Below, one piece after another: positions 1 through 64,000 of a DNA stretch of 64,000 nucleotides. Source of the DNA: Halobacteriaceae archaeon (lineage in GTDB: Archaea; Halobacteriota; Halobacteria; Halobacteriales; Halobacteriaceae); contig JBDGTS010000008.1 in assembly GCA_042216675.1 (NCBI GenBank), positions 64,001 through 128,000 of the forward strand, given 5' to 3'. Position 1 is the first letter of the stretch, and each line of letters opens with the position of its first letter. Position numbers and translations under genes: made by a program. The notes under the pieces were generated by a model, which worked only from the letters and a program-made list of their open reading frames with translations, made no database searches and was not told the DNA's origin.

Positions 1-860
1 ACCAGCCCGAGGACTGGAAACACGAGTTCAGCATCGCCCTCGCCGGTCCCGTGGTCAGCGTCGCCCTCGGGGCGCTCTCCTATGGGGCCTTGATGGTCCT
101 GCCCGCGTCGCTCGACACGGTGCGGTTCGTCGTCGGCTACCTCGCGTTGATGAACTTCGCGCTCGCGGCGTTCAACATGCTCCCCGGGTTCCCGATGGAC
201 GGCGGGCGGGTCCTCCGGGCGCTGCTGGCACGCGACCGGCCCTACGCCAGAGCGACCCAGATCGCGGCCGAGGTGGGCAAACTGTTCGCCATCCTGCTGG
301 GCATCGTCGGGCTCTTCGCCAACATCTTCCTCGTGCTCATCGCCCTGTTCATCTACGTCGGCGCGTCGGGTGAGGCCCAGCGCACGGTGATGAACGCCGC
401 GTTCGCGGACGTGTCGGTGCGGGACATCATGACGCCGGCAGACGACCTCGAAACCGTCACGCCCGAAACCTCCGTCGCGGATCTGCTGGACCGGATGTTC
501 CGGGAGCGCCACACGGGTTACCCGGTGCTGGAGAACGGGGGCCTCGTGGGTCTCGTGACGCTGGAGGACGCCCGCGAGGTGCCGGAGGTGGAGCGCGACG
601 CCTACCTCGTCGAGGACGTCATGACGCGGGACCTGATCACCGTCTCCGCCGACAGAAACGTGATGGACGCCTTCGACACGATGACGGAGAACGGCGTCGG
701 GCGCGTCCTCGTCGTCGACGACGACGGGAACCTCGTCGGCCTCCTCACCCGCACGGACATCATGACGGCGCTGAACATCATCCGCAACGCCGGGTTCGGC
801 CCCGGTGCCGCCTCCGCCGCCGACGCCGCGGCCGTCGAGTCGGGTGCGAGCAGTCCCTAG
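1..860 (+). CDS. Site-2 protease (M50) family zinc metalloprotease with C-terminal CBS pair, 5' truncated by window
   Basis: Frame open from window start (QPEDWKHEFSIALAGP); FNMLPGFPMDGGR M50 motif, TM helices, two CBS domains (HTGYPV, GRVLVVD...GLLTRTD). Confidence 0.9.
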   Translation, partial: QPEDWKHEFSIALAGPVVSVALGALSYGALMVLPASLDTVRFVVGYLALMNFALAAFNMLPGFPMDGGRVLRALLARDRPYARATQIAAEVGKLFAILLGIVGLFANIFLVLIALFIYVGASGEAQRTVMNAAFADVSVRDIMTPADDLETVTPETSVADLLDRMFRERHTGYPVLENGGLVGLVTLEDAREVPEVERDAYLVEDVMTRDLITVSADRNVMDAFDTMTENGVGRVLVVDDDGNLVGLLTRTDIMTALNIIRNAGFGPGAASAADAAAVESGASSP

Positions 861-1921
861 CTTTCGGTGTAGAGCGCCTTCAGCATCCCCCGGATGTAGC
901 CCGCCGTGAAGCCGTTGGCGCGGTGGCCCCACTGCGAGTCACCCTCCATCCGCGGCACGTGGTCGGGGAGGAGCGCACCGGTGAATCCGACCTCGTGGAG
1001 CGCTCTGAGCGCGTCGTACTCGTCGAAGTTCCCCTCGTCCACGAACGTCTCGTTGAACGACGGCATCGTTCCGGCCACGTCGCGGAAGTGGACGAACACG
1101 ATGTCGTCGCGTTCGCCGAAGTACTCGATGACCTCGCGCACGTCCTCGCCCATCTCGGAGAAACACCCCAGACAGAGTTTCAGCCCGTGGTTGTCGCTCG
1201 GGACGATATCCATCGCCTTCTTGAAGCTCTCGAAGTCACGGAGGAGGCGCGGAATGCCGCCCATCCGCTCGATGGTGGGCGGGTCGGCGGGATGGACGGC
1301 CATCTGGACGCCGTGTTCCTCGGCCACGGGTAGGACTTCTTCGAGGAAGTACTGGTAGTTGTCCCAGAACTCCGCCTCGGAGTACTCCGCGTCCGTCTCG
1401 CCGAACGGTGCCTCCGGCGACTCGATGTCGTCGGCGTCGAAGCCGGTGGCGCGCGCGCCGCCCCGGACCCGCTTCGAGCGTGAGGTCCGCATCGGCACGA
1501 GACCCCGCGGGTTCCACTGGTAGCCCAGAATCGGAATCTTGGCCTTGCCGAGGTTGCGAAGGAGCTCCTTCACGACCCCGATCTGCTTCTCCGCGCCCTC
1601 TCGGTCGAACATGATGTCGCCGTACACCGAGTAGGGCAGGGAGTGAATCCCCTCCAACTGGATCCCGTGTTCCTCGATTTTCGTGCGCGCCTGCACCAAC
1701 TCCTCGACGGAGGGGATGGTGTCACCGTCGAGGGTGAGCCGGTCCGTCGACCCGGTGTTGTCGATGAACTCGTCCGGCTCCTCCTCCACGCTGGAGTGGT
1801 CGAGGAAGACGCTCTCGACGCCGAGTTGCTTGATGTACCGCAGCCGTTCGTCGGAGAACTCCTGCGTTCGGAACCCGACGTGCATCCGCCGTGACGCCCC
1901 GTCGCCGGACGAATCGTCCAT
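857..1921 (-). CDS. uxuA: Mannonate dehydratase (UxuA family)
   Basis: FWDNYQYFLEEVLPVAEE, MAVHPADPP, LCLGCFSE, FVHFRDV, ETFVDEG, PDHVP, AGYIRG motifs; start taken at ATG 1921 (uncertain). Confidence 0.8.
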   Translation of the reverse strand: MDDSSGDGASRRMHVGFRTQEFSDERLRYIKQLGVESVFLDHSSVEEEPDEFIDNTGSTDRLTLDGDTIPSVEELVQARTKIEEHGIQLEGIHSLPYSVYGDIMFDREGAEKQIGVVKELLRNLGKAKIPILGYQWNPRGLVPMRTSRSKRVRGGARATGFDADDIESPEAPFGETDAEYSEAEFWDNYQYFLEEVLPVAEEHGVQMAVHPADPPTIERMGGIPRLLRDFESFKKAMDIVPSDNHGLKLCLGCFSEMGEDVREVIEYFGERDDIVFVHFRDVAGTMPSFNETFVDEGNFDEYDALRALHEVGFTGALLPDHVPRMEGDSQWGHRANGFTAGYIRGMLKALYTES

Positions 1922-2029
1922 AGAAATTGATGGGGAATACCCGGCAAAAAGATTCCGCAACCGGGTGTCCTCACGTCACCGAATCGTACACAATTTTTAT
2001 GCGGTGTCCCGCGGGAGCAATCCCACGGG

Positions 2030-2497
2030 ATGAGCGACCCAAAACTCTCCGGCGCGGAGATGGAGCGTACGATACGGGACTACTTCGACGCGTGCAACGC
2101 CGGCGACGTGGACGCCATCGCGTCGTTCTTCGCCGAGGACGGCGTCCACTACTTCCCGCCGGGGATGTACCGTGGCCCCTTCGAGGGCGGCCGGACCATC
2201 GGCGAACGCTGGGCCGAGGCCGTCGAGGAGTTGGGGTCCGTGTGGACCGTCGATACGGTGCTGACCGAACCCGAAACCGCACGGGCCACCATCGAGTGGA
2301 CGCATTTCAAGACCGCCGAGGGCACCGTCCTCCGCGGCGACGAGTGGTACGAGTTCGACCCGGAGACGGGCCTCATCGAGGAGATTCGGGCGTACTACGC
2401 CTCCCCACAGTCGGACGAACTGGTGCGCAACGAACTCGGTGGCTTCGACTACGAGACGCGGGGCTACCCCACCGAGTCGCCCATCGACCGGGACTAA
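2030..2497 (+). CDS. SnoaL/NTF2-like fold protein
   Basis: IRDYFDACNAGDVDAIASFFAED N-terminus, RGDEWYEF..GLIEEIRAYY. Confidence 0.8.
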   Translation: MSDPKLSGAEMERTIRDYFDACNAGDVDAIASFFAEDGVHYFPPGMYRGPFEGGRTIGERWAEAVEELGSVWTVDTVLTEPETARATIEWTHFKTAEGTVLRGDEWYEFDPETGLIEEIRAYYASPQSDELVRNELGGFDYETRGYPTESPIDRD

Positions 2498-2575
2498 GTC
2501 CTGTCACCGTCAGCGGGTTTTGCTACCACGACACACAGGGACAGGCTTATGTATTAATGATGGTGATGAACTCGT

Positions 2576-3715
2576 ATGTCTACGGACGAGGCGAGCGCCG
2601 ACGCCGAGACTGAACGTCCGACCGATGCGCCGCGAATCGAACTGCGTGACATCCGGAAAACGTTCAATCAGGGCAACGTCGTCGCCTGTGAGGACATCTC
2701 GCTCGAGATCGGGTCCGACGACTTCGTGGTGTTCCTCGGCCCCTCCGGCTGTGGCAAGACGACGACGCTTCGCTGTATCTCGGGTCTCGAAACGCCGGAC
2801 GAAGGCGCCATCCGCATCGACGGCGAGGACGTCACGGACCTGAAGCCCAAGGACCGTGACCTCGCCTTCGTCTTCCAGTCCATCGCGCTGTTCCCGCACA
2901 AGACGGTGCGGGCGAACATCCGCTTCGGCCTCGACATGAAGACGGACCTCCCGAAGGCCGAGAAGAACGACCGGGTCGACGAGGTAGCGGAGATGCTCGG
3001 CATCCGCGAACTCCTCGACCGGAAACCCGCGGCGCTCTCCGGCGGCCAGCAACAGCGGGTGAGTCTCGGCCGCGCGATGGTGATGGAGCCGGCGGCGTTC
3101 TTACTCGACGAGCCGTTCTCGGCGCTCGACGCGCAACTGCGGAGTCAGATGCGGACGGAGGTCAAGCGCCTCCAGCGGAAACTCGGGACGGCGATGGTGT
3201 TCGTCACCCACGACCAGGAGGAGGCGATGTCGCTGGGCGACAAAATCGTCATCATGAACGACGGCCGCATCCAGCAAGTGGGCGACCCACACGAGATCTA
3301 CAACGACCCGACCAACCTCTTCGTCGCGCGGTTCATCGGTTCCCCCTCCATCAACCAACTCGACGGCCGCATCGCCGACACGGACGGGGGCCTCACAGTC
3401 TCCACGGACCTGTTCGACGTGGACCTCACGACGGACGCGGCGCGCGCGGCGGCCGCCAGCGAGGGGGACGCGGTGACCCTCGCCGTTCGCCCGGAGCATC
3501 TCGACTTGCAGTCCGAGACGGCGCTGTTCGACGCGACCATCGACCTCGTCGAACCCCACGGCGACCGCGACGCCATCTACATCTCGGCCGGCGACGAGGA
3601 CCTCGCGGCCGTGGTCGATCAGGGCGCCCTCGGCAGCACGACCGGCCAGATTCAGGTCGACGTGGACCAAGCGGACGTCTGGCTCTTCGACGACCGCGGT
3701 GAGCGACTGGTCTGA
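2576..3715 (+). CDS. Carbohydrate ABC transporter ATP-binding protein (MalK-like)
   Basis: GPSGCGKT, LSGGQQQR, LLDEPFS, VTHDQEEA, C-terminal TOBE. Confidence 0.95.
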   Translation: MSTDEASADAETERPTDAPRIELRDIRKTFNQGNVVACEDISLEIGSDDFVVFLGPSGCGKTTTLRCISGLETPDEGAIRIDGEDVTDLKPKDRDLAFVFQSIALFPHKTVRANIRFGLDMKTDLPKAEKNDRVDEVAEMLGIRELLDRKPAALSGGQQQRVSLGRAMVMEPAAFLLDEPFSALDAQLRSQMRTEVKRLQRKLGTAMVFVTHDQEEAMSLGDKIVIMNDGRIQQVGDPHEIYNDPTNLFVARFIGSPSINQLDGRIADTDGGLTVSTDLFDVDLTTDAARAAAASEGDAVTLAVRPEHLDLQSETALFDATIDLVEPHGDRDAIYISAGDEDLAAVVDQGALGSTTGQIQVDVDQADVWLFDDRGERLV

Positions 3716-3853
3716 ACGGGCCGGGCGCGCACCGATTCCGGAGATTTTCGCGGGTATCGGGCGCCGTCCCTCGGTTTCCTGTTATTCTATGGTCACTATT
3801 CTCAATTAACTATCAGGTAGGTTTATCAATGACCATGATATTGTTGGAACAGT

Positions 3854-5299
3854 ATGCCAGAAGATGCCAGTGGAGGCACGGACGATGCCGGCACAAACGA
3901 CGATAACCGACTCCTCGGTGCGTCGCGTCGGCGCGCCCTGAAGTCCATCGGGGCGGCGGGCACCGCGGGACTCGCAGGCTGTAGCGGTATCACCGGCGGT
4001 GGCGGCGGTGGCGGCGGCAACGGAAGCGGCACCACCATCACGCTCTGGACGACGCTCCACGGGCAGTCCTCGGTGGCCGAACAGTTCCTCGCGGACACGA
4101 TTTCCACCTACGAGGAGGAGACCGGCAACTCGGTCAAGTGGATCAAGGAGACAGTCGCCAACGTCCAGAACGGGAACTGGCGCCAGCGGATGTCGCAGGG
4201 CCAGATTCCGACGCTGTACCAGACGGCCCCCTCGCGCATCGGCGGCCTCATCGACGGCGGCTACTACACCGCGTGGGGGTCCATCATGGACCAGCTCAGC
4301 GAGGACGTGATTTCGGGCACCGAGTGGGCCCAACCCGTCGTCAAGAACATCTACCGCGGCTTCGGCGGCGACAAACTCAAGACGGCGCTCCTCGGGTTCG
4401 TGATGCAGGAGCCGTTCGTGGCCCGCGCGGACCACTTCCAGAAGGCGGGCCTGAGCATCGAGGAGGACTTCCCGCCGAAGAGCTACGACGAACTCATCGA
4501 CATCGCGACGACCCTGCAGGAGAACGGGCCGGGCGACATCGGCTTCCAGGTCCACGGCGCGCCGGGCGACCTGATGGACGAAATCACGCCGACGTGGGCC
4601 CACCAGATCGGCGGCGAGACGGGCCTCTACGTCAACGAGGACTGGTCCGACACTCACCTCGACTCCGAGGCGTGGAAGACCTCCCTGCGCCGGCAGGTGG
4701 ACATCCACCGGAACAAGAAGCTCTCTTCAGAGAACGCCGCGACCACGTCCGACGAGGACGCGTGTCGCCTCCTCGCCAACGGCACGGCGAGCATGAGTCA
4801 GGTCGGGATGCTCAACTACGGCCTGTTCCAGAACCTCGCCCCCGACCTCTTGGAGAGCGGAGACCTCCGGTATGGCGCGAGTTGGGAGGGACAGTCCGGC
4901 TTCCGCGGCGAGTTCAACGCCACGGCGATGGCGCTCGGCTCCAAGCCGCCGAACATGGCGGCCTCGAAGTGGGAGAAGAAGAAGGAAGCCGGCATCAAGT
5001 TCCTCGACACGATGCTCAGCACCGAGGTGCAAAAGCAGGCCTTCGAGAAGTGGGGTCTCCTCCCGTTCAACCGGAACGCGTGGGAGGAGATTCCGACCCT
5101 CGAAAACAACGCCGTCGATGCCGGCATCAAAATCGCAGAGGGGTCCCAGTTCGGCTGGCAGGCCTTCCCGGAGATGGCCGCGGTCCAGTACAACATCCCG
5201 GGCCCCATCTTCCAGCAGGCGATGACCGGCGAACTCACGCCTGAGAAGGCGTGTGACCGCGCCGCCGAGCGCATCCGGGCGCAGGTGTTCAACCGGTAA
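3854..5299 (+). CDS. Carbohydrate ABC transporter substrate-binding lipoprotein (Tat-exported)
   Basis: SRRRALK twin-arginine motif, LAGC lipobox, Gly-rich linker, position in ABC cluster. Confidence 0.9.
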   Translation: MPEDASGGTDDAGTNDDNRLLGASRRRALKSIGAAGTAGLAGCSGITGGGGGGGGNGSGTTITLWTTLHGQSSVAEQFLADTISTYEEETGNSVKWIKETVANVQNGNWRQRMSQGQIPTLYQTAPSRIGGLIDGGYYTAWGSIMDQLSEDVISGTEWAQPVVKNIYRGFGGDKLKTALLGFVMQEPFVARADHFQKAGLSIEEDFPPKSYDELIDIATTLQENGPGDIGFQVHGAPGDLMDEITPTWAHQIGGETGLYVNEDWSDTHLDSEAWKTSLRRQVDIHRNKKLSSENAATTSDEDACRLLANGTASMSQVGMLNYGLFQNLAPDLLESGDLRYGASWEGQSGFRGEFNATAMALGSKPPNMAASKWEKKKEAGIKFLDTMLSTEVQKQAFEKWGLLPFNRNAWEEIPTLENNAVDAGIKIAEGSQFGWQAFPEMAAVQYNIPGPIFQQAMTGELTPEKACDRAAERIRAQVFNR

Positions 5300-5393
5300 C
5301 GCGCTCTCACCCGTGACCGCCCCGCTCCGCCGAATCGCACACAGCACGTCCGTTTCCAGCGGCGGGGTTCCGCCTGCCGAGTCCTAACTACAC

Positions 5394-6332
5394 ATGTCAA
5401 CAAACGTACTTACGCGCATCGCGAATCCCCGCGAGTCGTATCGGCGCGCCCGGGAGACGGTCCGGGAGCACTGGCTGTCGTATCTCCTGTTCGTCCCGAC
5501 GCTTCTGTTTTTACTCCTCGTCGTCTGGTTCCCGTTCTTCCGGGGCGTCTGGATGAGTTTCCACGTCTGGCCGGCGTTCGGCGAGACGAAGTTTGTCGGA
5601 CTGGAGAACTACGTCTACATCTTCGAGTGGGACACGTTCTGGGTGTCGGTGAAGGCGACGCTCATCTACATGACGATGACCGTCATCCAACTCGCCCTCG
5701 CGCTCGCGGCGACGCTGTCGGTGCGGAAACTCTCCCGCTTCGACGACCTCGCCGACGGCATCTTCCTCATCCCGTACACGATGCCGCCGGTGGTCACGGG
5801 GACCATCTGGCTGTACATCCTCAACCCGAACTACGGGCCGGTGTTCGGGTGGCTCACCGAGTGGGGGGTCCTGTCGAGTCCCATCTACTGGGGCATCAAC
5901 GGCGACTCCGCCATCACCGTCGTCACCCTCGTCGGCGCGTGGACGTTCTGGCAGTTCATGTACCTCATCTTCATCGCCTCGATACAGAGCATCCCGGACG
6001 AACACTACGAGACGGCGCGCGTCTACGGCGCGAACCGCATCCAGCGGTTCACCAACATCACCTTGCCGTACATGAAAAGCGCCATCCTCATCGCCATCAG
6101 CATCCGCATCATCCGCAATCTCGTGAAGGTGTCTCAACCCCTCCAGATGACCCAAGGGGGACCGGGCTACCAGTCGTCCGTGCTCGCGATTCTCCTGTAC
6201 CGCTTCACGCTGACCCAAGGGGACTACGGACTGGCGTTCACCATCGGCGTCATCATGTTCGTGCTCACCATCGGGTTCGCGTTCGTGTTCCTGCGTGAGT
6301 TCAACAAGAGCCGCGGAGGTGCAGGCGAATGA
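5394..6332 (+). CDS. Carbohydrate ABC transporter permease (MalF-like)
   Basis: 6 TM, FVGLENY, EAA-like IPDEHYETARVYGA, MTQGGPG. Confidence 0.93.
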   Translation: MSTNVLTRIANPRESYRRARETVREHWLSYLLFVPTLLFLLLVVWFPFFRGVWMSFHVWPAFGETKFVGLENYVYIFEWDTFWVSVKATLIYMTMTVIQLALALAATLSVRKLSRFDDLADGIFLIPYTMPPVVTGTIWLYILNPNYGPVFGWLTEWGVLSSPIYWGINGDSAITVVTLVGAWTFWQFMYLIFIASIQSIPDEHYETARVYGANRIQRFTNITLPYMKSAILIAISIRIIRNLVKVSQPLQMTQGGPGYQSSVLAILLYRFTLTQGDYGLAFTIGVIMFVLTIGFAFVFLREFNKSRGGAGE

Positions 6333-7159
6333 GCACCAGTAGCCGGTCGCTCTCCGACTGGTTCTGGACCCTGTCGAGTTACGGCGTCATCCTGTTCTTG
6401 GTGGCGCTCATCGTGGGTCCGTACCTCATCGTCGTCTCGTCGTCGTTCAAGTCGCCCCAAGCCGTCTTCGGCAGTCTCTACCTCATCCCGCAGGAACCGA
6501 CGCTGACGGCGTGGGAGAACGCCTTCGCGGACCTCAAACGGCCGCTCATCACGAGTTTCATCGTCGGCACGGGCACGGCGGTGCTGTCGCTGCTCATCTC
6601 CATCCCCGGCGCGTACGCCTTCGGCCGGAAGGACTTCCCCGGCAAGGAGGTGGGCTTCTACGTCATCATCGGGTCGCTTCTGTTCCCGTACATCATCCTC
6701 GTCATCCCCATCAGTTCGTGGTGGCTGGAGTACGGCCTCTACAACACCATCCCGGGCCTGTGGATCGCGTATCAGGCGTTCGTGACGCCGTTCGCGCTCT
6801 GGGTCCTGCGGGACTTCTTCGAGGGCCTTCCGGACAACTTAGAGGAGGCCGCACAGATGTACGGCTTGACGCAGTTTCAGGCGTTCGTGCGGGTCATCCT
6901 TCCGCTGGCCGGCCCGGCCATCATCGCCGTCGGGTTCCTCTCCTTTCTCTCGGGGTGGAACGACTTCCTGTTCTCGAACATCCTGACGAACAACCTCGGC
7001 CCCACCACGGCGCCGGTGGCCCTGTACAAGACGGTCCACTCCGGGGAGCAGATTCTCTGGAGTCGGATGATGGCTGCCACCATCATCATGGGGACGCCGC
7101 CGCTGGTGCTGTATCTGGTGGCGCGTCGGTACATCGGGAACGCGTTCGCGATGTCCTGA
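6329..7159 (+). CDS. Carbohydrate ABC transporter permease (MalG-like)
   Basis: LPDNLEEAAQMYG EAA motif, WNDFLF; ATGA overlap with previous gene. Confidence 0.93.
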   Translation: MSTSSRSLSDWFWTLSSYGVILFLVALIVGPYLIVVSSSFKSPQAVFGSLYLIPQEPTLTAWENAFADLKRPLITSFIVGTGTAVLSLLISIPGAYAFGRKDFPGKEVGFYVIIGSLLFPYIILVIPISSWWLEYGLYNTIPGLWIAYQAFVTPFALWVLRDFFEGLPDNLEEAAQMYGLTQFQAFVRVILPLAGPAIIAVGFLSFLSGWNDFLFSNILTNNLGPTTAPVALYKTVHSGEQILWSRMMAATIIMGTPPLVLYLVARRYIGNAFAMS

Positions 7160-7216
7160 CGCGTCCTGTCAGTTCTTCGCGAAAGCCGTTATGTCCATCC
7201 GTGCCCACCGGTACCC

Positions 7217-8146
7217 ATGACCGCTGCGGGACTCCGGGACGCCATCACCGGCATCGTGACGCCGTTCGACGACGACCTGAACGTGGACCACGCCGCCCTC
7301 GCCGCGAACGTCCGGGCGCTGTCGGGTCGCGGGGTGGACTCGTTTTTCGTCTGCTCGAACGTGAGCGAGTATCACTCGCTCTCGCCCGACGAACGCGTCG
7401 CGGTGACGGAGACGAGCATCGACGCACTTCCCGACGACGCGACGACGCTCGCGGGCGCCGGCGGATCCACGGCGGCCGCAATCGACTTCGCGACGACGGC
7501 CGAATCGCTCGGTGCCGACTACGTGATGGTGATGCCGCCCCACCACACGTACCGCCACGAGGGCGGCTTGCTCGACTACTACCGGAGAATCGGGGCCGCG
7601 GTGGACGTACCGCTGGTCCCGTATCTCCGCGGCTTCCGGCCGGACGCGTCGTTCGTCGCCGACCTCTCGCGTCTCGACTGCGTCGCCGGCATCAAGTGGA
7701 CGATTCCGGACGTGCCTCTGTTCGCCGAGGCCGTGGAGAAGGGCGGCGACGTGGTGTGGATAAACGGCCTCGGCGAACTCCACGCCGTCTCGCTCTACGC
7801 CGAGGGCGCGCGAGGGATGGCGACGGGCGTCGGGAACGTCTGGCCCGCCGTCGGACGCGCACTGTACGACGCCCTCGAGTGTGGCGACTTCGAGCGCGCC
7901 CGCGAGATTCGGGACGCGGTGGCGCCGTTCATGCGCTTCCGGCACGAGGCCGGGGAGGGCAACTCGCTCGGGCACGCCAACAGCATTCCCGCGCTGAAGG
8001 TGGCCCTCGAACGCGCGGGCCTCGCCGGCGGCCCGGTTCGGGAACCCCTCGTCGACCTCTCGGCGGCGGGCCGGGCGCGCGCCGAGAGTCTCTCCGACGA
8101 CGTGGCGGCCTTCGTCGACGCTGAACTGTCAGCCGACCCCCGATAA
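7217..8146 (+). CDS. DHDPS/KDG-aldolase/KDG-dehydratase family protein
   Basis: IVTPFDDD, SEYHSLS.DER, MPP, PYLR, catalytic-Lys GIKWT. Confidence 0.85.
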   Translation: MTAAGLRDAITGIVTPFDDDLNVDHAALAANVRALSGRGVDSFFVCSNVSEYHSLSPDERVAVTETSIDALPDDATTLAGAGGSTAAAIDFATTAESLGADYVMVMPPHHTYRHEGGLLDYYRRIGAAVDVPLVPYLRGFRPDASFVADLSRLDCVAGIKWTIPDVPLFAEAVEKGGDVVWINGLGELHAVSLYAEGARGMATGVGNVWPAVGRALYDALECGDFERAREIRDAVAPFMRFRHEAGEGNSLGHANSIPALKVALERAGLAGGPVREPLVDLSAAGRARAESLSDDVAAFVDAELSADPR

Positions 8147-8184
8147 CCCTCAACGCTTTTCGGCCCGGCTATGCATGGGAACAC

Positions 8185-8634
8185 ATGGCACTCGAAACGG
8201 TGTTGCTCGCGCTGAGCGAGAGCGACCGGGACCGCCTCGACCCCCTCCTCGAAACAGTCGTCGACGTCGCGGCCCCGGCGGACGCCGCGGTCGTCCTCAC
8301 ACACGTGTACACCCAGTCGGAGTTCGACGAGGTGGCGGCGAACCTCAATCTCGAGGGCGGCGGGGAACCGACGGCGGTGCAGGCGGCGCGCCGCGAGGCC
8401 GTCGTCCGAGACGTGAGCGAACGGCTGGACGACGCGGGCCTCTCGTACCGGGTCGAGTCCCAAATCGGCGACCACGGCGAGGCCATCGTCGACATCGCGA
8501 CACGGGAGGGGGTGGACCTCGTCGTCGTCAGCGGGCGGTCCCGCTCGCCCACCGGGAAGGCGGTGTTCGGGTCGACGGCACAGCGGGTGTTGCTGTCTTC
8601 GCCCGCGCCGGTCACCTTCGTCCGCGGCGACTGA
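8185..8634 (+). CDS. Universal stress protein
   Basis: GRSRSPTGKAVFGSTAQRVLL USP motif. Confidence 0.92.
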   Translation: MALETVLLALSESDRDRLDPLLETVVDVAAPADAAVVLTHVYTQSEFDEVAANLNLEGGGEPTAVQAARREAVVRDVSERLDDAGLSYRVESQIGDHGEAIVDIATREGVDLVVVSGRSRSPTGKAVFGSTAQRVLLSSPAPVTFVRGD

Positions 8635-8675
8635 GACGGCACACGATTTATAGCCGCGCACGGCGAATCGCCCAC

Positions 8676-8903
8676 ATGGAGGACTTCGAGCAACTCGTTT
8701 CGTCGCTCACCCCCCGCGAGGACACCGACTCCGTCAGCGTCTACCAGAACACCGTCGCCATCGCCTGTCCCGCCTGCGAGGAGCCGTTCGACGACATGAT
8801 CGTCTGCCGCGACGAGTACAACGAACTCGACTTGAGCGTCGCCCTCGACCTCTGCACGACTGTCCACGACGGCGACGTGGTGTTGTTCACGCACAAGCCC
8901 TGA
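8676..8903 (+). CDS. Small CPxC-containing haloarchaeal protein (75 aa)
   Basis: ATG at 8676, about 28 nt after TTTATA; acidic, CPAC motif; C-terminal part of track ORF 8175-8903. Confidence 0.75.
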   Translation: MEDFEQLVSSLTPREDTDSVSVYQNTVAIACPACEEPFDDMIVCRDEYNELDLSVALDLCTTVHDGDVVLFTHKP

Positions 8904-8942
8904 ACCGCGGGATTAAAGCCCGACCGTCGCCTTCCCCGTTCC

Positions 8943-9683
8943 GTGCGCGTCGAGAACAGTTTCATCGGTGTCGACGGCGTCGGCGAAGGGACCGAGCGGA
9001 CGCTCTGGGACCACGGCGTCAGACACTGGGACGACTTCGACCGCTCGGTGCCCGGCGTCGGCGACACCCGCGCCCGACGCATCGAGGCGTTCATCGAGGC
9101 GGGCCGGGAGGCCGTCGACGCGGGCGACGCCGCCTTCTTCGGCCGGCGCTTCCCCGACGACGCCCTCTGGCGCCTCCACGGCACCTTCGGCGACGACGCC
9201 TGCTTCCTCGACATCGAGACGACGGGTCTCGACCACTACGCCAACGACGTGACAACCGTCTCGCTCCACCGGGCCGGCGAGACGACGACGCTCGTGCAGG
9301 GCCGTGACCTCTCGGCCGCGGCGCTCCGGGCGGAACTCGACCCCGCGTCGTTTCTCGTCACGTTCAACGGCCGCCGCTTCGACGTGCCGTTCCTCGAAGC
9401 CGATCTCGACGTGGACGTGACCCTTCCCCACGTCGACCTCATGTACCCGTGTCGCCGCCTCGGCCTCACGGGCGGGCTGAAGGCCATCGAGCGCGAGATC
9501 GGCATCGACCGGGACGTGCCGGACCTCTCGGGCGAGGACGCGGTGCGCCTCTGGCGCGAGTACGAACGCGGCGACGACGACGCACTCGACACGCTCGTCG
9601 AGTACAACCGCGCGGACACGGTCAACCTCGCGACGCTTCTGGACCGCGTCGTCGCCGACCTGCGCGCCGACGTGTTCGAGTAG
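8943..9683 (+). CDS. YprB/RNase H-like (DEDD) exonuclease
   Basis: FLDIETTGL, LVTFNGRRFDVPFL, HVDL, GGLKAIE, YNRAD. Confidence 0.88.
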   Translation: MRVENSFIGVDGVGEGTERTLWDHGVRHWDDFDRSVPGVGDTRARRIEAFIEAGREAVDAGDAAFFGRRFPDDALWRLHGTFGDDACFLDIETTGLDHYANDVTTVSLHRAGETTTLVQGRDLSAAALRAELDPASFLVTFNGRRFDVPFLEADLDVDVTLPHVDLMYPCRRLGLTGGLKAIEREIGIDRDVPDLSGEDAVRLWREYERGDDDALDTLVEYNRADTVNLATLLDRVVADLRADVFE

Positions 9684-10025
9684 TCACTCCTCGGTCGCCC
9701 ACACGTCTGTCAGCCGGTACTCCTCGTGGTAGTGCGAGCCGTTGCCCTTGAGCGTCCGCCCGGCGGCGTACAGCACGTCGTCCAGCCACCCGAAGGCGAT
9801 GAGCGGCCCCATGCTCCGGGGGACGGCGGAACTCCGCCAGATGCTGTCGTCGCTGATGGAGAGGTCGAGGTAGAAGTCGACGCCGCAGTCGGAACAGACC
9901 GCTTCCGCAGTCACTTCCGGGAGGGGGACGCCGTCAGCGTGGAAGTCGCCACGGGGGTCCGCGAGTCGCCACTCGCCGGACCCACAGACGGGACAGCCGG
10001 GACCGAGGTCCGTCCGGGACTTCAT
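9684..10025 (-). CDS. Small putative zinc-finger protein (CPVCG...CSDCG), 113 aa
   Basis: ATG at 10025 preceded by GAGGGG; two CxxCG motifs; tail of 923-aa shadow ORF; fills gap between exonuclease and helicase. Confidence 0.6.
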   Translation of the reverse strand: MKSRTDLGPGCPVCGSGEWRLADPRGDFHADGVPLPEVTAEAVCSDCGVDFYLDLSISDDSIWRSSAVPRSMGPLIAFGWLDDVLYAAGRTLKGNGSHYHEEYRLTDVWATEE

Positions 10026-10106
10026 GTCGGCCCCCTCTCGGCGAACTGACTTATCTTCTCCGGGCGCTGTCGATACCCCTATCCGCCGCCGGCCCGACCC
10101 ACCGGT

Positions 10107-12479
10107 ATGACCGGGTGGCGCGACGTCTTCGGGCACGAGCGACCCTACGACGACCAGGTCGACGGCATCGAAACGGCCGTCGACACCGCCCGCGATGGCG
10201 GTTTCACCGTCGTCGAGGGCGCCTGCGGTACGGGCAAGACGATGCTGGCGCTCACCGCCGGCATCTCGCTCGTGCGCGACCCCGACACCCGATTCGAACG
10301 CGTGCTGGTCCTGACGAGCGTCAAACAGCAGCTCCGCCAGTTCGAGGCCGACCTCGCCACCATCAACGAGAACCGCCCCGACGACTGGGACCCCGTGTCG
10401 GGGCTGACCCTCGTCGGGAAGGGCGACCTCTGCCTGTACAACCGCGAGGGCGCGGGCGGCGTCACCGACGACAACGTGTACGAGCGCTGTGACTCGCTTC
10501 GGGACCGCACTCGCACGCTCACCGGCGACGGCGGCGCGACGACGGCCGCGGCCCTCGCGTCCGACGCCCGCCGCCAACAGGTCGGTCTCCAGTCCGACGC
10601 CGCTTACCTCGAAACCGCCGACGAACCGTCGCCGTACCCGCCGGGGATGCCCGAGTACGAGGACACGGAGTTCTGCCCGTTCTACGCGCAGTATCTCGAC
10701 GACGTGCCGGAGGACGGCGACCCGCGCGAGGCCGTCCCCATCGACCTCTCGTCGGCCGGACACCTCGACGCCGAGGCGCTGGTCGCGCGGTCCGTCGAAC
10801 ACGGCACTTGCCCACACTCCGTGATGGGCGCCGCGCTGGGGAGCGTCGAGGTCGTCGTCGGCAACTACTACCACGCGTTCGACCCGCGCACGACGTCGAC
10901 GATGACCGGCGCACTGCTCGACGACTCCACCTTCGTCGTCTGCGACGAGGCGCACATGCTCGAACCGCGGGTCAGGGACCTCGTGAGCGAGGGCGTCGGC
11001 GACCGAACCCTGCGGGACGCCGTCGCGGAACTCACCCGCGTCGTGCAGGCCGCGCGGGCCGCCGGCGAGGTGACCGGCCCCGCCGACCCCGCCATCGTGC
11101 GCGGCGAACTCGCGGACGCCGACCTCTCTGCAGACGACTTCGCCCGGACCCGCGAGTTCATGCGTGACCTCCGCGAGGAACTCGACCGGCGGGTGACGGC
11201 GCACCTCGATAGCGAACACGACGGCTGGCGCGGCAATCTCCGAAACCTTCCGGACGGCGAGATTCCGCTCCGAGACCCCGAGACGCCCGAACCCGACGAA
11301 CTCACCGAGTGGGCGGACGAGGCGGGGTATGCGGACGAGTGGGCGCGCGCCGAGGCCGTCGGTGCGATGGCCGCGCACGTCCTCGACGCCGCGGAGGACG
11401 AGGAGCGACAGCGTGCCTGCCTCGCCGCCGGCCGCGCCCTCGCGGCGTGGGGCCGCAACGACCACGAGCGCTACTTCCGGGAAATCAGTCTCGAACGGAC
11501 GTGGGACACCACCGAACCCGACGGCGCGTGGCGCCGCGCGTACAACGCCCGCCTCGACCTGCAGAACTGTCTCCCCGGCGACGCCATCGGCGAGCGAATC
11601 GCCGAGTTCGGCGGTGGGGTGCTGATGAGCGCGTCCCTCGCGCCCCTCGACGTGTTCGAGTCCGTGACGGGCCTCGACGACTTGCCCGAGGACCGCCCGG
11701 TCGCTGAGCGCCGCTACGGGCTCTCGTTCCCCGCCGAGAACCGGGCGAGTTTCGCCGTCGACGCGCCGAAGTTCACCTACGACAACCGCGGTGCGCCGGG
11801 CGAGTCGAATCGTACCCGGCGCACCTACGCCGACGCCGTGCGCGAGGTGGCGCGGAGCCCCGGCAACGTCCTCGTCGGGATGCCGAGTTACCGCGAGGCC
11901 GAGTGGATGGCGGGCGAACTCGACGGCGCCGTCGCGAAGCCGGTGCTGTTGGACGAGGCCAGCGACGACGGCGCGACGGAGCAACTGAAGGAGTCCTTCT
12001 TCGCCGGCGAGGCCAAGGTGCTGGTCACCAGCCTCCGCGGGACGCTCACCGAGGGCGTCGACTACCGCGGGGATCGTCTCGGCGCGGCGGTGGTCTGTGG
12101 CGTCCCGCTCATCAACACCGCCAGCCCACGGACGCGCGCGCTCCGCACTGCCTACGACGACGCGTTCGGCGACGGTCCCGCGAGCGGAGCGAGCGGGAGC
12201 CAGCGGGGCGGCACGTCCCGCAGCGGGTTCGAGACGGCGCTGACGGTGCCCGCCGTGCGCAAGGCCAGACAGGCGCTCGGGCGCGTCATCCGCGGTCCCG
12301 AGGAGGTGGGCGTCCGCGTCCTCGTGGACGGCCGCTACGCTCGCGATGGGTGGGACAGCGTGCGCGAGTTCCTCCCGCCGGAGGAACGAGAGGAGTACCG
12401 CACCGTCAGCCCGGACATGCTCGGACTGGGGCTGGACCGCTTCTGGGAGCGCCACGGTGAGACGCGCGAGAAACCGTAA
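10107..12479 (+). CDS. rad3: Rad3/XPD (DinG family) Fe-S ATP-dependent DNA helicase
   Basis: Q-motif PYDDQ, GACGTGKT, four Fe-S Cys, DEAH, SASL, TEGVD, QALGRVIRG. Confidence 0.92.
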   Translation: MTGWRDVFGHERPYDDQVDGIETAVDTARDGGFTVVEGACGTGKTMLALTAGISLVRDPDTRFERVLVLTSVKQQLRQFEADLATINENRPDDWDPVSGLTLVGKGDLCLYNREGAGGVTDDNVYERCDSLRDRTRTLTGDGGATTAAALASDARRQQVGLQSDAAYLETADEPSPYPPGMPEYEDTEFCPFYAQYLDDVPEDGDPREAVPIDLSSAGHLDAEALVARSVEHGTCPHSVMGAALGSVEVVVGNYYHAFDPRTTSTMTGALLDDSTFVVCDEAHMLEPRVRDLVSEGVGDRTLRDAVAELTRVVQAARAAGEVTGPADPAIVRGELADADLSADDFARTREFMRDLREELDRRVTAHLDSEHDGWRGNLRNLPDGEIPLRDPETPEPDELTEWADEAGYADEWARAEAVGAMAAHVLDAAEDEERQRACLAAGRALAAWGRNDHERYFREISLERTWDTTEPDGAWRRAYNARLDLQNCLPGDAIGERIAEFGGGVLMSASLAPLDVFESVTGLDDLPEDRPVAERRYGLSFPAENRASFAVDAPKFTYDNRGAPGESNRTRRTYADAVREVARSPGNVLVGMPSYREAEWMAGELDGAVAKPVLLDEASDDGATEQLKESFFAGEAKVLVTSLRGTLTEGVDYRGDRLGAAVVCGVPLINTASPRTRALRTAYDDAFGDGPASGASGSQRGGTSRSGFETALTVPAVRKARQALGRVIRGPEEVGVRVLVDGRYARDGWDSVREFLPPEEREEYRTVSPDMLGLGLDRFWERHGETREKP
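12174..12224 (+). repeat. 51-bp twin-hairpin element in frame within rad3
   Basis: TCCCGC-GA-GC-GGA-GC-GA-GCGGGA, GCCA linker, GCGGGGCG-GCA-CGTCCCGC; follows GGCGAC. Confidence 0.65.
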
Positions 12480-12511
12480 ACGAAAACCCCCTTCCCTGTG
12501 TCGGGTGGAGT

Positions 12512-12679
12512 ATGGAATTCCGCACTCGCGTGGCCCTCGGCGCGGTGACGGCCGTCGCGGCCGTCGTCGCCGGGTTCGTCACGCTCGGTCCCGCGCCTCG
12601 CCTCGCCCTGTTCCTGACCCTGATCGTGTTGGCCTACGCGTACGGGCCGACGGTCTGGAACGGCGTCCCGTCTAACTGA
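12512..12679 (+). CDS. Small 2-TM membrane protein (55 aa)
   Basis: Translated by eye: MEFRTRVALGAVTAVAAVVAGFVTLGPAPRLALFLTLIVLAYAYGPTVWNGVPSN; below ORF-track cutoff. Confidence 0.6.
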   Translation: MEFRTRVALGAVTAVAAVVAGFVTLGPAPRLALFLTLIVLAYAYGPTVWNGVPSN

Positions 12680-12887
12680 CTCGCTGGACGCGGTAGTAGT
12701 CGGTGAACTTCACGAGGTCGTAGTCCGCGAGCGACGCCTCCGCGGCGTCGGCGACGTCCGCGGCGCCGTCCGCCGCCGCCAGCGCCGGCAGTTCCTCTTT
12801 CGCTTTCTCGCCGAGTTCGTCGTAGTGTCCGACTCGCGCGCTTTCAGGTACAGATTCGACCGTTCGGAGTTCGACTTTCGCGACCAT
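12672..12887 (-). CDS. Small acidic haloarchaeal hypothetical protein
   Basis: HYDELGE...LVKFTDYYRV pattern, acidic composition; AT-rich promoter region upstream. Confidence 0.7.
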   Translation of the reverse strand: MVAKVELRTVESVPESARVGHYDELGEKAKEELPALAAADGAADVADAAEASLADYDLVKFTDYYRVQRVS

Positions 12888-13107
12888 GTTATGCAATCAC
12901 TTGCCTCTACGTATGGAGTCGAACCATTTCAACCTTTTCTGGGGAAATAATTCGTGAACGTCATCCCGAACGGGGATATTTGCCGGGAAAATAGGCGTAT
13001 GTACACCTCCTGAGCCCTTCCCGACATTCGGTATCGATTGGCACTAGCGGCCGTGGCGCACCCTCTGCACGGCGATTTGGTGTCCCGAGTCGGCTCTTTG
13101 CGCCCGC

Positions 13108-13317
13108 TCGCCGTCCGGCTTTTCGACCCCTCTCTCCGGTCTCATCAGAACGCAGAGCGTTCTGGTTGGCTCACGAGACGCTCTGCGTCTCGCGAACGTC
13201 GCCAGAAAGGTCCGGGTGCGAGAATCGAACCCGATGGCGAGACTCGCGTCGCTCGTCTCGCGTGGTTCGATTTCGCTGTCCGGCTTTTCCACTCCTCCCG
13301 CTGGTCGTCGTGAAAAA
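13108..13317 (-). repeat. tRNA-His downstream composite repeat (3'-end duplication, antisense T-arm, hairpins)
   Basis: 13210-13233 identical to 13318-13341 (24 bp); 13108-13124 matches 13273-13289 (16/17); hairpins 13146-13164, 13174-13192, 13237-13261. Confidence 0.85.
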
Positions 13318-13390
13318 GTCCGGGTGCGAGAATCGAACCCGCGTCCCAGCCTCCACAAGGCTGGAGGATAACCACTACCCCAACCCGGAC
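13318..13390 (-). tRNA. tRNA-His (GTG), with encoded G-1
   Basis: GTCCGGGTTGGGGTAGTGGTTATCCTCCAGCCTTGTGGAGGCTGGGACGCGGGTTCGATTCTCGCACCCGGAC; anticodon arm CAGCC-TTGTGGA-GGCTG; C73. Confidence 0.96.
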
Positions 13391-13469
13391 ACGCACCCGT
13401 CGCTTAGCCGGTTGACGGTAAAACGGTTACGTTACGCTTTTGCGCCGGGGTCGCCTAAGACCGGGCAAC

Positions 13470-13922
13470 GTGGCGATTACGGACAAAATCTACGTGAAGA
13501 ACCACCGGCAGTTGAGCGCGCAACTCGACACCAACATCCCCCGGAGCGCGTTCAGCGGCGCGACCCTCGACATGCTGTTTCAGGGCGAGAACCTCGCCAC
13601 CCTCGACAGCGCCACCCGGGACCGCGTGCTCGACTTCGCGGAGGACTTCCTCGATTGCGACTGCGACGCGAACCCCTACTGCGGCCACCCCGAGGAGAAG
13701 TTCATCCGCTACCTGCTGGAACTCCGCGCGCAAGGCCTCGACCCCGAGGCGATGGTCGACGTGATGACGGACGACTACATGGTGTACGCCTACAGCGGGG
13801 ACATCCTCTCCTTCCTCGACGACGCCGTGCGAACGCTCGACGCGGTGGAGTCGCTGGCGTCCGTCGAGGGGCACGACGAGGTGGCCGAGCGTGCGGACCA
13901 GCGCCGGCGCTCGCTCCTCTAG
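13470..13922 (+). CDS. Conserved haloarchaeal protein (DUF5814-like, CDC..PYCG)
   Basis: GTG start at 13470; AITDKIYVKNHRQL, DFLDCDCDANPYCGHPE. Confidence 0.75.
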   Translation: MAITDKIYVKNHRQLSAQLDTNIPRSAFSGATLDMLFQGENLATLDSATRDRVLDFAEDFLDCDCDANPYCGHPEEKFIRYLLELRAQGLDPEAMVDVMTDDYMVYAYSGDILSFLDDAVRTLDAVESLASVEGHDEVAERADQRRRSLL

Positions 13923-14332
13923 CGCTCGAACTCTATCTGGTCGAAAATCCGCTCCTCGTCGGCGGCGTCGAGGTCGTCGAGGTGGACGACCTCCTCGGCG
14001 TCGTCGGCGGATTCGAGGCGGTCCTGCAGGTGGGTGATGTACGCCTTGTGCTCTTCGAGTTGCTCGCGGAGGTGCTCGGCTTCGAGTTCGAGCCGTTCGT
14101 GCTCGCGGACGAAGCTCTTTGGCACCTCCACGGTCGGCGGGAACTCGTGGCCCTCCGTGGCGTCGTGGTCCTCCGGGACGACGTCGACTTGTCCCTCGTG
14201 GGCGACGAGGCTGTCCACGTAGTCGCGGAACACCGCCGACAGCGAGAGGTCACGCTCCTCGGCGATGTCGCGAAGCGCCTCGAAGGAGTCCTCGTCCACG
14301 CGGAACGAGACGGTTTTGTTCTTGCTCCCCAT
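13919..14332 (-). CDS. CopG/ribbon-helix-helix protein with coiled coil
   Basis: KNKTVSFRVDE..FEAL..IAEERDLSLSAVFRDY RHH pattern; downstream of rpa operon. Confidence 0.8.
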   Translation of the reverse strand: MGSKNKTVSFRVDEDSFEALRDIAEERDLSLSAVFRDYVDSLVAHEGQVDVVPEDHDATEGHEFPPTVEVPKSFVREHERLELEAEHLREQLEEHKAYITHLQDRLESADDAEEVVHLDDLDAADEERIFDQIEFER

Positions 14333-14369
14333 CGACAAGGGATTCGCGGCGCGAAAACTTAAGGATTCG

Positions 14370-14966
14370 TCAGACGCCGTCCGCGACTTCGGCCGAAGAC
14401 TCCTCGTCGAGGCTCTCCAGCGCCGAGACGACCGAGTCGTGATACCGGCTCACCGGCACGTCGTACTGCTCTTCGGCCATCCGGGCGTACTCGTTGGCCT
14501 CGTCGTCGAAGGCCTCGATGCGGTCGAGGGTGCGCTCGGCCGTCTCCACGACCCAGCGGTCCCGCGTCGCTGCGTCGACTTCCGTGATGGATTCGGGTCG
14601 GAGAGAGACGTTCACGTCGCCCTCGTCCGTCTCGTAGGTCCGGGGTTTGCCGACGATGGCGACGTAGTGTGGCGGTTCGGCCTCGCGGAGGAAGCCCGCC
14701 GCGTCGGGCTGATACTGGCCGGCGTACATGTAGAACGTGCCGGAGGGGTCGACCACGCGACCCTGCCAGTACTCGCTGTCCTCGCCGACGTCTTCGGTTT
14801 CGGTCAGGGTGCCGACCACGAAGACGCGGTTGGCCTGTTCGCCCGTCGGGAGCAGGACGTACAGCGGCGCCCGCTCGTCGTCGGACTCCTTGAACGTGTA
14901 GTGTGCGTCGTTGAACTCGTCGGCGAAGACGCGGCGCGCGACTTCGCGGGTGGGTGTGGAACTCAT
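14370..14966 (-). CDS. rpap3: RPA-associated protein (OB fold)
   Basis: REVARRVFA.EF, LLPTG..ANRVFVVG, YAGQYQP; coupled to rpa gene. Confidence 0.82.
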   Translation of the reverse strand: MSSTPTREVARRVFADEFNDAHYTFKESDDERAPLYVLLPTGEQANRVFVVGTLTETEDVGEDSEYWQGRVVDPSGTFYMYAGQYQPDAAGFLREAEPPHYVAIVGKPRTYETDEGDVNVSLRPESITEVDAATRDRWVVETAERTLDRIEAFDDEANEYARMAEEQYDVPVSRYHDSVVSALESLDEESSAEVADGV

Positions 14967-15907
14967 TGGATCGACCTCGCCGTGATGAGGACGCTCTCGG
15001 CGTCCGCGGGTTCGTCGAGCAGCTCGGTGTCGTTCGCGAGCAGGTAGCGCCCCATCGTCGGGCCGGAGACGCGGTAGTAGCGCCCCAGCGTGTCGGCGGC
15101 CATCTCCTCGGCCACGACGGTCGTGTCGAGGGCGTCCATCGCCATGTCCTTGGCCTCCTCGAGTTCGATGCCGGTCAGGTCCTCGGTGGCCTCCCGGTCG
15201 AAGATGACCTCGTGGACCTCGGTGCCGTCGTCGATGACGCCCTTGATGCGCAGGTCGAACTCGCCCTCGACTTCACCGTGTTCCGAGCACCGGCCGTTCT
15301 GGAGGACGCGGGTGCAGTCCTCCTCGGGACAGCGCTTGATGAGGCCGCTTCCGGACTGGATGTCCACGAGTGCGCCCTCGATTTCCTCGTCGCCGTCGCC
15401 GACTTCGAGGTCCTCGTCCACCGCGTCGACGGTGGTGGTCCGGTTGAGTTTCACCGAGAACCGGCCCTCGTACTCGTCGGTCACGACGTTCTGTAGGTGG
15501 TACACCTCCCCCTCGGCGAGGTCGGGCAGGTCGGACTTGGCCCACGCGGTGAACTTCACCGTTCCCGTGGGGTCGCCGAGCAGTCCGACCTGTCCGACGG
15601 CGTCGCTTCGGGCCTCCCAGAGGTCGACGACCTTCGCGGTCAGGTCGACCCACTGTTCGGCCGCGTCGATGTCCTCGATCCGGACGGTCTCGTTGCCGCC
15701 GCCGCGCCCCCCGAGTTCGTCGCGTTCGAGGCCCGCCTCGTCGAGGTAGTGGCTGACGACGGAGCGGCGCGCCTCGTCGACGGGCACGCTGTACTCCTCG
15801 ACGAGCGTTTCGAGTCGGTCGAGTATCTCCTCGACGGTGACGTCGAGGTGGTCCGAAAACTGGTCGTGTACCTCGTCGGCGTGGGTACGTAGGTCTGTGT
15901 CGCTCAT
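14963..15907 (-). CDS. rpa3: Replication protein A (OB folds plus zinc finger)
   Basis: QVGLLGDPTGTVKFTAW OB fold; RCPEEDCTRVLQNGRCSEHG; DLRIKGVIDDG. Confidence 0.88.
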   Translation of the reverse strand: MSDTDLRTHADEVHDQFSDHLDVTVEEILDRLETLVEEYSVPVDEARRSVVSHYLDEAGLERDELGGRGGGNETVRIEDIDAAEQWVDLTAKVVDLWEARSDAVGQVGLLGDPTGTVKFTAWAKSDLPDLAEGEVYHLQNVVTDEYEGRFSVKLNRTTTVDAVDEDLEVGDGDEEIEGALVDIQSGSGLIKRCPEEDCTRVLQNGRCSEHGEVEGEFDLRIKGVIDDGTEVHEVIFDREATEDLTGIELEEAKDMAMDALDTTVVAEEMAADTLGRYYRVSGPTMGRYLLANDTELLDEPADAESVLITARSIQ

Positions 15908-15999
15908 GCGTGTGCTGTCTCCGCTCGTTTTTCCGATGGGAGACGGACGGAAGTTGGTCGCCTCCGTATTTAAAGTCTCGGGCGGCCGCCGTCCATCGA

Positions 16000-16785
16000 T
16001 TACGACCGCGTCCGGCCGCCGTCGACAGGTATCGCAGTACCCGTGACGAAACTTGCTCGCTCACTTGCGAGGAAGGCCACCACGTCGCCTAACTCCCGCG
16101 GGTCGCCGACCCGGTCGAGGGGGACGCTCGCGGCCTTGTCGGCGAGGCCCGCCTCGTAGTCCTCGTAGCGGCCCGCCTCGACGTCCGCCTCGATGATGTC
16201 CGCGAGGCGCCCCGTCTCGTGGGGACCGGGCATGACGACGTTTGCCCGCACGTCGGGCGCCCACTCCCGTGAGATGGTCTTGATGGTCCCGACGACGCCG
16301 CGGCGTACCGAGTTCGAGAGCGCGATGCCGTTTATCGGCTCTTTCACGCTCGTCGAGGTGATGGCCGTCACCGTCCCCGCGTCGCTCTCGACGAGGTGGT
16401 CGTGGCACTCGTGGAGGGCGTAGACCACGCTCATCACCAACAGGTCGTAGGCCTCCTGCCAGTCTTCGGGGTCGGCGTCGAGGACGGACCCCGGCGGCGG
16501 CCCGCCCGCGGAGGTGACGAGGTGGTCGACGCCACCGAACTCCTCGACGGCGGCTTCGACGACTGTCGCCACGTCGTCGCGGTCGGTGACGTCCGCCTGC
16601 ACGCCGCGGACACCCCCCGCGGCCACGTCGCGCACGTCCGCCACGCCGGCGTCCAGTCGGTCCGGGTCGCGTCCACAGAGGACGACGTTCGCGCCCGCGG
16701 CCGCCAGCGACTCGGCGCTGGCCTTGCCGAGGCCGCTCGAACTCGCCAGTACGACGGCCGTCTCGCTATCGAGTCCAGTGTCCAT
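16000..16785 (-). CDS. SDR family oxidoreductase
   Basis: LASSSGLG, AGGPP, SNSVRRG, ASFVTGTAIPVDGG. Confidence 0.92.
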   Translation of the reverse strand: MDTGLDSETAVVLASSSGLGKASAESLAAAGANVVLCGRDPDRLDAGVADVRDVAAGGVRGVQADVTDRDDVATVVEAAVEEFGGVDHLVTSAGGPPPGSVLDADPEDWQEAYDLLVMSVVYALHECHDHLVESDAGTVTAITSTSVKEPINGIALSNSVRRGVVGTIKTISREWAPDVRANVVMPGPHETGRLADIIEADVEAGRYEDYEAGLADKAASVPLDRVGDPRELGDVVAFLASERASFVTGTAIPVDGGRTRS

Positions 16786-16835
16786 ACGCCCTCAAACACT
16801 CGTCGTCGCGTAAAACTGACGCCCTGTCGCCGGAA

Positions 16836-17321
16836 CTACCCGCCCCAGAAGTTGTCGCGACTGCCCAGTTCCGGCGGACGCCCGGGGCCGCTTTCCTCCT
16901 CGCCCTCGGTTTCCGCCTCGGATTCCGTCTCCTCGCTCTCGTCTTCTGCGCTTCCTTCCTGTTCCCCTTCTTCCCCCTCCTCGCCCTCCATCGGGAGGCG
17001 TTCGACCACGTCGCCGCGGGCGTAGTTGGGCTTCACCGTGTCCACCTTCACGCGGGCCCGCGCCTCGGGCAGGACGCCATCGACCATCACGACGAAGCCG
17101 TCCTCGGTGTGGCCGATGCCGGCGCCGCTCTCGTGGAGGTCCGTGATGTCCACGACGACTTCCTCGCCGGGCACGACGGGGGCCGTCTTCAGTTCCTCGA
17201 TGGGCTGTTTGTAGTGGTTACACCACTCCTTGCCCCCGCGGTCACCGTAGTACTGACACCCCATGCCCTCTATCCGCTCGGTGAAACTGGGGCAGTCGTC
17301 GGCGATAGGGCAGTCTGCCAT
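16836..17321 (-). CDS. TRAM-domain protein with N-terminal Cys-rich segment
   Basis: MADCPIADDCP...C...WCNHY, then ESGAGIG..EDGFVVMVDG TRAM domain, acidic tail. Confidence 0.82.
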   Translation of the reverse strand: MADCPIADDCPSFTERIEGMGCQYYGDRGGKEWCNHYKQPIEELKTAPVVPGEEVVVDITDLHESGAGIGHTEDGFVVMVDGVLPEARARVKVDTVKPNYARGDVVERLPMEGEEGEEGEQEGSAEDESEETESEAETEGEEESGPGRPPELGSRDNFWGG

Positions 17322-17454
17322 AGGACCATTAGCCGTGGCCGCGTCTAAACCCTTGCGCCTCCCCGTCTCCGGGCCGGCACGCTCCGCTCGCGGTCCCGCC
17401 CCCCTCACCCCCGGCCCCGAAGACAGATAAGGCACCACGGGCTACCTCCCGTCG

Positions 17455-18525
17455 ATGCTGCTGGTCCTCTGTGTCGACCTCGACGACGACATCGGCCGCA
17501 AGGCCGGCGTCGAGACGCCCGTCGTCGGCCGCGACGCCGTCGAGGAGGCGGCGGTGTCGCTCGCCACCGTCGACCCGGAGGACAGCGACGTGAACGTACT
17601 CTTCGAAGGCGTCCACATCTACGACGACATCACCGACGAGACGGTGGCCGTCGCCGCCGTCACCGGCGTCGAGAGCGGCGGCGTGACCGCGAACCGCCGC
17701 GTCGGCGAGGAGATCGACCAAGTGCTCGCGGGGCTGGAACCCGACGACCCCGTCCGAGCGCTCGTCGTCTCCGACGGCGCACAGGACGAGAGCGTCCTCC
17801 CGGTCATCCGCTCACGGATGGACGTCGACGGCGTCCGCCGCGTCGTCGTCCGGCAGGCCGAGGACCTCGAATCGATGTACTACACCATCAAGCAGGTCCT
17901 CGACGACCCCGAGACGCGCGGGACGATTCTCGTTCCGCTCGGCATCCTCCTGTTGGTGTACCCGTTCGCCCTCCTCGCCGACGTGGTGGGCGTCCGCGGG
18001 AGCGCCGTCGTCGGCCTCACGTCGGCGCTTCTGGGTCTCTACGCCCTGTTTCGGGGGCTGGGGCTGGAACGCGCCCTCGACGGCGTGGTGAGGCAGGTCC
18101 GCAACGCCCTCTACGCCGGCCGGGTGACCTTGCTCACCTACGTCGTCGCCACCGCCCTCCTCGTCATCGGTGGCGTCGAGGCCGTCGACCAACTGGAGGC
18201 CGTCCAGCGCCGCGGCGACCCCTCGGGAACCACGGTGTTGGCGGCGCTCGTGTACGGCGCTGTGACGTGGTTCGCCGCGGCCGGCCTCACGTCGAGCCTC
18301 GGCCAGATAACCGACGAGTATCTGGCCGGCCGGTTCGAGTGGCGCTATCTGAACGCGCCGTTCTACATCCTCGCCATCGCGGCCGTCCTCCACGCCGTCT
18401 CGGGGTACTTCCTCGGACGCACGTCTCTCACCTACCTCGCGGCGATGCTGACGGCGGGGACGCTGCTGGGCGTGATGAGCACGCTCGCGTTCGCCGTCGT
18501 GGAGTCGTGGCGGGCGCCCGCCTAA
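17455..18525 (+). CDS. DUF373 family membrane protein
   Basis: LVLCVDLDDDIGRK, DPEDSD.N, VSDGAQDE, C-terminal TMs. Confidence 0.88.
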   Translation: MLLVLCVDLDDDIGRKAGVETPVVGRDAVEEAAVSLATVDPEDSDVNVLFEGVHIYDDITDETVAVAAVTGVESGGVTANRRVGEEIDQVLAGLEPDDPVRALVVSDGAQDESVLPVIRSRMDVDGVRRVVVRQAEDLESMYYTIKQVLDDPETRGTILVPLGILLLVYPFALLADVVGVRGSAVVGLTSALLGLYALFRGLGLERALDGVVRQVRNALYAGRVTLLTYVVATALLVIGGVEAVDQLEAVQRRGDPSGTTVLAALVYGAVTWFAAAGLTSSLGQITDEYLAGRFEWRYLNAPFYILAIAAVLHAVSGYFLGRTSLTYLAAMLTAGTLLGVMSTLAFAVVESWRAPA

Positions 18526-19385
18526 CGCTCTCGCTCGACGACGAAGCGCGCGAGTTCGGCGAGATAGCTCCGGGCGTCGGAGCTGGGCAAGTCGAGACTG
18601 TCGAGTGCGTCCTCCGCCGCGGCCGCACGCTCACGGGCCAGCGTGTCCGCCTCGGCGGGCGTGAGGTCGGTCACCTGAAGAATCGAGGGCCGTTCGAGTT
18701 CGGCGTCCTGCCCCGTCGGCTTGCCGAGGTCCGCCGCGTCGGCGGTGGCGTCGAGCACGTCGTCTCGGATCTGGAAGGCGACCCCGACGTGTTCGGCGTA
18801 CTCGCCGGCAGTTCGGATTGTCTCCTCGTCGCCGTCGACGGCGATGGCGCCGAGTTGGGCCGCCGCGCGGAACAGCGCCCCCGTCTTGCGCCGCGCGAGT
18901 TCCATGTACTCCCCCTCGTCGGTCGGTTCGGCGACCAGTTCCGTCGCCTCGCCCTCGCCGAGTTCGACCATCGCGTCGGCGACGGCCTCCGTCGCGCGCG
19001 GGTCCGCGGAGAACAGCGCGAACGCCTCTCCCAGAAGCCCGTCGCTCGTGACGATGGCCGGGCCGTGGCCGTACGCCGCCCACGCGGAGGGGTGGCCGCG
19101 GCGGAGTTCCGAGCGGTCGATGATGTCGTCGACGACGAGCGACGCGTTGTGGACCAGTTCGACGCCGACGGCGAAGTCCAGCGCCCGCTTCGGGTGACCG
19201 GTGTCCGAGAGGTCCCCGACGGCCTCACAGACCAGCAGGGTCACCGTGGGCCGCACGCGCTTCCCGCCCGCGAGGAGGACGTCCTCCATCTCCGCCGCGA
19301 GTTCCGGAGGGTCGACGCGCTCGATGACCTCGACCAGTCGCTCTTCGACCGCATCGCGGCGCCGTTCCACGTCAGCGAGCGCCAT
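18522..19385 (-). CDS. idsA: Polyprenyl diphosphate synthase (IdsA-type)
   Basis: GGKRVRP, SLVVDDIID..RRG (FARM), KTGALF, FQIRDDVLD (SARM). Confidence 0.9.
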   Translation of the reverse strand: MALADVERRRDAVEERLVEVIERVDPPELAAEMEDVLLAGGKRVRPTVTLLVCEAVGDLSDTGHPKRALDFAVGVELVHNASLVVDDIIDRSELRRGHPSAWAAYGHGPAIVTSDGLLGEAFALFSADPRATEAVADAMVELGEGEATELVAEPTDEGEYMELARRKTGALFRAAAQLGAIAVDGDEETIRTAGEYAEHVGVAFQIRDDVLDATADAADLGKPTGQDAELERPSILQVTDLTPAEADTLARERAAAAEDALDSLDLPSSDARSYLAELARFVVERER

Positions 19386-19424
19386 TACCGGTCCTGAGGG
19401 GGCGCCGTGGAAATACGTGACGGC

Positions 19425-20513
19425 TCACTCTTCGTCGTCGGCCTCCGCACCGGGGAGCGAGATGAGGTTCTCGCGGCCGATGCGGAGTTTCTCGACCCTG
19501 TCCTCCTCGGCCATCGAGGAGAGGAGCTGGGACACCTTCGCGTTCGACCAACCGGTCTCCGTGACGATGTCGGCCTGCTTCATGCGCCCGCCGCGCTCTT
19601 CGAGCAGTCGCTCGACGCGCTCCTCGTCGCTCAACAGCGCCGGGTCGACGGCCTCCTCGGCGGCGTCCTCGGCTTCGGCCTCGGCGGAGGGGGCCGTCGC
19701 CTCGGTCGCGGCGTCGGCGTCTGCGGTCTCCTCCGCCACCGTCTCGCCTTCCCCGAACAGGCGCTCGCGCCGCGCCGCGACGTAGGCGAGGGCGCCCCCG
19801 AGCAGAAGCGCCCCGGCGACCGCCGCAAAGAAGCCGAGGTCCGGGCCGTTCGAGTCCGGCGCGGCGGGCGTCTCGGTACTCGTCTCCGTGCCCGTCACCG
19901 TCGGCGGCGGCGCGACGGACCGGGTGTAGGTCACCGAGGGCTGGCCCGCCGCGAAGGCGCGCCTGCCGGTCCACGTCAGCGTCCCGTTTTCGAGCGAGTC
20001 GGCGTCCGGATCGACGTTCAGCAGGCCGAAGTTCGACGGAGGATGAATCCGGAGTCGCTGCTCCTCGGTGAGCGTCCACGCGCCGAAGACGTCGCCGACG
20101 GTTATCGTGTCGCCGTTCGTCGCCGCGAAGTTCTGCCACGTGAACGTCAGCCGGACGACCCCCGTCGTGCCGTTGTCGGTGACGAAGGTGGTGTGCCGCG
20201 GATCCGACAGCGACATCTGTCGGCCCGTGTGCTGTTCCCCGGCCGCGACGAGTTCCTCCGCCGTGCGCACGTCGAAGCCGGGCGGGTCGGTGCTGTTCTC
20301 GATGTCGTCGGCGAGTCGTCGGAACGCTTCCCGGTCGGTTTCGCTGTCGAGCGCGAACGTCGTCGACACGTTCCAGACGGCGTCGCCGCTCTCGGCCACA
20401 AACACGTCGATGGTGGCGCCGTCTGTCGAGAGGTCGTCGCTCTGTGCGACGACGGCCGGTGACGCCGCGGTGAGCACGAGGACGACCGCGAGCGCGGCGA
20501 CGGCGACCCGCAT
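19425..20513 (-). CDS. Membrane-anchored protein: signal peptide, extracellular domain, TM, C-terminal winged HTH
   Basis: Signal peptide, Thr/Pro linker, TM, LLSDEERV..GGRMKQADIV..GWSNAKVSQLLS..LRIGRENLI. Confidence 0.8.
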   Translation of the reverse strand: MRVAVAALAVVLVLTAASPAVVAQSDDLSTDGATIDVFVAESGDAVWNVSTTFALDSETDREAFRRLADDIENSTDPPGFDVRTAEELVAAGEQHTGRQMSLSDPRHTTFVTDNGTTGVVRLTFTWQNFAATNGDTITVGDVFGAWTLTEEQRLRIHPPSNFGLLNVDPDADSLENGTLTWTGRRAFAAGQPSVTYTRSVAPPPTVTGTETSTETPAAPDSNGPDLGFFAAVAGALLLGGALAYVAARRERLFGEGETVAEETADADAATEATAPSAEAEAEDAAEEAVDPALLSDEERVERLLEERGGRMKQADIVTETGWSNAKVSQLLSSMAEEDRVEKLRIGRENLISLPGAEADDEE

Positions 20514-20651
20514 TGTCGTTTGGGTCGGCAGCACGGTTGAAAACCCTTTCTATGACTGAATAAAACGTTAGCGCCGCCTATGAACTGTCTCGGGATTTCT
20601 AATCCCGTTCCCTCGACGCCCATCTGACGCCCTCGTGACGCCGATATGACA

Positions 20652-21272
20652 TTATTTGGGGAGCGTGGCGTGCGTGACGATGGCTCGCGGCGACCCCGGG
20701 CGGGCCTGCAGGACGCGGTGTTCGACGTCGCCGTAGCCGGCCTCGCGGAACATCCGGTCGGCCTCCGCCTCGTCGTAGAACAGCATGATGGCGTCCGCGA
20801 CTTTTCGGAACAGCGTGTTCTTCGGGGCGTCCGGCCCCACGACGAGGACTTCCCCGCCCGGCCGCGTGACGCGGCGGAGTTCTCGGAGTGCCGTCACGGG
20901 GTTGGGCCAGTACTCGATGGACCCCGACGACCACACCACGTCGAAGGCGTCGTCGTCGTAGGGAAGCCGTTCGGCGTCGCCCCGGACGAACGAGACGGGG
21001 TCGTACTTCCCGAGTTTCGCCCACGCCTGTTCGAGTTGGTGTTCGCTCTGGTCGAGGCCGTGGACGTTCTCCGTCCGGTCGAGGAGCGCGTCCGTCGCGA
21101 ACCCGGTGCCACAGCCCACGTCGAGGACGCGGTCGCCGGCCGTGAGGTCGAGCATCTCGATGGCCTCGTCCCGCATCTCCTCGTTCCAGATGAAGGGGTT
21201 GACCCGGTCGTACACCGTCGACAGGTACCGATAGAAGAGCCGCGCGCGCCGCTTGTCTTCGAGGACTCCCAT
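20652..21272 (-). CDS. SAM-dependent methyltransferase (UbiE/MenG-like)
   Basis: VLDVGCGTG, GDAERLP, WSSGSIEYWP; ATG at 21272. Confidence 0.88.
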   Translation of the reverse strand: MGVLEDKRRARLFYRYLSTVYDRVNPFIWNEEMRDEAIEMLDLTAGDRVLDVGCGTGFATDALLDRTENVHGLDQSEHQLEQAWAKLGKYDPVSFVRGDAERLPYDDDAFDVVWSSGSIEYWPNPVTALRELRRVTRPGGEVLVVGPDAPKNTLFRKVADAIMLFYDEAEADRMFREAGYGDVEHRVLQARPGSPRAIVTHATLPK

Positions 21273-21375
21273 CCCGTCGGGGTTGGACTGCCCAGCCCAT
21301 AGTTCCCCCGGTACGACCGGGCGAACCTTTCGCAACGCCCTTATACGGCCCTTGCAAACGTCCTCGTGATCGAGA

Positions 21376-21708
21376 ATGGCGAGGCCGGAAGTTCTACAAG
21401 AGATAAAGGACGCCGAGGCAGAGGCCGACGACATCGTCGCCGAGGCGGAGGCCGAAGCCGAGGAGCGAATCGAGGAGGCCCGCGACCGCGCGGCCGAGAT
21501 TCGCCGTGAGGCCGAGGAAGAGGCCGAGGAACTCCGCGAGGAGCGACTCGAAGAGGCCCGCGAGGAAATCGAGGCGGAACGGGACCGCATCCTCTCGGAG
21601 GGACGCGCCGACCGCGAACGCCTCGTCGAGCGCGCCGAATCCAACCGCGAGGAGGCCACAGAGTACGTCCTCGACGCATTCACGGAGGCGGTACATGCTC
21701 AGACCTAG
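21376..21708 (+). CDS. atpH: A-type ATP synthase subunit H
   Basis: MARPEVL, E/A/R-rich coiled coil, first gene of atp operon. Confidence 0.9.
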   Translation: MARPEVLQEIKDAEAEADDIVAEAEAEAEERIEEARDRAAEIRREAEEEAEELREERLEEAREEIEAERDRILSEGRADRERLVERAESNREEATEYVLDAFTEAVHAQT

Positions 21709-23815
21709 CAAGATGAGCAAGGTCTCGGTGACCGGGACCAAGGCCGTGATGCCCGACGTCATCGAGGCCGCACACGAGACGAACCTCCTCCACCTCAGTG
21801 ACTACGGCGGGGAGTACGAGGGCTTCGACAACGGGTCGCCCGTCGAGGGCGCCGACGAGGCGTCGCAGAAACTCGTGACCGTGCGGTCGCTCCAGTCCAT
21901 CCTCGACGTCTCCGAAGAGGACGCCGGACCGACCCGCATCGTCACCGAGGAGGCCCTCGCCGAGGACTTAGAGGAGGTCCGACGGGCCGCGAACGACCTC
22001 GACGACCGCCGCGACGAGATCGCCGACGAACTCCGCTCGGTCGAGGAGCGCATCGACGCCCTCGACCCGTTCGTGTCCCTCGGCATCGACCTCGACTACC
22101 TCCGGGGCTACGACTCCCTCGACGTCGCCGTCGGTGAGGCCGACCCCGAGGCAGTCGAGGATGCACTCGCACACGCGAGCGACGTCGCGGCGTCCGAGGT
22201 CTTCAGCGGCGACGGCGTCGTCGCCGCGTTCGCCCGACCCGCCGAGAACGCCGAGTCGCCCCTCGACGAGGCGCTGGTGAACGTCGACTTCACCCGTCTC
22301 GACGTGCCCGACGAGGAGGGGTCGCCCTCGGACATCGTCGCCGAACTCGAACACGAGCGCGAGACGCTCGAATCCCGACTGGAGAGCGTCGAGTCCGAAC
22401 TCGACGACCTCCGCCTCGAACACGCCGGCTTCCTGCTGGCGGCCGAGGAGACGCTGACCATCGAGGTCCAGAAGCACGAAGCCCCGCTCTCCTTTGCGAC
22501 GACGGAGCACGCCTTCGTCGCCGAGGGCTGGGTGCCAAGCGAGGAGTACACCGACTTCGTGGAGACCATCCGCGACGCCGTGGGTGACAGCGTCGAAATC
22601 GAGGAACTCGAACGCGCCACGTACACGCCCTCGCACGGCCACAGTCACGAGGCCGGCGAGGACGCCGAGGCCGTCGCGGACGGCGGCCACCCCGACCCCG
22701 TCGACGAACCGCCGGTCGTGCAGGACAACCCGAAGCCGGCCAAGCCGTTCGAACTCCTCGTTCGGATGGTTAGCCGCCCGTCGTACTCCGAACTCGACCC
22801 GACGATTCTGCTCCTGTTGACGTTCCCGGCGTTCTACGGCTTCATGATCGGTGACCTCGGCTACGGACTGCTGTACTTCGCCGGCGGCTTCCTGCTGTGG
22901 AGCCGTCTCGACTCCGACGCGTTCCGAAGCCTCGGTGGCGTCGCGATGTGGGCCGGTGGCTTCACCGCGCTGTTCGGCATCCTGTACGGCGAAATCTTCG
23001 GCCTGCACCTCATCAGCACACATTTCTGGGAGGGTGCACTGAACATGCACGGCCCGCCCATCGAGAAGGGCCTGCACACCCGGGACATCGCGACCAAGTG
23101 GCTCGCGGTCAGCCTCGTGGTCGGCCTGATTCACCTCGGCATCGGCTACGTGTTCGGCTTCGTCAACGACTGGCGCGCCCACGGACTCGTCGAGGCCGTC
23201 ATGGAGGACGCCTCGAAGCTCATGCTGATGGGCGGCGTCGGCGTCTGGCTGTTCAGCGCGCACCTGCAGAGCGGTGGCGGCCCGCGCCCGCCGTTCCTCC
23301 TGAACCTCATCGAGTTCCCCGCGACGGTGGGCGTCGCGGCGCTCGTCGTCGCCGCCGTCGGCCTCGTCCTCCTGACGAAGGCCGAGGGCGCGGCCGGGTT
23401 CTTCGAGAGCCCCACGTACGCGCTGGTCAACACCGTCTCCTACACCCGAATCGCGGCGGTGCTGCTGGCGAAGGCCGGGATGGCGTTCGTCGTGAACCTC
23501 CTCGTGTTCGGCGCCTACGAGTACCACGGCGAGGTTCACTTCATGCTCTCTCACGGTCCGAGCTACGTCAAAGGCCACTACGGTGCGGAGGCCATCATGT
23601 TCCCCGGACTGGTGAACGCGGGCGTCGCCGGCATCGTCGGCGGCCTCGTGATTCTCGTCCTGGGACACGCCCTCGTCCTCGCTCTCGGCGTCACGAGCGC
23701 CGGCCTGCAGGCCGTGCGCCTCGAGTACGTCGAGTTCTTCGGCAAGTTCTACGAGGGCGGCGGGACCGAGTACGACCCCTTCGGCCACGCCCGCACCTAC
23801 ACCACGGAGGAGTGA
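21695..23815 (+). CDS. atpI: A-type ATP synthase subunit I (a)
   Basis: MLRP..MSKVSVTG, P.YSELDPT, FYGFMIGDLGYG, SYTRI, LQAVRLEYVEFF.KFY. Confidence 0.95.
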   Translation: MLRPSKMSKVSVTGTKAVMPDVIEAAHETNLLHLSDYGGEYEGFDNGSPVEGADEASQKLVTVRSLQSILDVSEEDAGPTRIVTEEALAEDLEEVRRAANDLDDRRDEIADELRSVEERIDALDPFVSLGIDLDYLRGYDSLDVAVGEADPEAVEDALAHASDVAASEVFSGDGVVAAFARPAENAESPLDEALVNVDFTRLDVPDEEGSPSDIVAELEHERETLESRLESVESELDDLRLEHAGFLLAAEETLTIEVQKHEAPLSFATTEHAFVAEGWVPSEEYTDFVETIRDAVGDSVEIEELERATYTPSHGHSHEAGEDAEAVADGGHPDPVDEPPVVQDNPKPAKPFELLVRMVSRPSYSELDPTILLLLTFPAFYGFMIGDLGYGLLYFAGGFLLWSRLDSDAFRSLGGVAMWAGGFTALFGILYGEIFGLHLISTHFWEGALNMHGPPIEKGLHTRDIATKWLAVSLVVGLIHLGIGYVFGFVNDWRAHGLVEAVMEDASKLMLMGGVGVWLFSAHLQSGGGPRPPFLLNLIEFPATVGVAALVVAAVGLVLLTKAEGAAGFFESPTYALVNTVSYTRIAAVLLAKAGMAFVVNLLVFGAYEYHGEVHFMLSHGPSYVKGHYGAEAIMFPGLVNAGVAGIVGGLVILVLGHALVLALGVTSAGLQAVRLEYVEFFGKFYEGGGTEYDPFGHARTYTTEE

Positions 23816-23879
23816 GCGATGCACTCCCCTACCGTCTCGACGCCTGAAACGCCTGTGAACGCCTCTCTCACGGCCGGGC

Positions 23880-23905
23880 GTTTTGAGAAGCTTTATGAAT
23901 ACGGT
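23880..23905 (+). promoter_or_regulatory. Putative internal BRE/TATA promoter upstream of atpK
   Basis: GAGAAGCTTTATGAA in the 163-bp atpI-atpK gap. Confidence 0.5.
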
Positions 23906-23978
23906 AGGGCGAATTACCAACCGTTCGGTTCCGACCGACCTCACGCCACAGAGGACCCATAAAACTCAACTCACAACT

Positions 23979-24269
23979 ATGGCACTCGAATTCGCAAACG
24001 CCGTCGCGGACGCCGCAACGCTTCTCGCAAGTAACTCGTCGCTCAGCGCCGAGGCCGCCCAGAACCTCGGGAACGGCTACAAATCGGCCGCCGCGGCACT
24101 CGCCGTGGGCCTCGCCGCGCTCGGGGCAGGCTACGCGGAACGCGGTATCGGTAGCGCTGCCGTCGGCGCGATCGCCGAGGACCAGGACCTGTTCGGTACC
24201 GGCCTCATCCTGACGGTGCTCCCCGAGACACTCGTCATCCTGGCCCTCGTCGTCGTCTTCGTCGTCTAA
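23979..24269 (+). CDS. atpK: A-type ATP synthase subunit K (c)
   Basis: GLAALGAGYAERGIG, LTVLPETLVIL with ion-binding Glu. Confidence 0.95.
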   Translation: MALEFANAVADAATLLASNSSLSAEAAQNLGNGYKSAAAALAVGLAALGAGYAERGIGSAAVGAIAEDQDLFGTGLILTVLPETLVILALVVVFVV

Positions 24270-24281
24270 CTCGTTCCTATC

Positions 24282-24866
24282 ATGAGTTTGGAAACGGTAG
24301 TCGAAGACATCCGGGATCGGGCGCGCGCGCGTCGGGACGAAATCCTCGCCGAGGCCGACGAGGAGGCCGAGGAGATCGTCGCCGAGGCCGAGGAAGAGGC
24401 CGAGGAGATCGTCGCCGAGGCCGAGGCGGCCGTCGAGAGCGACATCGAGCAAGAGCGCGAACAGCGCCTGTCGAGCGCCAAACTCGAGGCCAAACAGGAG
24501 CGCCTCGAGGCGCGACGCGAGGCTCTCGCGGAGACTCGCGCCGAAGTCGAGGACCGCATCGCGGCCCTCGACGGCGACGAGCGCGAGAAACTCACCCGCG
24601 AACTCGTCGCGGCCGCCAGCGAGGAGTTCGACGAGGGCGCCACGGTGCGCATCTACACGCGCCCCGAGGATCAGGACCTCGTCGCGGACATCCTCGACGA
24701 CTACGACGGCTACTCCGTCGCCGGCGAGGAGGACTGTCTCGGCGGCCTCGTCGCCGAGAGCGACGAGTCCCGCGTTCGCGTGAACAACACGTTCGACTCG
24801 GTCCTCGAGGACGTCTGGGAGGACGAACTCAAGGACGTGAGTGGCATCCTGTTCGAGGAGCAATGA
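24282..24866 (+). CDS. atpE: A-type ATP synthase subunit E
   Basis: MSLETVVEDI, coiled coil, CLGGLV.ES..SRVRVNNTFDS. Confidence 0.93.
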   Translation: MSLETVVEDIRDRARARRDEILAEADEEAEEIVAEAEEEAEEIVAEAEAAVESDIEQEREQRLSSAKLEAKQERLEARREALAETRAEVEDRIAALDGDEREKLTRELVAAASEEFDEGATVRIYTRPEDQDLVADILDDYDGYSVAGEEDCLGGLVAESDESRVRVNNTFDSVLEDVWEDELKDVSGILFEEQ

Positions 24867-25924
24867 GCGCAAAATCCGACGAGGCCGCGAACTACGAGTA
24901 CGTGACCGCGCGGGTCCGACACCGCCGCGCGTCGCTTTTCGCCCCCGAGGACTACCGGAAACTCCTCCGGATGGGGCCGGGCGAAATCGCCCGCTTCATG
25001 GAGGAGACGGAGTACGAGGACGAGATCAACGCTCTCGGCTCCCGCCACTCCGGGGTTGACCTCGTCGAGTACGCGCTGAACCGCAATCTCGCGCGGCACT
25101 TCGACGACCTCCTGCGCTGGAGTCAGGGGGAACTGTACGCCCGCATCGCCCGTTACCTCCGGAAGTTCGACGCGTGGAACGTGAAGACCGTCCTGCGCGG
25201 CATCTACTCCGGCGCGGAGCCCGAAACCATCGAGGACGACCTCATCCGCGCGGGCGAACTCGGCGACCAACTCCTCGACCGCCTCACGCAGGTACAGGAC
25301 GTCGAGGAGGCCGTCGAACTGCTCGACGGGACGCTGTTCGGCGACTCGCTGGCCGACGCGTTCGAGGACTACGAGGACAGCGGCCTCCTCGTCCCCCTCG
25401 AGAACGCGGTCGACCGCGCGTACTACGAAGGGCTACTGGAGGGCGTCGAGGACCACACGGCCGACCGCGCCACCCAGCTCTACGTCGAGTTCCTCGAAGC
25501 GGAAATCGACTTCCGCAACGTCCGTAACGCCCTGCGACTCGCACGGAGCGGGGCGGACATCGACCCGGCGGAGTACTACATCGAGGGCGGCCAACTGTTC
25601 GATGCGGCCGACCTCCAGCGCCTCGCCGGCAACGAGGACGAACTCGTCGAGTACCTCCGGGACAGCACGTACGGTGACGAACTGTCCGCCCCCCTCGACG
25701 ACTTGGCCGAGGCGGAGAGCCTCACCAGCTTCGAGCGGGCACTAGAGGAGGCCCTCTTGGAGTACTCCGAACACCTCTCCTATCAGTTCCCGCTGTCGGT
25801 GTGTCCGGTGTTGGCTTTCGTGCTCGCGAAGGAGCGCGAAGTCGACAACGTCCGCGCCATCGCACGCGGTCGCGAGGCGGGGCTGAGCGAGGACGAAATC
25901 GAGGACGAACTGGTGATGCTATGA
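24863..25924 (+). CDS. atpC: A-type ATP synthase subunit C
   Basis: [31 protein letters not shown]. Confidence 0.93.
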
Positions 25925-26238
25925 GCCAGGAAATCGCCGTCGCCGGCAGTCCGGAGTTCACGACTGGGTTCCGACTCGCCGGCGTCCGCAAGTTCGCCAA
26001 CGTACCGGCCGACGAGAAATCCGACCGGCTCGACGACGCCGTTTCGGATCTGCTCGACGACGCCGACGTGGGCATCCTCGTGATGCACGAGACCGACCTC
26101 GATCACCTCTCGCGGAACGTCCGCGAGCGGGTCGAAACGAGCGTCGAACCGGTGGTCGTCACCGTCGGCGGCAGCGGGTCGAGTGGCCTGCGGGAGCAGA
26201 TCCGGCGCGCCATCGGCATCGACCTCATGGAAGAGTAA
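25921..26238 (+). CDS. atpF: A-type ATP synthase subunit F
   Basis: [33 protein letters not shown]. Confidence 0.93.
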
Positions 26239-26240
26239 CT

Positions 26241-28007
26241 ATGAGTCAGGCAACCACATCCGAAGATACGGCTGAAGGCGTTATCGAGAGCGTCAGTGGC
26301 CCGGTCGTGACTGCGACCGGCCTCGACGCCAAAATGAACGACGTCGTCTACGTCGGCGACGAAGGGCTGATGGGCGAAGTCATCGAGATCGAGGGCGACG
26401 TGACGACGATTCAGGTGTACGAGGAGACGTCCGCCGTCGCCCCCGGCGAACCGGTCGAGAACACCGGCGAACCGCTCTCGGTGGACCTCGGTCCCGGCAT
26501 GCTGGACTCCATCTACGACGGCACTCAGCGCCCGCTGGACGTCCTCGAAGAGCAGATGGGCGCGTTCCTCGACCGCGGTGTCGACGCACCGGGCATCGAC
26601 ATGGAGAAGGAGTGGGACTTCACGCCCGCCGTCGAGGAGGGCGACGAAGTCGAGCCCGGCGACCGGGTCGGCTCCGTGCAGGAGACCGAGAGCATCGAGC
26701 ACCACATTCTCGTGCCCCCGGGCTACGAGGGCGGCGAAGTCGTGGACGTGAAGTCCGGCGACTACACCGTCACCGACCCCATCGTCGAACTCGACTCCGG
26801 CGAAGAGGTCACGATGCATCAGGAGTGGCCGGTCCGCGAGGCCCGGCCGACCGTCGAGAAGCAGACGCCGACCGAACCGCTGGTCACCGGTCAGCGCGTG
26901 CAGGACGGCCTGTTCCCCCTCGCGAAAGGCGGGACGGCCGCCATCCCCGGTCCCTTCGGGTCCGGAAAGACGGTCACCCAGCAGCAACTCGCCAAGTGGT
27001 CCGACGCCGACATCGTCATCTACATCGGCTGTGGCGAGCGTGGCAACGAGATGACGGAAGTCATCGAGGACTTCCCGGAACTGGACGACCCCAAGACCGG
27101 GAAGCCCCTGATGTCCCGGACGTGCCTCATCGCGAACACGTCCAACATGCCCGTCGCGGCCCGCGAGTCCTGTATCTACACGGGCATCACCATCGCGGAG
27201 CACTACCGCGACATGGGGTACGACGTGGCGCTGATGGCCGACTCCACCTCGCGGTGGGCAGAGGCCATGCGCGAAATCTCCTCCCGACTCGAGGAGATGC
27301 CCGGCGAGGAGGGCTACCCGGCCTACCTCGCGGCGCGCCTCTCGGAGTTCTACGAGCGCGCGGGCCTGTTCGAACTCCTGAACGGGCAGGAGGGCTCCAT
27401 CTCCGTCGTCGGCGCGGTCAGTCCGCCCGGCGGCGACTTCTCGGAGCCGGTCACCCAGAACACCCTGCGCATCGTGAAGACGTTCTGGGCGCTCGACGCC
27501 GACCTCGCGGAACGGCGGCACTTCCCCTCCATCAACTGGGACGAGTCCTACTCGCTGTACAAGGAGCAACTCGACCCGTGGTGGATCGACAACGTCGAGG
27601 AGGACTTCCCGGACCTGCGGCAGTGGGCCGTGGACGTCCTCGACGAGGAGAGCGAACTGCAGGAGATCGTCCAACTGGTCGGCAAGGACGCGCTCCCCGA
27701 GGACCAGCAGCTCACCCTCGAAGTGTCCCGGTACATCCGTGAGGCGTTCCTGCAGCAGAACGCCCTCCACGACGTGGACACGTACTGCCCGCCGGAGAAG
27801 ACGTACCTCATCCTGCAGGCAATCAAGACGTTCCACGACGAAGCCTTCGAGGCACTCGACAACGGCGTCCCCGTCGACGAGATTCAGGACATCGACGCCG
27901 CGCCGCGCCTGAACCGCATCGGCACGACGCCCGACGACGAGGCCGACGAGTTCGTCGCGGAACTGGAGGACGACATCGCCAGCCAACTGGAGGACCTCTA
28001 CACATGA
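26241..28007 (+). CDS. atpA: A-type ATP synthase subunit A
   Basis: [34 protein letters not shown]; no intein. Confidence 0.97.
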
Positions 28008-29422
28008 AAGAGTACCAGACGATCACGGAGATCAGCGGACCGCTGGTGTTCGTCGAGACGGACGAGCCCATCGGCTACGACGAAATCGTCGAGATCGAAC
28101 TCGAGAACGGCGAGACGCGCCGCGGACAGGTGCTCGAGTCCGAGACGGACCTCGTCGCCATTCAGGTGTTCGAGGGCACGTCGGGCATCGACCGCAACGC
28201 GTCGGTTCGATTCCTCGGCGAGACGCTCAAGATGCCCGTCACCGAGGACCTCCTCGGGCGGGTGCTGGACGGCTCCGGCAACCCCATCGACGGCGGCCCG
28301 GAAATCGTCCCCGAGGAGCGTCAGGAGATCGTCGGCGCCGCCATCAACCCGACGGCGCGCGAGTTCCCCGCGGAGTTCATCCAGACCGGCGTCTCCGCCA
28401 TCGACGGCATGAACACGCTCGTGCGCGGCCAGAAGCTCCCCATCTTCTCGGGGTCCGGTCTGCCGCACAACGAACTCGCACTGCAGGTCGCCCGACAGGC
28501 GTCCGTTCCGGAAGAGGCGGAGGCCGCCGAGGAAGCGGGCGAAGAGGACACGGAGTTCGTCGTCGTCTTCGGCGCCATGGGCATCACGGCCGAGGAGGCA
28601 AACGAGTTCATGGACGACTTCGAGCGCACAGGCGCGCTCGAACGCTCCGTCGTCTTCATGAACCTCGCCGACGACCCGGCCGTCGAGCGGACGATTACGC
28701 CGCGGCTGGCGCTGACCACCGCGGAGTACCTCGCCTTCGAGAAGGACTACCACGTGCTGGTCATCCTCACGGACATGACCAACTACTGTGAGGCGCTCCG
28801 CGAAATCGGCGCCGCGCGCGAGGAGGTCCCGGGTCGCCGTGGCTACCCCGGCTACATGTACACCGACCTCGCGCAGCTGTACGAGCGCGCCGGCCGCATC
28901 GAGGGGGAGGAGGGCTCCATCACGCAGATGCCCATCCTCACGATGCCCGGCGACGACGACACGCACCCGATTCCGGACCTCACCGGCTACATCACCGAGG
29001 GTCAGATCTACGTCGACCGCGGTCTGAACTCGCAGGGCATCGAGCCCCCCATCGACGTGTCGCCCTCCCTCTCCCGACTGATGGACGAGGGCATCGGCGA
29101 GGGCCTCACTCGCGAGGACCACGGCGACGTGTCCGACCAGCTGTTCGCCGCGTACGCGGAGGGCAAGGAACTCCGCGACCTCGAACAGATCGTCGGCCGC
29201 GAAGCGCTCGGCGACGTCGAGAACATCTACCTCGACTTCGCGGACCGCTTCGAGGAGGAGTTCGTCCAGCAGGGCTTCGACACGAACCGCGACATCGAGG
29301 AGACCCTCGACATCGGTTGGGACCTCCTCTCGATGCTCCCGCCGGAGGAACTCAACCGCATCGACGAGGACCTCATCGAGGAGCACTACCGCGAGGACGT
29401 GGCCGTCGAGGCCACCGACTGA
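28004..29422 (+). CDS. atpB: A-type ATP synthase subunit B
   Basis: [42 protein letters not shown]. Confidence 0.97.
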
Positions 29423-29469
29423 CGCGGGTTCCATTTTCGCGGCGACGCGCGCACCGACCAGCGGCGCGG

Positions 29470-30528
29470 CTACGCCGACGCGCGCTGGAGTCGAATCCGC
29501 ACGCGGTTGCCGCCCGCGTCGCTCTCCCCGAAGGCGAGGTCGCCGCCGAAGCGCTCGGCGGTCCACGCCGCGAGCCAGAGCCCCAGTCCGCTGCCGTGGT
29601 AGGTCTGTGAGATGCGCCGGTCGCCGGTGACGATGTCCCGCTCCATCGCCGGGATGGGCGGGGCGTCGTCTGCGACGACGAGGTCCACCCAGTCATCGCT
29701 CACGGACGACGCGCTGACTCGGAGCCACGGCGACGGGGCGGGATTGTGTTCGATGGCGTTCTCGATGAGGGCGGCGACGGCGCTCCCGAGTCGCTCCGTC
29801 GCGGCGACGGTGAGCGACTCGGGGAGGTCAGTTTCGATGGTCGCCTCCGGATGGTCCGTCCGGAACGTCGCCACCACGTCTCGGACGAGGGCCGCGCAGT
29901 CGACAGCGGGACTCGTCTCTGCCGCCTCATCGAGGAGGCGGTGAATCTCGCTGGCCTCCTCGGAGAGCGTCTCCAGCGACGAGATGGCGTCTTCGATGCG
30001 GGCGAGTTCCTGCCGAACGGCCGGGTCGGGGTCGTCGACCTCGCGCCTGAGTTTGCCGGCCGCGCCGTCGAGGACCGTCACCCGGTTCCGGAGGTTGTGC
30101 CGGAGGACCCGGCTGGTCACTTCGAGGCGGCGCTCGCGCCGCGACCGGTCCGTGAGGTCGGTGTAGACGGCGAACCCGGCGCGGCTCCCGTCCGCGGATT
30201 CGTAGGGGATGCCGCGGTAGAGGAACTCTCGGAGGCCGTCGGTGGTCTCCCGCCTGACGCGCCGGTAGTTCACCTCGCCGGCCGCTGTCCGCTCGTCCAG
30301 CGTCTCGGCTTGCTCGACGAGCCACGACGGGACGATGAAGTCGTTCAGCTCTTGGCCGACGATTTCGGCCGGTTCGTAGCCGAACACCTCGACGAACGCC
30401 GGGTTCACCGAGCGGACGATCGGTTCCCCGTCCTCGATGTCGAACTCGACGACGGCGTCCTGCAGGTGGTCGATCAGATACTCGAAGCGGTCCTCGGCGC
30501 CGGGCGCGGAGAGTTCGTCACGTGGCAT
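29470..30528 (-). CDS. PAS-domain sensor histidine kinase
   Basis: VNPAF.EVFGY PAS, LRHNLRN H-box, LIENAIEH N-box, HGSGLGLWL G-box. Confidence 0.9.
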   Translation of the reverse strand: MPRDELSAPGAEDRFEYLIDHLQDAVVEFDIEDGEPIVRSVNPAFVEVFGYEPAEIVGQELNDFIVPSWLVEQAETLDERTAAGEVNYRRVRRETTDGLREFLYRGIPYESADGSRAGFAVYTDLTDRSRRERRLEVTSRVLRHNLRNRVTVLDGAAGKLRREVDDPDPAVRQELARIEDAISSLETLSEEASEIHRLLDEAAETSPAVDCAALVRDVVATFRTDHPEATIETDLPESLTVAATERLGSAVAALIENAIEHNPAPSPWLRVSASSVSDDWVDLVVADDAPPIPAMERDIVTGDRRISQTYHGSGLGLWLAAWTAERFGGDLAFGESDAGGNRVRIRLQRASA

Positions 30529-30674
30529 GGGCGACGACGGCGCGGCGAGCGCCGTCTGTGCGACACACTCACACCCACGCGGTTTAACGCCCCCTCTGAC
30601 GGCAACATTCGACGGTCCCCGGCAGACCCGAAAACAAAACGTTAACCCGCTCGCCGCACAATTTTTCTCCCAAG

Positions 30675-31361
30675 ATGGCCGAGGACGTCAAGCCCACACG
30701 CAAGAACCTGATGGAGATCAAGGAGCGCATCGACTTCTCCGAGCGCGGGCACGACACGCTCGAGCAGAAGCGGGACGCGCTCATCATGGAGTTCATGGAC
30801 ATCCTCGATCAGTCGCGGGACGTCCGAACCGGGTTGGAGAACGCCTACGACGACGCCCAGAAGAGCATCAACATGGCGCGGGCGATGGAGGGCGACGTGG
30901 CCGTCCGCGGCGCCGCCGCGGCCCTGAAGGAGCACCCAGAAATCACCACCCAGTCCAACAACATCATGGGCGTCGTGGTGCCCCAAATCGAGTCCTCGAA
31001 GGTCAAGAAGTCCCTCGACCAGCGCGGGTACGGCGTCCTCGGCACGAGCGCCCGCATCGACGAGGCGGCGTCGGCCTACGAGGAACTCCTCGAACAGGTC
31101 ATCCTCGCCGCCGAGGTCGAGACGGCGATGAAGAAGATGCTCGACGAAATCGAGCAGACCAAGCGCCGCGTCAACGCCTTGGAGTTCAAGCTCCTGCCCG
31201 AACTCCGCACGAACCGCGACTACATCGAGCAGAAACTCGAGGAGCAGGAGCGCGAGGAGATCTTCCGCATGAAGAAGATCAAGGCCAAAAAAGAGGAGCA
31301 GGAAGCCGCCGAGGCACGTGCCGAGGCCGAGTCCGCCGAAGCGTCGTCTGCGGACGACTGA
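30675..31361 (+). CDS. atpD: A-type ATP synthase subunit D
   Basis: [37 protein letters not shown]. Confidence 0.96.
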
Positions 31362-31409
31362 ATCTGCGTTCCGGAGGCTATTTCTCCCGCGGCCCGATGG
31401 GAAGGGAGC

Positions 31410-32945
31410 GTGAGCGAGGACTCACAGGTCTCCGACGCCGAGCGGGAAGCCCTGCTGTCAATCGCGCACGGCGCCGTCGTCACGGGCGGCGGCGCTACCC
31501 TCCGGCAGGCGCTCTCGGCGCTCACGGAGTTCGTCCTCGCGCGCGGCCTCGGACCGGTGCTGTACGGCGTCTTCGCCTTCGGCTGGCGGGTCGTCGGGCT
31601 CCTCCTGCGCTTCGTGACGCTGGGGACGATGGGGACCCTCCAGCGCGACGTGCCCGCGTTCGCGGACGAACCGACCCGACGCCGCCGCGTCGCGGGACTG
31701 GCCTACGCCACGACGCTCGCAACGGGGGCCGCCATCGGCCTCGGGATGGTCCTCGGTGCCGACTGGCTCAACGCGGCGACCGTCGCCCACCCCGAGTTCC
31801 CCGTCGCTTTCCGCCTGTTCGCGGCGGTGGCGCTGGCACTCGGCGTCCTCCGCATCCACGTCGCCCTCCTCCGTGCGGTGGGACGGGCCGGCCCCGCGGT
31901 GTTTCTGAACCGCGTCCTCAGGCCGGGGGTGCGCCTCGTCACCGCCGCCGGAGCGCTGGCGCTTGGCTACTCCGTGGCGGGCGTCGTCGCCGGACTCGCC
32001 GCCGGTACGGCCGCGCTCGTCGTTCTCGCGGCGCCCGTCGTGTTCGAGCGAACCGGCGTGCGGCCCACGCTCCGGGGCGCCGGAGCCGAAGCGCGTGACT
32101 TCTACGACCACGCCGTGCCCAACGCCCTGAGCGGCGTCGGCAAACTCCTGCAGTCCCGCGTCGACGTGTTGCTCATCGGCGCCCTCCTGACGGCGACGGC
32201 GGCGGGCATCTACAACGTCGTCCTCCTGTTCGTCGCCATCGGCGCGATTCCGCTCGTCGCGTTCAACCAACTGCTCCCGCCCGTGGCGTCGGGTCTCTAC
32301 AGCGACGGCGACGTGGAGACGCTGGATGCGGTGTACACGGCGGTGACGCGCCTCATCGTCACCACGACGGTGCCCATCGTCGCCGTCCAACTGGTCTTCG
32401 GGCGCGAACTGCTCCTCCTCTTCGGTCCCTCCTTCGGCCGCGGCTACCTCACGCTCGTCGTCTTCCTCGTCGGCCGCCTCGTCGGGAACGCCGTCGGCGC
32501 GACGGGGTGGCTCCTGTTGATGACGAACCACCAGTACGTCCGACTGGCGCTGGACTGGCTGTTGGGCCTCCTGAACCTCGTCCTGAGTTACCTGTTCGTC
32601 CTCGAGTTCGGCCTCGTCGGGGCGGCGCTGGGCACGAGTGCGTCGCTGGCCGTGCAGAACCTGATTCAGGTCGGCTTCCTCCTGCGACTGGAGGGTCTCT
32701 ACCCCTTCGACGCGACGTTCCTGAAGCCACTCGGCGCGGGCGCCGCGATGGCCGCGGCCATGGCGGGACTGCGAACCGCGCTCGCCGGCCCGGCGGCAAT
32801 CGTCCTCGGCACCGCGGTGGGGTTCGTCGTCTTCGTCGCCGTGCTGGCGGCGTTGGGCGTAAATCCGCGTGACCGCTTCGTGGCGCGCGAACTCGCGGCC
32901 CGGTACCGCGCGGCCGCGGTGGACCGCCTCGTGGCCCTCCGGTGA
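31410..32945 (+). CDS. Wzx/MOP-superfamily flippase
   Basis: About 12-14 TM, LARGLGP..YG, RVDVLLIG...AGIY. Confidence 0.82.
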   Translation: MSEDSQVSDAEREALLSIAHGAVVTGGGATLRQALSALTEFVLARGLGPVLYGVFAFGWRVVGLLLRFVTLGTMGTLQRDVPAFADEPTRRRRVAGLAYATTLATGAAIGLGMVLGADWLNAATVAHPEFPVAFRLFAAVALALGVLRIHVALLRAVGRAGPAVFLNRVLRPGVRLVTAAGALALGYSVAGVVAGLAAGTAALVVLAAPVVFERTGVRPTLRGAGAEARDFYDHAVPNALSGVGKLLQSRVDVLLIGALLTATAAGIYNVVLLFVAIGAIPLVAFNQLLPPVASGLYSDGDVETLDAVYTAVTRLIVTTTVPIVAVQLVFGRELLLLFGPSFGRGYLTLVVFLVGRLVGNAVGATGWLLLMTNHQYVRLALDWLLGLLNLVLSYLFVLEFGLVGAALGTSASLAVQNLIQVGFLLRLEGLYPFDATFLKPLGAGAAMAAAMAGLRTALAGPAAIVLGTAVGFVVFVAVLAALGVNPRDRFVARELAARYRAAAVDRLVALR

Positions 32946-32979
32946 GCGCCTTTATCGGGGTGCCGGCCGACCTGTGTGT

Positions 32980-33375
32980 ATGGACTGCCCGAACTGTGAC
33001 GCGCCGACGCTCGCGTTTCCGCTGCCGCCGACGTACCGCGCTCACTTCCCGGGGGACCGCCCCGGTGCGGCGATTTGCACTCGGTGTCTCCACGTCACGC
33101 CCGTCGACGACCCGCCGGCGGACCTGCCGGACTTCACGGCCGTCAGCGACGCCCTCCCGGCGAACCGGGACCACGCGCTGACCGTCGTCTGCCTGCTCGG
33201 ACTGCTGGACTCGATTGCGCTCCACCGGGACGCAATCGACGCGCTGACCGACGAGGCAGAGAGCGAGGGCACCGACGTGATGCTGGTGCTAGACCGCCTC
33301 GGGGCCGACGAGAGCGTGGCTCCGCACTTCGATTTGGAGAAGCGCACGCACCAACTGGAGCAGTTGCTCCGTTAG
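32980..33375 (+). CDS. Small CPxC zinc-finger-related protein (DUF6276-like)
   Basis: MDCPNC...ICTRCL; ATG 32980 after TTTATC. Confidence 0.72.
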   Translation: MDCPNCDAPTLAFPLPPTYRAHFPGDRPGAAICTRCLHVTPVDDPPADLPDFTAVSDALPANRDHALTVVCLLGLLDSIALHRDAIDALTDEAESEGTDVMLVLDRLGADESVAPHFDLEKRTHQLEQLLR

Positions 33376-34619
33376 ACGCCCGTCGAGTAGCGCAGGATGC
33401 CGCCGACGCCGCCGAACGCGGTCATCAGTTGCTCGCCCTTCTCGAAGTCCGTCGAGATGAACTTCGTCTCCGTGCCTCGCTGGTCGGCGATGTCGATGAG
33501 GTGGTCGATGACGTCCTCACGCTCGACTTTCTCGGCGGGTTCGCCACACTCCGTGCAGTCGTGGTCCGGCGCGTCCGCCCCGGTGTCCACGACTTCTCGC
33601 TCCTCGTGGCCGTTGGGACACTCGTAGGTGATGACCTCCTCGCGCAGGTCCTCGCTGATGAGGAGGCGGTCCACCGACCCCATCATCAGGTTCCGGCGGG
33701 TCGGTTCGAAGCCGTAGGTGGCGAGGTCCCCGCCGTGGAGCTCCTCGAAGAACGTCTCCATCTCCTCTTTGTCCTCCATCAGCTCCGCGTCGGCCAGCAC
33801 GCCCTGTGCGCTGTCGACGAGGTCGTAGAGCCCCGACTCGTCGGTGTAGGCCACGTCGAACTTCCCGAGCACCTGGTCTTGCAGTTCGTGGTGGAGGTAG
33901 TCGCCGTCGAGGAACTCGTCTTTCGTCGGCGAGGGGCCGCCCACGAGGATGCCGTCGAGTTCCTCGCGGCGCGGGACGAACAGGTCGTCGGCCATGCCCG
34001 CCACCTCCTGATAGAAATTGTCGATGGCCTCCAGCCGCAGGCGGGCGAACCGCTGTGCGGACTGGCCACCCTTCCGCTGTTTGCCGGGGACGAGCGACGA
34101 CGCGGACTTCACCGGCTCGACGCGCTTGCCCTGCAACCACCCGACGTTGGCCTCGCGCCGGTCGAGGACGATGAGGCCGTAGAGGCCCTTGTCCGCGAGC
34201 ATCCCCTCAAGCGGTTCGGTGAGGAACTCCGAGTCGCAGTGGTAGCGGAACGACTGAATCGGCTGGGGCGGACTCTCCAGCACCCGGGTCAGCATCTTCG
34301 TCTGCCCGCCGCCGGAGTCGATGGCCCCCGAGAAGATGACGAGGCCGTTCTCCGGCGGGAAGTTGTCGTAGTAGCGCAGGCGCGACTTGATGGAGGAGAG
34401 CGCGTCCTGCACGTTCGTCCGCGTCTGCTTGGACTTGATGTTCGACGCCTCGCTGTGCTCTTGGGTCACGTGGGCGACGACGTCGCTGATCTGCTTGTCG
34501 GGCGGGATGTAGATGGTGACGAGCTGTGTGCCCGACCCCTCGTGGGCTCGTAGCTCCTCGATGAGCTTCCGGAACTGGTACTTGTTCCGGTCGTCAGAGC
34601 CCTCCTGCTGCTCACTCAT
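33372..34619 (-). CDS. prf1: Peptide chain release factor aRF1
   Basis: NIKS, YHCDS, GGQS motifs. Confidence 0.97.
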   Translation of the reverse strand: MSEQQEGSDDRNKYQFRKLIEELRAHEGSGTQLVTIYIPPDKQISDVVAHVTQEHSEASNIKSKQTRTNVQDALSSIKSRLRYYDNFPPENGLVIFSGAIDSGGGQTKMLTRVLESPPQPIQSFRYHCDSEFLTEPLEGMLADKGLYGLIVLDRREANVGWLQGKRVEPVKSASSLVPGKQRKGGQSAQRFARLRLEAIDNFYQEVAGMADDLFVPRREELDGILVGGPSPTKDEFLDGDYLHHELQDQVLGKFDVAYTDESGLYDLVDSAQGVLADAELMEDKEEMETFFEELHGGDLATYGFEPTRRNLMMGSVDRLLISEDLREEVITYECPNGHEEREVVDTGADAPDHDCTECGEPAEKVEREDVIDHLIDIADQRGTETKFISTDFEKGEQLMTAFGGVGGILRYSTGV

Positions 34620-34729
34620 TACCTCTCCTAGCCGCTCCAGTCGGTATGAAACCTTTGACCGGGGGGAGCGAGTTCACGTCAGTTCGCCACCAATATCCCT
34701 TTAAGTGCCGCCCGAGGGTGAGTGCACGT

Positions 34730-35629
34730 ATGACTGGCTCGCGCGTGCTCGCGGTCGCGAGCGGAAAAGGCGGCGTGGGGAAGACCACGACGGCGGTGGC
34801 CCTCGGCGCCTGTGCCGCGGCGGCGGGGCGCTCTGCCGTCGTGGTCGACGCGGACCTCGGCATGGGGAATCTCGGAACGATGGTCGGACTCACCGACGCG
34901 ACGCCGACGGTCCACGACGTCCTCGCGGGGTCCGCCGACGTGGACGACGCCATCCACGAGGCGCCCGGCGACTTCGACGTGGTGCCCGGGAGCGCGAACT
35001 TAGAGCAGTACGCCGAGGCGGACCCCGCCGGCCTTCGGGACGTCGTCGAGGATCTACGGGCCCGCTACGACCTCGTGGTGCTCGACTCCGGGGCGGGGCT
35101 GAGCCACGACACCGTCCTCCCGTTGGGTCTCGCCGACGAGGTGGTCCTCGTGACCACGGCGGCCGACATCGCCGTGGCCAACACCGCGACGACGCGGGAA
35201 GTCGCGAACCGGTTGGGCGCCGACGTGCGGGGGGTCCTCGTCACCAGCGCCACCGGCGACGTCGATACCGTTCGGGAGCGAATCGACGCGCCGATTCTGG
35301 GCACCGTCCCCCGCGACGAGGCCATCGAATCGGCCGCCGACGCGGGCGTGCCGGTGACGGTCCACGCGCCCGAGAGCCCCGCGGCCCGGGCCTACGCCGA
35401 GTTCGTCGCTAGCGTCCTCGAAGTCCCGGTCACGTCGATGGACCTCCCCGACGCGACGACGGCCGAGACGACGGGCGAGACGCCGGCCGAGACGCCGGCC
35501 CCCGACATTCCGGACGCCGAGGGTGCGACCCTCACCGACGAGGACGAGGCAGAGTCGGAACCCGAGCAGTCGCGCTCGCTCATCAACCGCCTGAGTGGGG
35601 GCCTCATCGGCGGAAACGACAATAACTAA
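34730..35629 (+). CDS. minD: MinD/ParA family ATPase with acidic C-terminal extension (position next to prf1/argS suggests MinD4-type)
   Basis: SGKGGVGKTT deviant Walker A, DADLGM.NL, DSGAGL; ATG 34730 after TTTAAG. Confidence 0.85.
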   Translation: MTGSRVLAVASGKGGVGKTTTAVALGACAAAAGRSAVVVDADLGMGNLGTMVGLTDATPTVHDVLAGSADVDDAIHEAPGDFDVVPGSANLEQYAEADPAGLRDVVEDLRARYDLVVLDSGAGLSHDTVLPLGLADEVVLVTTAADIAVANTATTREVANRLGADVRGVLVTSATGDVDTVRERIDAPILGTVPRDEAIESAADAGVPVTVHAPESPAARAYAEFVASVLEVPVTSMDLPDATTAETTGETPAETPAPDIPDAEGATLTDEDEAESEPEQSRSLINRLSGGLIGGNDNN

Positions 35630-35654
35630 ACGTCGGGCACGAATTCGCTCCGAT

Positions 35655-35792
35655 ATGGCCGAGGACGCTACCGTTCCGCTCCGGTGGGTACTGCTGTTCG
35701 CCGTCGTCACGTTGGGCGCACTCGCGCTGGCAGTCCTGTACGTCGGCGGCGACCTGATAACGCCGGCTGGACTGCTGGCCCTCCCCTTCTGA
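35655..35792 (+). CDS. Small single-TM protein (45 aa)
   Basis: MAEDATVPLRWVLLFAVVTLGALALAVLYVGG; AATAACTAAA about 25 nt upstream. Confidence 0.6.
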   Translation: MAEDATVPLRWVLLFAVVTLGALALAVLYVGGDLITPAGLLALPF

Positions 35793-37589
35793 CTACATCG
35801 ACTCGGGCGCCGCGATGCCGAGGACGCCGAGTCCGTTGGCAAGCGCCCGCCGCGCCGCCGCGACGACCCGGAGTCGCGCCGCCCGGGTGTCGCCCTCGGC
35901 GTCGAGGACCGGGCACGCCCGGTAGAAGTCGTTGAACGTGTCCGCGAGTTCGCGGACGTAGGTCGCCACGAGGTGCGGTTGGAGGCTCTCGGCCGCCTCC
36001 TCGACGACGGCCGGGAACCGCGCCACGTCGCGCAATAGCGCCCGCGCCTCCGGTTCGGTCAGTGCGTCCGCGTCGGCGGACTCGGGCACGCCCGCCTCGT
36101 CGAGGATGCCACAGGTCCGCGCGTGAGCGTACTGGACGTACGGCGCGCTCTGGGCCTCGAAGTCGAGTGCTTCCTCCCACTGGAAGGTGATGGCCTTCGT
36201 CGTCTGCTTTGCGACGATGTCGTAGCGGACGGCGCCGACGCCCACCTGTTCGGCGATGCGGGCCACGTCGTCCTCGTCGAGTTCGTCGCCGCGCAGACGG
36301 TCCTCCATCCGGTCTTCGACTTCCGCGCGGGCGCGTGACTCCGCTTCGTCCAGCAGGTCGTCGAGGTCGATGCCGGTGCCCGCGCGGGTGCTCATCCCCT
36401 CGCCGCCGGGGAGATTGACCCACGAGTGCAGGATGTTCTCGATGCGGTCAGTGTCGTTGCCCAGCATGTCGAGTGCGGCCTGCACCTGCCGGGACTGGAG
36501 TTCGTGGTCCTCGCCGAAGACGGAGACAGCGCGGTCGTAGTTGTCCAGTTTCCACTCGTGGTGTGCGATGTCGCGGGTGGGGTAGAGGCTGGTGCCGTCA
36601 GAGCGGAGGAAGACGAGTTTCTTGTCGATGTCCCGGGCCGAGAGGTCGAGTTGCCACGCGCCCTCCTCGTAGACGGCCACGTCCATGTCCCGCAGGCGGG
36701 TCACCACGTCGTCGGTCCACGAGTCGGCGTCGGTGACGAACCCGTCGCTCGGTTTCTCGCCGCCCGTCTCGGGGGGCCGCATGAAGCGTGTCTCCTTCAC
36801 GAACTCGTCGAACTCCGCGGGGAGGCGCGCGAGCGACGTCTGCATCCCCGAGAGAACTTGGTCGACGACCTCGCTCACCCGCTCGTAGGCGTCCTCGTCG
36901 CCCGCTTCGAGGCCCTGCATGATGGCCTGAATCTCCTCCTCGGCGGCCGCCACCTCGTCGGGGTCGCCCTCTTCGAGGAAGGCGTTGCCCCTGCGGTAGT
37001 AGCGAACGAGTTCGTAGTCCGAGCGGTCGCGCTCCGGGTCGGGGAGGTCCGACTCGTCGAACGTCTCGTAGGCCCACGTGAAGACCGCAATCTGGCGGCC
37101 GGCATCGTTGACGTAGTAGTGGACGTCGACGTCGTGGCCGGCGTAGTCGAGGATGCGCGCGACGGCGTCGCCGATGATGGGGTTCCGCGCCCGGCCGACG
37201 TGGACCGGTCCCGTCGGGTTCGCGCTCGTGTGTTCGACGACGACGGACTCGCCGGTGTCGGGGAGGCGGCCGAAGTCCTCGCCGGGCGCCGCCGCTAGCG
37301 TCTCGTCGTAGTAGGCGTCGCTGGGCGTGAAGTTGAGATACGGCCCCTGCGTCGAGACGCCGCCCACGTAGTCGTAGCCATCGAGGTCCACGGCGTCGGC
37401 GAGTTCGGCGGCCACCTGTGGCGGCGGCGCCTCCATCACCCCGGCGAGGCGGAACGCGACGCTGGAGGCCAGCACCGCGTCCACGTCCTCCGGGGGTTCC
37501 TCGATGCCGAGGTCCGCCGTCGGGAGGTCGCGGGCCGCGAGGGCCGTCTCGACGGCGTCCTCGACCTCGTCGCGGAAGGCGATGAACAT
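35793..37589 (-). CDS. argS: Arginine--tRNA ligase
   Basis: [42 protein letters not shown]. Confidence 0.97.
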
Positions 37590-37623
37590 ACTCCCCGTTT
37601 TCGAGGCGCCGATAAAGGGATTT

Positions 37624-37998
37624 TCAATCCTCGCCGCTCAGCGCCGCCTCGCACCGGTCGCTGAACGTCGCGAGGGGAACGTCCGCGCCGGAGTCGACGC
37701 TGACGAACAGGCCCGTGTACTCGCCGGCGACGAAGTGGAACGCCGTCACCTCCTCGAAGCGGTGCATCGAGCAGTGGAGGTCGCCGGCCCGAAACAGGTC
37801 TTCGAGGTGTGCAGTGCCGATGCCTTCGAGGATGAGGTTCCGGTGGATGGCCGGCGCCCGGTCGGCGATGTGCGCTTCTAGTCCGTCCCGGGCGTAGACG
37901 AGGTCGTAGCCGTCGCGGTCGTAGGTGGCCACCGCTCGGAGGCCCCCGTCGGTCATGGCGTGCAGGTCGTCGACGAGGGCCGCCTCGTCCGTGAGCAC
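37624..37998 (-). CDS. Conserved haloarchaeal hypothetical protein
   Basis: LRAVATY...LVYARD...FE...HF pattern; acidic. Confidence 0.7.
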
Positions 37999-38081
37999 GG
38001 TTCGTGTTGCGACCCCGGGTCACATCAAAGGCGTGGCCGTCGGTGCCGTGGGGCTAAGTGCCCCCGCCCCGAAGCCGTCGT

Positions 38082-38600
38082 ATGGACATCGACCTGACCA
38101 ACGTTCAACGCCAGATTCTCAGCGTGTTGGTCAACAAGTACCAGCAGTCCGAGGCGCCGGTGAAGGGGAAGGAACTCGCCGAGGCCGTGGACCTCCACGA
38201 GGGGACCGTCCGCAAGCAGATGGGGAACCTGACGGCGCTGAACCTCGCGGAGAGCATCCGCGGGCCGAAGGGGGGCTATCGGCCTACATCGAACGCGTAC
38301 GACGCTCTCGACAGGGAGCAGATAGAGGAACCCGAGGAGATGACGCTCTCCCGGGAGTTCCAGCGCATCGCGGTCACCGTCGACGAGATTTCGCTGTTCA
38401 ACGTCCACCACCCCGAGAAGTGCAAGGCGCGGCTTCACTTTCAGGAGTCCATCGGCGACTACGAGGCGGGCGACGCCATCGCTATCGGGCCCACGCCGGT
38501 GTCGCGACTCGTCCTCGCCGGCCAGATAGAGGCCGTCGACGACTCGACGAACGAAGTCATCGTCAGCAACGTCAAACTCGAAGCGCCCGTCGAGGAGTGA
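38082..38600 (+). CDS. Winged-HTH transcriptional regulator
   Basis: LT..Q.QIL..L, VKGKELA...GTVRKQM..L, GPKGGY.PT. Confidence 0.82.
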   Translation: MDIDLTNVQRQILSVLVNKYQQSEAPVKGKELAEAVDLHEGTVRKQMGNLTALNLAESIRGPKGGYRPTSNAYDALDREQIEEPEEMTLSREFQRIAVTVDEISLFNVHHPEKCKARLHFQESIGDYEAGDAIAIGPTPVSRLVLAGQIEAVDDSTNEVIVSNVKLEAPVEE

Positions 38601-38641
38601 GTCCGAAAGAGGGAGGTGTCTCGCGCCGAAACCACGGGTGA

Positions 38642-39601
38642 ATGTCCGAGTCGGACGGCCCCAAAACGGTGAGCGATCCGGACTACCACAGCCGGAACCA
38701 CACCGCCGCCCAGACCTGTGGCTGGACGGCCAACGCGATGCGGGGCGAGGGCAAGTGCTACAAGAAGGTGTTCTACGGCATCGAGTCCCACCGGTGCATC
38801 CAGATGACACCGGTCGTCCGCTGTAACGAGCGCTGTGTCTTCTGCTGGCGCGACCACGCCGGCCACACGTACGAACTCGACGGCGTCGAGTGGGACGACC
38901 CCGAGGCCGTCGTGGACGCCTCCATCGACCTGCAACGCGAACTCCTCTCCGGGTTCGGCGGCAACGACGAGGTGCCCAACGGCGTCTTCGACGAGGCGAT
39001 GGAGCCCCAACACGTCGCCATCAGCCTCGACGGCGAACCGACGCTCTACCCCCACCTCCCGGAACTCGTCGAGGCGTTCCACGACCGGGGGCTGACCACC
39101 TTCCTCGTCTCGAACGGCACCCGCCCCGAGGTGCTGGCCGACTGTGACCCCACGCAACTGTACGTCAGCGTCGACGCGCCCGAACGCGCCACCTTCGACG
39201 AGGTGGTGGGCGCCACCGAGGACGACGCGTGGGAACATCTCATCGACACCCTCGACGTGTTGGCCGACCACGAGGCCCGCACCGTCCTGCGGACGACGCT
39301 CGTGGAGGGCGAGAACATGCGCACGCCCGACTGGTACGCCGCCCTCTACCGCCGCGCGGACCCCGACTTCGTGGAACTGAAAGCGTACATGCACGTCGGT
39401 CCCTCCCGGGACCGCCTCGACAGGGGGGCGATGCCCGACCACGAGGGGGTCGGCGACTTCGCAGAGCGAGTGGCCGCCCACATGCCCGACCACGAGGTGG
39501 TGGCCGAGCATCCCGCCTCCCGCGTCGCCCTCCTCGCCCGCGACGACGACACGTGGGTGCCGAAACTGGAGTCGGACTCGGAGTTCTGGGACGAGCCGTA
39601 A
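38642..39601 (+). CDS. taw1: 4-demethylwyosine synthase (radical SAM, TYW1/Taw1)
   Basis: [50 protein letters not shown]. Confidence 0.94.
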
Positions 39602-39662
39602 CGATTCTGGAACGCTTCCCACATTCGGTACTCTTATCCCGGGCGCGCCGATACGTTCGACC

Positions 39663-40370
39663 ATGTCAGACGGCATCGCCCGGCCCGCTGTCGGGCCCGA
39701 CGAACTCAGCGCGCTGAAGGCGCTCGGACTCGCCGGCGCGCGCACCCGCGAGGTGAAGGTGTCCTGCGCGGACTTCGCCGACCGCCTCGACGCCTCCACC
39801 CAGACCGCCTCCCGTCGCCTGCAGGCCCTCGACGACGCCGACTACGTGGAGCGTGAACACGTCAGCGACGGCCAGTGGGTCGCCATCACCGACGCCGGGG
39901 AGCGCGCACTCAAAAGCGAGTACGAGGACTACCGGCGCATCTTCGAGGAGCGTGCGACCCTCGACCTCTCGGGCACCGTCACCAGCGGCATGGGCGAGGG
40001 CCGCCACTACATCTCGCTTGCGGGCTACATGGAGCAGTTCCGCGAGCGACTGGGCTACGAGCCGTTCCCGGGCACCCTCAACGTCGACCTCTCGGAGCGT
40101 GCGCGCCGCGAGCACTCGGCGCTCGACGCCTTCGACGCCGTGGCCATCGACGGCTGGGAGGGCGACGACCGCACGTACGGTCCCGCCACCTGCTACCCGA
40201 CGACGGTGGAGACGGCCGACGGCGACGCGTACGAGGGCGCTCACGTCATCGTCCCCGTCCGCACCCACCACGACGAGGACCAGATCGAGGTCATCGCGCC
40301 CGACAAACTTCGGGACGAACTTGCTCTCGACGACGGCGACGAGGTCACCGCACATGTCGCTGGGCGATAG
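39663..40370 (+). CDS. ribK: CTP-dependent riboflavin kinase with N-terminal HTH
   Basis: [35 protein letters not shown]. Confidence 0.92.
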
Positions 40371-41016
40371 CGTCCCCCGCGCCGTCGCGGACGCCGTCGC
40401 GGCGTTCCGGGCGGGCGACCCGGTCCTCGTCCACGACTTCAGCGACCGCGAGGGCGAAGTCGACTTAGTGGTGCCGCCGCGCGCCGTCGGCCCCGCCGAC
40501 GTCGCGCGCCTCCGCAACGACGCCGGGGGCCTCATCTGCGTCGCACTCGGCGACGCGGCGGCCGACGCCTTCGACCTGCCGTTTCTCGCGGACGAACTCG
40601 ACCACCCCGCCGCCGAAGCGTCGCATCTGGGCTACGACGAGCGCTCGTCGTTCTCGCTCCCGGTGAACCACCGCGACACGTACACCGGCGTCACCGACGA
40701 GGACCGGGCGACGACCATCTCGGCGCTCGGTGACGCCGCGGCCGACCCCGAGGGCACGGACTTCGCCGCGGAGTTCCGGGCGCCCGGCCACGTCCACGTC
40801 CTCCGCGCGGCGCCGGGCCTGTTGGCCGAGCGCCGGGGCCACACCGAACTCGGGGTGGCGCTGGCCCGCGCCGCCGACTGCCCGCCCGCGGCTGTCGTCT
40901 GCGAGATGCTCGCCGACGACGGACAGGCGCTCACCGTCGCGGCCGCCCGCGACTACGCCGAGCGCCACGGCTTCGCGTTCGTCGAGGGCGCCGACCTCGT
41001 CGAAGCGCTGGCGTAG
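40354..41016 (+). CDS. ribB: 3,4-dihydroxy-2-butanone 4-phosphate synthase
   Basis: DREGEVD, GLICVA, TGVTD.DRA, PGHV, RRGHTE, VCEML. Confidence 0.93.
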
Positions 41017-41057
41017 AACCGTGAACACTCTTTAGGGCGGGGGGCTTTGGCCGGCAC

Positions 41058-41996
41058 ATGGGATTCGAAGACATGGACGTCGACACTATCTGGCTGGACG
41101 GTGAGTTCGTGGACTGGCAGGACGCCAACGTCCACGTCCTCACACACGGCCTCCACTACGGCACGGGCGTCTTCGAGGGCGTCCGGTGCTACGACACGGC
41201 CGACGGGCCGGCCATCTTCCGCTGGGAGGAGCATCTCGACCGCCTCTACCAGTCGGCCAAGCCCTACGACATGGAGATTCCCTTCGAGAAGGCGGAACTC
41301 ACCGAGGCGACGGTGGAACTGCTCCGCCGGCAGGACCTCGAGTCCTGCTACATCCGGCCCATCGCCTTCTACGGCTACGACCGACTCGGCCTGAACCCGA
41401 AGAAGCCCTCCGAGATTCCGGTGCAGGTCGCCGTCGCGGCGTGGCCGTGGGGCGCCTACCTCGGCGAGGAGGTCATCGAGGAGGGCGCGGACGTGACCGT
41501 CTCCTCGTGGCGCAAGTACGGCTCCGACCAGATTCCGACGAACGCCAAGACGACGGGCCCGTACGTCAACAGCGTCCTCGCCAGCCTCGAGGCCGACGAG
41601 AACGGCTACACCGAGGCCATCGTCCTCAACGGCGAGGGCAACGTCGCCGAAGGCCCCGGCGAGAACCTCTTTCTCGTCCGCGACGGCGAGATCTACACGA
41701 CGGGCCTCGCCGAGAGCATCCTCGACGGCATCACGCGCAAGTCCGTCATCGAGGTGGCGCGTGACCTCGGCTACACGGTCCACGACCAAGCCACCATCTC
41801 CCGCGGCGAACTGTACACCGCCGACGAACTGTTCTTCACGGGTACGGCGGCGGAGGTCACGCCAATCCGGTCCGTCGACGACAACGACATCGGCCCCGGC
41901 ACGCGCGGCCCCGTCACCGAGGAGATTCAGCAGACGTTCTTCGACGTGGTGGAGGGCCGCGAGGACGGCTACGACGACTGGTTCACCTACCTCTGA
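41058..41996 (+). CDS. ilvE: Branched-chain amino acid aminotransferase
   Basis: LHYGTGVFEGVR, AKTTG.Y, EGPGENLF, LDGITR, GTAAEVTP. Confidence 0.95.
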   Translation: MGFEDMDVDTIWLDGEFVDWQDANVHVLTHGLHYGTGVFEGVRCYDTADGPAIFRWEEHLDRLYQSAKPYDMEIPFEKAELTEATVELLRRQDLESCYIRPIAFYGYDRLGLNPKKPSEIPVQVAVAAWPWGAYLGEEVIEEGADVTVSSWRKYGSDQIPTNAKTTGPYVNSVLASLEADENGYTEAIVLNGEGNVAEGPGENLFLVRDGEIYTTGLAESILDGITRKSVIEVARDLGYTVHDQATISRGELYTADELFFTGTAAEVTPIRSVDDNDIGPGTRGPVTEEIQQTFFDVVEGREDGYDDWFTYL

Positions 41997-42595
41997 TCGA
42001 TATCCTCGACGTCGATTTCGGTACCGGCCGGGGCGCCCACGTCGCCCTGCTCCCCGAACCCGGCGCTGAGGATGCGCGTGAGGGCCTCCTCGACGCGTTC
42101 GTCCGTCTCCTCGAAGTCCTCCGGTTCGACTTCGATGACGAACCCGGTGGTGATGTTCGGTGCCGTCGGCATGAACAGGACTTCCCGGCCGTCTGCGGTC
42201 ACTTTGCCCGTCTTGAACGCGGTCATCCGCATCCCGTTCCACGGTTCGAGTTTCACCGGCGCCTGCAGTTCGTCCGTGCCGGCGACGGCCGTCTCGACGG
42301 CCATCTTCGAGGCGTTGTACACGACCCGGAGCCCCGGCAGGCGGTTCGCGGCGCTGTCGATGCCGCGTTCGACCAGCGACCCCAGCGCCGTCCGCATCAG
42401 ATAGCCGACGGCGAACACGAGGAGGACGAAGACGGCGATGGTCACCGCGACGCGAACGGCCGGGTCCGGAATGACCGCGGTGAACAGGGGCAGACTCGCG
42501 ATGCGCCGATAGAGCCAGTACACGACGTACAGGGTGACGGCGATGGGCGCCAGAATCGCCAGCCCACTCGCGGCGTCCCGCTTCCACGTTGACAT
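41987..42595 (-). CDS. DUF502 family membrane protein
   Basis: GLAILAPIAVT, LP..R.VYNA, FMPTAPNITTG. Confidence 0.85.
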   Translation of the reverse strand: MSTWKRDAASGLAILAPIAVTLYVVYWLYRRIASLPLFTAVIPDPAVRVAVTIAVFVLLVFAVGYLMRTALGSLVERGIDSAANRLPGLRVVYNASKMAVETAVAGTDELQAPVKLEPWNGMRMTAFKTGKVTADGREVLFMPTAPNITTGFVIEVEPEDFEETDERVEEALTRILSAGFGEQGDVGAPAGTEIDVEDIDQR

Positions 42596-42626
42596 TATCG
42601 TGTTCCTCGGCCGGGGGCCTCTTGAG

Positions 42627-43463
42627 TCAACCGCTCAGTATCGCCCGGAGCGCGAAGGCCAGATTCTCGCGTCGCTCCGCCACCCGCCGCCAGAAGTAGG
42701 CGAGCCACTTCCCGCCGTAGGGGACGTACTGCCACACGTCCACCGTCTCCGCGAGGTCGTACTGCGCGCTCTCGCGGACGCCCATCAGCATCTGCACCTC
42801 GTAGTCGGTGCCGTACTCGGCGTGCAGTTCGGCCGCGCGGTCCAGCATCGTCGGGTCGTGGCTCCCGACGGCGACCCCGCCGTCGAACGTGCGGAACATC
42901 GTCTCCAGACAGTCCTCGTAGGCCGCGTTCACGGCGGCCGAGTCCGTGTGCGCGATAGCGGCGGGTTCGTCGTAGGCGCCCTTCACGAGGCGGACCTTGC
43001 CGGGCACGTCCGCGAGGCGATGGAGGTCCTCGGGCGTCCGTTCGAGGTTCGCCTGCACGCAGACGCCGACGCCGCCCCCGTGTTCGCGGGCCAGCGCTTC
43101 GTAGGCCGCCAGCGTCGCGTCCGTCGTCGTGTGGTCTTCCATGTCGAACCAGACGAACACGTCCTTCGCGACGGCGTGGCTCACGACTTCGGCGGCGTTC
43201 TCCCGAAAGACGGCCTCGCTCACGTCGAGGCCGAGTTGCGAAGGTTTCGCCGAGATGCACGCTCGCACGCCCGCGCTCTCGATGTCGTCGACCAAGTCGC
43301 GGTACGCGGCGGTGTCCGCGTCGGCGTCGGCGCGGTCCTCGTAGTGTTCGCCGAGGCGGTTCAGGATGGCCCCCACGCCCCGGTCGTTTAGGCGCTGGGC
43401 GCGCTCGATGGCCTCCGCGGCGGTTTCGCCGGCCACGAATCGGGACGCGACGGGCGGTAGCAC
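42627..43463 (-). CDS. Proline dehydrogenase
   Basis: ASRFVAGET, LGEHY, KPSQLGL, DMED, RLVKGAY, SHD, QMLMGVR, YVPYG; GTG start 43463. Confidence 0.93.
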   Translation of the reverse strand: MLPPVASRFVAGETAAEAIERAQRLNDRGVGAILNRLGEHYEDRADADADTAAYRDLVDDIESAGVRACISAKPSQLGLDVSEAVFRENAAEVVSHAVAKDVFVWFDMEDHTTTDATLAAYEALAREHGGGVGVCVQANLERTPEDLHRLADVPGKVRLVKGAYDEPAAIAHTDSAAVNAAYEDCLETMFRTFDGGVAVGSHDPTMLDRAAELHAEYGTDYEVQMLMGVRESAQYDLAETVDVWQYVPYGGKWLAYFWRRVAERRENLAFALRAILSG

Positions 43464-43544
43464 GTCCCACCGTAGGCCCCCCGGCGCCTTATACCTCTCC
43501 GCCGAACCGGAAGACACAGGCTGGCCCCGGACACAGGGGGTGGC

Positions 43545-44090
43545 ATGGACCCACGCGCCGTCGTCGTGACCGCGCTCTGGGCGATGCTCCCCGCGTACGT
43601 CCCGAACAACGCCGCCGTCCTCTTCGGCGGCGGCCCGCCCATCGACGGCGGTCGGACGTGGCGCGGCAAGCGACTGCTCGGCGACGGCAAGACGTGGCGC
43701 GGCACCGTCGCCGGCGTCGCGGTCGGCGCGGCGCTGGCACTCGCGCTCTCGGCCGTCGCGCCCGACGTGGGGGCGGCCGTCGGCGTCGACGTGCCCCGAT
43801 TCCCGCTCCCCGTCGCCCTCTCGCTGGCCGGCGGCGCACTCCTCGGCGACGTCCTCGGCTCCTTCCTGAAGCGCCGCATCGGCCGCGAACGCGGCGCGGC
43901 GGTGCCGCTGGTGGACCAACTCGACCTCGTTGTCGGGTCGCTCCTGCTGACGGCCCTCGTCGCCCCCGCGTGGTTCGGGCGCGTGTTCACGCCGGCCGTC
44001 ATCGTCGTCGTCGTCGTGGTGACGCCGGTGTTGCACCTCGCCACGAACGCTATCGCGTACGCGCTGGGGTTGAAAGACGAACCGTGGTGA
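43545..44090 (+). CDS. carS: CDP-archaeol synthase
   Basis: PAYVPNN, PIDGG, LLGDGKTWRG, GD..GSFLKRR, DQLD, GLKDEPW. Confidence 0.92.
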   Translation: MDPRAVVVTALWAMLPAYVPNNAAVLFGGGPPIDGGRTWRGKRLLGDGKTWRGTVAGVAVGAALALALSAVAPDVGAAVGVDVPRFPLPVALSLAGGALLGDVLGSFLKRRIGRERGAAVPLVDQLDLVVGSLLLTALVAPAWFGRVFTPAVIVVVVVVTPVLHLATNAIAYALGLKDEPW

Positions 44091-44091
44091 G

Positions 44092-44144
44092 CGAGGTCGA
44101 AGCGAAGCGAGACCTCGAAAACGCGAGCGGCGAAGCCGCGAGCG
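44092..44144 (+). repeat. 53-bp intergenic twin-hairpin element
   Basis: CGAGGTC-GAA-GCGAAGC-GA-GACCTCG, AAAA linker, CGC-GA-GCGGC-GAA-GCCGC-GA-GCG. Confidence 0.7.
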
Positions 44145-44195
44145 GAGCGCGGCCGCTGACGAACCCTTTAACCCCCTCCCGGCCCGCCTCCCGGT

Positions 44196-44717
44196 ATGGC
44201 CGACGACGCTCTCATCGCGGCGCTCCGCGACGCTGACGCGGTGAAGTACGGCGAGTTCGAACTGTCCCACGGCGGCACGAGCGACTACTACGTCGACAAG
44301 TACCTCTTCGAGACGGACCCGCGCTGTCTCTCCCTCATCGCCGACGCCTTCGCCGAGCGACTGGGCGACGACACGCCCGCCGGCGTCGCCCTCGGCGCGG
44401 TGCCCCTCGTCGCGGCGACGAGCGTTGCCGCCGACCGCCCGTACGTCATCGTGCGCAAGGAGACGAAGGAGTACGGCACCGGGAACCGCATCGAGGGCAC
44501 CTTGGCGGAGGGTCAGCGGGTCGTCGTCCTCGAAGACGTGGCGACGACGGGCAAGAGCGCGTTCTCCGCCGTCGAGGCGCTTCGGGAGGCCGGCGCCGTC
44601 GTCGAACGCGTCGTCGTCGTCGTGGACCGCGAGGAGGGCGCGAGCGAACTGCTGGCCGACCACGGCGTCGAACTAGAGTCGCTGGTGTCCGCGGGCGACT
44701 TGCTCGACGCCGAGTGA
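44196..44717 (+). CDS. pyrE: Orotate phosphoribosyltransferase
   Basis: [35 protein letters not shown]. Confidence 0.94.
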
Positions 44718-44807
44718 GTCAGTCCTCGTCACCCGAGTCCCCGCAGACCACGTTCAAACGCCGTGAGTGGGGTATATAGCCGTCAGTGCCGTCCGCCGAG
44801 GTAACAA

Positions 44808-44945
44808 CACCTTTTTGTTTGCGCCCGGCGACCGGTCGGATATGCCAGTAGGTGACTGCTTTACACGCGGGCCTCGCCCCCGCTAACCCCATTCCACGCA
44901 CCTACTGCCCACGTTCTCGCGGTCGGTACCCGAGGTGATCATCCC
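44808..44945 (+). promoter_or_regulatory. thrS promoter and structured leader with uORF
   Basis: CTTTTTGTTT at 44811; uORF 44842-44886; inverted repeat 44846-44854/44899-44907; hairpin 44915-44935 overlapping SD GAGGTGA 44932-44938. Confidence 0.55.
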
Positions 44946-46877
44946 ATGTCCCAGCAATCCCACGTCTCGGTAACGCTTCCCGACGGCTCCGAACTCGACT
45001 TCGACCACCCCCCGACGGTGGAAGAAGTCGCCTACGAAATCGGGCCCGGACTCGGCGACGACACCCTCGCGGGGAAAGTCGACGGGGAACTCGTCCCGCC
45101 CGAGTACACCGTCGAGAGCGACGCCACCGTCGAAATCGTCACCGACCAGTCCGACGAGTACCTCGACTTGCTCCGCCACACGGCGGCCCACGTCTTCGCA
45201 CAGGCGCTTCAGCGCCTCTACCCCGATGCGAAACTCGCCATCGGCCCCTACACCGACGACGGCTTCTACTACGACGTGGCGAACGTCGACGTCGACGAGG
45301 ACGACCTCGACGACATCGAGGCGGAGATGGAGGCCATCGTCGAGGCCGACTACGACGTCGAACGGGTGGAACGCGACCGCGAGGCCGCCTTCGAGACGTA
45401 CGCGGACAACCGCTTCAAGCGCGAGATTTTAGAGGAGGAAGCCTCCGGCGAGGACCCGGTCACCTTCTACCGGCAGGACGACTGGGAGGACCTCTGCAAG
45501 GGGCCCCACGTCGAGTCCACGGGCGAAATCGGCGCGTTCAAACTGCTCAGCATCGCCTCGGCGTACTGGCGCGGCGAGGAGGAGAACGAGCAACTCACGC
45601 GCATCTACGGCACCGCCTTCGAGTCCGAGTCCGACCTCGAAGCCTTCGAGGAACGCCGCGAGGAGGCCGAGAAGCGCGACCACCGCAAAATCGGCCGCGA
45701 GATGGACCTGTTCTCCATCGACCCCACCGCCGGCCCCGGACTGCCGCTGTATCACCCCAACGGCAAGACCATCCTGAACGAACTCGAGGACTACGTCGAC
45801 GCCCTCAACGACGACAGCGGCTACGACCACGTCGAGACGCCCCACCTGTTCAAGACGGACCTCTGGAAGAAGTCCGGGCACTACGACAACTACCGGGACG
45901 ACATGTTCCTGTTCGAACTCGACGACGACGAGTTCGGCCTGAAGCCGATGAACTGTCCCGGCCACGCCACCATCTTCGACGACTCCTCGTGGTCGTATCG
46001 CGACCTGCCGGTGCGCTACTCCGAACACGGGAAGGTGTACCGCAAGGAGCAACGCGGCGAACTCTCCGGACTCTCGCGGACGTGGGCGTTCACCATCGAC
46101 GACGGCCACCTGTTCGTCCGCCCCGACCAGATAGAGAGCGAGGTGGAGACGACCATCGACATGATCTTCGAGGTCATCGAGACGTTCGGCCTCGAAGTGT
46201 CGGTGGACCTCGCCACGCGCCCCGAGAAGTCCGTCGGGAGCGACGAAATCTGGGAGCAGGCCGAGGAACAGCTCCGCTCGGTGCTGGACCGCGGCGGCTA
46301 CGACTACGGCGTCGAACCCGGCGACGGCGCCTTCTACGGCCCGAAAATCGACTTCTCCTTCGAGGACGCGCTGGGCCGGTCGTGGGACGGCCCGACGGTC
46401 CAACTCGACTTCAACATGCCCGAGCGCTTCGACCTCACGTACACGGGCGAGGACAACGAGCCCCACCGCCCGGTGATGATTCACCGCGCCCTCTACGGCA
46501 GTTACGAGCGCTTCTTCATGATGCTCATCGAGCACTTCGCGGGGCGCTTCCCGCTGTGGCTCGCCCCCGAGCAGGTCCGCATCCTCCCCATCACGGACGA
46601 GGTGCTGGGCTATGCCTACCAGACGGCGAACGAGATCGACGACTTCCGCGTCACCGTCGACGACTCCTCGGAGACGCTGGGGCGCCGCATCCGAGACGCC
46701 CACGACGACCGGGTGCCGTACATGATCATCGTCGGCGAGGACGAACGCGACGAGGAGACGCTCTCGGTCCGCGACCGACAGGAGCGACAGGCCGGCGACG
46801 TGGACCCCGAGGCGTTCTTCGCGCACCTCCGGAGCGAACGCGACGAGAAGCGCATCGAACCGGACTTCCTCGACTGA
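44946..46877 (+). CDS. thrS: Threonine--tRNA ligase (bacterial type: TGS plus editing domain)
   Basis: [46 protein letters not shown]. Confidence 0.97.
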
Positions 46878-46936
46878 GGCCCGCCGGAAATATATAAACG
46901 GTTTTGTGGGCCGCTCACGACTCCCGAGACAAGCCT

Positions 46937-48358
46937 ATGGCAGTAAGTGACACACTCGCGGAATATTTCGAGTTCGAGGAACACGGCACGGACCTCAGAA
47001 CCGAACTGCTCGCGGGGCTGACGACGTTTCTGGCGATGTCGTACATCGTCGTGGTCAATCCCGGTATTCTGGCGAAGACGGACGTGAACTTCGCGCAGGA
47101 CGGGATGCAACCCGCCATCTCGCCGACGGGGTACTCGCCGGGCGAGGTGTTCCAGATGGTGGCCATCGTCACCATCATCTCGGCGATGGTGGCGACGGCG
47201 GTGATGGCGGTGTACGCGAACCGGCCGTTCGGACAGGCGCCGGGACTGGGCCTCAACGCCTTCTTCGCGTTCACCGTCGTCGGCGCGATGGGCATCTCGT
47301 GGCAGACGGCGCTCGCCGCCGTCGTCGTGGAGGGCCTCCTCTTCATCGTCCTCACACTCGTCGGTGCCCGAAGCTACGTCATCGAACTGTTCCCCGAACC
47401 GGTGAAAGTCGCCGTCGGAACGGGTATCGGCCTGTTCCTCGCGCTCATCGGATTCACCGAGATGAACGTCGTGGTCCCCGGTTCGGGAACCGTCGTGACG
47501 CTCGGGAGCGTCGCGCAGGACCCCGTGGCACTGCTGTCCCTCGCGGGGCTGTTCTTCACGCTCATGCTGTACGCGCGCCGAATTCCCGGCTCTATCGTCA
47601 TCGGCATCATCGCCACGACGCTGGCGGCGTACGGCCTCGAAGCGGCGAACGTCGTCGCACGGGGGACGCTGACGCCCGGTGACATCCCCTCGGCCACCTA
47701 CGACATCTCGCCGCTGGCCGGCGCCTTCGTCGGCGGTCTGCAGGAGGTCGAGGCGGCGGCGTTCGCGCTGGTCATCTTCACGTTCTTCTTCGTGGACTTC
47801 TTCGACACCGCCGGCACCCTCACGGGCGTCGGGCAGGCGGCGAACCTCCTCGACGAGGAGGGGAACCTCCCCGAGATGGAGAAACCCCTGCTGGCTGACG
47901 GCATCGGGACCACCGTCGGGGGTGCGTTGGGTACCTCTACGGTGACGACGTACATCGAGTCCGCGACGGGCGTCGAGGAGGGCGGCCGGACCGGGATGAC
48001 GGCCTTGACCGTCGCGGGCCTCTTCTTGCTCTCGCTCGCGTTCGTGCCGTTGGCGGCCGCTGTCCCCCTGTACGCCTCCCACATCGCACTCGTCGTCGTC
48101 GGGGTCATCATGCTCCGCAACGTCGGCGACATCCTCTGGGACGACCTCACGTACGCCATCCCCGCCGGGATGACGATTCTCGTGATGCCGTTCACGTACA
48201 ACATCGGCTACGGCATCGCGGCGGGCATCATCTCCTACCCGCTGGTGAAGGCCGGCGCGGGCGAACTCGAGGACACCCACCCCGCACACTGGCTCCTCGC
48301 CGCCGCGTTCGTCGTCTACTTCTACGTCCGCACCAGCGGCCTCCTCACCGCCATCTGA
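46937..48358 (+). CDS. NCS2/AzgA purine permease
   Basis: LAGLTTFLAMSYI.VNP, APGLGLNAFF, DFFDTAGT, YIESATGVEEGGRTG. Confidence 0.93.
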   Translation: MAVSDTLAEYFEFEEHGTDLRTELLAGLTTFLAMSYIVVVNPGILAKTDVNFAQDGMQPAISPTGYSPGEVFQMVAIVTIISAMVATAVMAVYANRPFGQAPGLGLNAFFAFTVVGAMGISWQTALAAVVVEGLLFIVLTLVGARSYVIELFPEPVKVAVGTGIGLFLALIGFTEMNVVVPGSGTVVTLGSVAQDPVALLSLAGLFFTLMLYARRIPGSIVIGIIATTLAAYGLEAANVVARGTLTPGDIPSATYDISPLAGAFVGGLQEVEAAAFALVIFTFFFVDFFDTAGTLTGVGQAANLLDEEGNLPEMEKPLLADGIGTTVGGALGTSTVTTYIESATGVEEGGRTGMTALTVAGLFLLSLAFVPLAAAVPLYASHIALVVVGVIMLRNVGDILWDDLTYAIPAGMTILVMPFTYNIGYGIAAGIISYPLVKAGAGELEDTHPAHWLLAAAFVVYFYVRTSGLLTAI

Positions 48359-48412
48359 GCGAGCGCCGCCGCGACCGGCGCTTTCTTGCGGCCCAAACCC
48401 CTACCGGTGGCT

Positions 48413-48661
48413 ATGTCGAACCTCGAACTGTACGAACTGCCGGGCTGTCCCTACTGCGCGAAGGTCATCGACAAACTGAACGAACTGGGCCTCGACTACG
48501 AGTCCCACGAGGTGCCCCGCTCACACGCCGAACGCACGGAAGTCGAGGAAGTGAGCGGCCAGACCGGCGTCCCGGTTCTCGTTGACCCCGACAACGGCGT
48601 CGATGGGATGCCCGAGAGCGACGACATCGTCGCCTATCTCGAAAAGACGTACGGGCAGTAA
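48413..48661 (+). CDS. Glutaredoxin-like protein
   Basis: CPYC, GQTGVPVLVD, ESDDIV.YL. Confidence 0.9.
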   Translation: MSNLELYELPGCPYCAKVIDKLNELGLDYESHEVPRSHAERTEVEEVSGQTGVPVLVDPDNGVDGMPESDDIVAYLEKTYGQ

Positions 48662-48693
48662 GCAGTAGCGGCGCGGTGCCGTGCGGAAAGCGG

Positions 48694-48738
48694 TTTTTTT
48701 GGTCCAGCTTTTTGTGGCGCTTCGCCACAAAAAGCTGG
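48694..48738. repeat. Perfect 16-bp inverted repeat after a T7 run between convergent genes
   Basis: CCAGCTTTTTGTGGCG-CTT-CGCCACAAAAAGCTGG (48704-48738). Confidence 0.8.
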
Positions 48739-48744
48739 GTGCCG

Positions 48745-49698
48745 TTATGCCTCAGCGCGCTCCCGCAACAGGTCCCGAAGTTCGTCCCGGTCCTGAATGT
48801 CTTCGGCCTCCTCGCGTTCGATGAGCGCCGTGCCGTCGATGGACTCGCGGCGCGTCTTCTCCACGAAGTACACCGAGCGGGTGCCCGTGACCTGACCGAG
48901 CGAACTCATCAGGCGGGCGCGCTTCACGGCGCTCTCGGTGAGCTCCGAGTGGCCCGTGAGGAGGTTCTCCGCGCCGTCCTCGTCCTCGCCGACGGCCTTG
49001 AACGGCGCGCGGACCGTCGGGTGGACCTCGAAGCCGGCGCGGCGCAACACGGCGACGATGGGCCGGTCGGCCGGTTCGGCGTCGGGGTCGTCCGGCGTCG
49101 GTTCGGTGTCTCTGACCTCCTCGGCGCCGTCGAGGACGTCGACGGGGCCGGTGAGGGGCGCCTCGAACAGTTCTTCGAGTTCGATTGCCACCTCGACGCT
49201 GGCGTTCATGCCGTCCTCGTACTTCGAGACGGTGCGGCGGGAAACACCGAGTTCGGAGGCCAGGCGGCCGAGGCTCCAGCCGCGCTCCTCGCGTTCGTCG
49301 GCCAGCAGTTCGCCGTCGATGTTGATGTAGAGGCCACCCGGCGCGGCGTAAATCATCGGCGGCACCCCCTCGACGAACAGGTCCATCGCCGTGTCGGGGC
49401 TCAGGACTGGCACGCCGTGTCGGAAGTACACCACCTCTCGTTCGAGTTCCTCGTCGCGCGTCCGCAAGCCGATAAGCAGGGGCGTCGCGTCGAGATACGC
49501 GCCGAGGCGCCGCATCTCGGCGCCGCTCTCGGCGTCGAAGGCGTCGATGTTTCCGAGAATCTTCGCGAGAATCAACTCCTCACCGCGGCGGGCGGCGACG
49601 TCGAAACTCTTGGGCCGGATGGCACACTGGTCGCTCACCGTGAACCCGGCGTCCGTGAGCATCGCAGTCACGTTTTCGACGAGTGCCGACCGCGACAT
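48745..49698 (-). CDS. Conserved archaeal HTH (Cro/C1) transcriptional regulator
   Basis: [43 protein letters not shown]; divergent from tiaS. Confidence 0.87.
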
Positions 49699-49808
49699 GG
49701 TGGTAGGTACGCGCCTCGCGCTATTTAGGCGTTGTGGGGTGGAAGACGCCGCCTGCGGCTGATTTCCGGGGCGAAAGGCGTTACCGTGCCGGGGCACTAC
49801 GGGCGCGC

Positions 49809-51068
49809 GTGACAGTCGTCGCCTTCGACGACACGGACTCCCGCGAAGGGATGTGTACGACGTACGCCGCCGCGCGCGTCGCCGACGCCCTCGAAGAGCG
49901 GGGGCACCGGGTCTCGCGGTCGCTCCTCGTGCGCCTCAACCCCGCCGTGGAGCACAAGACCCGGGGTAACGCGGCGCTCGCGGTCCACACCGACGCGCCT
50001 GTCGACGAGGCGTTCGCCCGTGCTCGCGCCGAACTCGACGATGGCGCGGCGACGGGCGACGACACGAACCCCGGCCTCGTCGCGGCGCCCGGCGATCCCG
50101 ACGACGTGCCCGCCGCCGTCGCGGACTTCGCTCGCGGCGCCGTGCGGGACTACCACGACGTCGAGACGGCCGTCGCCCTCGCCGAGGACGCAGGCTACCG
50201 GTCCGCCGCGTGGGGGAACGGCCGGGGCCGCATCGGTGCTCTCGCCGCCGTCGGCGCGTGGGCGGCCTTCGACGAGTGGACGTACGAGCACATCGCCTAC
50301 CGCCACCCCGAGCGGCGCGGCACGCCGCGCGAAGTCGACGTGGACTCCGTGTTCGCGGCCGCCGACGACGCCTACCCGGTTGCGTGGGACACCGTGGACC
50401 GCGGGACGGGCGACCCCGTCTGCGTGCCGCACACGCCCGGCCCCCTCCTCTACGGCGTTCGGGGCGACGACCCCGCGACGGTCCGCGACGTGGCGGCCGC
50501 CATCGACGCCGAACCGGCCGAGCGGACGCGCCTGTTCCACGCGAATCAGGGGACGGACGCCCACCTCCGGGACGCCGCCCTCGCCGACGCCCGCGACGGC
50601 TACGCCTACCGGGTGACCGGCACCGTCGCCGACGCGCCGGAGACGCGCGAGGGTGGGCACGTCTTCGTGACGCTGGCCGAGGCCGAGGCCGAACTGCCGT
50701 GTGCGGCCTTCGAGCCGACGAAGCGCTTCCGAGAGCGGGTGCGAGCGCTCCGCCCGGGCGACCGAATCACGGCCTGTGGCGAAGTCGCGCGCGGGACGCT
50801 CAAACTGGAGAAGTTCGCGGTCCGCGACCTGAACCGGACTGAGCGCGTCGTGCCCACCTGCGACTGCGGGCGGCGGATGGAGAGCGCCGGCGCCGGGCAG
50901 GGCTACCGCTGTCGGGACTGCGGGACGACGGCGCCCGGCAAGGTCGAACAGCCAGTCGAGCGCGAACTCGACGTGGGCTGGTACGAGGTGCCGCCAGTCG
51001 CGCGCCGACACGTCGCGAAGCCACTCGTCCGCGGCGGCTTCGACGCGCCGACGCATCCCGAGCGCTAG
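49809..51068 (+). CDS. tiaS: tRNA(Ile2) agmatidine synthetase
   Basis: DDTDS..GMCTT, LVRLNP...KTRGN, P.LYGVRG, NQGTD.H, GGHVF, AAFEPT, C-terminal zinc ribbon. Confidence 0.93.
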
Positions 51069-51481
51069 GCCTCGATGACCTCGATCAGGTTGTCCTCGGG
51101 GTCGCGCAGGAAGAGGATTTTCGTGCCGCTGGACGTGACCTGTGGCTCGCTCACCGTCTCGACGCCGGTGAGGTCCGCGTAGAACGCGTCGAGGTCCCCG
51201 ACGGAGAACCCGAGGTGCGCCGCGCCGGGTTGGTTGACGGCTTCCGGCGTCGCGTCGTCCCCCTCGGGCGTGTACTCGATGAGTTCGACGCGCACGCCGT
51301 CCGCGTCGAGGTGGGCGAACTGGCCCTCGGCGTCGTCGACGCCGACGCCGGTGGCGAACGCCTCGCCGGACACCTCGAAGCGACTCAGCACCTCGAAGTC
51401 GAACGTGTCGCGGTAGAAGGCCACGGCGCGGTCCAAGTCGCTGACGGTGATGCCGACGTGGTGTGCGGTGGGTTCGGGCAC
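51065..51481 (-). CDS. VOC/glyoxalase family protein
   Basis: HHVGITVSDLDRAVAFY, VELIEY, FLRDPEDNLIE. Confidence 0.9.
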   Translation of the reverse strand: MPEPTAHHVGITVSDLDRAVAFYRDTFDFEVLSRFEVSGEAFATGVGVDDAEGQFAHLDADGVRVELIEYTPEGDDATPEAVNQPGAAHLGFSVGDLDAFYADLTGVETVSEPQVTSSGTKILFLRDPEDNLIEVIEA

Positions 51482-51518
51482 ACCGGAGCGGCGCGCGCGA
51501 GGCGAAAGAGCGTGTCGG

Positions 51519-52475
51519 TCAGTACTCGTCGAGACCGGTGGCGACCGAGCAGACGTACTCGCCGGTGGCCACCTGTGGGAGGCGGCGGGTCCGCCAGAGG
51601 ATGCCGTCCGCGTCGGCGGTGACCGTCGAGCGGTGCCGCCCGAACACGTCGGTCACTTCGAACAGTTCGTCGCCGCGGGAGACGCGGGCGCCGAGGTCCG
51701 CGACGAAGGAGACGACGCCGCCGGCGGGCGCGCCGTGGCGGTTGAAGTCGCGGGCGCGGGTCTGTGGCTCCCGTGGCGCGTCGCCGTCGAGGAAGCCGTA
51801 GCCCCGGAGGACGTTGAAGACGCCCTCGACGCCGACCTGAATGCTCTGCTCGTCCCAGCCGACGCTCCCGCCGAGTTCGGGGTCGATGGCGGGCGTGCCG
51901 TCGTCGGGCGCCGCGCGGGCGAGTTGGCCGTCCGGTCCCTTCTGGTCGAGGACGTGGCCCGCGCCGAACGTCTTCGCGAGTTCGAGGCAGTCGCTGTGGA
52001 GGTGGTGGTGGCGGCCACAGCGCACCCGGACCTCCTCTATCATCCGCGAGGTGGAGCCCTGATGGAGGTCGACCACGAGGTCCGCGTCCGTCGCGGCCTC
52101 GAAGGTGGCGTGGGCGATGCGCTCGCTGGAGGAGCCGTTTGGGTCGCCGGGGTACGCCCGGTTGAGTTTCGTGTCGTCGATGGGGTTTCGGTGTTCGGCC
52201 ACCTGAAACGCGTGGTAGTTGACGACGCCGACGACGAGGACGGCGCCGCTGAGTTCCGCCGGGTCGAGACGGGGGACGACGCGGCTGATGACGCCGACGC
52301 CGTTGAGTTCGTCCCCGTCGCTCGCTGCCTGCAAGTAGAGCGTGTCGCCGTCCGCGGCGCCGTTGATGACCGCCACCGGGAGGCCGACCGGCGACCCGTC
52401 GCGGGCCTCGCCCACGTCGAGGCGGCCGGTGTCGGTCTCGCCGGGGTCGGCGCTCGCGGAGCCCAGAGAGATCAT
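51519..52475 (-). CDS. Succinylglutamate desuccinylase/aspartoacylase family protein
   Basis: DGDELNG, LNRAYPG, DLHQG, ELGG. Confidence 0.88.
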   Translation of the reverse strand: MISLGSASADPGETDTGRLDVGEARDGSPVGLPVAVINGAADGDTLYLQAASDGDELNGVGVISRVVPRLDPAELSGAVLVVGVVNYHAFQVAEHRNPIDDTKLNRAYPGDPNGSSSERIAHATFEAATDADLVVDLHQGSTSRMIEEVRVRCGRHHHLHSDCLELAKTFGAGHVLDQKGPDGQLARAAPDDGTPAIDPELGGSVGWDEQSIQVGVEGVFNVLRGYGFLDGDAPREPQTRARDFNRHGAPAGGVVSFVADLGARVSRGDELFEVTDVFGRHRSTVTADADGILWRTRRLPQVATGEYVCSVATGLDEY

Positions 52476-52569
52476 TACGTCTCTGTACGCCGCCCCGGAG
52501 CCTTGAGCGGTTCGGTCCCGACGCCGCGCGGCAGGAACAGTTAACAGCCTGTGCCATATAGTGGCACAC

Positions 52570-53064
52570 ATGTACCGGGCACTGGTGCCACTCGACGCCG
52601 ACCTCGACCGGGCGGAAGCACAAGCGCGTGCGGTCCGGCGACTACCGGGAACCGGGGACGAACTCGACGTGACGCTGCTTCACGTCGGCGACGACCGGGA
52701 GGCCGACGTGCCGGCGGTCGACCGCGCGGAGTCGGTCCTCTCGGAGGTCGGTGCCGACGTGACCCGGATGGTCCGGCAGGGGGACCCGGCCTCGGTCATC
52801 GTGAACGTGGCCAGCGAGGTAGACGCGGAGGCCATCGTCCTCGGAGGGCGCAAGCGCTCGCCGCTCGGGTCGTTCCTGTTCGGGAGCGTCAGTCAGGCGG
52901 TGATGGCCGACGCGTCCCGCCCCGTGATGATAACGGGCACGGAGGTCAAACACGACCCGACGCACGTCTGTCAGTCTTGTGGCGAGACGTACCACCTCGA
53001 GGAGGGCGTCGAGGTGTCGGAGTGTCGCGCCTGTGGCGGCACGAAGGTGGAGGCGCGGACCTGA
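52570..53064 (+). CDS. Universal stress protein with C-terminal CxxC-CxxC zinc ribbon
   Basis: GGRKRSPLGSFLFGSVSQAV then CQSCG...CRACGG. Confidence 0.85.
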   Translation: MYRALVPLDADLDRAEAQARAVRRLPGTGDELDVTLLHVGDDREADVPAVDRAESVLSEVGADVTRMVRQGDPASVIVNVASEVDAEAIVLGGRKRSPLGSFLFGSVSQAVMADASRPVMITGTEVKHDPTHVCQSCGETYHLEEGVEVSECRACGGTKVEART

Positions 53065-53103
53065 CCGAAGCCGACTTGGGGGCGCCCGCCGAACGCCGAC
53101 GCG

Positions 53104-53364
53104 ATGGCAGACCGCTCCGGCGTCCAGAACCTCGTGGAGACGCTCGACGTCCGCCGCCGGGCCGCCGTCGGGTTCGCCGCGGGTGCGGCGCTGGCGGGGG
53201 CGCTCTACGTCCTGTTCGTCGTCGTGCCCGACTCGCCCCATCCGCTCCGCTTTCTCGCGTTGGGGTTCGTCGTCGCCGTCACGACTGGACTACTGTTCAC
53301 CGCCGTACTGGTCGCTCACGCCGCCTATCGGTACGTGAACGAGGAGCGAGACAGCAATAGTTGA
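53104..53364 (+). CDS. Small 2-TM membrane protein
   Basis: Two hydrophobic helices; fills intergenic gap. Confidence 0.7.
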   Translation: MADRSGVQNLVETLDVRRRAAVGFAAGAALAGALYVLFVVVPDSPHPLRFLALGFVVAVTTGLLFTAVLVAHAAYRYVNEERDSNS

Positions 53365-53461
53365 ACGATTGCCCAGTTTTTTGCCGGTGTCCCGCCGTCC
53401 TCGGCGTGCGCAACGGCGACGAACGGCAATTCTTTTCCCGGCCGGTTGCCAATCCGCAGGT

Positions 53462-54595
53462 ATGTCCGAGGAGTTACGGAAAGGGCTACGGGGCGTCGTG
53501 GCCGCCGAGTCGTCGCTCAGTAAGATCGACGGGGACGCCGGGCGCCTCATTTATCGCGGCTACGCTATCGAGGACCTCGCCCGTGGCGCTACCTACGAGG
53601 AGGTCCTCTACCTCCTCTGGAACGGGTCGCTACCGACGCGGGCGGAACTCGACTCGTTCAAATCTGCGATGGCGGAGGAACGCGCCGTCGACGAGGACGT
53701 GATGGACCTCGTCCGAACGCTGGCGACGGACGAAGACGGCCCGATGGCCGCGCTTCGCACCGCCGTCTCCGCGCTCTCGGCCCACGACCCGGACCTCGAC
53801 GCCGACCCGGACGACGAGGCGGCGAACCTCCGGAAGGGCCGCCGCATCACCGCGAAGATTCCGACGATTCTCGCGGCGTACGCGCGGGTCCGCGACGGCG
53901 AGGACCCCATCGACCCCGACCCGTCGCTCGACCACGCGGCGAACTACCTCTACATGCTCAACGGCGAGAAGCCGGGCGATGTGGCCGCCGACGTGTTCGA
54001 CCAGGCGCTGGTCCTCCACGCCGACCACGGGCTGAACGCCTCGACGTTCTCCTCGATGGTCACCGCGAGCACCCTCGCCGACCTCCACAGCGCCATCACC
54101 AGCGCCGTCGGCACCCTCTCGGGACCGCTCCACGGCGGCGCCAACCAGAACGTGATGGAGATGCTGCTGGAAATCGACGAGGACGGCGACCCCGTGGAGT
54201 GGGTCGAGGAGACAATCGACGGCGGCGAACGCGTCCCCGGCTTCGGGCACCCCGTGTACACGGTCAAGGACCCCCGCGCGAAGATTCTCGGGGAGCGGTC
54301 ACAGGAACTCGGGCAGGCGACCGGCGACGAGAAGTGGTACGAGTACAGCGTCGAAATCGAGGAGTATCTCACCGCGGAGAAGGGCCTCGCGCCGAACATC
54401 GACTTCTATTCGGCCTCGACGTACTACCAGTTGGGCATCCCCATCGACCTGTTCACGCCCATCTTCGCGATGAGCCGCGTCGGTGGTTGGATCGCCCACG
54501 CCCTCGAACAGTACGCGGACAACCGTGTCATCCGGCCCCGCGCGAAGTACGTCGGCCCGGAGGACCAGGAGTTCCTTCCCATCGACGAGCGCTGA
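53462..54595 (+). CDS. citZ: Citrate synthase
   Basis: KGLRGV, YRGY.IEDL, HADH..NAST, GPLHGGA, GFGH.VY, PNIDF. Confidence 0.96.
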   Translation: MSEELRKGLRGVVAAESSLSKIDGDAGRLIYRGYAIEDLARGATYEEVLYLLWNGSLPTRAELDSFKSAMAEERAVDEDVMDLVRTLATDEDGPMAALRTAVSALSAHDPDLDADPDDEAANLRKGRRITAKIPTILAAYARVRDGEDPIDPDPSLDHAANYLYMLNGEKPGDVAADVFDQALVLHADHGLNASTFSSMVTASTLADLHSAITSAVGTLSGPLHGGANQNVMEMLLEIDEDGDPVEWVEETIDGGERVPGFGHPVYTVKDPRAKILGERSQELGQATGDEKWYEYSVEIEEYLTAEKGLAPNIDFYSASTYYQLGIPIDLFTPIFAMSRVGGWIAHALEQYADNRVIRPRAKYVGPEDQEFLPIDER

Positions 54596-54815
54596 CGCCC
54601 TTTTATACATTCGGCCCGTCGTCTGAACGTCGTATATCCGTCTGACGCGGCGTTCATCCCGCCGCTTTCTTGCACTTTCACTTTCACCGCGCTTCCCGCG
54701 GGTTTAAGTTGGTCCGTCCGATAGATGAAGATGCGGTTACACGCGTTTCCCCCTTTCCGGCGTCCCCCGCCGGACCTCCCTCATCCTTACCACAGCGCCG
54801 CCCCTAGCCGCGGAT

Positions 54816-56027
54816 ATGCTCGACATCGAGGCCGTTCGCGCGGCCCGGGACCGAATCGGGGACGTGGCGCGACACACGCCCCTCGACCGCTCGCAGACGT
54901 TCTCCGAGGCGACGGGCGCGGACGTCCACATGAAAATGGAGGTGTTCCAGCGCACCGGCGCGTTCAAGATTCGCGGCGCGGCGAACCGCATCCGCACGCT
55001 CTCGCCCGAAGAGCGCGAGGCGGGCGTCGTCACCGCCAGCGCCGGCAACCACGCGCAGGGGGTCGCCCTCGCCGCCTCCCAATCGGGCGTCGAGTCCACC
55101 GTCGTCATGCCCGAGTTCGCGCCCATCTCGAAGGTGCAGGCCACGGAGGGCTACGGCGCGGAGGTGATTCTCCACGGTGCCGACTACGACGAGGCGTCGG
55201 GGTTGGCCCACGACATCGCCGAGGAGGAGGGGCGCACCTACGTCCACGCCTTCGACGACGAGATGGTGATGGCCGGACAGGGCACCCTCGGTCTCGAAAT
55301 CGTCGAGGACCTCCCGGACGTGGACACCGTCGTCGTGCCCATCGGCGGCGGGGGGCTGATAGCGGGCGTCGCCACCGCGGTGAAGGCTCATCGCCCTGAG
55401 ATTCGCGTCGTCGGCGTGCAGGCGGAGGGCGCATCGAGCGTCGCTCCCTCGCTGGAGAAGGGGACCCGCATCGTGCGCGACCACGTCGACACCATCGCGG
55501 ACGGCATCGCGACGCGCACGGTGGGCGAGCAGACGTTCGAGGTCATCGAGGACCGCGTCGACGAGGTGGTGACCGTCTCGGACTCCGAAATCGCCATCGC
55601 GGTGATGCGCCTGCTCGAACGCGGGAAGACGCTCGCGGAGGGCGCGGGCGCGGTTCCGTTGGCGGCGCTTCTGGAGAGCCGCTTCGACTACGCGCCCGGC
55701 GAGACAGTCGTCCCCGTTCTCTCGGGAGGCAACATCGACCTGAACCTCCTGACGACGGTGCTCGTCCGCGGCCTCGTGGAGACGGGGCGCTATCTCCGCA
55801 TCCGCACGGTGTTGCAGGACCGCCCCGGCGCACTGGAGGACTTACTCGACGTCCTCTCGGCGGAGCGTGCGAACATCTACGCCATCCAGCACGACCGCAC
55901 GTCCCGCAAAATCGGCCTCGAAGCCGCGGAGGTGGAACTGGACCTCGAAACGCGGGGCCCCGAACACGTCGACAGGCTCATCGCCAGCCTCGAAGACGCC
56001 GGCTACGAGGTCGACGTTCTCGTGTAG
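54816..56027 (+). CDS. ilvA: Threonine ammonia-lyase with C-terminal ACT domain
   Basis: QRTGAFKIRGA, SAGNHAQG, PIGGGGL, LSGGN, DRPGAL. Confidence 0.93.
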   Translation: MLDIEAVRAARDRIGDVARHTPLDRSQTFSEATGADVHMKMEVFQRTGAFKIRGAANRIRTLSPEEREAGVVTASAGNHAQGVALAASQSGVESTVVMPEFAPISKVQATEGYGAEVILHGADYDEASGLAHDIAEEEGRTYVHAFDDEMVMAGQGTLGLEIVEDLPDVDTVVVPIGGGGLIAGVATAVKAHRPEIRVVGVQAEGASSVAPSLEKGTRIVRDHVDTIADGIATRTVGEQTFEVIEDRVDEVVTVSDSEIAIAVMRLLERGKTLAEGAGAVPLAALLESRFDYAPGETVVPVLSGGNIDLNLLTTVLVRGLVETGRYLRIRTVLQDRPGALEDLLDVLSAERANIYAIQHDRTSRKIGLEAAEVELDLETRGPEHVDRLIASLEDAGYEVDVLV

Positions 56028-56058
56028 GTTTAAGCCCACGGCGGCCGACAGTTCGGTC

Positions 56059-56439
56059 GTGAAACGAATCATCGACACGGACATGGCCCCCGCGGCGGTC
56101 GGCGCGTACAGCCAAGCCACCTCCGACGGCGACACGGTGTACACGGCCGGACAGATTCCGATGACGCCGGACGGAACGCTCCTCGACGAGGACCCCATCG
56201 AGACACAGACCCGCCAGTGTCTAGAGAACGTCGAGGCGATTCTCGACGAGGCTGGCCTCACCACGCAGGACGTGCTGAAGGTGACGGTGTATCTCGACGA
56301 CATCGACGACTTCGCGGCGATGAACGACGCCTACGAGGAGTACTTCCTCGACAATCCGCCGGCCCGGAGCGCCGTCGGCGTCGAGGCACTCCCGAAGGGC
56401 GTCGGCGTCGAAATCGAGGCCGTCGCGTCCGACAAGTGA
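56059..56439 (+). CDS. ridA: RidA family reactive-intermediate deaminase
   Basis: AVGAYSQA, AGQIP, PPARSAV.V..LP; next to ilvA. Confidence 0.92.
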   Translation: MKRIIDTDMAPAAVGAYSQATSDGDTVYTAGQIPMTPDGTLLDEDPIETQTRQCLENVEAILDEAGLTTQDVLKVTVYLDDIDDFAAMNDAYEEYFLDNPPARSAVGVEALPKGVGVEIEAVASDK

Positions 56440-56630
56440 CCCGCCGTCGCCGCGCAGTCGACGCTGCACTCGCGGCGCTGGCGTTTCTGGTCCTCGCGCA
56501 GGGCTACCGCCTCGTCACCGGCGAGGGGCCGGGGGTTCCGCTCCTCCTCGGCGCCGCCGTCGTCGTCGGCGCCGCGGGCGCGACCCTCGCCGGCGCGTTC
56601 GAGCGCCTGCTACGGAAGAGAAGGGTTTAA
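56436..56630 (+). CDS. Small 2-TM membrane protein
   Basis: GTGA overlap with ridA stop; AALAFLVLAQGY.L pattern. Confidence 0.65.
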   Translation: MTRRRRAVDAALAALAFLVLAQGYRLVTGEGPGVPLLLGAAVVVGAAGATLAGAFERLLRKRRV

Positions 56631-56657
56631 ACGGCAGACGCGGATACGAACTACTGA

Positions 56658-56739
56658 GCCGGGATGGCTGAACGGTAAAGCGCACGCCTGGAAAGCGTGT
56701 CCCCGTCAGGGGTTCTGGGTTCAAATCCCAGTTCCGGCG
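56658..56739 (+). tRNA. tRNA-Ser (GGA)
   Basis: GCCGGGA acceptor; CACGC-CTGGAAA-GCGTG; long variable arm CCCC-GTCA-GGGG; CTGGG-TTCAAAT-CCCAG; G73; TTTAAA promoter at about 56626. Confidence 0.96.
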
Positions 56740-56889
56740 CTTCTGCGACGTTCACGAGACACGCTGTGTCTCGTGCGCCAACCAGAACGCGACGCGTTCT
56801 GGTGAGAACGCACGTGAGGAGCGAACACCGTGGGATTTGAGGCACGCGAGACGGAGTCTCGCCATCGGGTTCAAATCCCAGTTCCGGCG
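56740..56889 (+). repeat. tRNA-Ser downstream composite repeat (twin hairpin, antisense T-arm, hairpin, 3'-end duplication)
   Basis: 56867-56889 identical to 56717-56739 (23 bp); hairpins 56753-56775, 56781-56803, 56846-56862; TGGGATTTGA at 56831-56840. Confidence 0.87.
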
Positions 56890-56955
56890 TCTTCATCACG
56901 GATTCCACTGCGCTCCCACACCACTGTTTTCACTGGGGCGGTGCTGTGTCGAGAC

Positions 56956-57180
56956 GTGGACAGTCACCCGTCGTGTCGCGGCTACGCCGCGGTGGTCGTC
57001 GTCGCCCTCGCCGTCCTCTGCATGGCAGTGATCGCACTCGGCTTCCTCGTGCCCGATCGGCTCTTCGAGAGCACCGTGGGGCTGGTTGCCTTCTTCACGG
57101 CGGGCCTCCTGATGGTCGCCTGTGCGGTGGTCGCGAATCTGTACGACCTGCGTGCAGTCCTCCACGACGAATTCGGCTGA
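56956..57180 (+). CDS. Small 2-TM membrane protein
   Basis: Two hydrophobic helices; GTG start assumed. Confidence 0.55.
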   Translation: MDSHPSCRGYAAVVVVALAVLCMAVIALGFLVPDRLFESTVGLVAFFTAGLLMVACAVVANLYDLRAVLHDEFG

Positions 57181-57372
57181 TCACCGGCTGGCGGCCCTGA
57201 GCCCGAGATAGTACGCGCCGCCGACGACGACCCCGGTGACGAGCGCTGCGCCCAGCGCCGCGACCGGTCCCGACGAGTAGTTCAGGACGAACGTGACGAG
57301 GGCGACCACGCCGCCGCCAATCACCGCTTGCCCCCGGAGTGACCGTGCTGACAGCCACGCGTTGAGTCCCAT
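57181..57372 (-). CDS. Small 2-TM membrane protein
   Basis: MGLNAWLSARSLRGQAVIGGGVVALV..; two TM. Confidence 0.6.
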   Translation of the reverse strand: MGLNAWLSARSLRGQAVIGGGVVALVTFVLNYSSGPVAALGAALVTGVVVGGAYYLGLRAASR

Positions 57373-57630
57373 GCACCGACGTTCGCGCGCTTCGCCTATG
57401 CGTTGGTCCGCGTGCGGCCGAGTACCTCCGGGCTGAGGCGCGCCGATTGGCGCGAGGAGGCACATAAACGCTCCCGGCCACCGTCCACGTCCATGCCACC
57501 GACTGTCACACTTTCGGGCGGTAGCGGCCCATGTCCTGCGGTTTCGCGCCGTGAGACGGGGACGGCTGACCGCTGGCCAGCGCTCTGGTAGTAAACCTTT
57601 ATATAGAAGGACATTCAATCCTCGTCTACG

Positions 57631-59307
57631 ATGTCACAGCAGATGCAAGGCGGTCAGCCCATGGTCATTATGGGCGACGACGCCCAGCGCGTGCAGGACC
57701 AGGACGCGCAGGAGTACAACATCTCCGCGGCCCGAGCCGTCGCCAACGCCGTTCGCTCGACACTCGGCCCGAAGGGGATGGACAAGATGCTCGTCAACAA
57801 CGTCGGCGACGTCACCATCACGAACGACGGGGTCACGATTCTTCAGGAGATGGAGATCGACAACCCCACGGCGGAGATGATCGTCGAAGTCGCCGAGACC
57901 CAAGAGGAGGAGGCCGGTGACGGCACGACCACCGCCGTCGCCATCGCGGGTGAACTCCTGAAGAACGCCGAGGACCTCCTCGAACAGGACATCCACCCGA
58001 CGGCCATCATCCGGGGCTTCGATCAGGCCAGCACGAAGGCCCGCGAGGAGATCAACAACGTCGCAGAGCAGGTCGACCCCGACGACGAGGAACTCCTCTG
58101 CAAGGTCGCGGAGACCAGCATGACCGGCAAGGGTGCTGAACTCGACAAGGAGCTTCTGGGCCAGATCATCGTCGAGGCGGTGCAGGGCGTCACCGTCGAA
58201 CACGAGGACGGCTCCCGAACGGTGGACGTCGACTCCATCGAAACCGAGACCCAGGAAGGGCGCTCGGTCGACGACTCCGAACTCCTCAACGGCGCGGTCA
58301 TCAACAAGGACCCCGTCAGCGAGGCGATGCCGCGGAACTTCGAGGACGCGAACGTGCTCCTCCTCAACGAGGCCCTCGAAGTCGAGGAGACGGAGGTCGA
58401 CGCCACCGTCAGCGTCGACGACCCCGACCAGCTCCAGCAGTTCCTCGACAAGGAGGAGGAGCAGCTCCGCGAGAAGGTCGCGACCATCAAGGAGGCCGGT
58501 GCCGACGTGGTGTTCTGTCAGAAGGGCACCGACGACATGATCGAGCACTACCTCACGCAGGAGGGCATCCTCACCCTCAGTCGCGTCACGAAGAGCGACG
58601 TGCAGTTCCTCAGTTCGCTCATCGGTGCTGACGTCGTCACCGACCTCGACGCCGTCTCCTCCGAGAACCTCGGCCGCGCCGACGTGACGTGGGACGAGGA
58701 CGAAGAGCTGTTCTACGTCGAGAGCACGGACGAGGAGTCCCACGGCGTCACCATCCTGCTCCGTGGCTCCACCGACCACGTCATCGACGAACTCGAACGC
58801 GGCATCGGCGACGCCCTCGACGTCGTCGCCCAGACGGTCACGGACGGTCGCGTCCTGCCCGGCGGCGGCGCCGTCGAAATCGAAGTCGCCGACCGACTCC
58901 GCGACTACGCCGACTCCGTCGAGGGCCGCGAACAGCTGGCCGTCGAGGCGTTCGCGGACTCGCTCGAACTCGTGCCCCGCGTCCTCGCCGAGAACGCGGG
59001 CCTCGACCCCATCGACACGCTCGTGGACCTCCGTGCGGCCCACGAGGACGGCGACGAACACGCCGGCCTCGACGTCGAGACGGGCGACATCGTGGACACG
59101 TACGCCGCGGGCGTCGTCGAACCGGCCCACGCGAAGGAGCAGGGCGTCGCCTCCGCACAGGAGGCGGCGAACCTCGTGCTGAAAATCGACGACATCATCT
59201 CCGCCGGTGACCTCTCCACCGAAGGCGAAGAGGAGGAGGGCGGACCCGGCGGTGCAGGCGGCATGGGCGGTATGGGCGGCATGGGTGGCATGGGCGGCGC
59301 GATGTAA
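57631..59307 (+). CDS. thsB: Thermosome (group II chaperonin) subunit, beta-like
   Basis: [33 protein letters not shown] tail; TTTATATA at about 57598. Confidence 0.93.
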
Positions 59308-59376
59308 GACCGGCGCTCACCACCTCACGGAGTCCTCACGAAGCGACTGCGACCCGGTTTTCCGCGGTTCGACGCG

Positions 59377-59838
59377 TTACTCCTCGTCGACGTCGAGTTC
59401 GAACTGCTTGTTCTCGACGGCGGCGCTCAACACGACGGAGGTGTTGGACTCGTGGATGTCCGCGTCCGAGAGCAGGGTCTTGATGAGGTCGTTCATGTCG
59501 TCGGTGTCGGTGAACTTCCCGACGGCGATGACGTCGTAGTCGCCGGTAACCTCGTAGACGCTGACCATCTGCTTTTGCTCCTGCAGGCGACTCGTCACCG
59601 ACGGGAGCGAGGACCCCTCGACCTTCAACTGGAGGATTGCGGTCACGTCGTACCCCACCTTGTCGTAGTCGAGGATTGGTGAGTAGCCCGTGATGACCCC
59701 CTCCTCTTCGAGGTCGTTGAGGTGGTTCGAGACGGTGGTGACCGACACGTCGAGTTCTTCGGCCAGCGACCGGAGGCTGGCGCGGCCGTCGCCTAACAGC
59801 GCGTTGATGAGTTTGGCGTCGAGGTTCTCGTACGTCAT
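59377..59838 (-). CDS. lrp: Lrp/AsnC transcriptional regulator
   Basis: [27 protein letters not shown]; divergent from glnA. Confidence 0.92.
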
Positions 59839-59858
59839 TACACTCACAACCGTCCTCC

Positions 59859-59883
59859 GGACATTAGAATCTAACGAATGTCC
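59859..59883. promoter_or_regulatory. Putative operator between lrp and glnA
   Basis: GGACATT-N11-AATGTCC with inner TTAGA-A-TCTAA. Confidence 0.55.
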
Positions 59884-59960
59884 AAGACTAATCCACTTGC
59901 GTTCCTAGTTGCGCGAACCGTCATCCCTATATTCCCCGGAAAGAAAAGCGAGACTGTCCG

Positions 59961-61334
59961 ATGACAAACGGCAGTCCACGCACTGACGGCGGTCTCAGCG
60001 AGACGGAACAGGAGGTTCTCGACCAGATCGAGGAGGAAGACGTCGACTTCCTCCGCCTGCAGTTCACCGACATTCTCGGCACGGTGAAGAACGTCGCCAT
60101 CCCCGCCGACCAAGCGGAGAAGGCGTTCGAGGAGGGCATCTACTTCGACGGGTCCTCCATCGAGGGCTTCGTCCGCATTCAGGAGTCCGACATGCGTCTC
60201 AAGCCCGACCCCGAGACGTTCGCCATCCTGCCGTGGCGGCAGAGCGAGGCCTCGGCGTCCGCGCGCCTCATCTGTGACGTCATCAACACCTCGACGGGAG
60301 AACCGTTCGAGGGCGACCCACGCCGCGTCCTGAAGAACGTCCTCGACCGCGCCAACGAGATGGGCTACACGGTCAACGCCGCGCCCGAACCCGAGTTCTT
60401 CCTGTTCGAGGAGGACGAGGAGGGCCGCGCGACGACCAAGACGAACGACGCCGGCGGCTACTTCGACCTCGCGCCCAAGGACCTCGCGCAGGACGTGCGC
60501 CGCGACATCATCTACGGCCTCGAGGACATGGGCTTCGACATCGAAGCCAGCCACCACGAAGTCGCCGAGGGCCAACACGAGATCAACTTCGAGTACGACG
60601 ACGCCCTCACCACGGCCGACAACGTCGGCACCTTCCGCACCGTCGTGCGCGCCATCGCGGCCGAACACGACCTGCACGCGACGTTCATGCCCAAGCCCAT
60701 CGCCCGCATCAACGGGTCGGGCATGCACACGCACCTCTCGCTGTTCACCGAGGACGGCGAGAACGCGTTCCACGACGCGGCCGACGAGTTCGACCTCTCG
60801 GACACGGCCCACTCGTTCCTCGCGGGCATCCTCGACCACGCGCCCGCCATCACGGCCGTCTCCAATCCGACCGTGAACTCCTACAAGCGGTTGGTGCCCG
60901 GCTACGAGGCGCCCGTCTTCGTGGCGTGGTCCGACCGGAACCGCTCGGCGCTCATCCGCAAGCCCGCGGCCCGCGTCCCGGCGGCCTCCCGCATCGAGGC
61001 CCGCTTCCCCGACCCGTCGTGTAACCCGTATCTCGCCTTCGCGGCGCTCATCGCCGCCGGCCTCGACGGCATCGAACGCGACCTCGAGTGCCCCGACCCC
61101 ATCCGGGAGAACATCTACGAGTTCGACGAGGAGAAGCGCGAGGAGTACGGCATCGAGACGCTCCCCGGCAACCTCGGCGAGGCCGTCGACGCCCTCGAAC
61201 AGGACGAGGTCATTCAGGACGCCCTCGGCGAGCACGTCTACCCCAAGTTCGTGGAGGCCAAGCGCGCGGAGCACACGGAGTACCGCGTGCAGGTCAGCGA
61301 GTGGGAGAAGGAGAAGTACCTCGAGAAGTTCTGA
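59961..61334 (+). CDS. glnA: Glutamine synthetase type I
   Basis: [31 protein letters not shown]...[25 protein letters not shown]. Confidence 0.97.
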
Positions 61335-62130
61335 GCGCGGGGAGCCCCACGACCCCCGCTCCGAGCCCGATATTTATCGCGACTGTCATCGGGAGCGGCG
61401 GCGTCAGCGCCAGCGTTCCGACGGCGGCGCCGACGAAACCGACGCCTCCAACTGCGATAGCGCCCAGCGACGGTGCCGCGGCGTCGAGGCCGTCGAGCGC
61501 ACGCCACGCGGCCGTCGCGCCCGCCGCGCCCGCCGCGGCCATCGTCGTCTCCGTCGTGACGCCCGCGGCGGCGACGGCGCCGAGACCCACGACTGTCGCC
61601 AGCGCGAACCCCCGTGCCGGGTCCGGGCGTGCGATCCACAGCACCGCGGCGACGGCGGCCAGCCCCACCGCCGCGCCGACCACGACGTCCACGAGGTAGT
61701 GGACGCCGAGGACCAGACGCGTCAGTGCCACCAGTCCGATGAGGCCGGCCGCCCCGACGGCGCGGGTTCGGCGCGACCAGCGGTCGAGGACCATCGCCAC
61801 CCCGCCGTACAGCGTCGCGGCCGCGGTGGCGTGCCCGCTCGGGAAGCCCGCGCCGTCCTCGGGAATCCGGTGGAGGGTCGTCGGGGGGCGCGGGAGACCG
61901 AACCCGCCTTTCAGCAGGAGCGCCAGCGCCAGCGTCGCAAAGCCGGCCGCCAGCAACGCGGCGGCGTCGCGCGACGTGAGCAGGCCGCTCCGGGGGCCGA
62001 GCCAGTACACCCCCACCAGCGCCACCAGCACTACCAGCGGGTCGCCGAGGTGCGTCAGCGCGACGACGAGCGGCGTCAGTGCGTCGGGGACGAGCGCCTG
62101 TGCGCCGCCGAGTGCGCCGACCCCCCTCAT
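61294..62130 (-). CDS. PAP2 family phosphatase
   Basis: [23 protein letters not shown]. Confidence 0.88.
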
Positions 62131-63308
62131 GAGCGGCGGGCCCGCACCCAGTCGAGCACGCGCCCCGGAAGCCCGGTGGCGGCGAGGCCCGCACCGACGA
62201 GGAGCATCAGCGCGTAGAGGCCCAGCGTCGAGAGCCACACCACCAACATCGCGAGAATCGCCCACCCGCCGTCGAGGTAGGAGAACGCCCCGACGGTCAT
62301 CGCGGTGCCGTAGGCCAACACGAGATACGGCCCCCAGCCCCGGGCGTGGCCCCGGCGCATCCGCCCCCGGACGTAGCGTTTCAGGTCCGCTTCGAGGGTC
62401 GAACGGTCCACAGTCTTCTCGTCGAGGCGCGTCCGCAGGCGCTCGACCTCGCGTTCGAGTGCGGTGATGTCCGGCGCCGGGCCATCGACGTCCTCGGCGT
62501 CAGTCTCTGTCTCCGTCTCTCCGTCTGCGTCGGTTCGTCCGGCCAGCACGGCGTTGAGTACCCCCCCGAGGATGATAATGATGCTGGCGAGATACAGCCA
62601 CGTCACGAGCAACAGCGCCGCGCCGAGGACCCCGTACAGCGCGAACCCGCCGACGTTGCTCGCGTAGAGGCCGAACGTGGCGGTCAAAGCGGTCCAGCCG
62701 ACGGCCGCGAACACCGTCCCCGGAAGCACCTCGCGGGCGTCGACGTCTACGTCCGGAAACACGTAGAACATCGGGAAGAAGGCGACCGTAAGCGCCGCGA
62801 CGAGCGGGAGCGGCGACAGCACGTCCGGCAGGTAGTGCATCGCGGGCGCGACCCCTCCGACGACGACGGCGGCGACGGCGGCGAGGCCGATGGCGCTCAG
62901 CACCGTCGCGGCGTCGAGCAGCTGTCGGCCCAGCGACTTGTGCGCCTCGACGCCGTACACCTGGGAGAACGCCGCGTCGAGGCCGCGGAACAGGCGCAAG
63001 CCACCCCACGCGAGGACGACGACGCTCACGATGCCGACGCCGGTCCGCCCGTCCGCGTTCAGGATGGCGTCGCGGAGCAGTTGTTCGCCGCTCGGTGCGA
63101 GTGCGCCCCCGGCCGTCTCGACGGCGTAGGTGGCGAGTTCGTCGCCGAACAGCGCCGACCCGACGGCCAGCGACACGAGGAACAGGGGGACCAGCGACAC
63201 GAACGCGTAGTAGGCGACGGCGGCCGCGAGAAACGTCAGCCGCGAGTCGCGGACGGCGCGGAGGAGGGCCCGCGCCGCGACCCGGCCGCGCGCGACGGTC
63301 TGAGACAT
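62127..63308 (-). CDS. YihY/BrkB family membrane protein
   Basis: LAAAVAYYAFVSLVP, F..LD.AF, YGVLG..LL..TWLY. Confidence 0.88.
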   Translation of the reverse strand: MSQTVARGRVAARALLRAVRDSRLTFLAAAVAYYAFVSLVPLFLVSLAVGSALFGDELATYAVETAGGALAPSGEQLLRDAILNADGRTGVGIVSVVVLAWGGLRLFRGLDAAFSQVYGVEAHKSLGRQLLDAATVLSAIGLAAVAAVVVGGVAPAMHYLPDVLSPLPLVAALTVAFFPMFYVFPDVDVDAREVLPGTVFAAVGWTALTATFGLYASNVGGFALYGVLGAALLLVTWLYLASIIIILGGVLNAVLAGRTDADGETETETDAEDVDGPAPDITALEREVERLRTRLDEKTVDRSTLEADLKRYVRGRMRRGHARGWGPYLVLAYGTAMTVGAFSYLDGGWAILAMLVVWLSTLGLYALMLLVGAGLAATGLPGRVLDWVRARRS

Positions 63309-63341
63309 GGGCGTGGCTTCGTGACTGCGACCCTTAAAACG

Positions 63342-64000
63342 TCAGTCAGTCGTCGCGGCCTCGATGTCGGTCACGTCGGCGTCCGTCTTGAACGTCGTGC
63401 CGCCGAAGTGCGCCCGCGAGGCCGCGTGGCCCGCGTCCCGGAGCGAGTCGAGGAACTCGTCCATCGGCCCGGCGGTGACGCCCCACCGCTTCGCGAGGCG
63501 GTGCTGGTCGTAGTGTGTCGGTTCGTGAATCTCGCCCGCGATGCGTTCGAGGAGGCTGTCGGCCCGACTGGCGGCCCCCATCTCGGCCGAGAGTTCGCCC
63601 CGCGTCGCCGCCACGAAGTCGGCGTCGTGCGCGGGGCCGAGCCACAGGGGGCCGGCGTGGACGACGTGGTCGCTCCCGCAGGCCCCACACGTCTCGGGCA
63701 GGTCGGCGATGAGGCCCGGATCCGTCGTGCGCCACAGGCACTCCGGGCAGTGCGCGAGGTGGCCCAGTTCGTCGACGGCGTCGTTGGCGGGCGTCGCGCC
63801 GTGGTCGAGTTCGAGGTAGGTCCGCACGTAGTGGTCGCTGACGTGGCTCAGGATGGGGACGACGCCAGCGTCGTAGCGGGCCGCCGTCCGCGCGAGGGCG
63901 CCGAGCAGGATGCGGAGCCCCATCTCGGCGTGGTACTCGGTGTTCCGGGGGACCGCGCTGTACGAGCGGACGCCGCTCTCGAAGTGGGCGCCACACAGCG
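63342..64000 (-). CDS. trm1: tRNA (guanine26-N2)-dimethyltransferase, 5' truncated by window
   Basis: [46 protein letters not shown]. Confidence 0.9.

Follow-up and report, generated by a model that had tools for sequence, protein, structure and literature searches.

Short units stand directly behind many haloarchaeal tRNA genes, and in each of them the 3′ part of the adjoining tRNA is repeated both in direct orientation, as a tail copy running from the T-loop to the discriminator, and in inverted orientation, as an antisense arm, with a core module between the two. As judged from their sequence and distribution, these units appear to constitute a Halobacteriales-wide family that accompanies as many as half of a genome's tRNA genes, in this one order only, and provides them with extra cognate partial tails. 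Archaeal viruses and plasmids integrate mainly at tRNA genes, loci at which haloarchaea also exchange DNA between species. The family would bear on the evolution of att sites, the calling of provirus borders, tRNA annotation, and possibly tRNA 3′ processing, and it is of interest for its abundance, its restriction to one order, its association with almost all kinds of tRNA, and the possibility of testing it in cultured species (Halorubrum and Haloarcula).

The two tRNA loci of the window

The window—that is, the whole 64-kb stretch of DNA analyzed here—belongs to a source genome (G000) of 2.15 Mb in 58 contigs (68.8% GC, 80% complete). Two tRNA genes were called in it by ARAGORN, tRNA-Ser(GGA) on the forward strand and tRNA-His(GTG) on the reverse strand. 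The first-pass annotation, made from the letters alone, had named a series of parts behind tRNA-Ser, and all of these were located by inspection of the sequence and by a repeat finder, as listed below together with the parts of the His locus.

Ser locus:
56658–56739/40, + strand: intact tRNA-Ser(GGA) (ARAGORN; Rfam RF00005, 61.2 bits)
56740–56749, + strand: beginning of the unit trailer, C-TTCTGCGAC, which is also found behind many tRNAs with this unit family
56750–56805, + strand: 56-nt twin-hairpin, MITE-like insert in the trailer, after CGAC, with two stems and with other copies in the genome
56806–56830, + strand: remaining unit trailer/spacer (sequence; trailer consensus)
56831–56842, + strand: antisense T-loop arm, TGGGATTTGA followed by GG, complementary at 10/10 positions to 56871–56880 and 56721–56730
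56843–56866, + strand: core hairpin of type c, with a CGCGAGAC/GTCTCG stem, then CCATC (family pattern match)
56867–56889, + strand: exact copy of tRNA-Ser positions ~51–73 (repeat finder)

His locus:
13317–13390, − strand: intact tRNA-His(GTG) (ARAGORN)
13277–13316, − strand: unit trailer/spacer, ~94% identical to its Halapricum counterpart, with unalignable flanks
13264–13276, − strand: antisense arm, GCGAAATCGAACC, matching the unusual T-loop of tRNA-His (sequence)
13234–13263, − strand: core hairpin of type c, loop unshortened (11 nt, GAGCGACGCGA), then CCAT (family pattern)
13210–13233, − strand: exact 24-nt copy of the tRNA-His 3′ end (repeat finder)
13142–13197, − strand: second 56-nt twin-hairpin, MITE-like copy, after GCGAC, downstream of the His tail copy (repeat finder)
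13108–13141, − strand: partial second His trailer, a 34-nt direct repeat 82% identical to 13273–13306 (repeat finder)

Behind tRNA-Ser, the tail copy is an exact 23-nt direct repeat (56717–56739 and 56867–56889, spacing 150) comprising the T-loop, the 3′ strands of the T-stem and acceptor stem, and the discriminator. The inverted arm TGGGATTTGA (56831–56840) is complementary at all 10 positions to both TCAAATCCCA copies, as had been claimed. The core hairpin, written out, is CACGCGAGAC-GGA-GTCTCGC-CAT (56843–56865), with its loop shortened to 3 nt. The junction GTCTCGCCATCGGGTTC, a 17-mer spanning the hairpin and the T-loop, is indeed common to the two loci and has exactly two matches in the window, at 13227–13243 (−) and 56856–56872 (+); dinucleotide shuffles gave 0.01 such 17-mers expected in the window, and two matches were reached in none of 100 shuffles. 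Both window tRNAs were likewise found to carry the tail copy, the arm, and the core hairpin. The further claim of one and the same composite at both loci is correct as regards the parts, which are shared, but not as regards their order, with the twin hairpin lying between the tRNA and the arm at Ser and beyond the tail copy, outside the tRNA-to-copy interval, at His. The 34-nt trailer repeat at His indicates that the duplicated block extends beyond the tRNA end.

In the read data, the organism's own contigs span the Ser unit without differences; a read joint at 56743>56865 was discounted, since it comes from another, more abundant organism and one of its sides measures just 23–25 nt. A protein-coding core (antisense ATG GCG AGA CTC at both loci) was also considered, and was rejected in view of loop lengths ranging from 3 to 67 nt, inverted loops and cores, and covarying stems.

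The single composite element originally envisaged resolves into two independent parts, the tRNA 3′-flank unit and the 56-nt twin hairpin, the latter formed at Ser by two perfect stems of 10–11 nt (56753–56775 and 56781–56803; repeat finder). The middle 13-mer of the twin hairpin has four matches in the source genome: two at the tRNA loci, one chance match in an unrelated ORF, and one on contig C10, where a full twin hairpin (~53340–53395) lies in frame within an acyl-CoA dehydrogenase gene. All three Pfam domains are present in that frame, and the middle one extends over 115 residues where its profile has 96 positions, as would fit an in-frame insert of 56 nt together with local divergence. 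Each of the three copies in the source genome is preceded by CGAC, and no terminal inverted repeat was seen in them. The twin hairpin is common in relatives, with an ARAGORN tRNA at none of 10 fetched loci centered on it; at one relative locus (L010), a T-arm-like sequence stands immediately upstream though no tRNA was called. Removing the 56 nt from the Ser trailer leaves the consensus TTCTGCGAC-GAACG..GTGAGGAGCGAAC known from other genomes, and the Halapricum His unit is without the twin hairpin. The C10 copy, the relatives without a tRNA, the restored trailer consensus, and the Halapricum unit thus point to the twin hairpin being a separate MITE/REP-like element, probably unrelated to the units and inserted at the two loci by coincidence. 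Ends derived from IS200/IS605 were rejected as its source, the flanks of the genome's only TnpB-like gene showing no likeness to it and sharing with it only chance matches of 7–10 nt.

Range and anatomy of the unit family

In a first scan of the source genome, the last 18 nt of 32 ARAGORN tRNAs were sought with at most two mismatches up to 700 nt downstream, and at least one tail copy was found at 15 of the 32, four of the 32 having less than 70 nt of downstream sequence to scan. With two intron-containing tRNAs added by eye and three doubtful ARAGORN calls without a T-loop motif skipped, the count rises to 24 tail copies at 17 of 34 tRNA loci. Most of these copies (21/24) begin at the T-loop edge, and an antisense 10-mer (at most two mismatches, within 90 nt) accompanies 16 of the 21. 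The supposition of a fixed junction was borne out, with the copy beginning at G53/T54 in every class I unit seen. The units follow a common plan, in which the tRNA end is succeeded by the trailer, an antisense T-loop arm with GAA as its last letters, the core, and GTTC with the remaining tRNA tail, and contain no ORF of their own, with an interval between tail copies of 76–144 nt in 68 units with a type c core. A second class, whose copy begins at C61, the 3′ edge of the T-loop, makes up 18 of 162 copies; its antisense arms gave three matches in a gapless test, against seven in the control, and appear by eye to be imperfect and gapped.

The core is not the constant hairpin that it was first thought to be. 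At least five core families were found to be interchangeable at one tRNA, one of them is not a hairpin, and flipped cores occur. The source genome contains type a (GCAGGGAGC...CGACCGT), type b (CGAGAGAACG...CGTTCGCGT), type c (the hairpin of the Ser and His loci), and cores of still other types. Type c is present three times, at His, at Ser(GGA), and in the second unit behind an intron-containing tRNA on contig C18. Several contigs of the source genome end at tRNA units, which probably break the assembly; odd ARAGORN calls were also obtained at units.

Among 301 genomes of the class, 31 contain the exact type c pattern, at 37 places in total, and a reversed-pattern control gave no match. At 28 of 30 fetched loci, a same-strand tRNA ends 74–288 nt upstream; the other two have an opposite-strand tRNA-Ser(TGA) and proved to be ordinary units belonging to it, their core flipped. 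A broader scan, covering one genome per species for 185,579 species, returned 74 type c matches, of which 71 belong, by record title, to haloarchaea or unclassified archaea—the titled carriers including Halorubrum, Haloarcula, Halovenus, Halobellus, Halorientalis, Halapricum, Natronomonas, Salinibaculum, and others—and three are bacterial and lack the T-loop arms. An upstream tRNA was called for 58 of the 74, with the remainder mostly at contig starts or with an upstream tail copy. Type c units mark at least 22 tRNA species, among them three for Arg, three for Gly, and two each for Ser, Val, Lys, Ala, and Glu, besides His, Phe, Met, Asp, Leu, and others. In keeping with the earlier proposal that the core is tied to tRNAs, no tRNA-independent core hairpin was seen in Halobacteriales loci with enough flank. 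A generic arm-insert-arm pattern was defined by one T-loop variant and any insert of 18–60 nt. Of 19 further Halobacteriales genomes that were sampled, 15 contained it, at up to 25 places each, against none of 141 genomes representing 21 families elsewhere in the phylum; controls gave no match in either set.

Arm pairing, turnover, and possible origin of the units

The leading, though still tentative, reading of these observations is that the units are cargo-less, DNA-level, att-like insertions at the T-loop edge that are mobilized in trans and acquire their arms by hairpin template switching. They would result from DNA insertion or duplication at a single fixed site within the tRNA gene, namely where the 7-nt T-loop has its 5′ edge. 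The units stand in tandem arrays of 0–4 behind the tRNA and on the tRNA strand. Each consists of a trailer (often with a hairpin), an inverted T-loop copy of ~12 nt, an interchangeable core—often a GC hairpin capped by GA-GC-GNA-GC-GA—and a direct copy of the tRNA that begins at G53 and includes the discriminator. The geometry is that of the attL and attR sites of integrative elements that target tRNAs, with the tRNA left intact, the new tail and trailer proximal, the old tail and flank displaced distally, and no cargo. As miniature, non-autonomous units they would be served by a mobilizer acting in trans, most plausibly a tyrosine-type recombinase. The antisense arm would arise through an intramolecular template switch at a hairpin 5′ of the tail copy, extending a palindrome, rather than act as a targeting guide; quasi-palindrome formation by such a switch is a known mechanism. 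Homologous recombination between the tail copies, arms, and loops that units have in common would then reshuffle the arrays.

Structure statistics were compiled for 84 distinct type c instances and 64 loops. As the first-pass annotation had suggested, the left arm follows the T-loop of the adjoining tRNA, covarying at three arm positions in the 84 instances (CG47/TA30, TA50/CG30, and TA67/AT12). The matching of the arm to its tRNA is short: 12 bp are paired at 68–99% Watson-Crick per position, falling to 29–45% further out, so that the presumed antisense copying of the tRNA extends over just ~12 bp. The position adjoining the core also covaries, indicating that it is part of the module and that true identity with the tRNA starts from G53. 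Arm mismatches comprise 25 G.T and 23 A.C, with one position fixed by the search pattern left out. This near-equality speaks for pairing at the level of DNA rather than RNA; it is what DNA-level pairing, or no strand-specific selection, predicts, and is unlike a selected RNA helix. The 11-nt core loop has the consensus GA-RC-GNA-GY-GA (in a wider form, GA-RC-NNN-GY-GA), with the tandem GA in 61–62 of 64 loops, inner pairs that covary (GC43/AT16 and CG56/TA4), and triloops that are mostly GAA, GCA, GGA, and GTA. GCGAAGC is a well-known, unusually stable DNA mini-hairpin. Folded as single-stranded DNA, both strands are about equal (z = −2.3 to −3.5). The GA-loop motif also occurs outside the tRNA units: 32 hairpins with it were found in the source genome against five in the reversed genome, and many of them stand in REP-like intergenic arrays genome-wide.

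Covarying stems, a conserved apical motif, and a loop that is sense in 62 of 64 instances and inverted in two could also belong to a functional part of the tRNA transcript, namely a structured 3′-trailer RNA kept by selection, whose arrays would come from unequal recombination. Such an RNA might be a terminator, a processing or stability module, or the precursor of a released small RNA, and would be a new conserved part of haloarchaeal tRNA transcripts; this is the main rival of the leading reading, and we regard it as possible but unlikely. The location of the units on the tRNA strand directly behind the tRNA agrees with it, as does the conservation of unit and core sequences across families beside flanks that are not conserved. 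Thus, the His units of the source genome and Halapricum differ at ~6 of 108 positions (~94% identical) between sequences that are unalignable on either side, one non-hairpin core of ~50 nt is, by eye, ~92% identical between the source genome and a genome of another family, and the T-loop-copy variant GTGAGAAT is common to the source genome and records whose titles name Halorubrum, Haloarcula, and Natrialbaceae. Behind the distal copy, a T-run is present at 13 of 70 loci, compared with 8 of 70 behind the nearest upstream tail copy. At tRNA-His, however, TTTTT lies directly 3′ of the tRNA, ahead of the unit, and is likely a terminator. A trailer RNA is also hard to match with the equal frequency of the two mismatch types in the arms, with cores in either orientation and a core family that is not a hairpin, and with the presence of 0–4 units at one tRNA within a genus and of none at half of the tRNAs of the source genome. 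In a search of 56300–57300 against Rfam 15, the tRNA itself was the sole match above threshold, all others falling far below gathering scores. Elsewhere in the genome, the loop motif shows no sense bias behind genes (three sense, nine antisense, and three both, on 3429 crude, over-predicting gene calls).

The extent of the copy was counted from T55 as uninterrupted identity to the nearest upstream partner in 70 cases. Identity spans 18–21 nt (within 2 nt of the discriminator) in 42 of them, is longer in 11, and is interrupted earlier in 17; in 21 of the 70 it is exactly 19 nt, which corresponds to the discriminator end. The trailers behind the tRNA and behind the distal copy are often related, if diverged, which indicates a repeated block of tail plus trailer. 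The trailer often begins with TTCTGCGAsGArC, with a first hairpin of the same loop motif, and at several tRNA-Val loci of one genus the trailer repeat measures 17–45 nt. Identity has been maintained in the tail alone, as selection acting solely on the tRNA would predict. The period of the units is ~95–165 bp.

Turnover was sampled for tRNA-Val(TAC) in one genus, with 46 genomes searched and 30 loci fetched. Loci with 0, 1, 2, 3, and 4 units numbered 2, 17, 7, 3, and 1, respectively, and in at least eight further genomes of the genus the match is limited to the tRNA. Four trailer modules and five core modules occur in many pairings, 16 by an eye count; an inverted core was seen once, and three near-identical units make up one of the arrays. 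With modules conserved and their arrangement fluid, the units look like a multi-copy repeat family under concerted evolution. Distal copies carry a mean of 1.07 mismatches against 0.46 for proximal copies in 28 two-unit arrays, a weak difference among loci chosen through the feature itself.

Pairings of this kind raise the question of whether a dedicated enzyme is involved at all. The units might instead be minisatellite-like products of slippage and template switching at hairpins, spread by homologous recombination; the conserved T-loop and tRNA body would serve as anchors between loci and species. The many module pairings, the array of three near-identical units, the variable extension of the repeat into the trailer, the cores flipped between inverted arms, and the same-loop hairpins in intergenic arrays (the 32 against five counted above) are all in line with this, and no candidate enzyme gene is linked to the units. 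We nonetheless consider it quite unlikely. The left boundary at G53/T54, found in 21 of 24 copies and in all type c instances, is not predicted by random slippage, the same core families behind at least 22 tRNA species amount to many retargeting events, and the family stops sharply at the border of Halobacteriales though T-loops and hairpins occur everywhere. The inversions of loops and cores between arms fit the DNA-level template-switch behavior proposed in the leading reading.

The source genome contains only two tyrosine recombinase (Phage_integrase) genes, located on two other contigs, C28 and C30. Neither a reverse transcriptase nor Cas1 (PF01867) was detected in this genome, which is 80% complete, and the link to HUH enzymes considered earlier gained nothing, no Y1/HUH transposase (PF01797) being found. 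No integrase was found within the loci examined. The full type c pattern had no match in IMG/VR, where the 17-mer had 19 matches, all without the T-loop arms; the generic pattern there matched no contig looking haloarchaeal by GC content and sequence, and the His unit had no match in PLSDB and INPHARED. These collections may simply not contain the element. What the generic pattern did match in IMG/VR is a large family of bacterial small tailed prophages (GC ~0.6), in which the integrase gene is directly adjoined by antisense and sense arms on either side of a short loop, together with the tRNA 3′ end (CCA included) and a terminator. The arm-loop-arm geometry thus exists at genuine integrase sites.

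A direct repeat of the tRNA 3′ segment is the classical mark of integration, and the units could in principle be decayed attR/attL scars of ordinary proviruses or integrative plasmids that have lost their interior. The tRNA-Pro(TGG) locus of the source genome, with 1.4 kb holding one gene between its tail copies, has the appearance expected of one. As an account of the family, though, this is very unlikely: the interval of the 68 type c units is narrow, their conserved modules are two-sided and never a gene fragment, loss of a provirus interior by att x att recombination would delete the unit entirely, and no provirus with a type c core was encountered in ~100 loci or in the virus and plasmid collections.

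The insertion reading has difficulties of its own. A double-stranded circle of ~100 bp is an unlikely recombination substrate. The duplicated block often enters the trailer, and an exact att crossover needs no such extension. Some units look old and conserved, and the His unit and the shared T-loop variant also fit a selected function. In a stronger form, which we hold to be rather improbable, the units would represent hitherto undescribed, tRNA-gene-specific, cargo-less mobile units that insert at the T-loop edge, copy the target both ways, and grow arrays in a CRISPR-like manner; the enzyme-driven mechanism could rely either on an att site folded as a hairpin or on template switching primed by the target. 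Mobility of the units, if real, would imply a site-specific activity on the T-loop DNA of any tRNA gene.

Comparison with known systems

In geometry, the units resemble integration into the T-loop sublocation of a tRNA gene, one of the sites that tyrosine integrases use. The units have an intact tRNA at one end and a direct repeat of the tRNA 3′ segment. Direct repeats of this segment at integration are described for haloarchaeal SNJ2-type elements (PMC5861418) and Haloquadratum prophages (PMC3119063). Like the units, the tyrosine-integrase att sites of SNJ2 feature an intact tRNA, a downstream copy from the T-loop to the 3′ end, and tandem arrays (PMC5861418). The units differ from such att sites in having no integrase or any other gene, in the 76–144-nt interval, and in the inverted target copy and hairpin at the junction, and no free form of a unit was found in the virus and plasmid collections. 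Folded single-strand recombination sites are known from CTX phage attP(+) and integron attC. These resemble the units in that an imperfect palindrome has a stem that rebuilds the target duplex, with arm-loop-arm at one junction only. The likeness is one of anatomy alone, and the arms of the units follow each tRNA, which is not required in those systems.

REP, BIME, and REPIN sequences and Rickettsia palindromic elements are small, GC-rich, multicopy hairpins with a conserved loop and covarying stems that sometimes lie in frame in genes; occurrence of REPs inside ORFs has been described (PMC3733652). By analogy, these features would fit the twin hairpin and the GA-loop hairpins. The tRNA units are distinct from REP, BIME, and REPIN sequences in having direct and inverted copies derived from the target and in standing solely behind tRNAs, and, unlike REPs, they are accompanied by no RAYT/Y1 in the 80%-complete source genome and show no GTAG/CGTC tag. 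In contrast to a MITE, the inverted repeat of the unit is internal (arm-core-arm) and consists of target sequence, and the copies are confined to positions behind tRNAs.

Casposons also target tRNA 3′ ends. The resemblance to CRISPR and casposon integration lies in a fixed "repeat" (tRNA G53–N73) that is duplicated with each insert beside a conserved "leader" (the tRNA body). No Cas1 was found in the source genome, though, and the units have a few recurring modules rather than unique spacers and no terminal inverted repeats of the casposon type. The bacterial prophages in IMG/VR (e.g., L185) share with the units the succession of antisense arm, short loop, sense arm, and tRNA 3′ end, there placed beside an integrase; they differ in being bacterial, in having 23-nt arms, and in being full elements of 7–20 kb with capsid, portal, and integrase genes.

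In the full-text literature searched, subscription journals excepted, no description of the tRNA units was found, and only ordinary prophage-linked partial tRNA duplications were. Overall, the units may be regarded as a variant of att-site duplications and REP/MITE-like repeats that is new as far as the literature found extends.

Second-class units and a possible gene-bearing relative

Among the 162 copies scanned, 18 belong to a second class of tRNA units (the gene-less repeats in tRNA 3′ flanks), in which the tail copy—that is, the direct copy of the tRNA 3′ end—begins at the T-loop's 3′ edge (C61). The copy has ahead of it a hairpin (GCAAAC..GTTTGC or GGGAC-type) together with an arm that, judged by eye, is imperfectly complementary to the acceptor 3′ strand.

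Source genome, contig C37:22492-22557; fetched loci L047, L069, L008 and L120: second-class units
C1:59168-60977, just upstream of the window: tRNA-Pro(TGG) array
C1:60730-60795, C1:59330-59395, C18 about 15725-15790 and the end of C10; locus L013: further repeated palindromic element

A stretch of ~1.4 kb containing a single gene breaks up the tRNA-Pro(TGG) array; the gene's 364-aa product has a Tat-signal-like and lipobox-like N-terminus. Bordered by tail copies and the palindromic element, this stretch possibly represents a small relative of the tRNA units that carries cargo. The palindromic element itself, with the layout CCAC-TTTTT...GCAAAAACGTGG followed by an A-rich stretch, comes after a number of distal tail copies, and also after some genes, and looks like a two-way terminator hairpin.

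Intergenic hairpins and probable effects on assembly and annotation

The GA-RC-NNN-GY-GA loop of the tRNA units is also common to REP-like intergenic hairpins flanked by GCGAGC, and hairpins with this loop number 32 in the source genome versus 5 in the reversed control.

C2:39320-39440, C9:26600-26700, C45:3400-3560, C22:24310-24380, C13:46350-46460, C19:27180-27220 and C1:6950-7050: intergenic REP-like hairpin arrays

Because contigs end (C2) or start (C22, C26, C37, C41, and C42) inside tRNAs or their units, the repeats probably break the assembly. Near such units, ARAGORN predicted over-long or doubtful tRNAs, including 93-97-nt calls in the source genome and a 96-nt "tRNA-Gln" in fetched locus L178.

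Prophage palindromes and hairpins within protein genes

IMG/VR includes many related small tailed prophages of bacteria (7-20 kb, GC about 0.6), forming one large family, in which a near-perfect palindrome of two inverted tRNA T-arm segments adjoins the integrase gene.

IMG/VR loci L146-L225: bacterial small tailed prophages (in L185, palindrome 49-99 and integrase 166-996)
C10 about 53340-53395 (locus L272 about 1841-1896): 56-nt twin hairpin, in frame in an acyl-CoA dehydrogenase gene

The C10 twin hairpin, a MITE/REP-like element separate from the tRNA units, falls in the middle domain of the acyl-CoA dehydrogenase. Another copy, in locus L006 from a relative, is seemingly translated as part of an acidic protein tail, in the same reading frame as on C10, and its peptide would resemble that of C10 (..S.ANQNA.RSGD..). 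In being read in frame within proteins, on C10 and apparently in L006, the twin hairpin resembles the Rickettsia palindromic elements.
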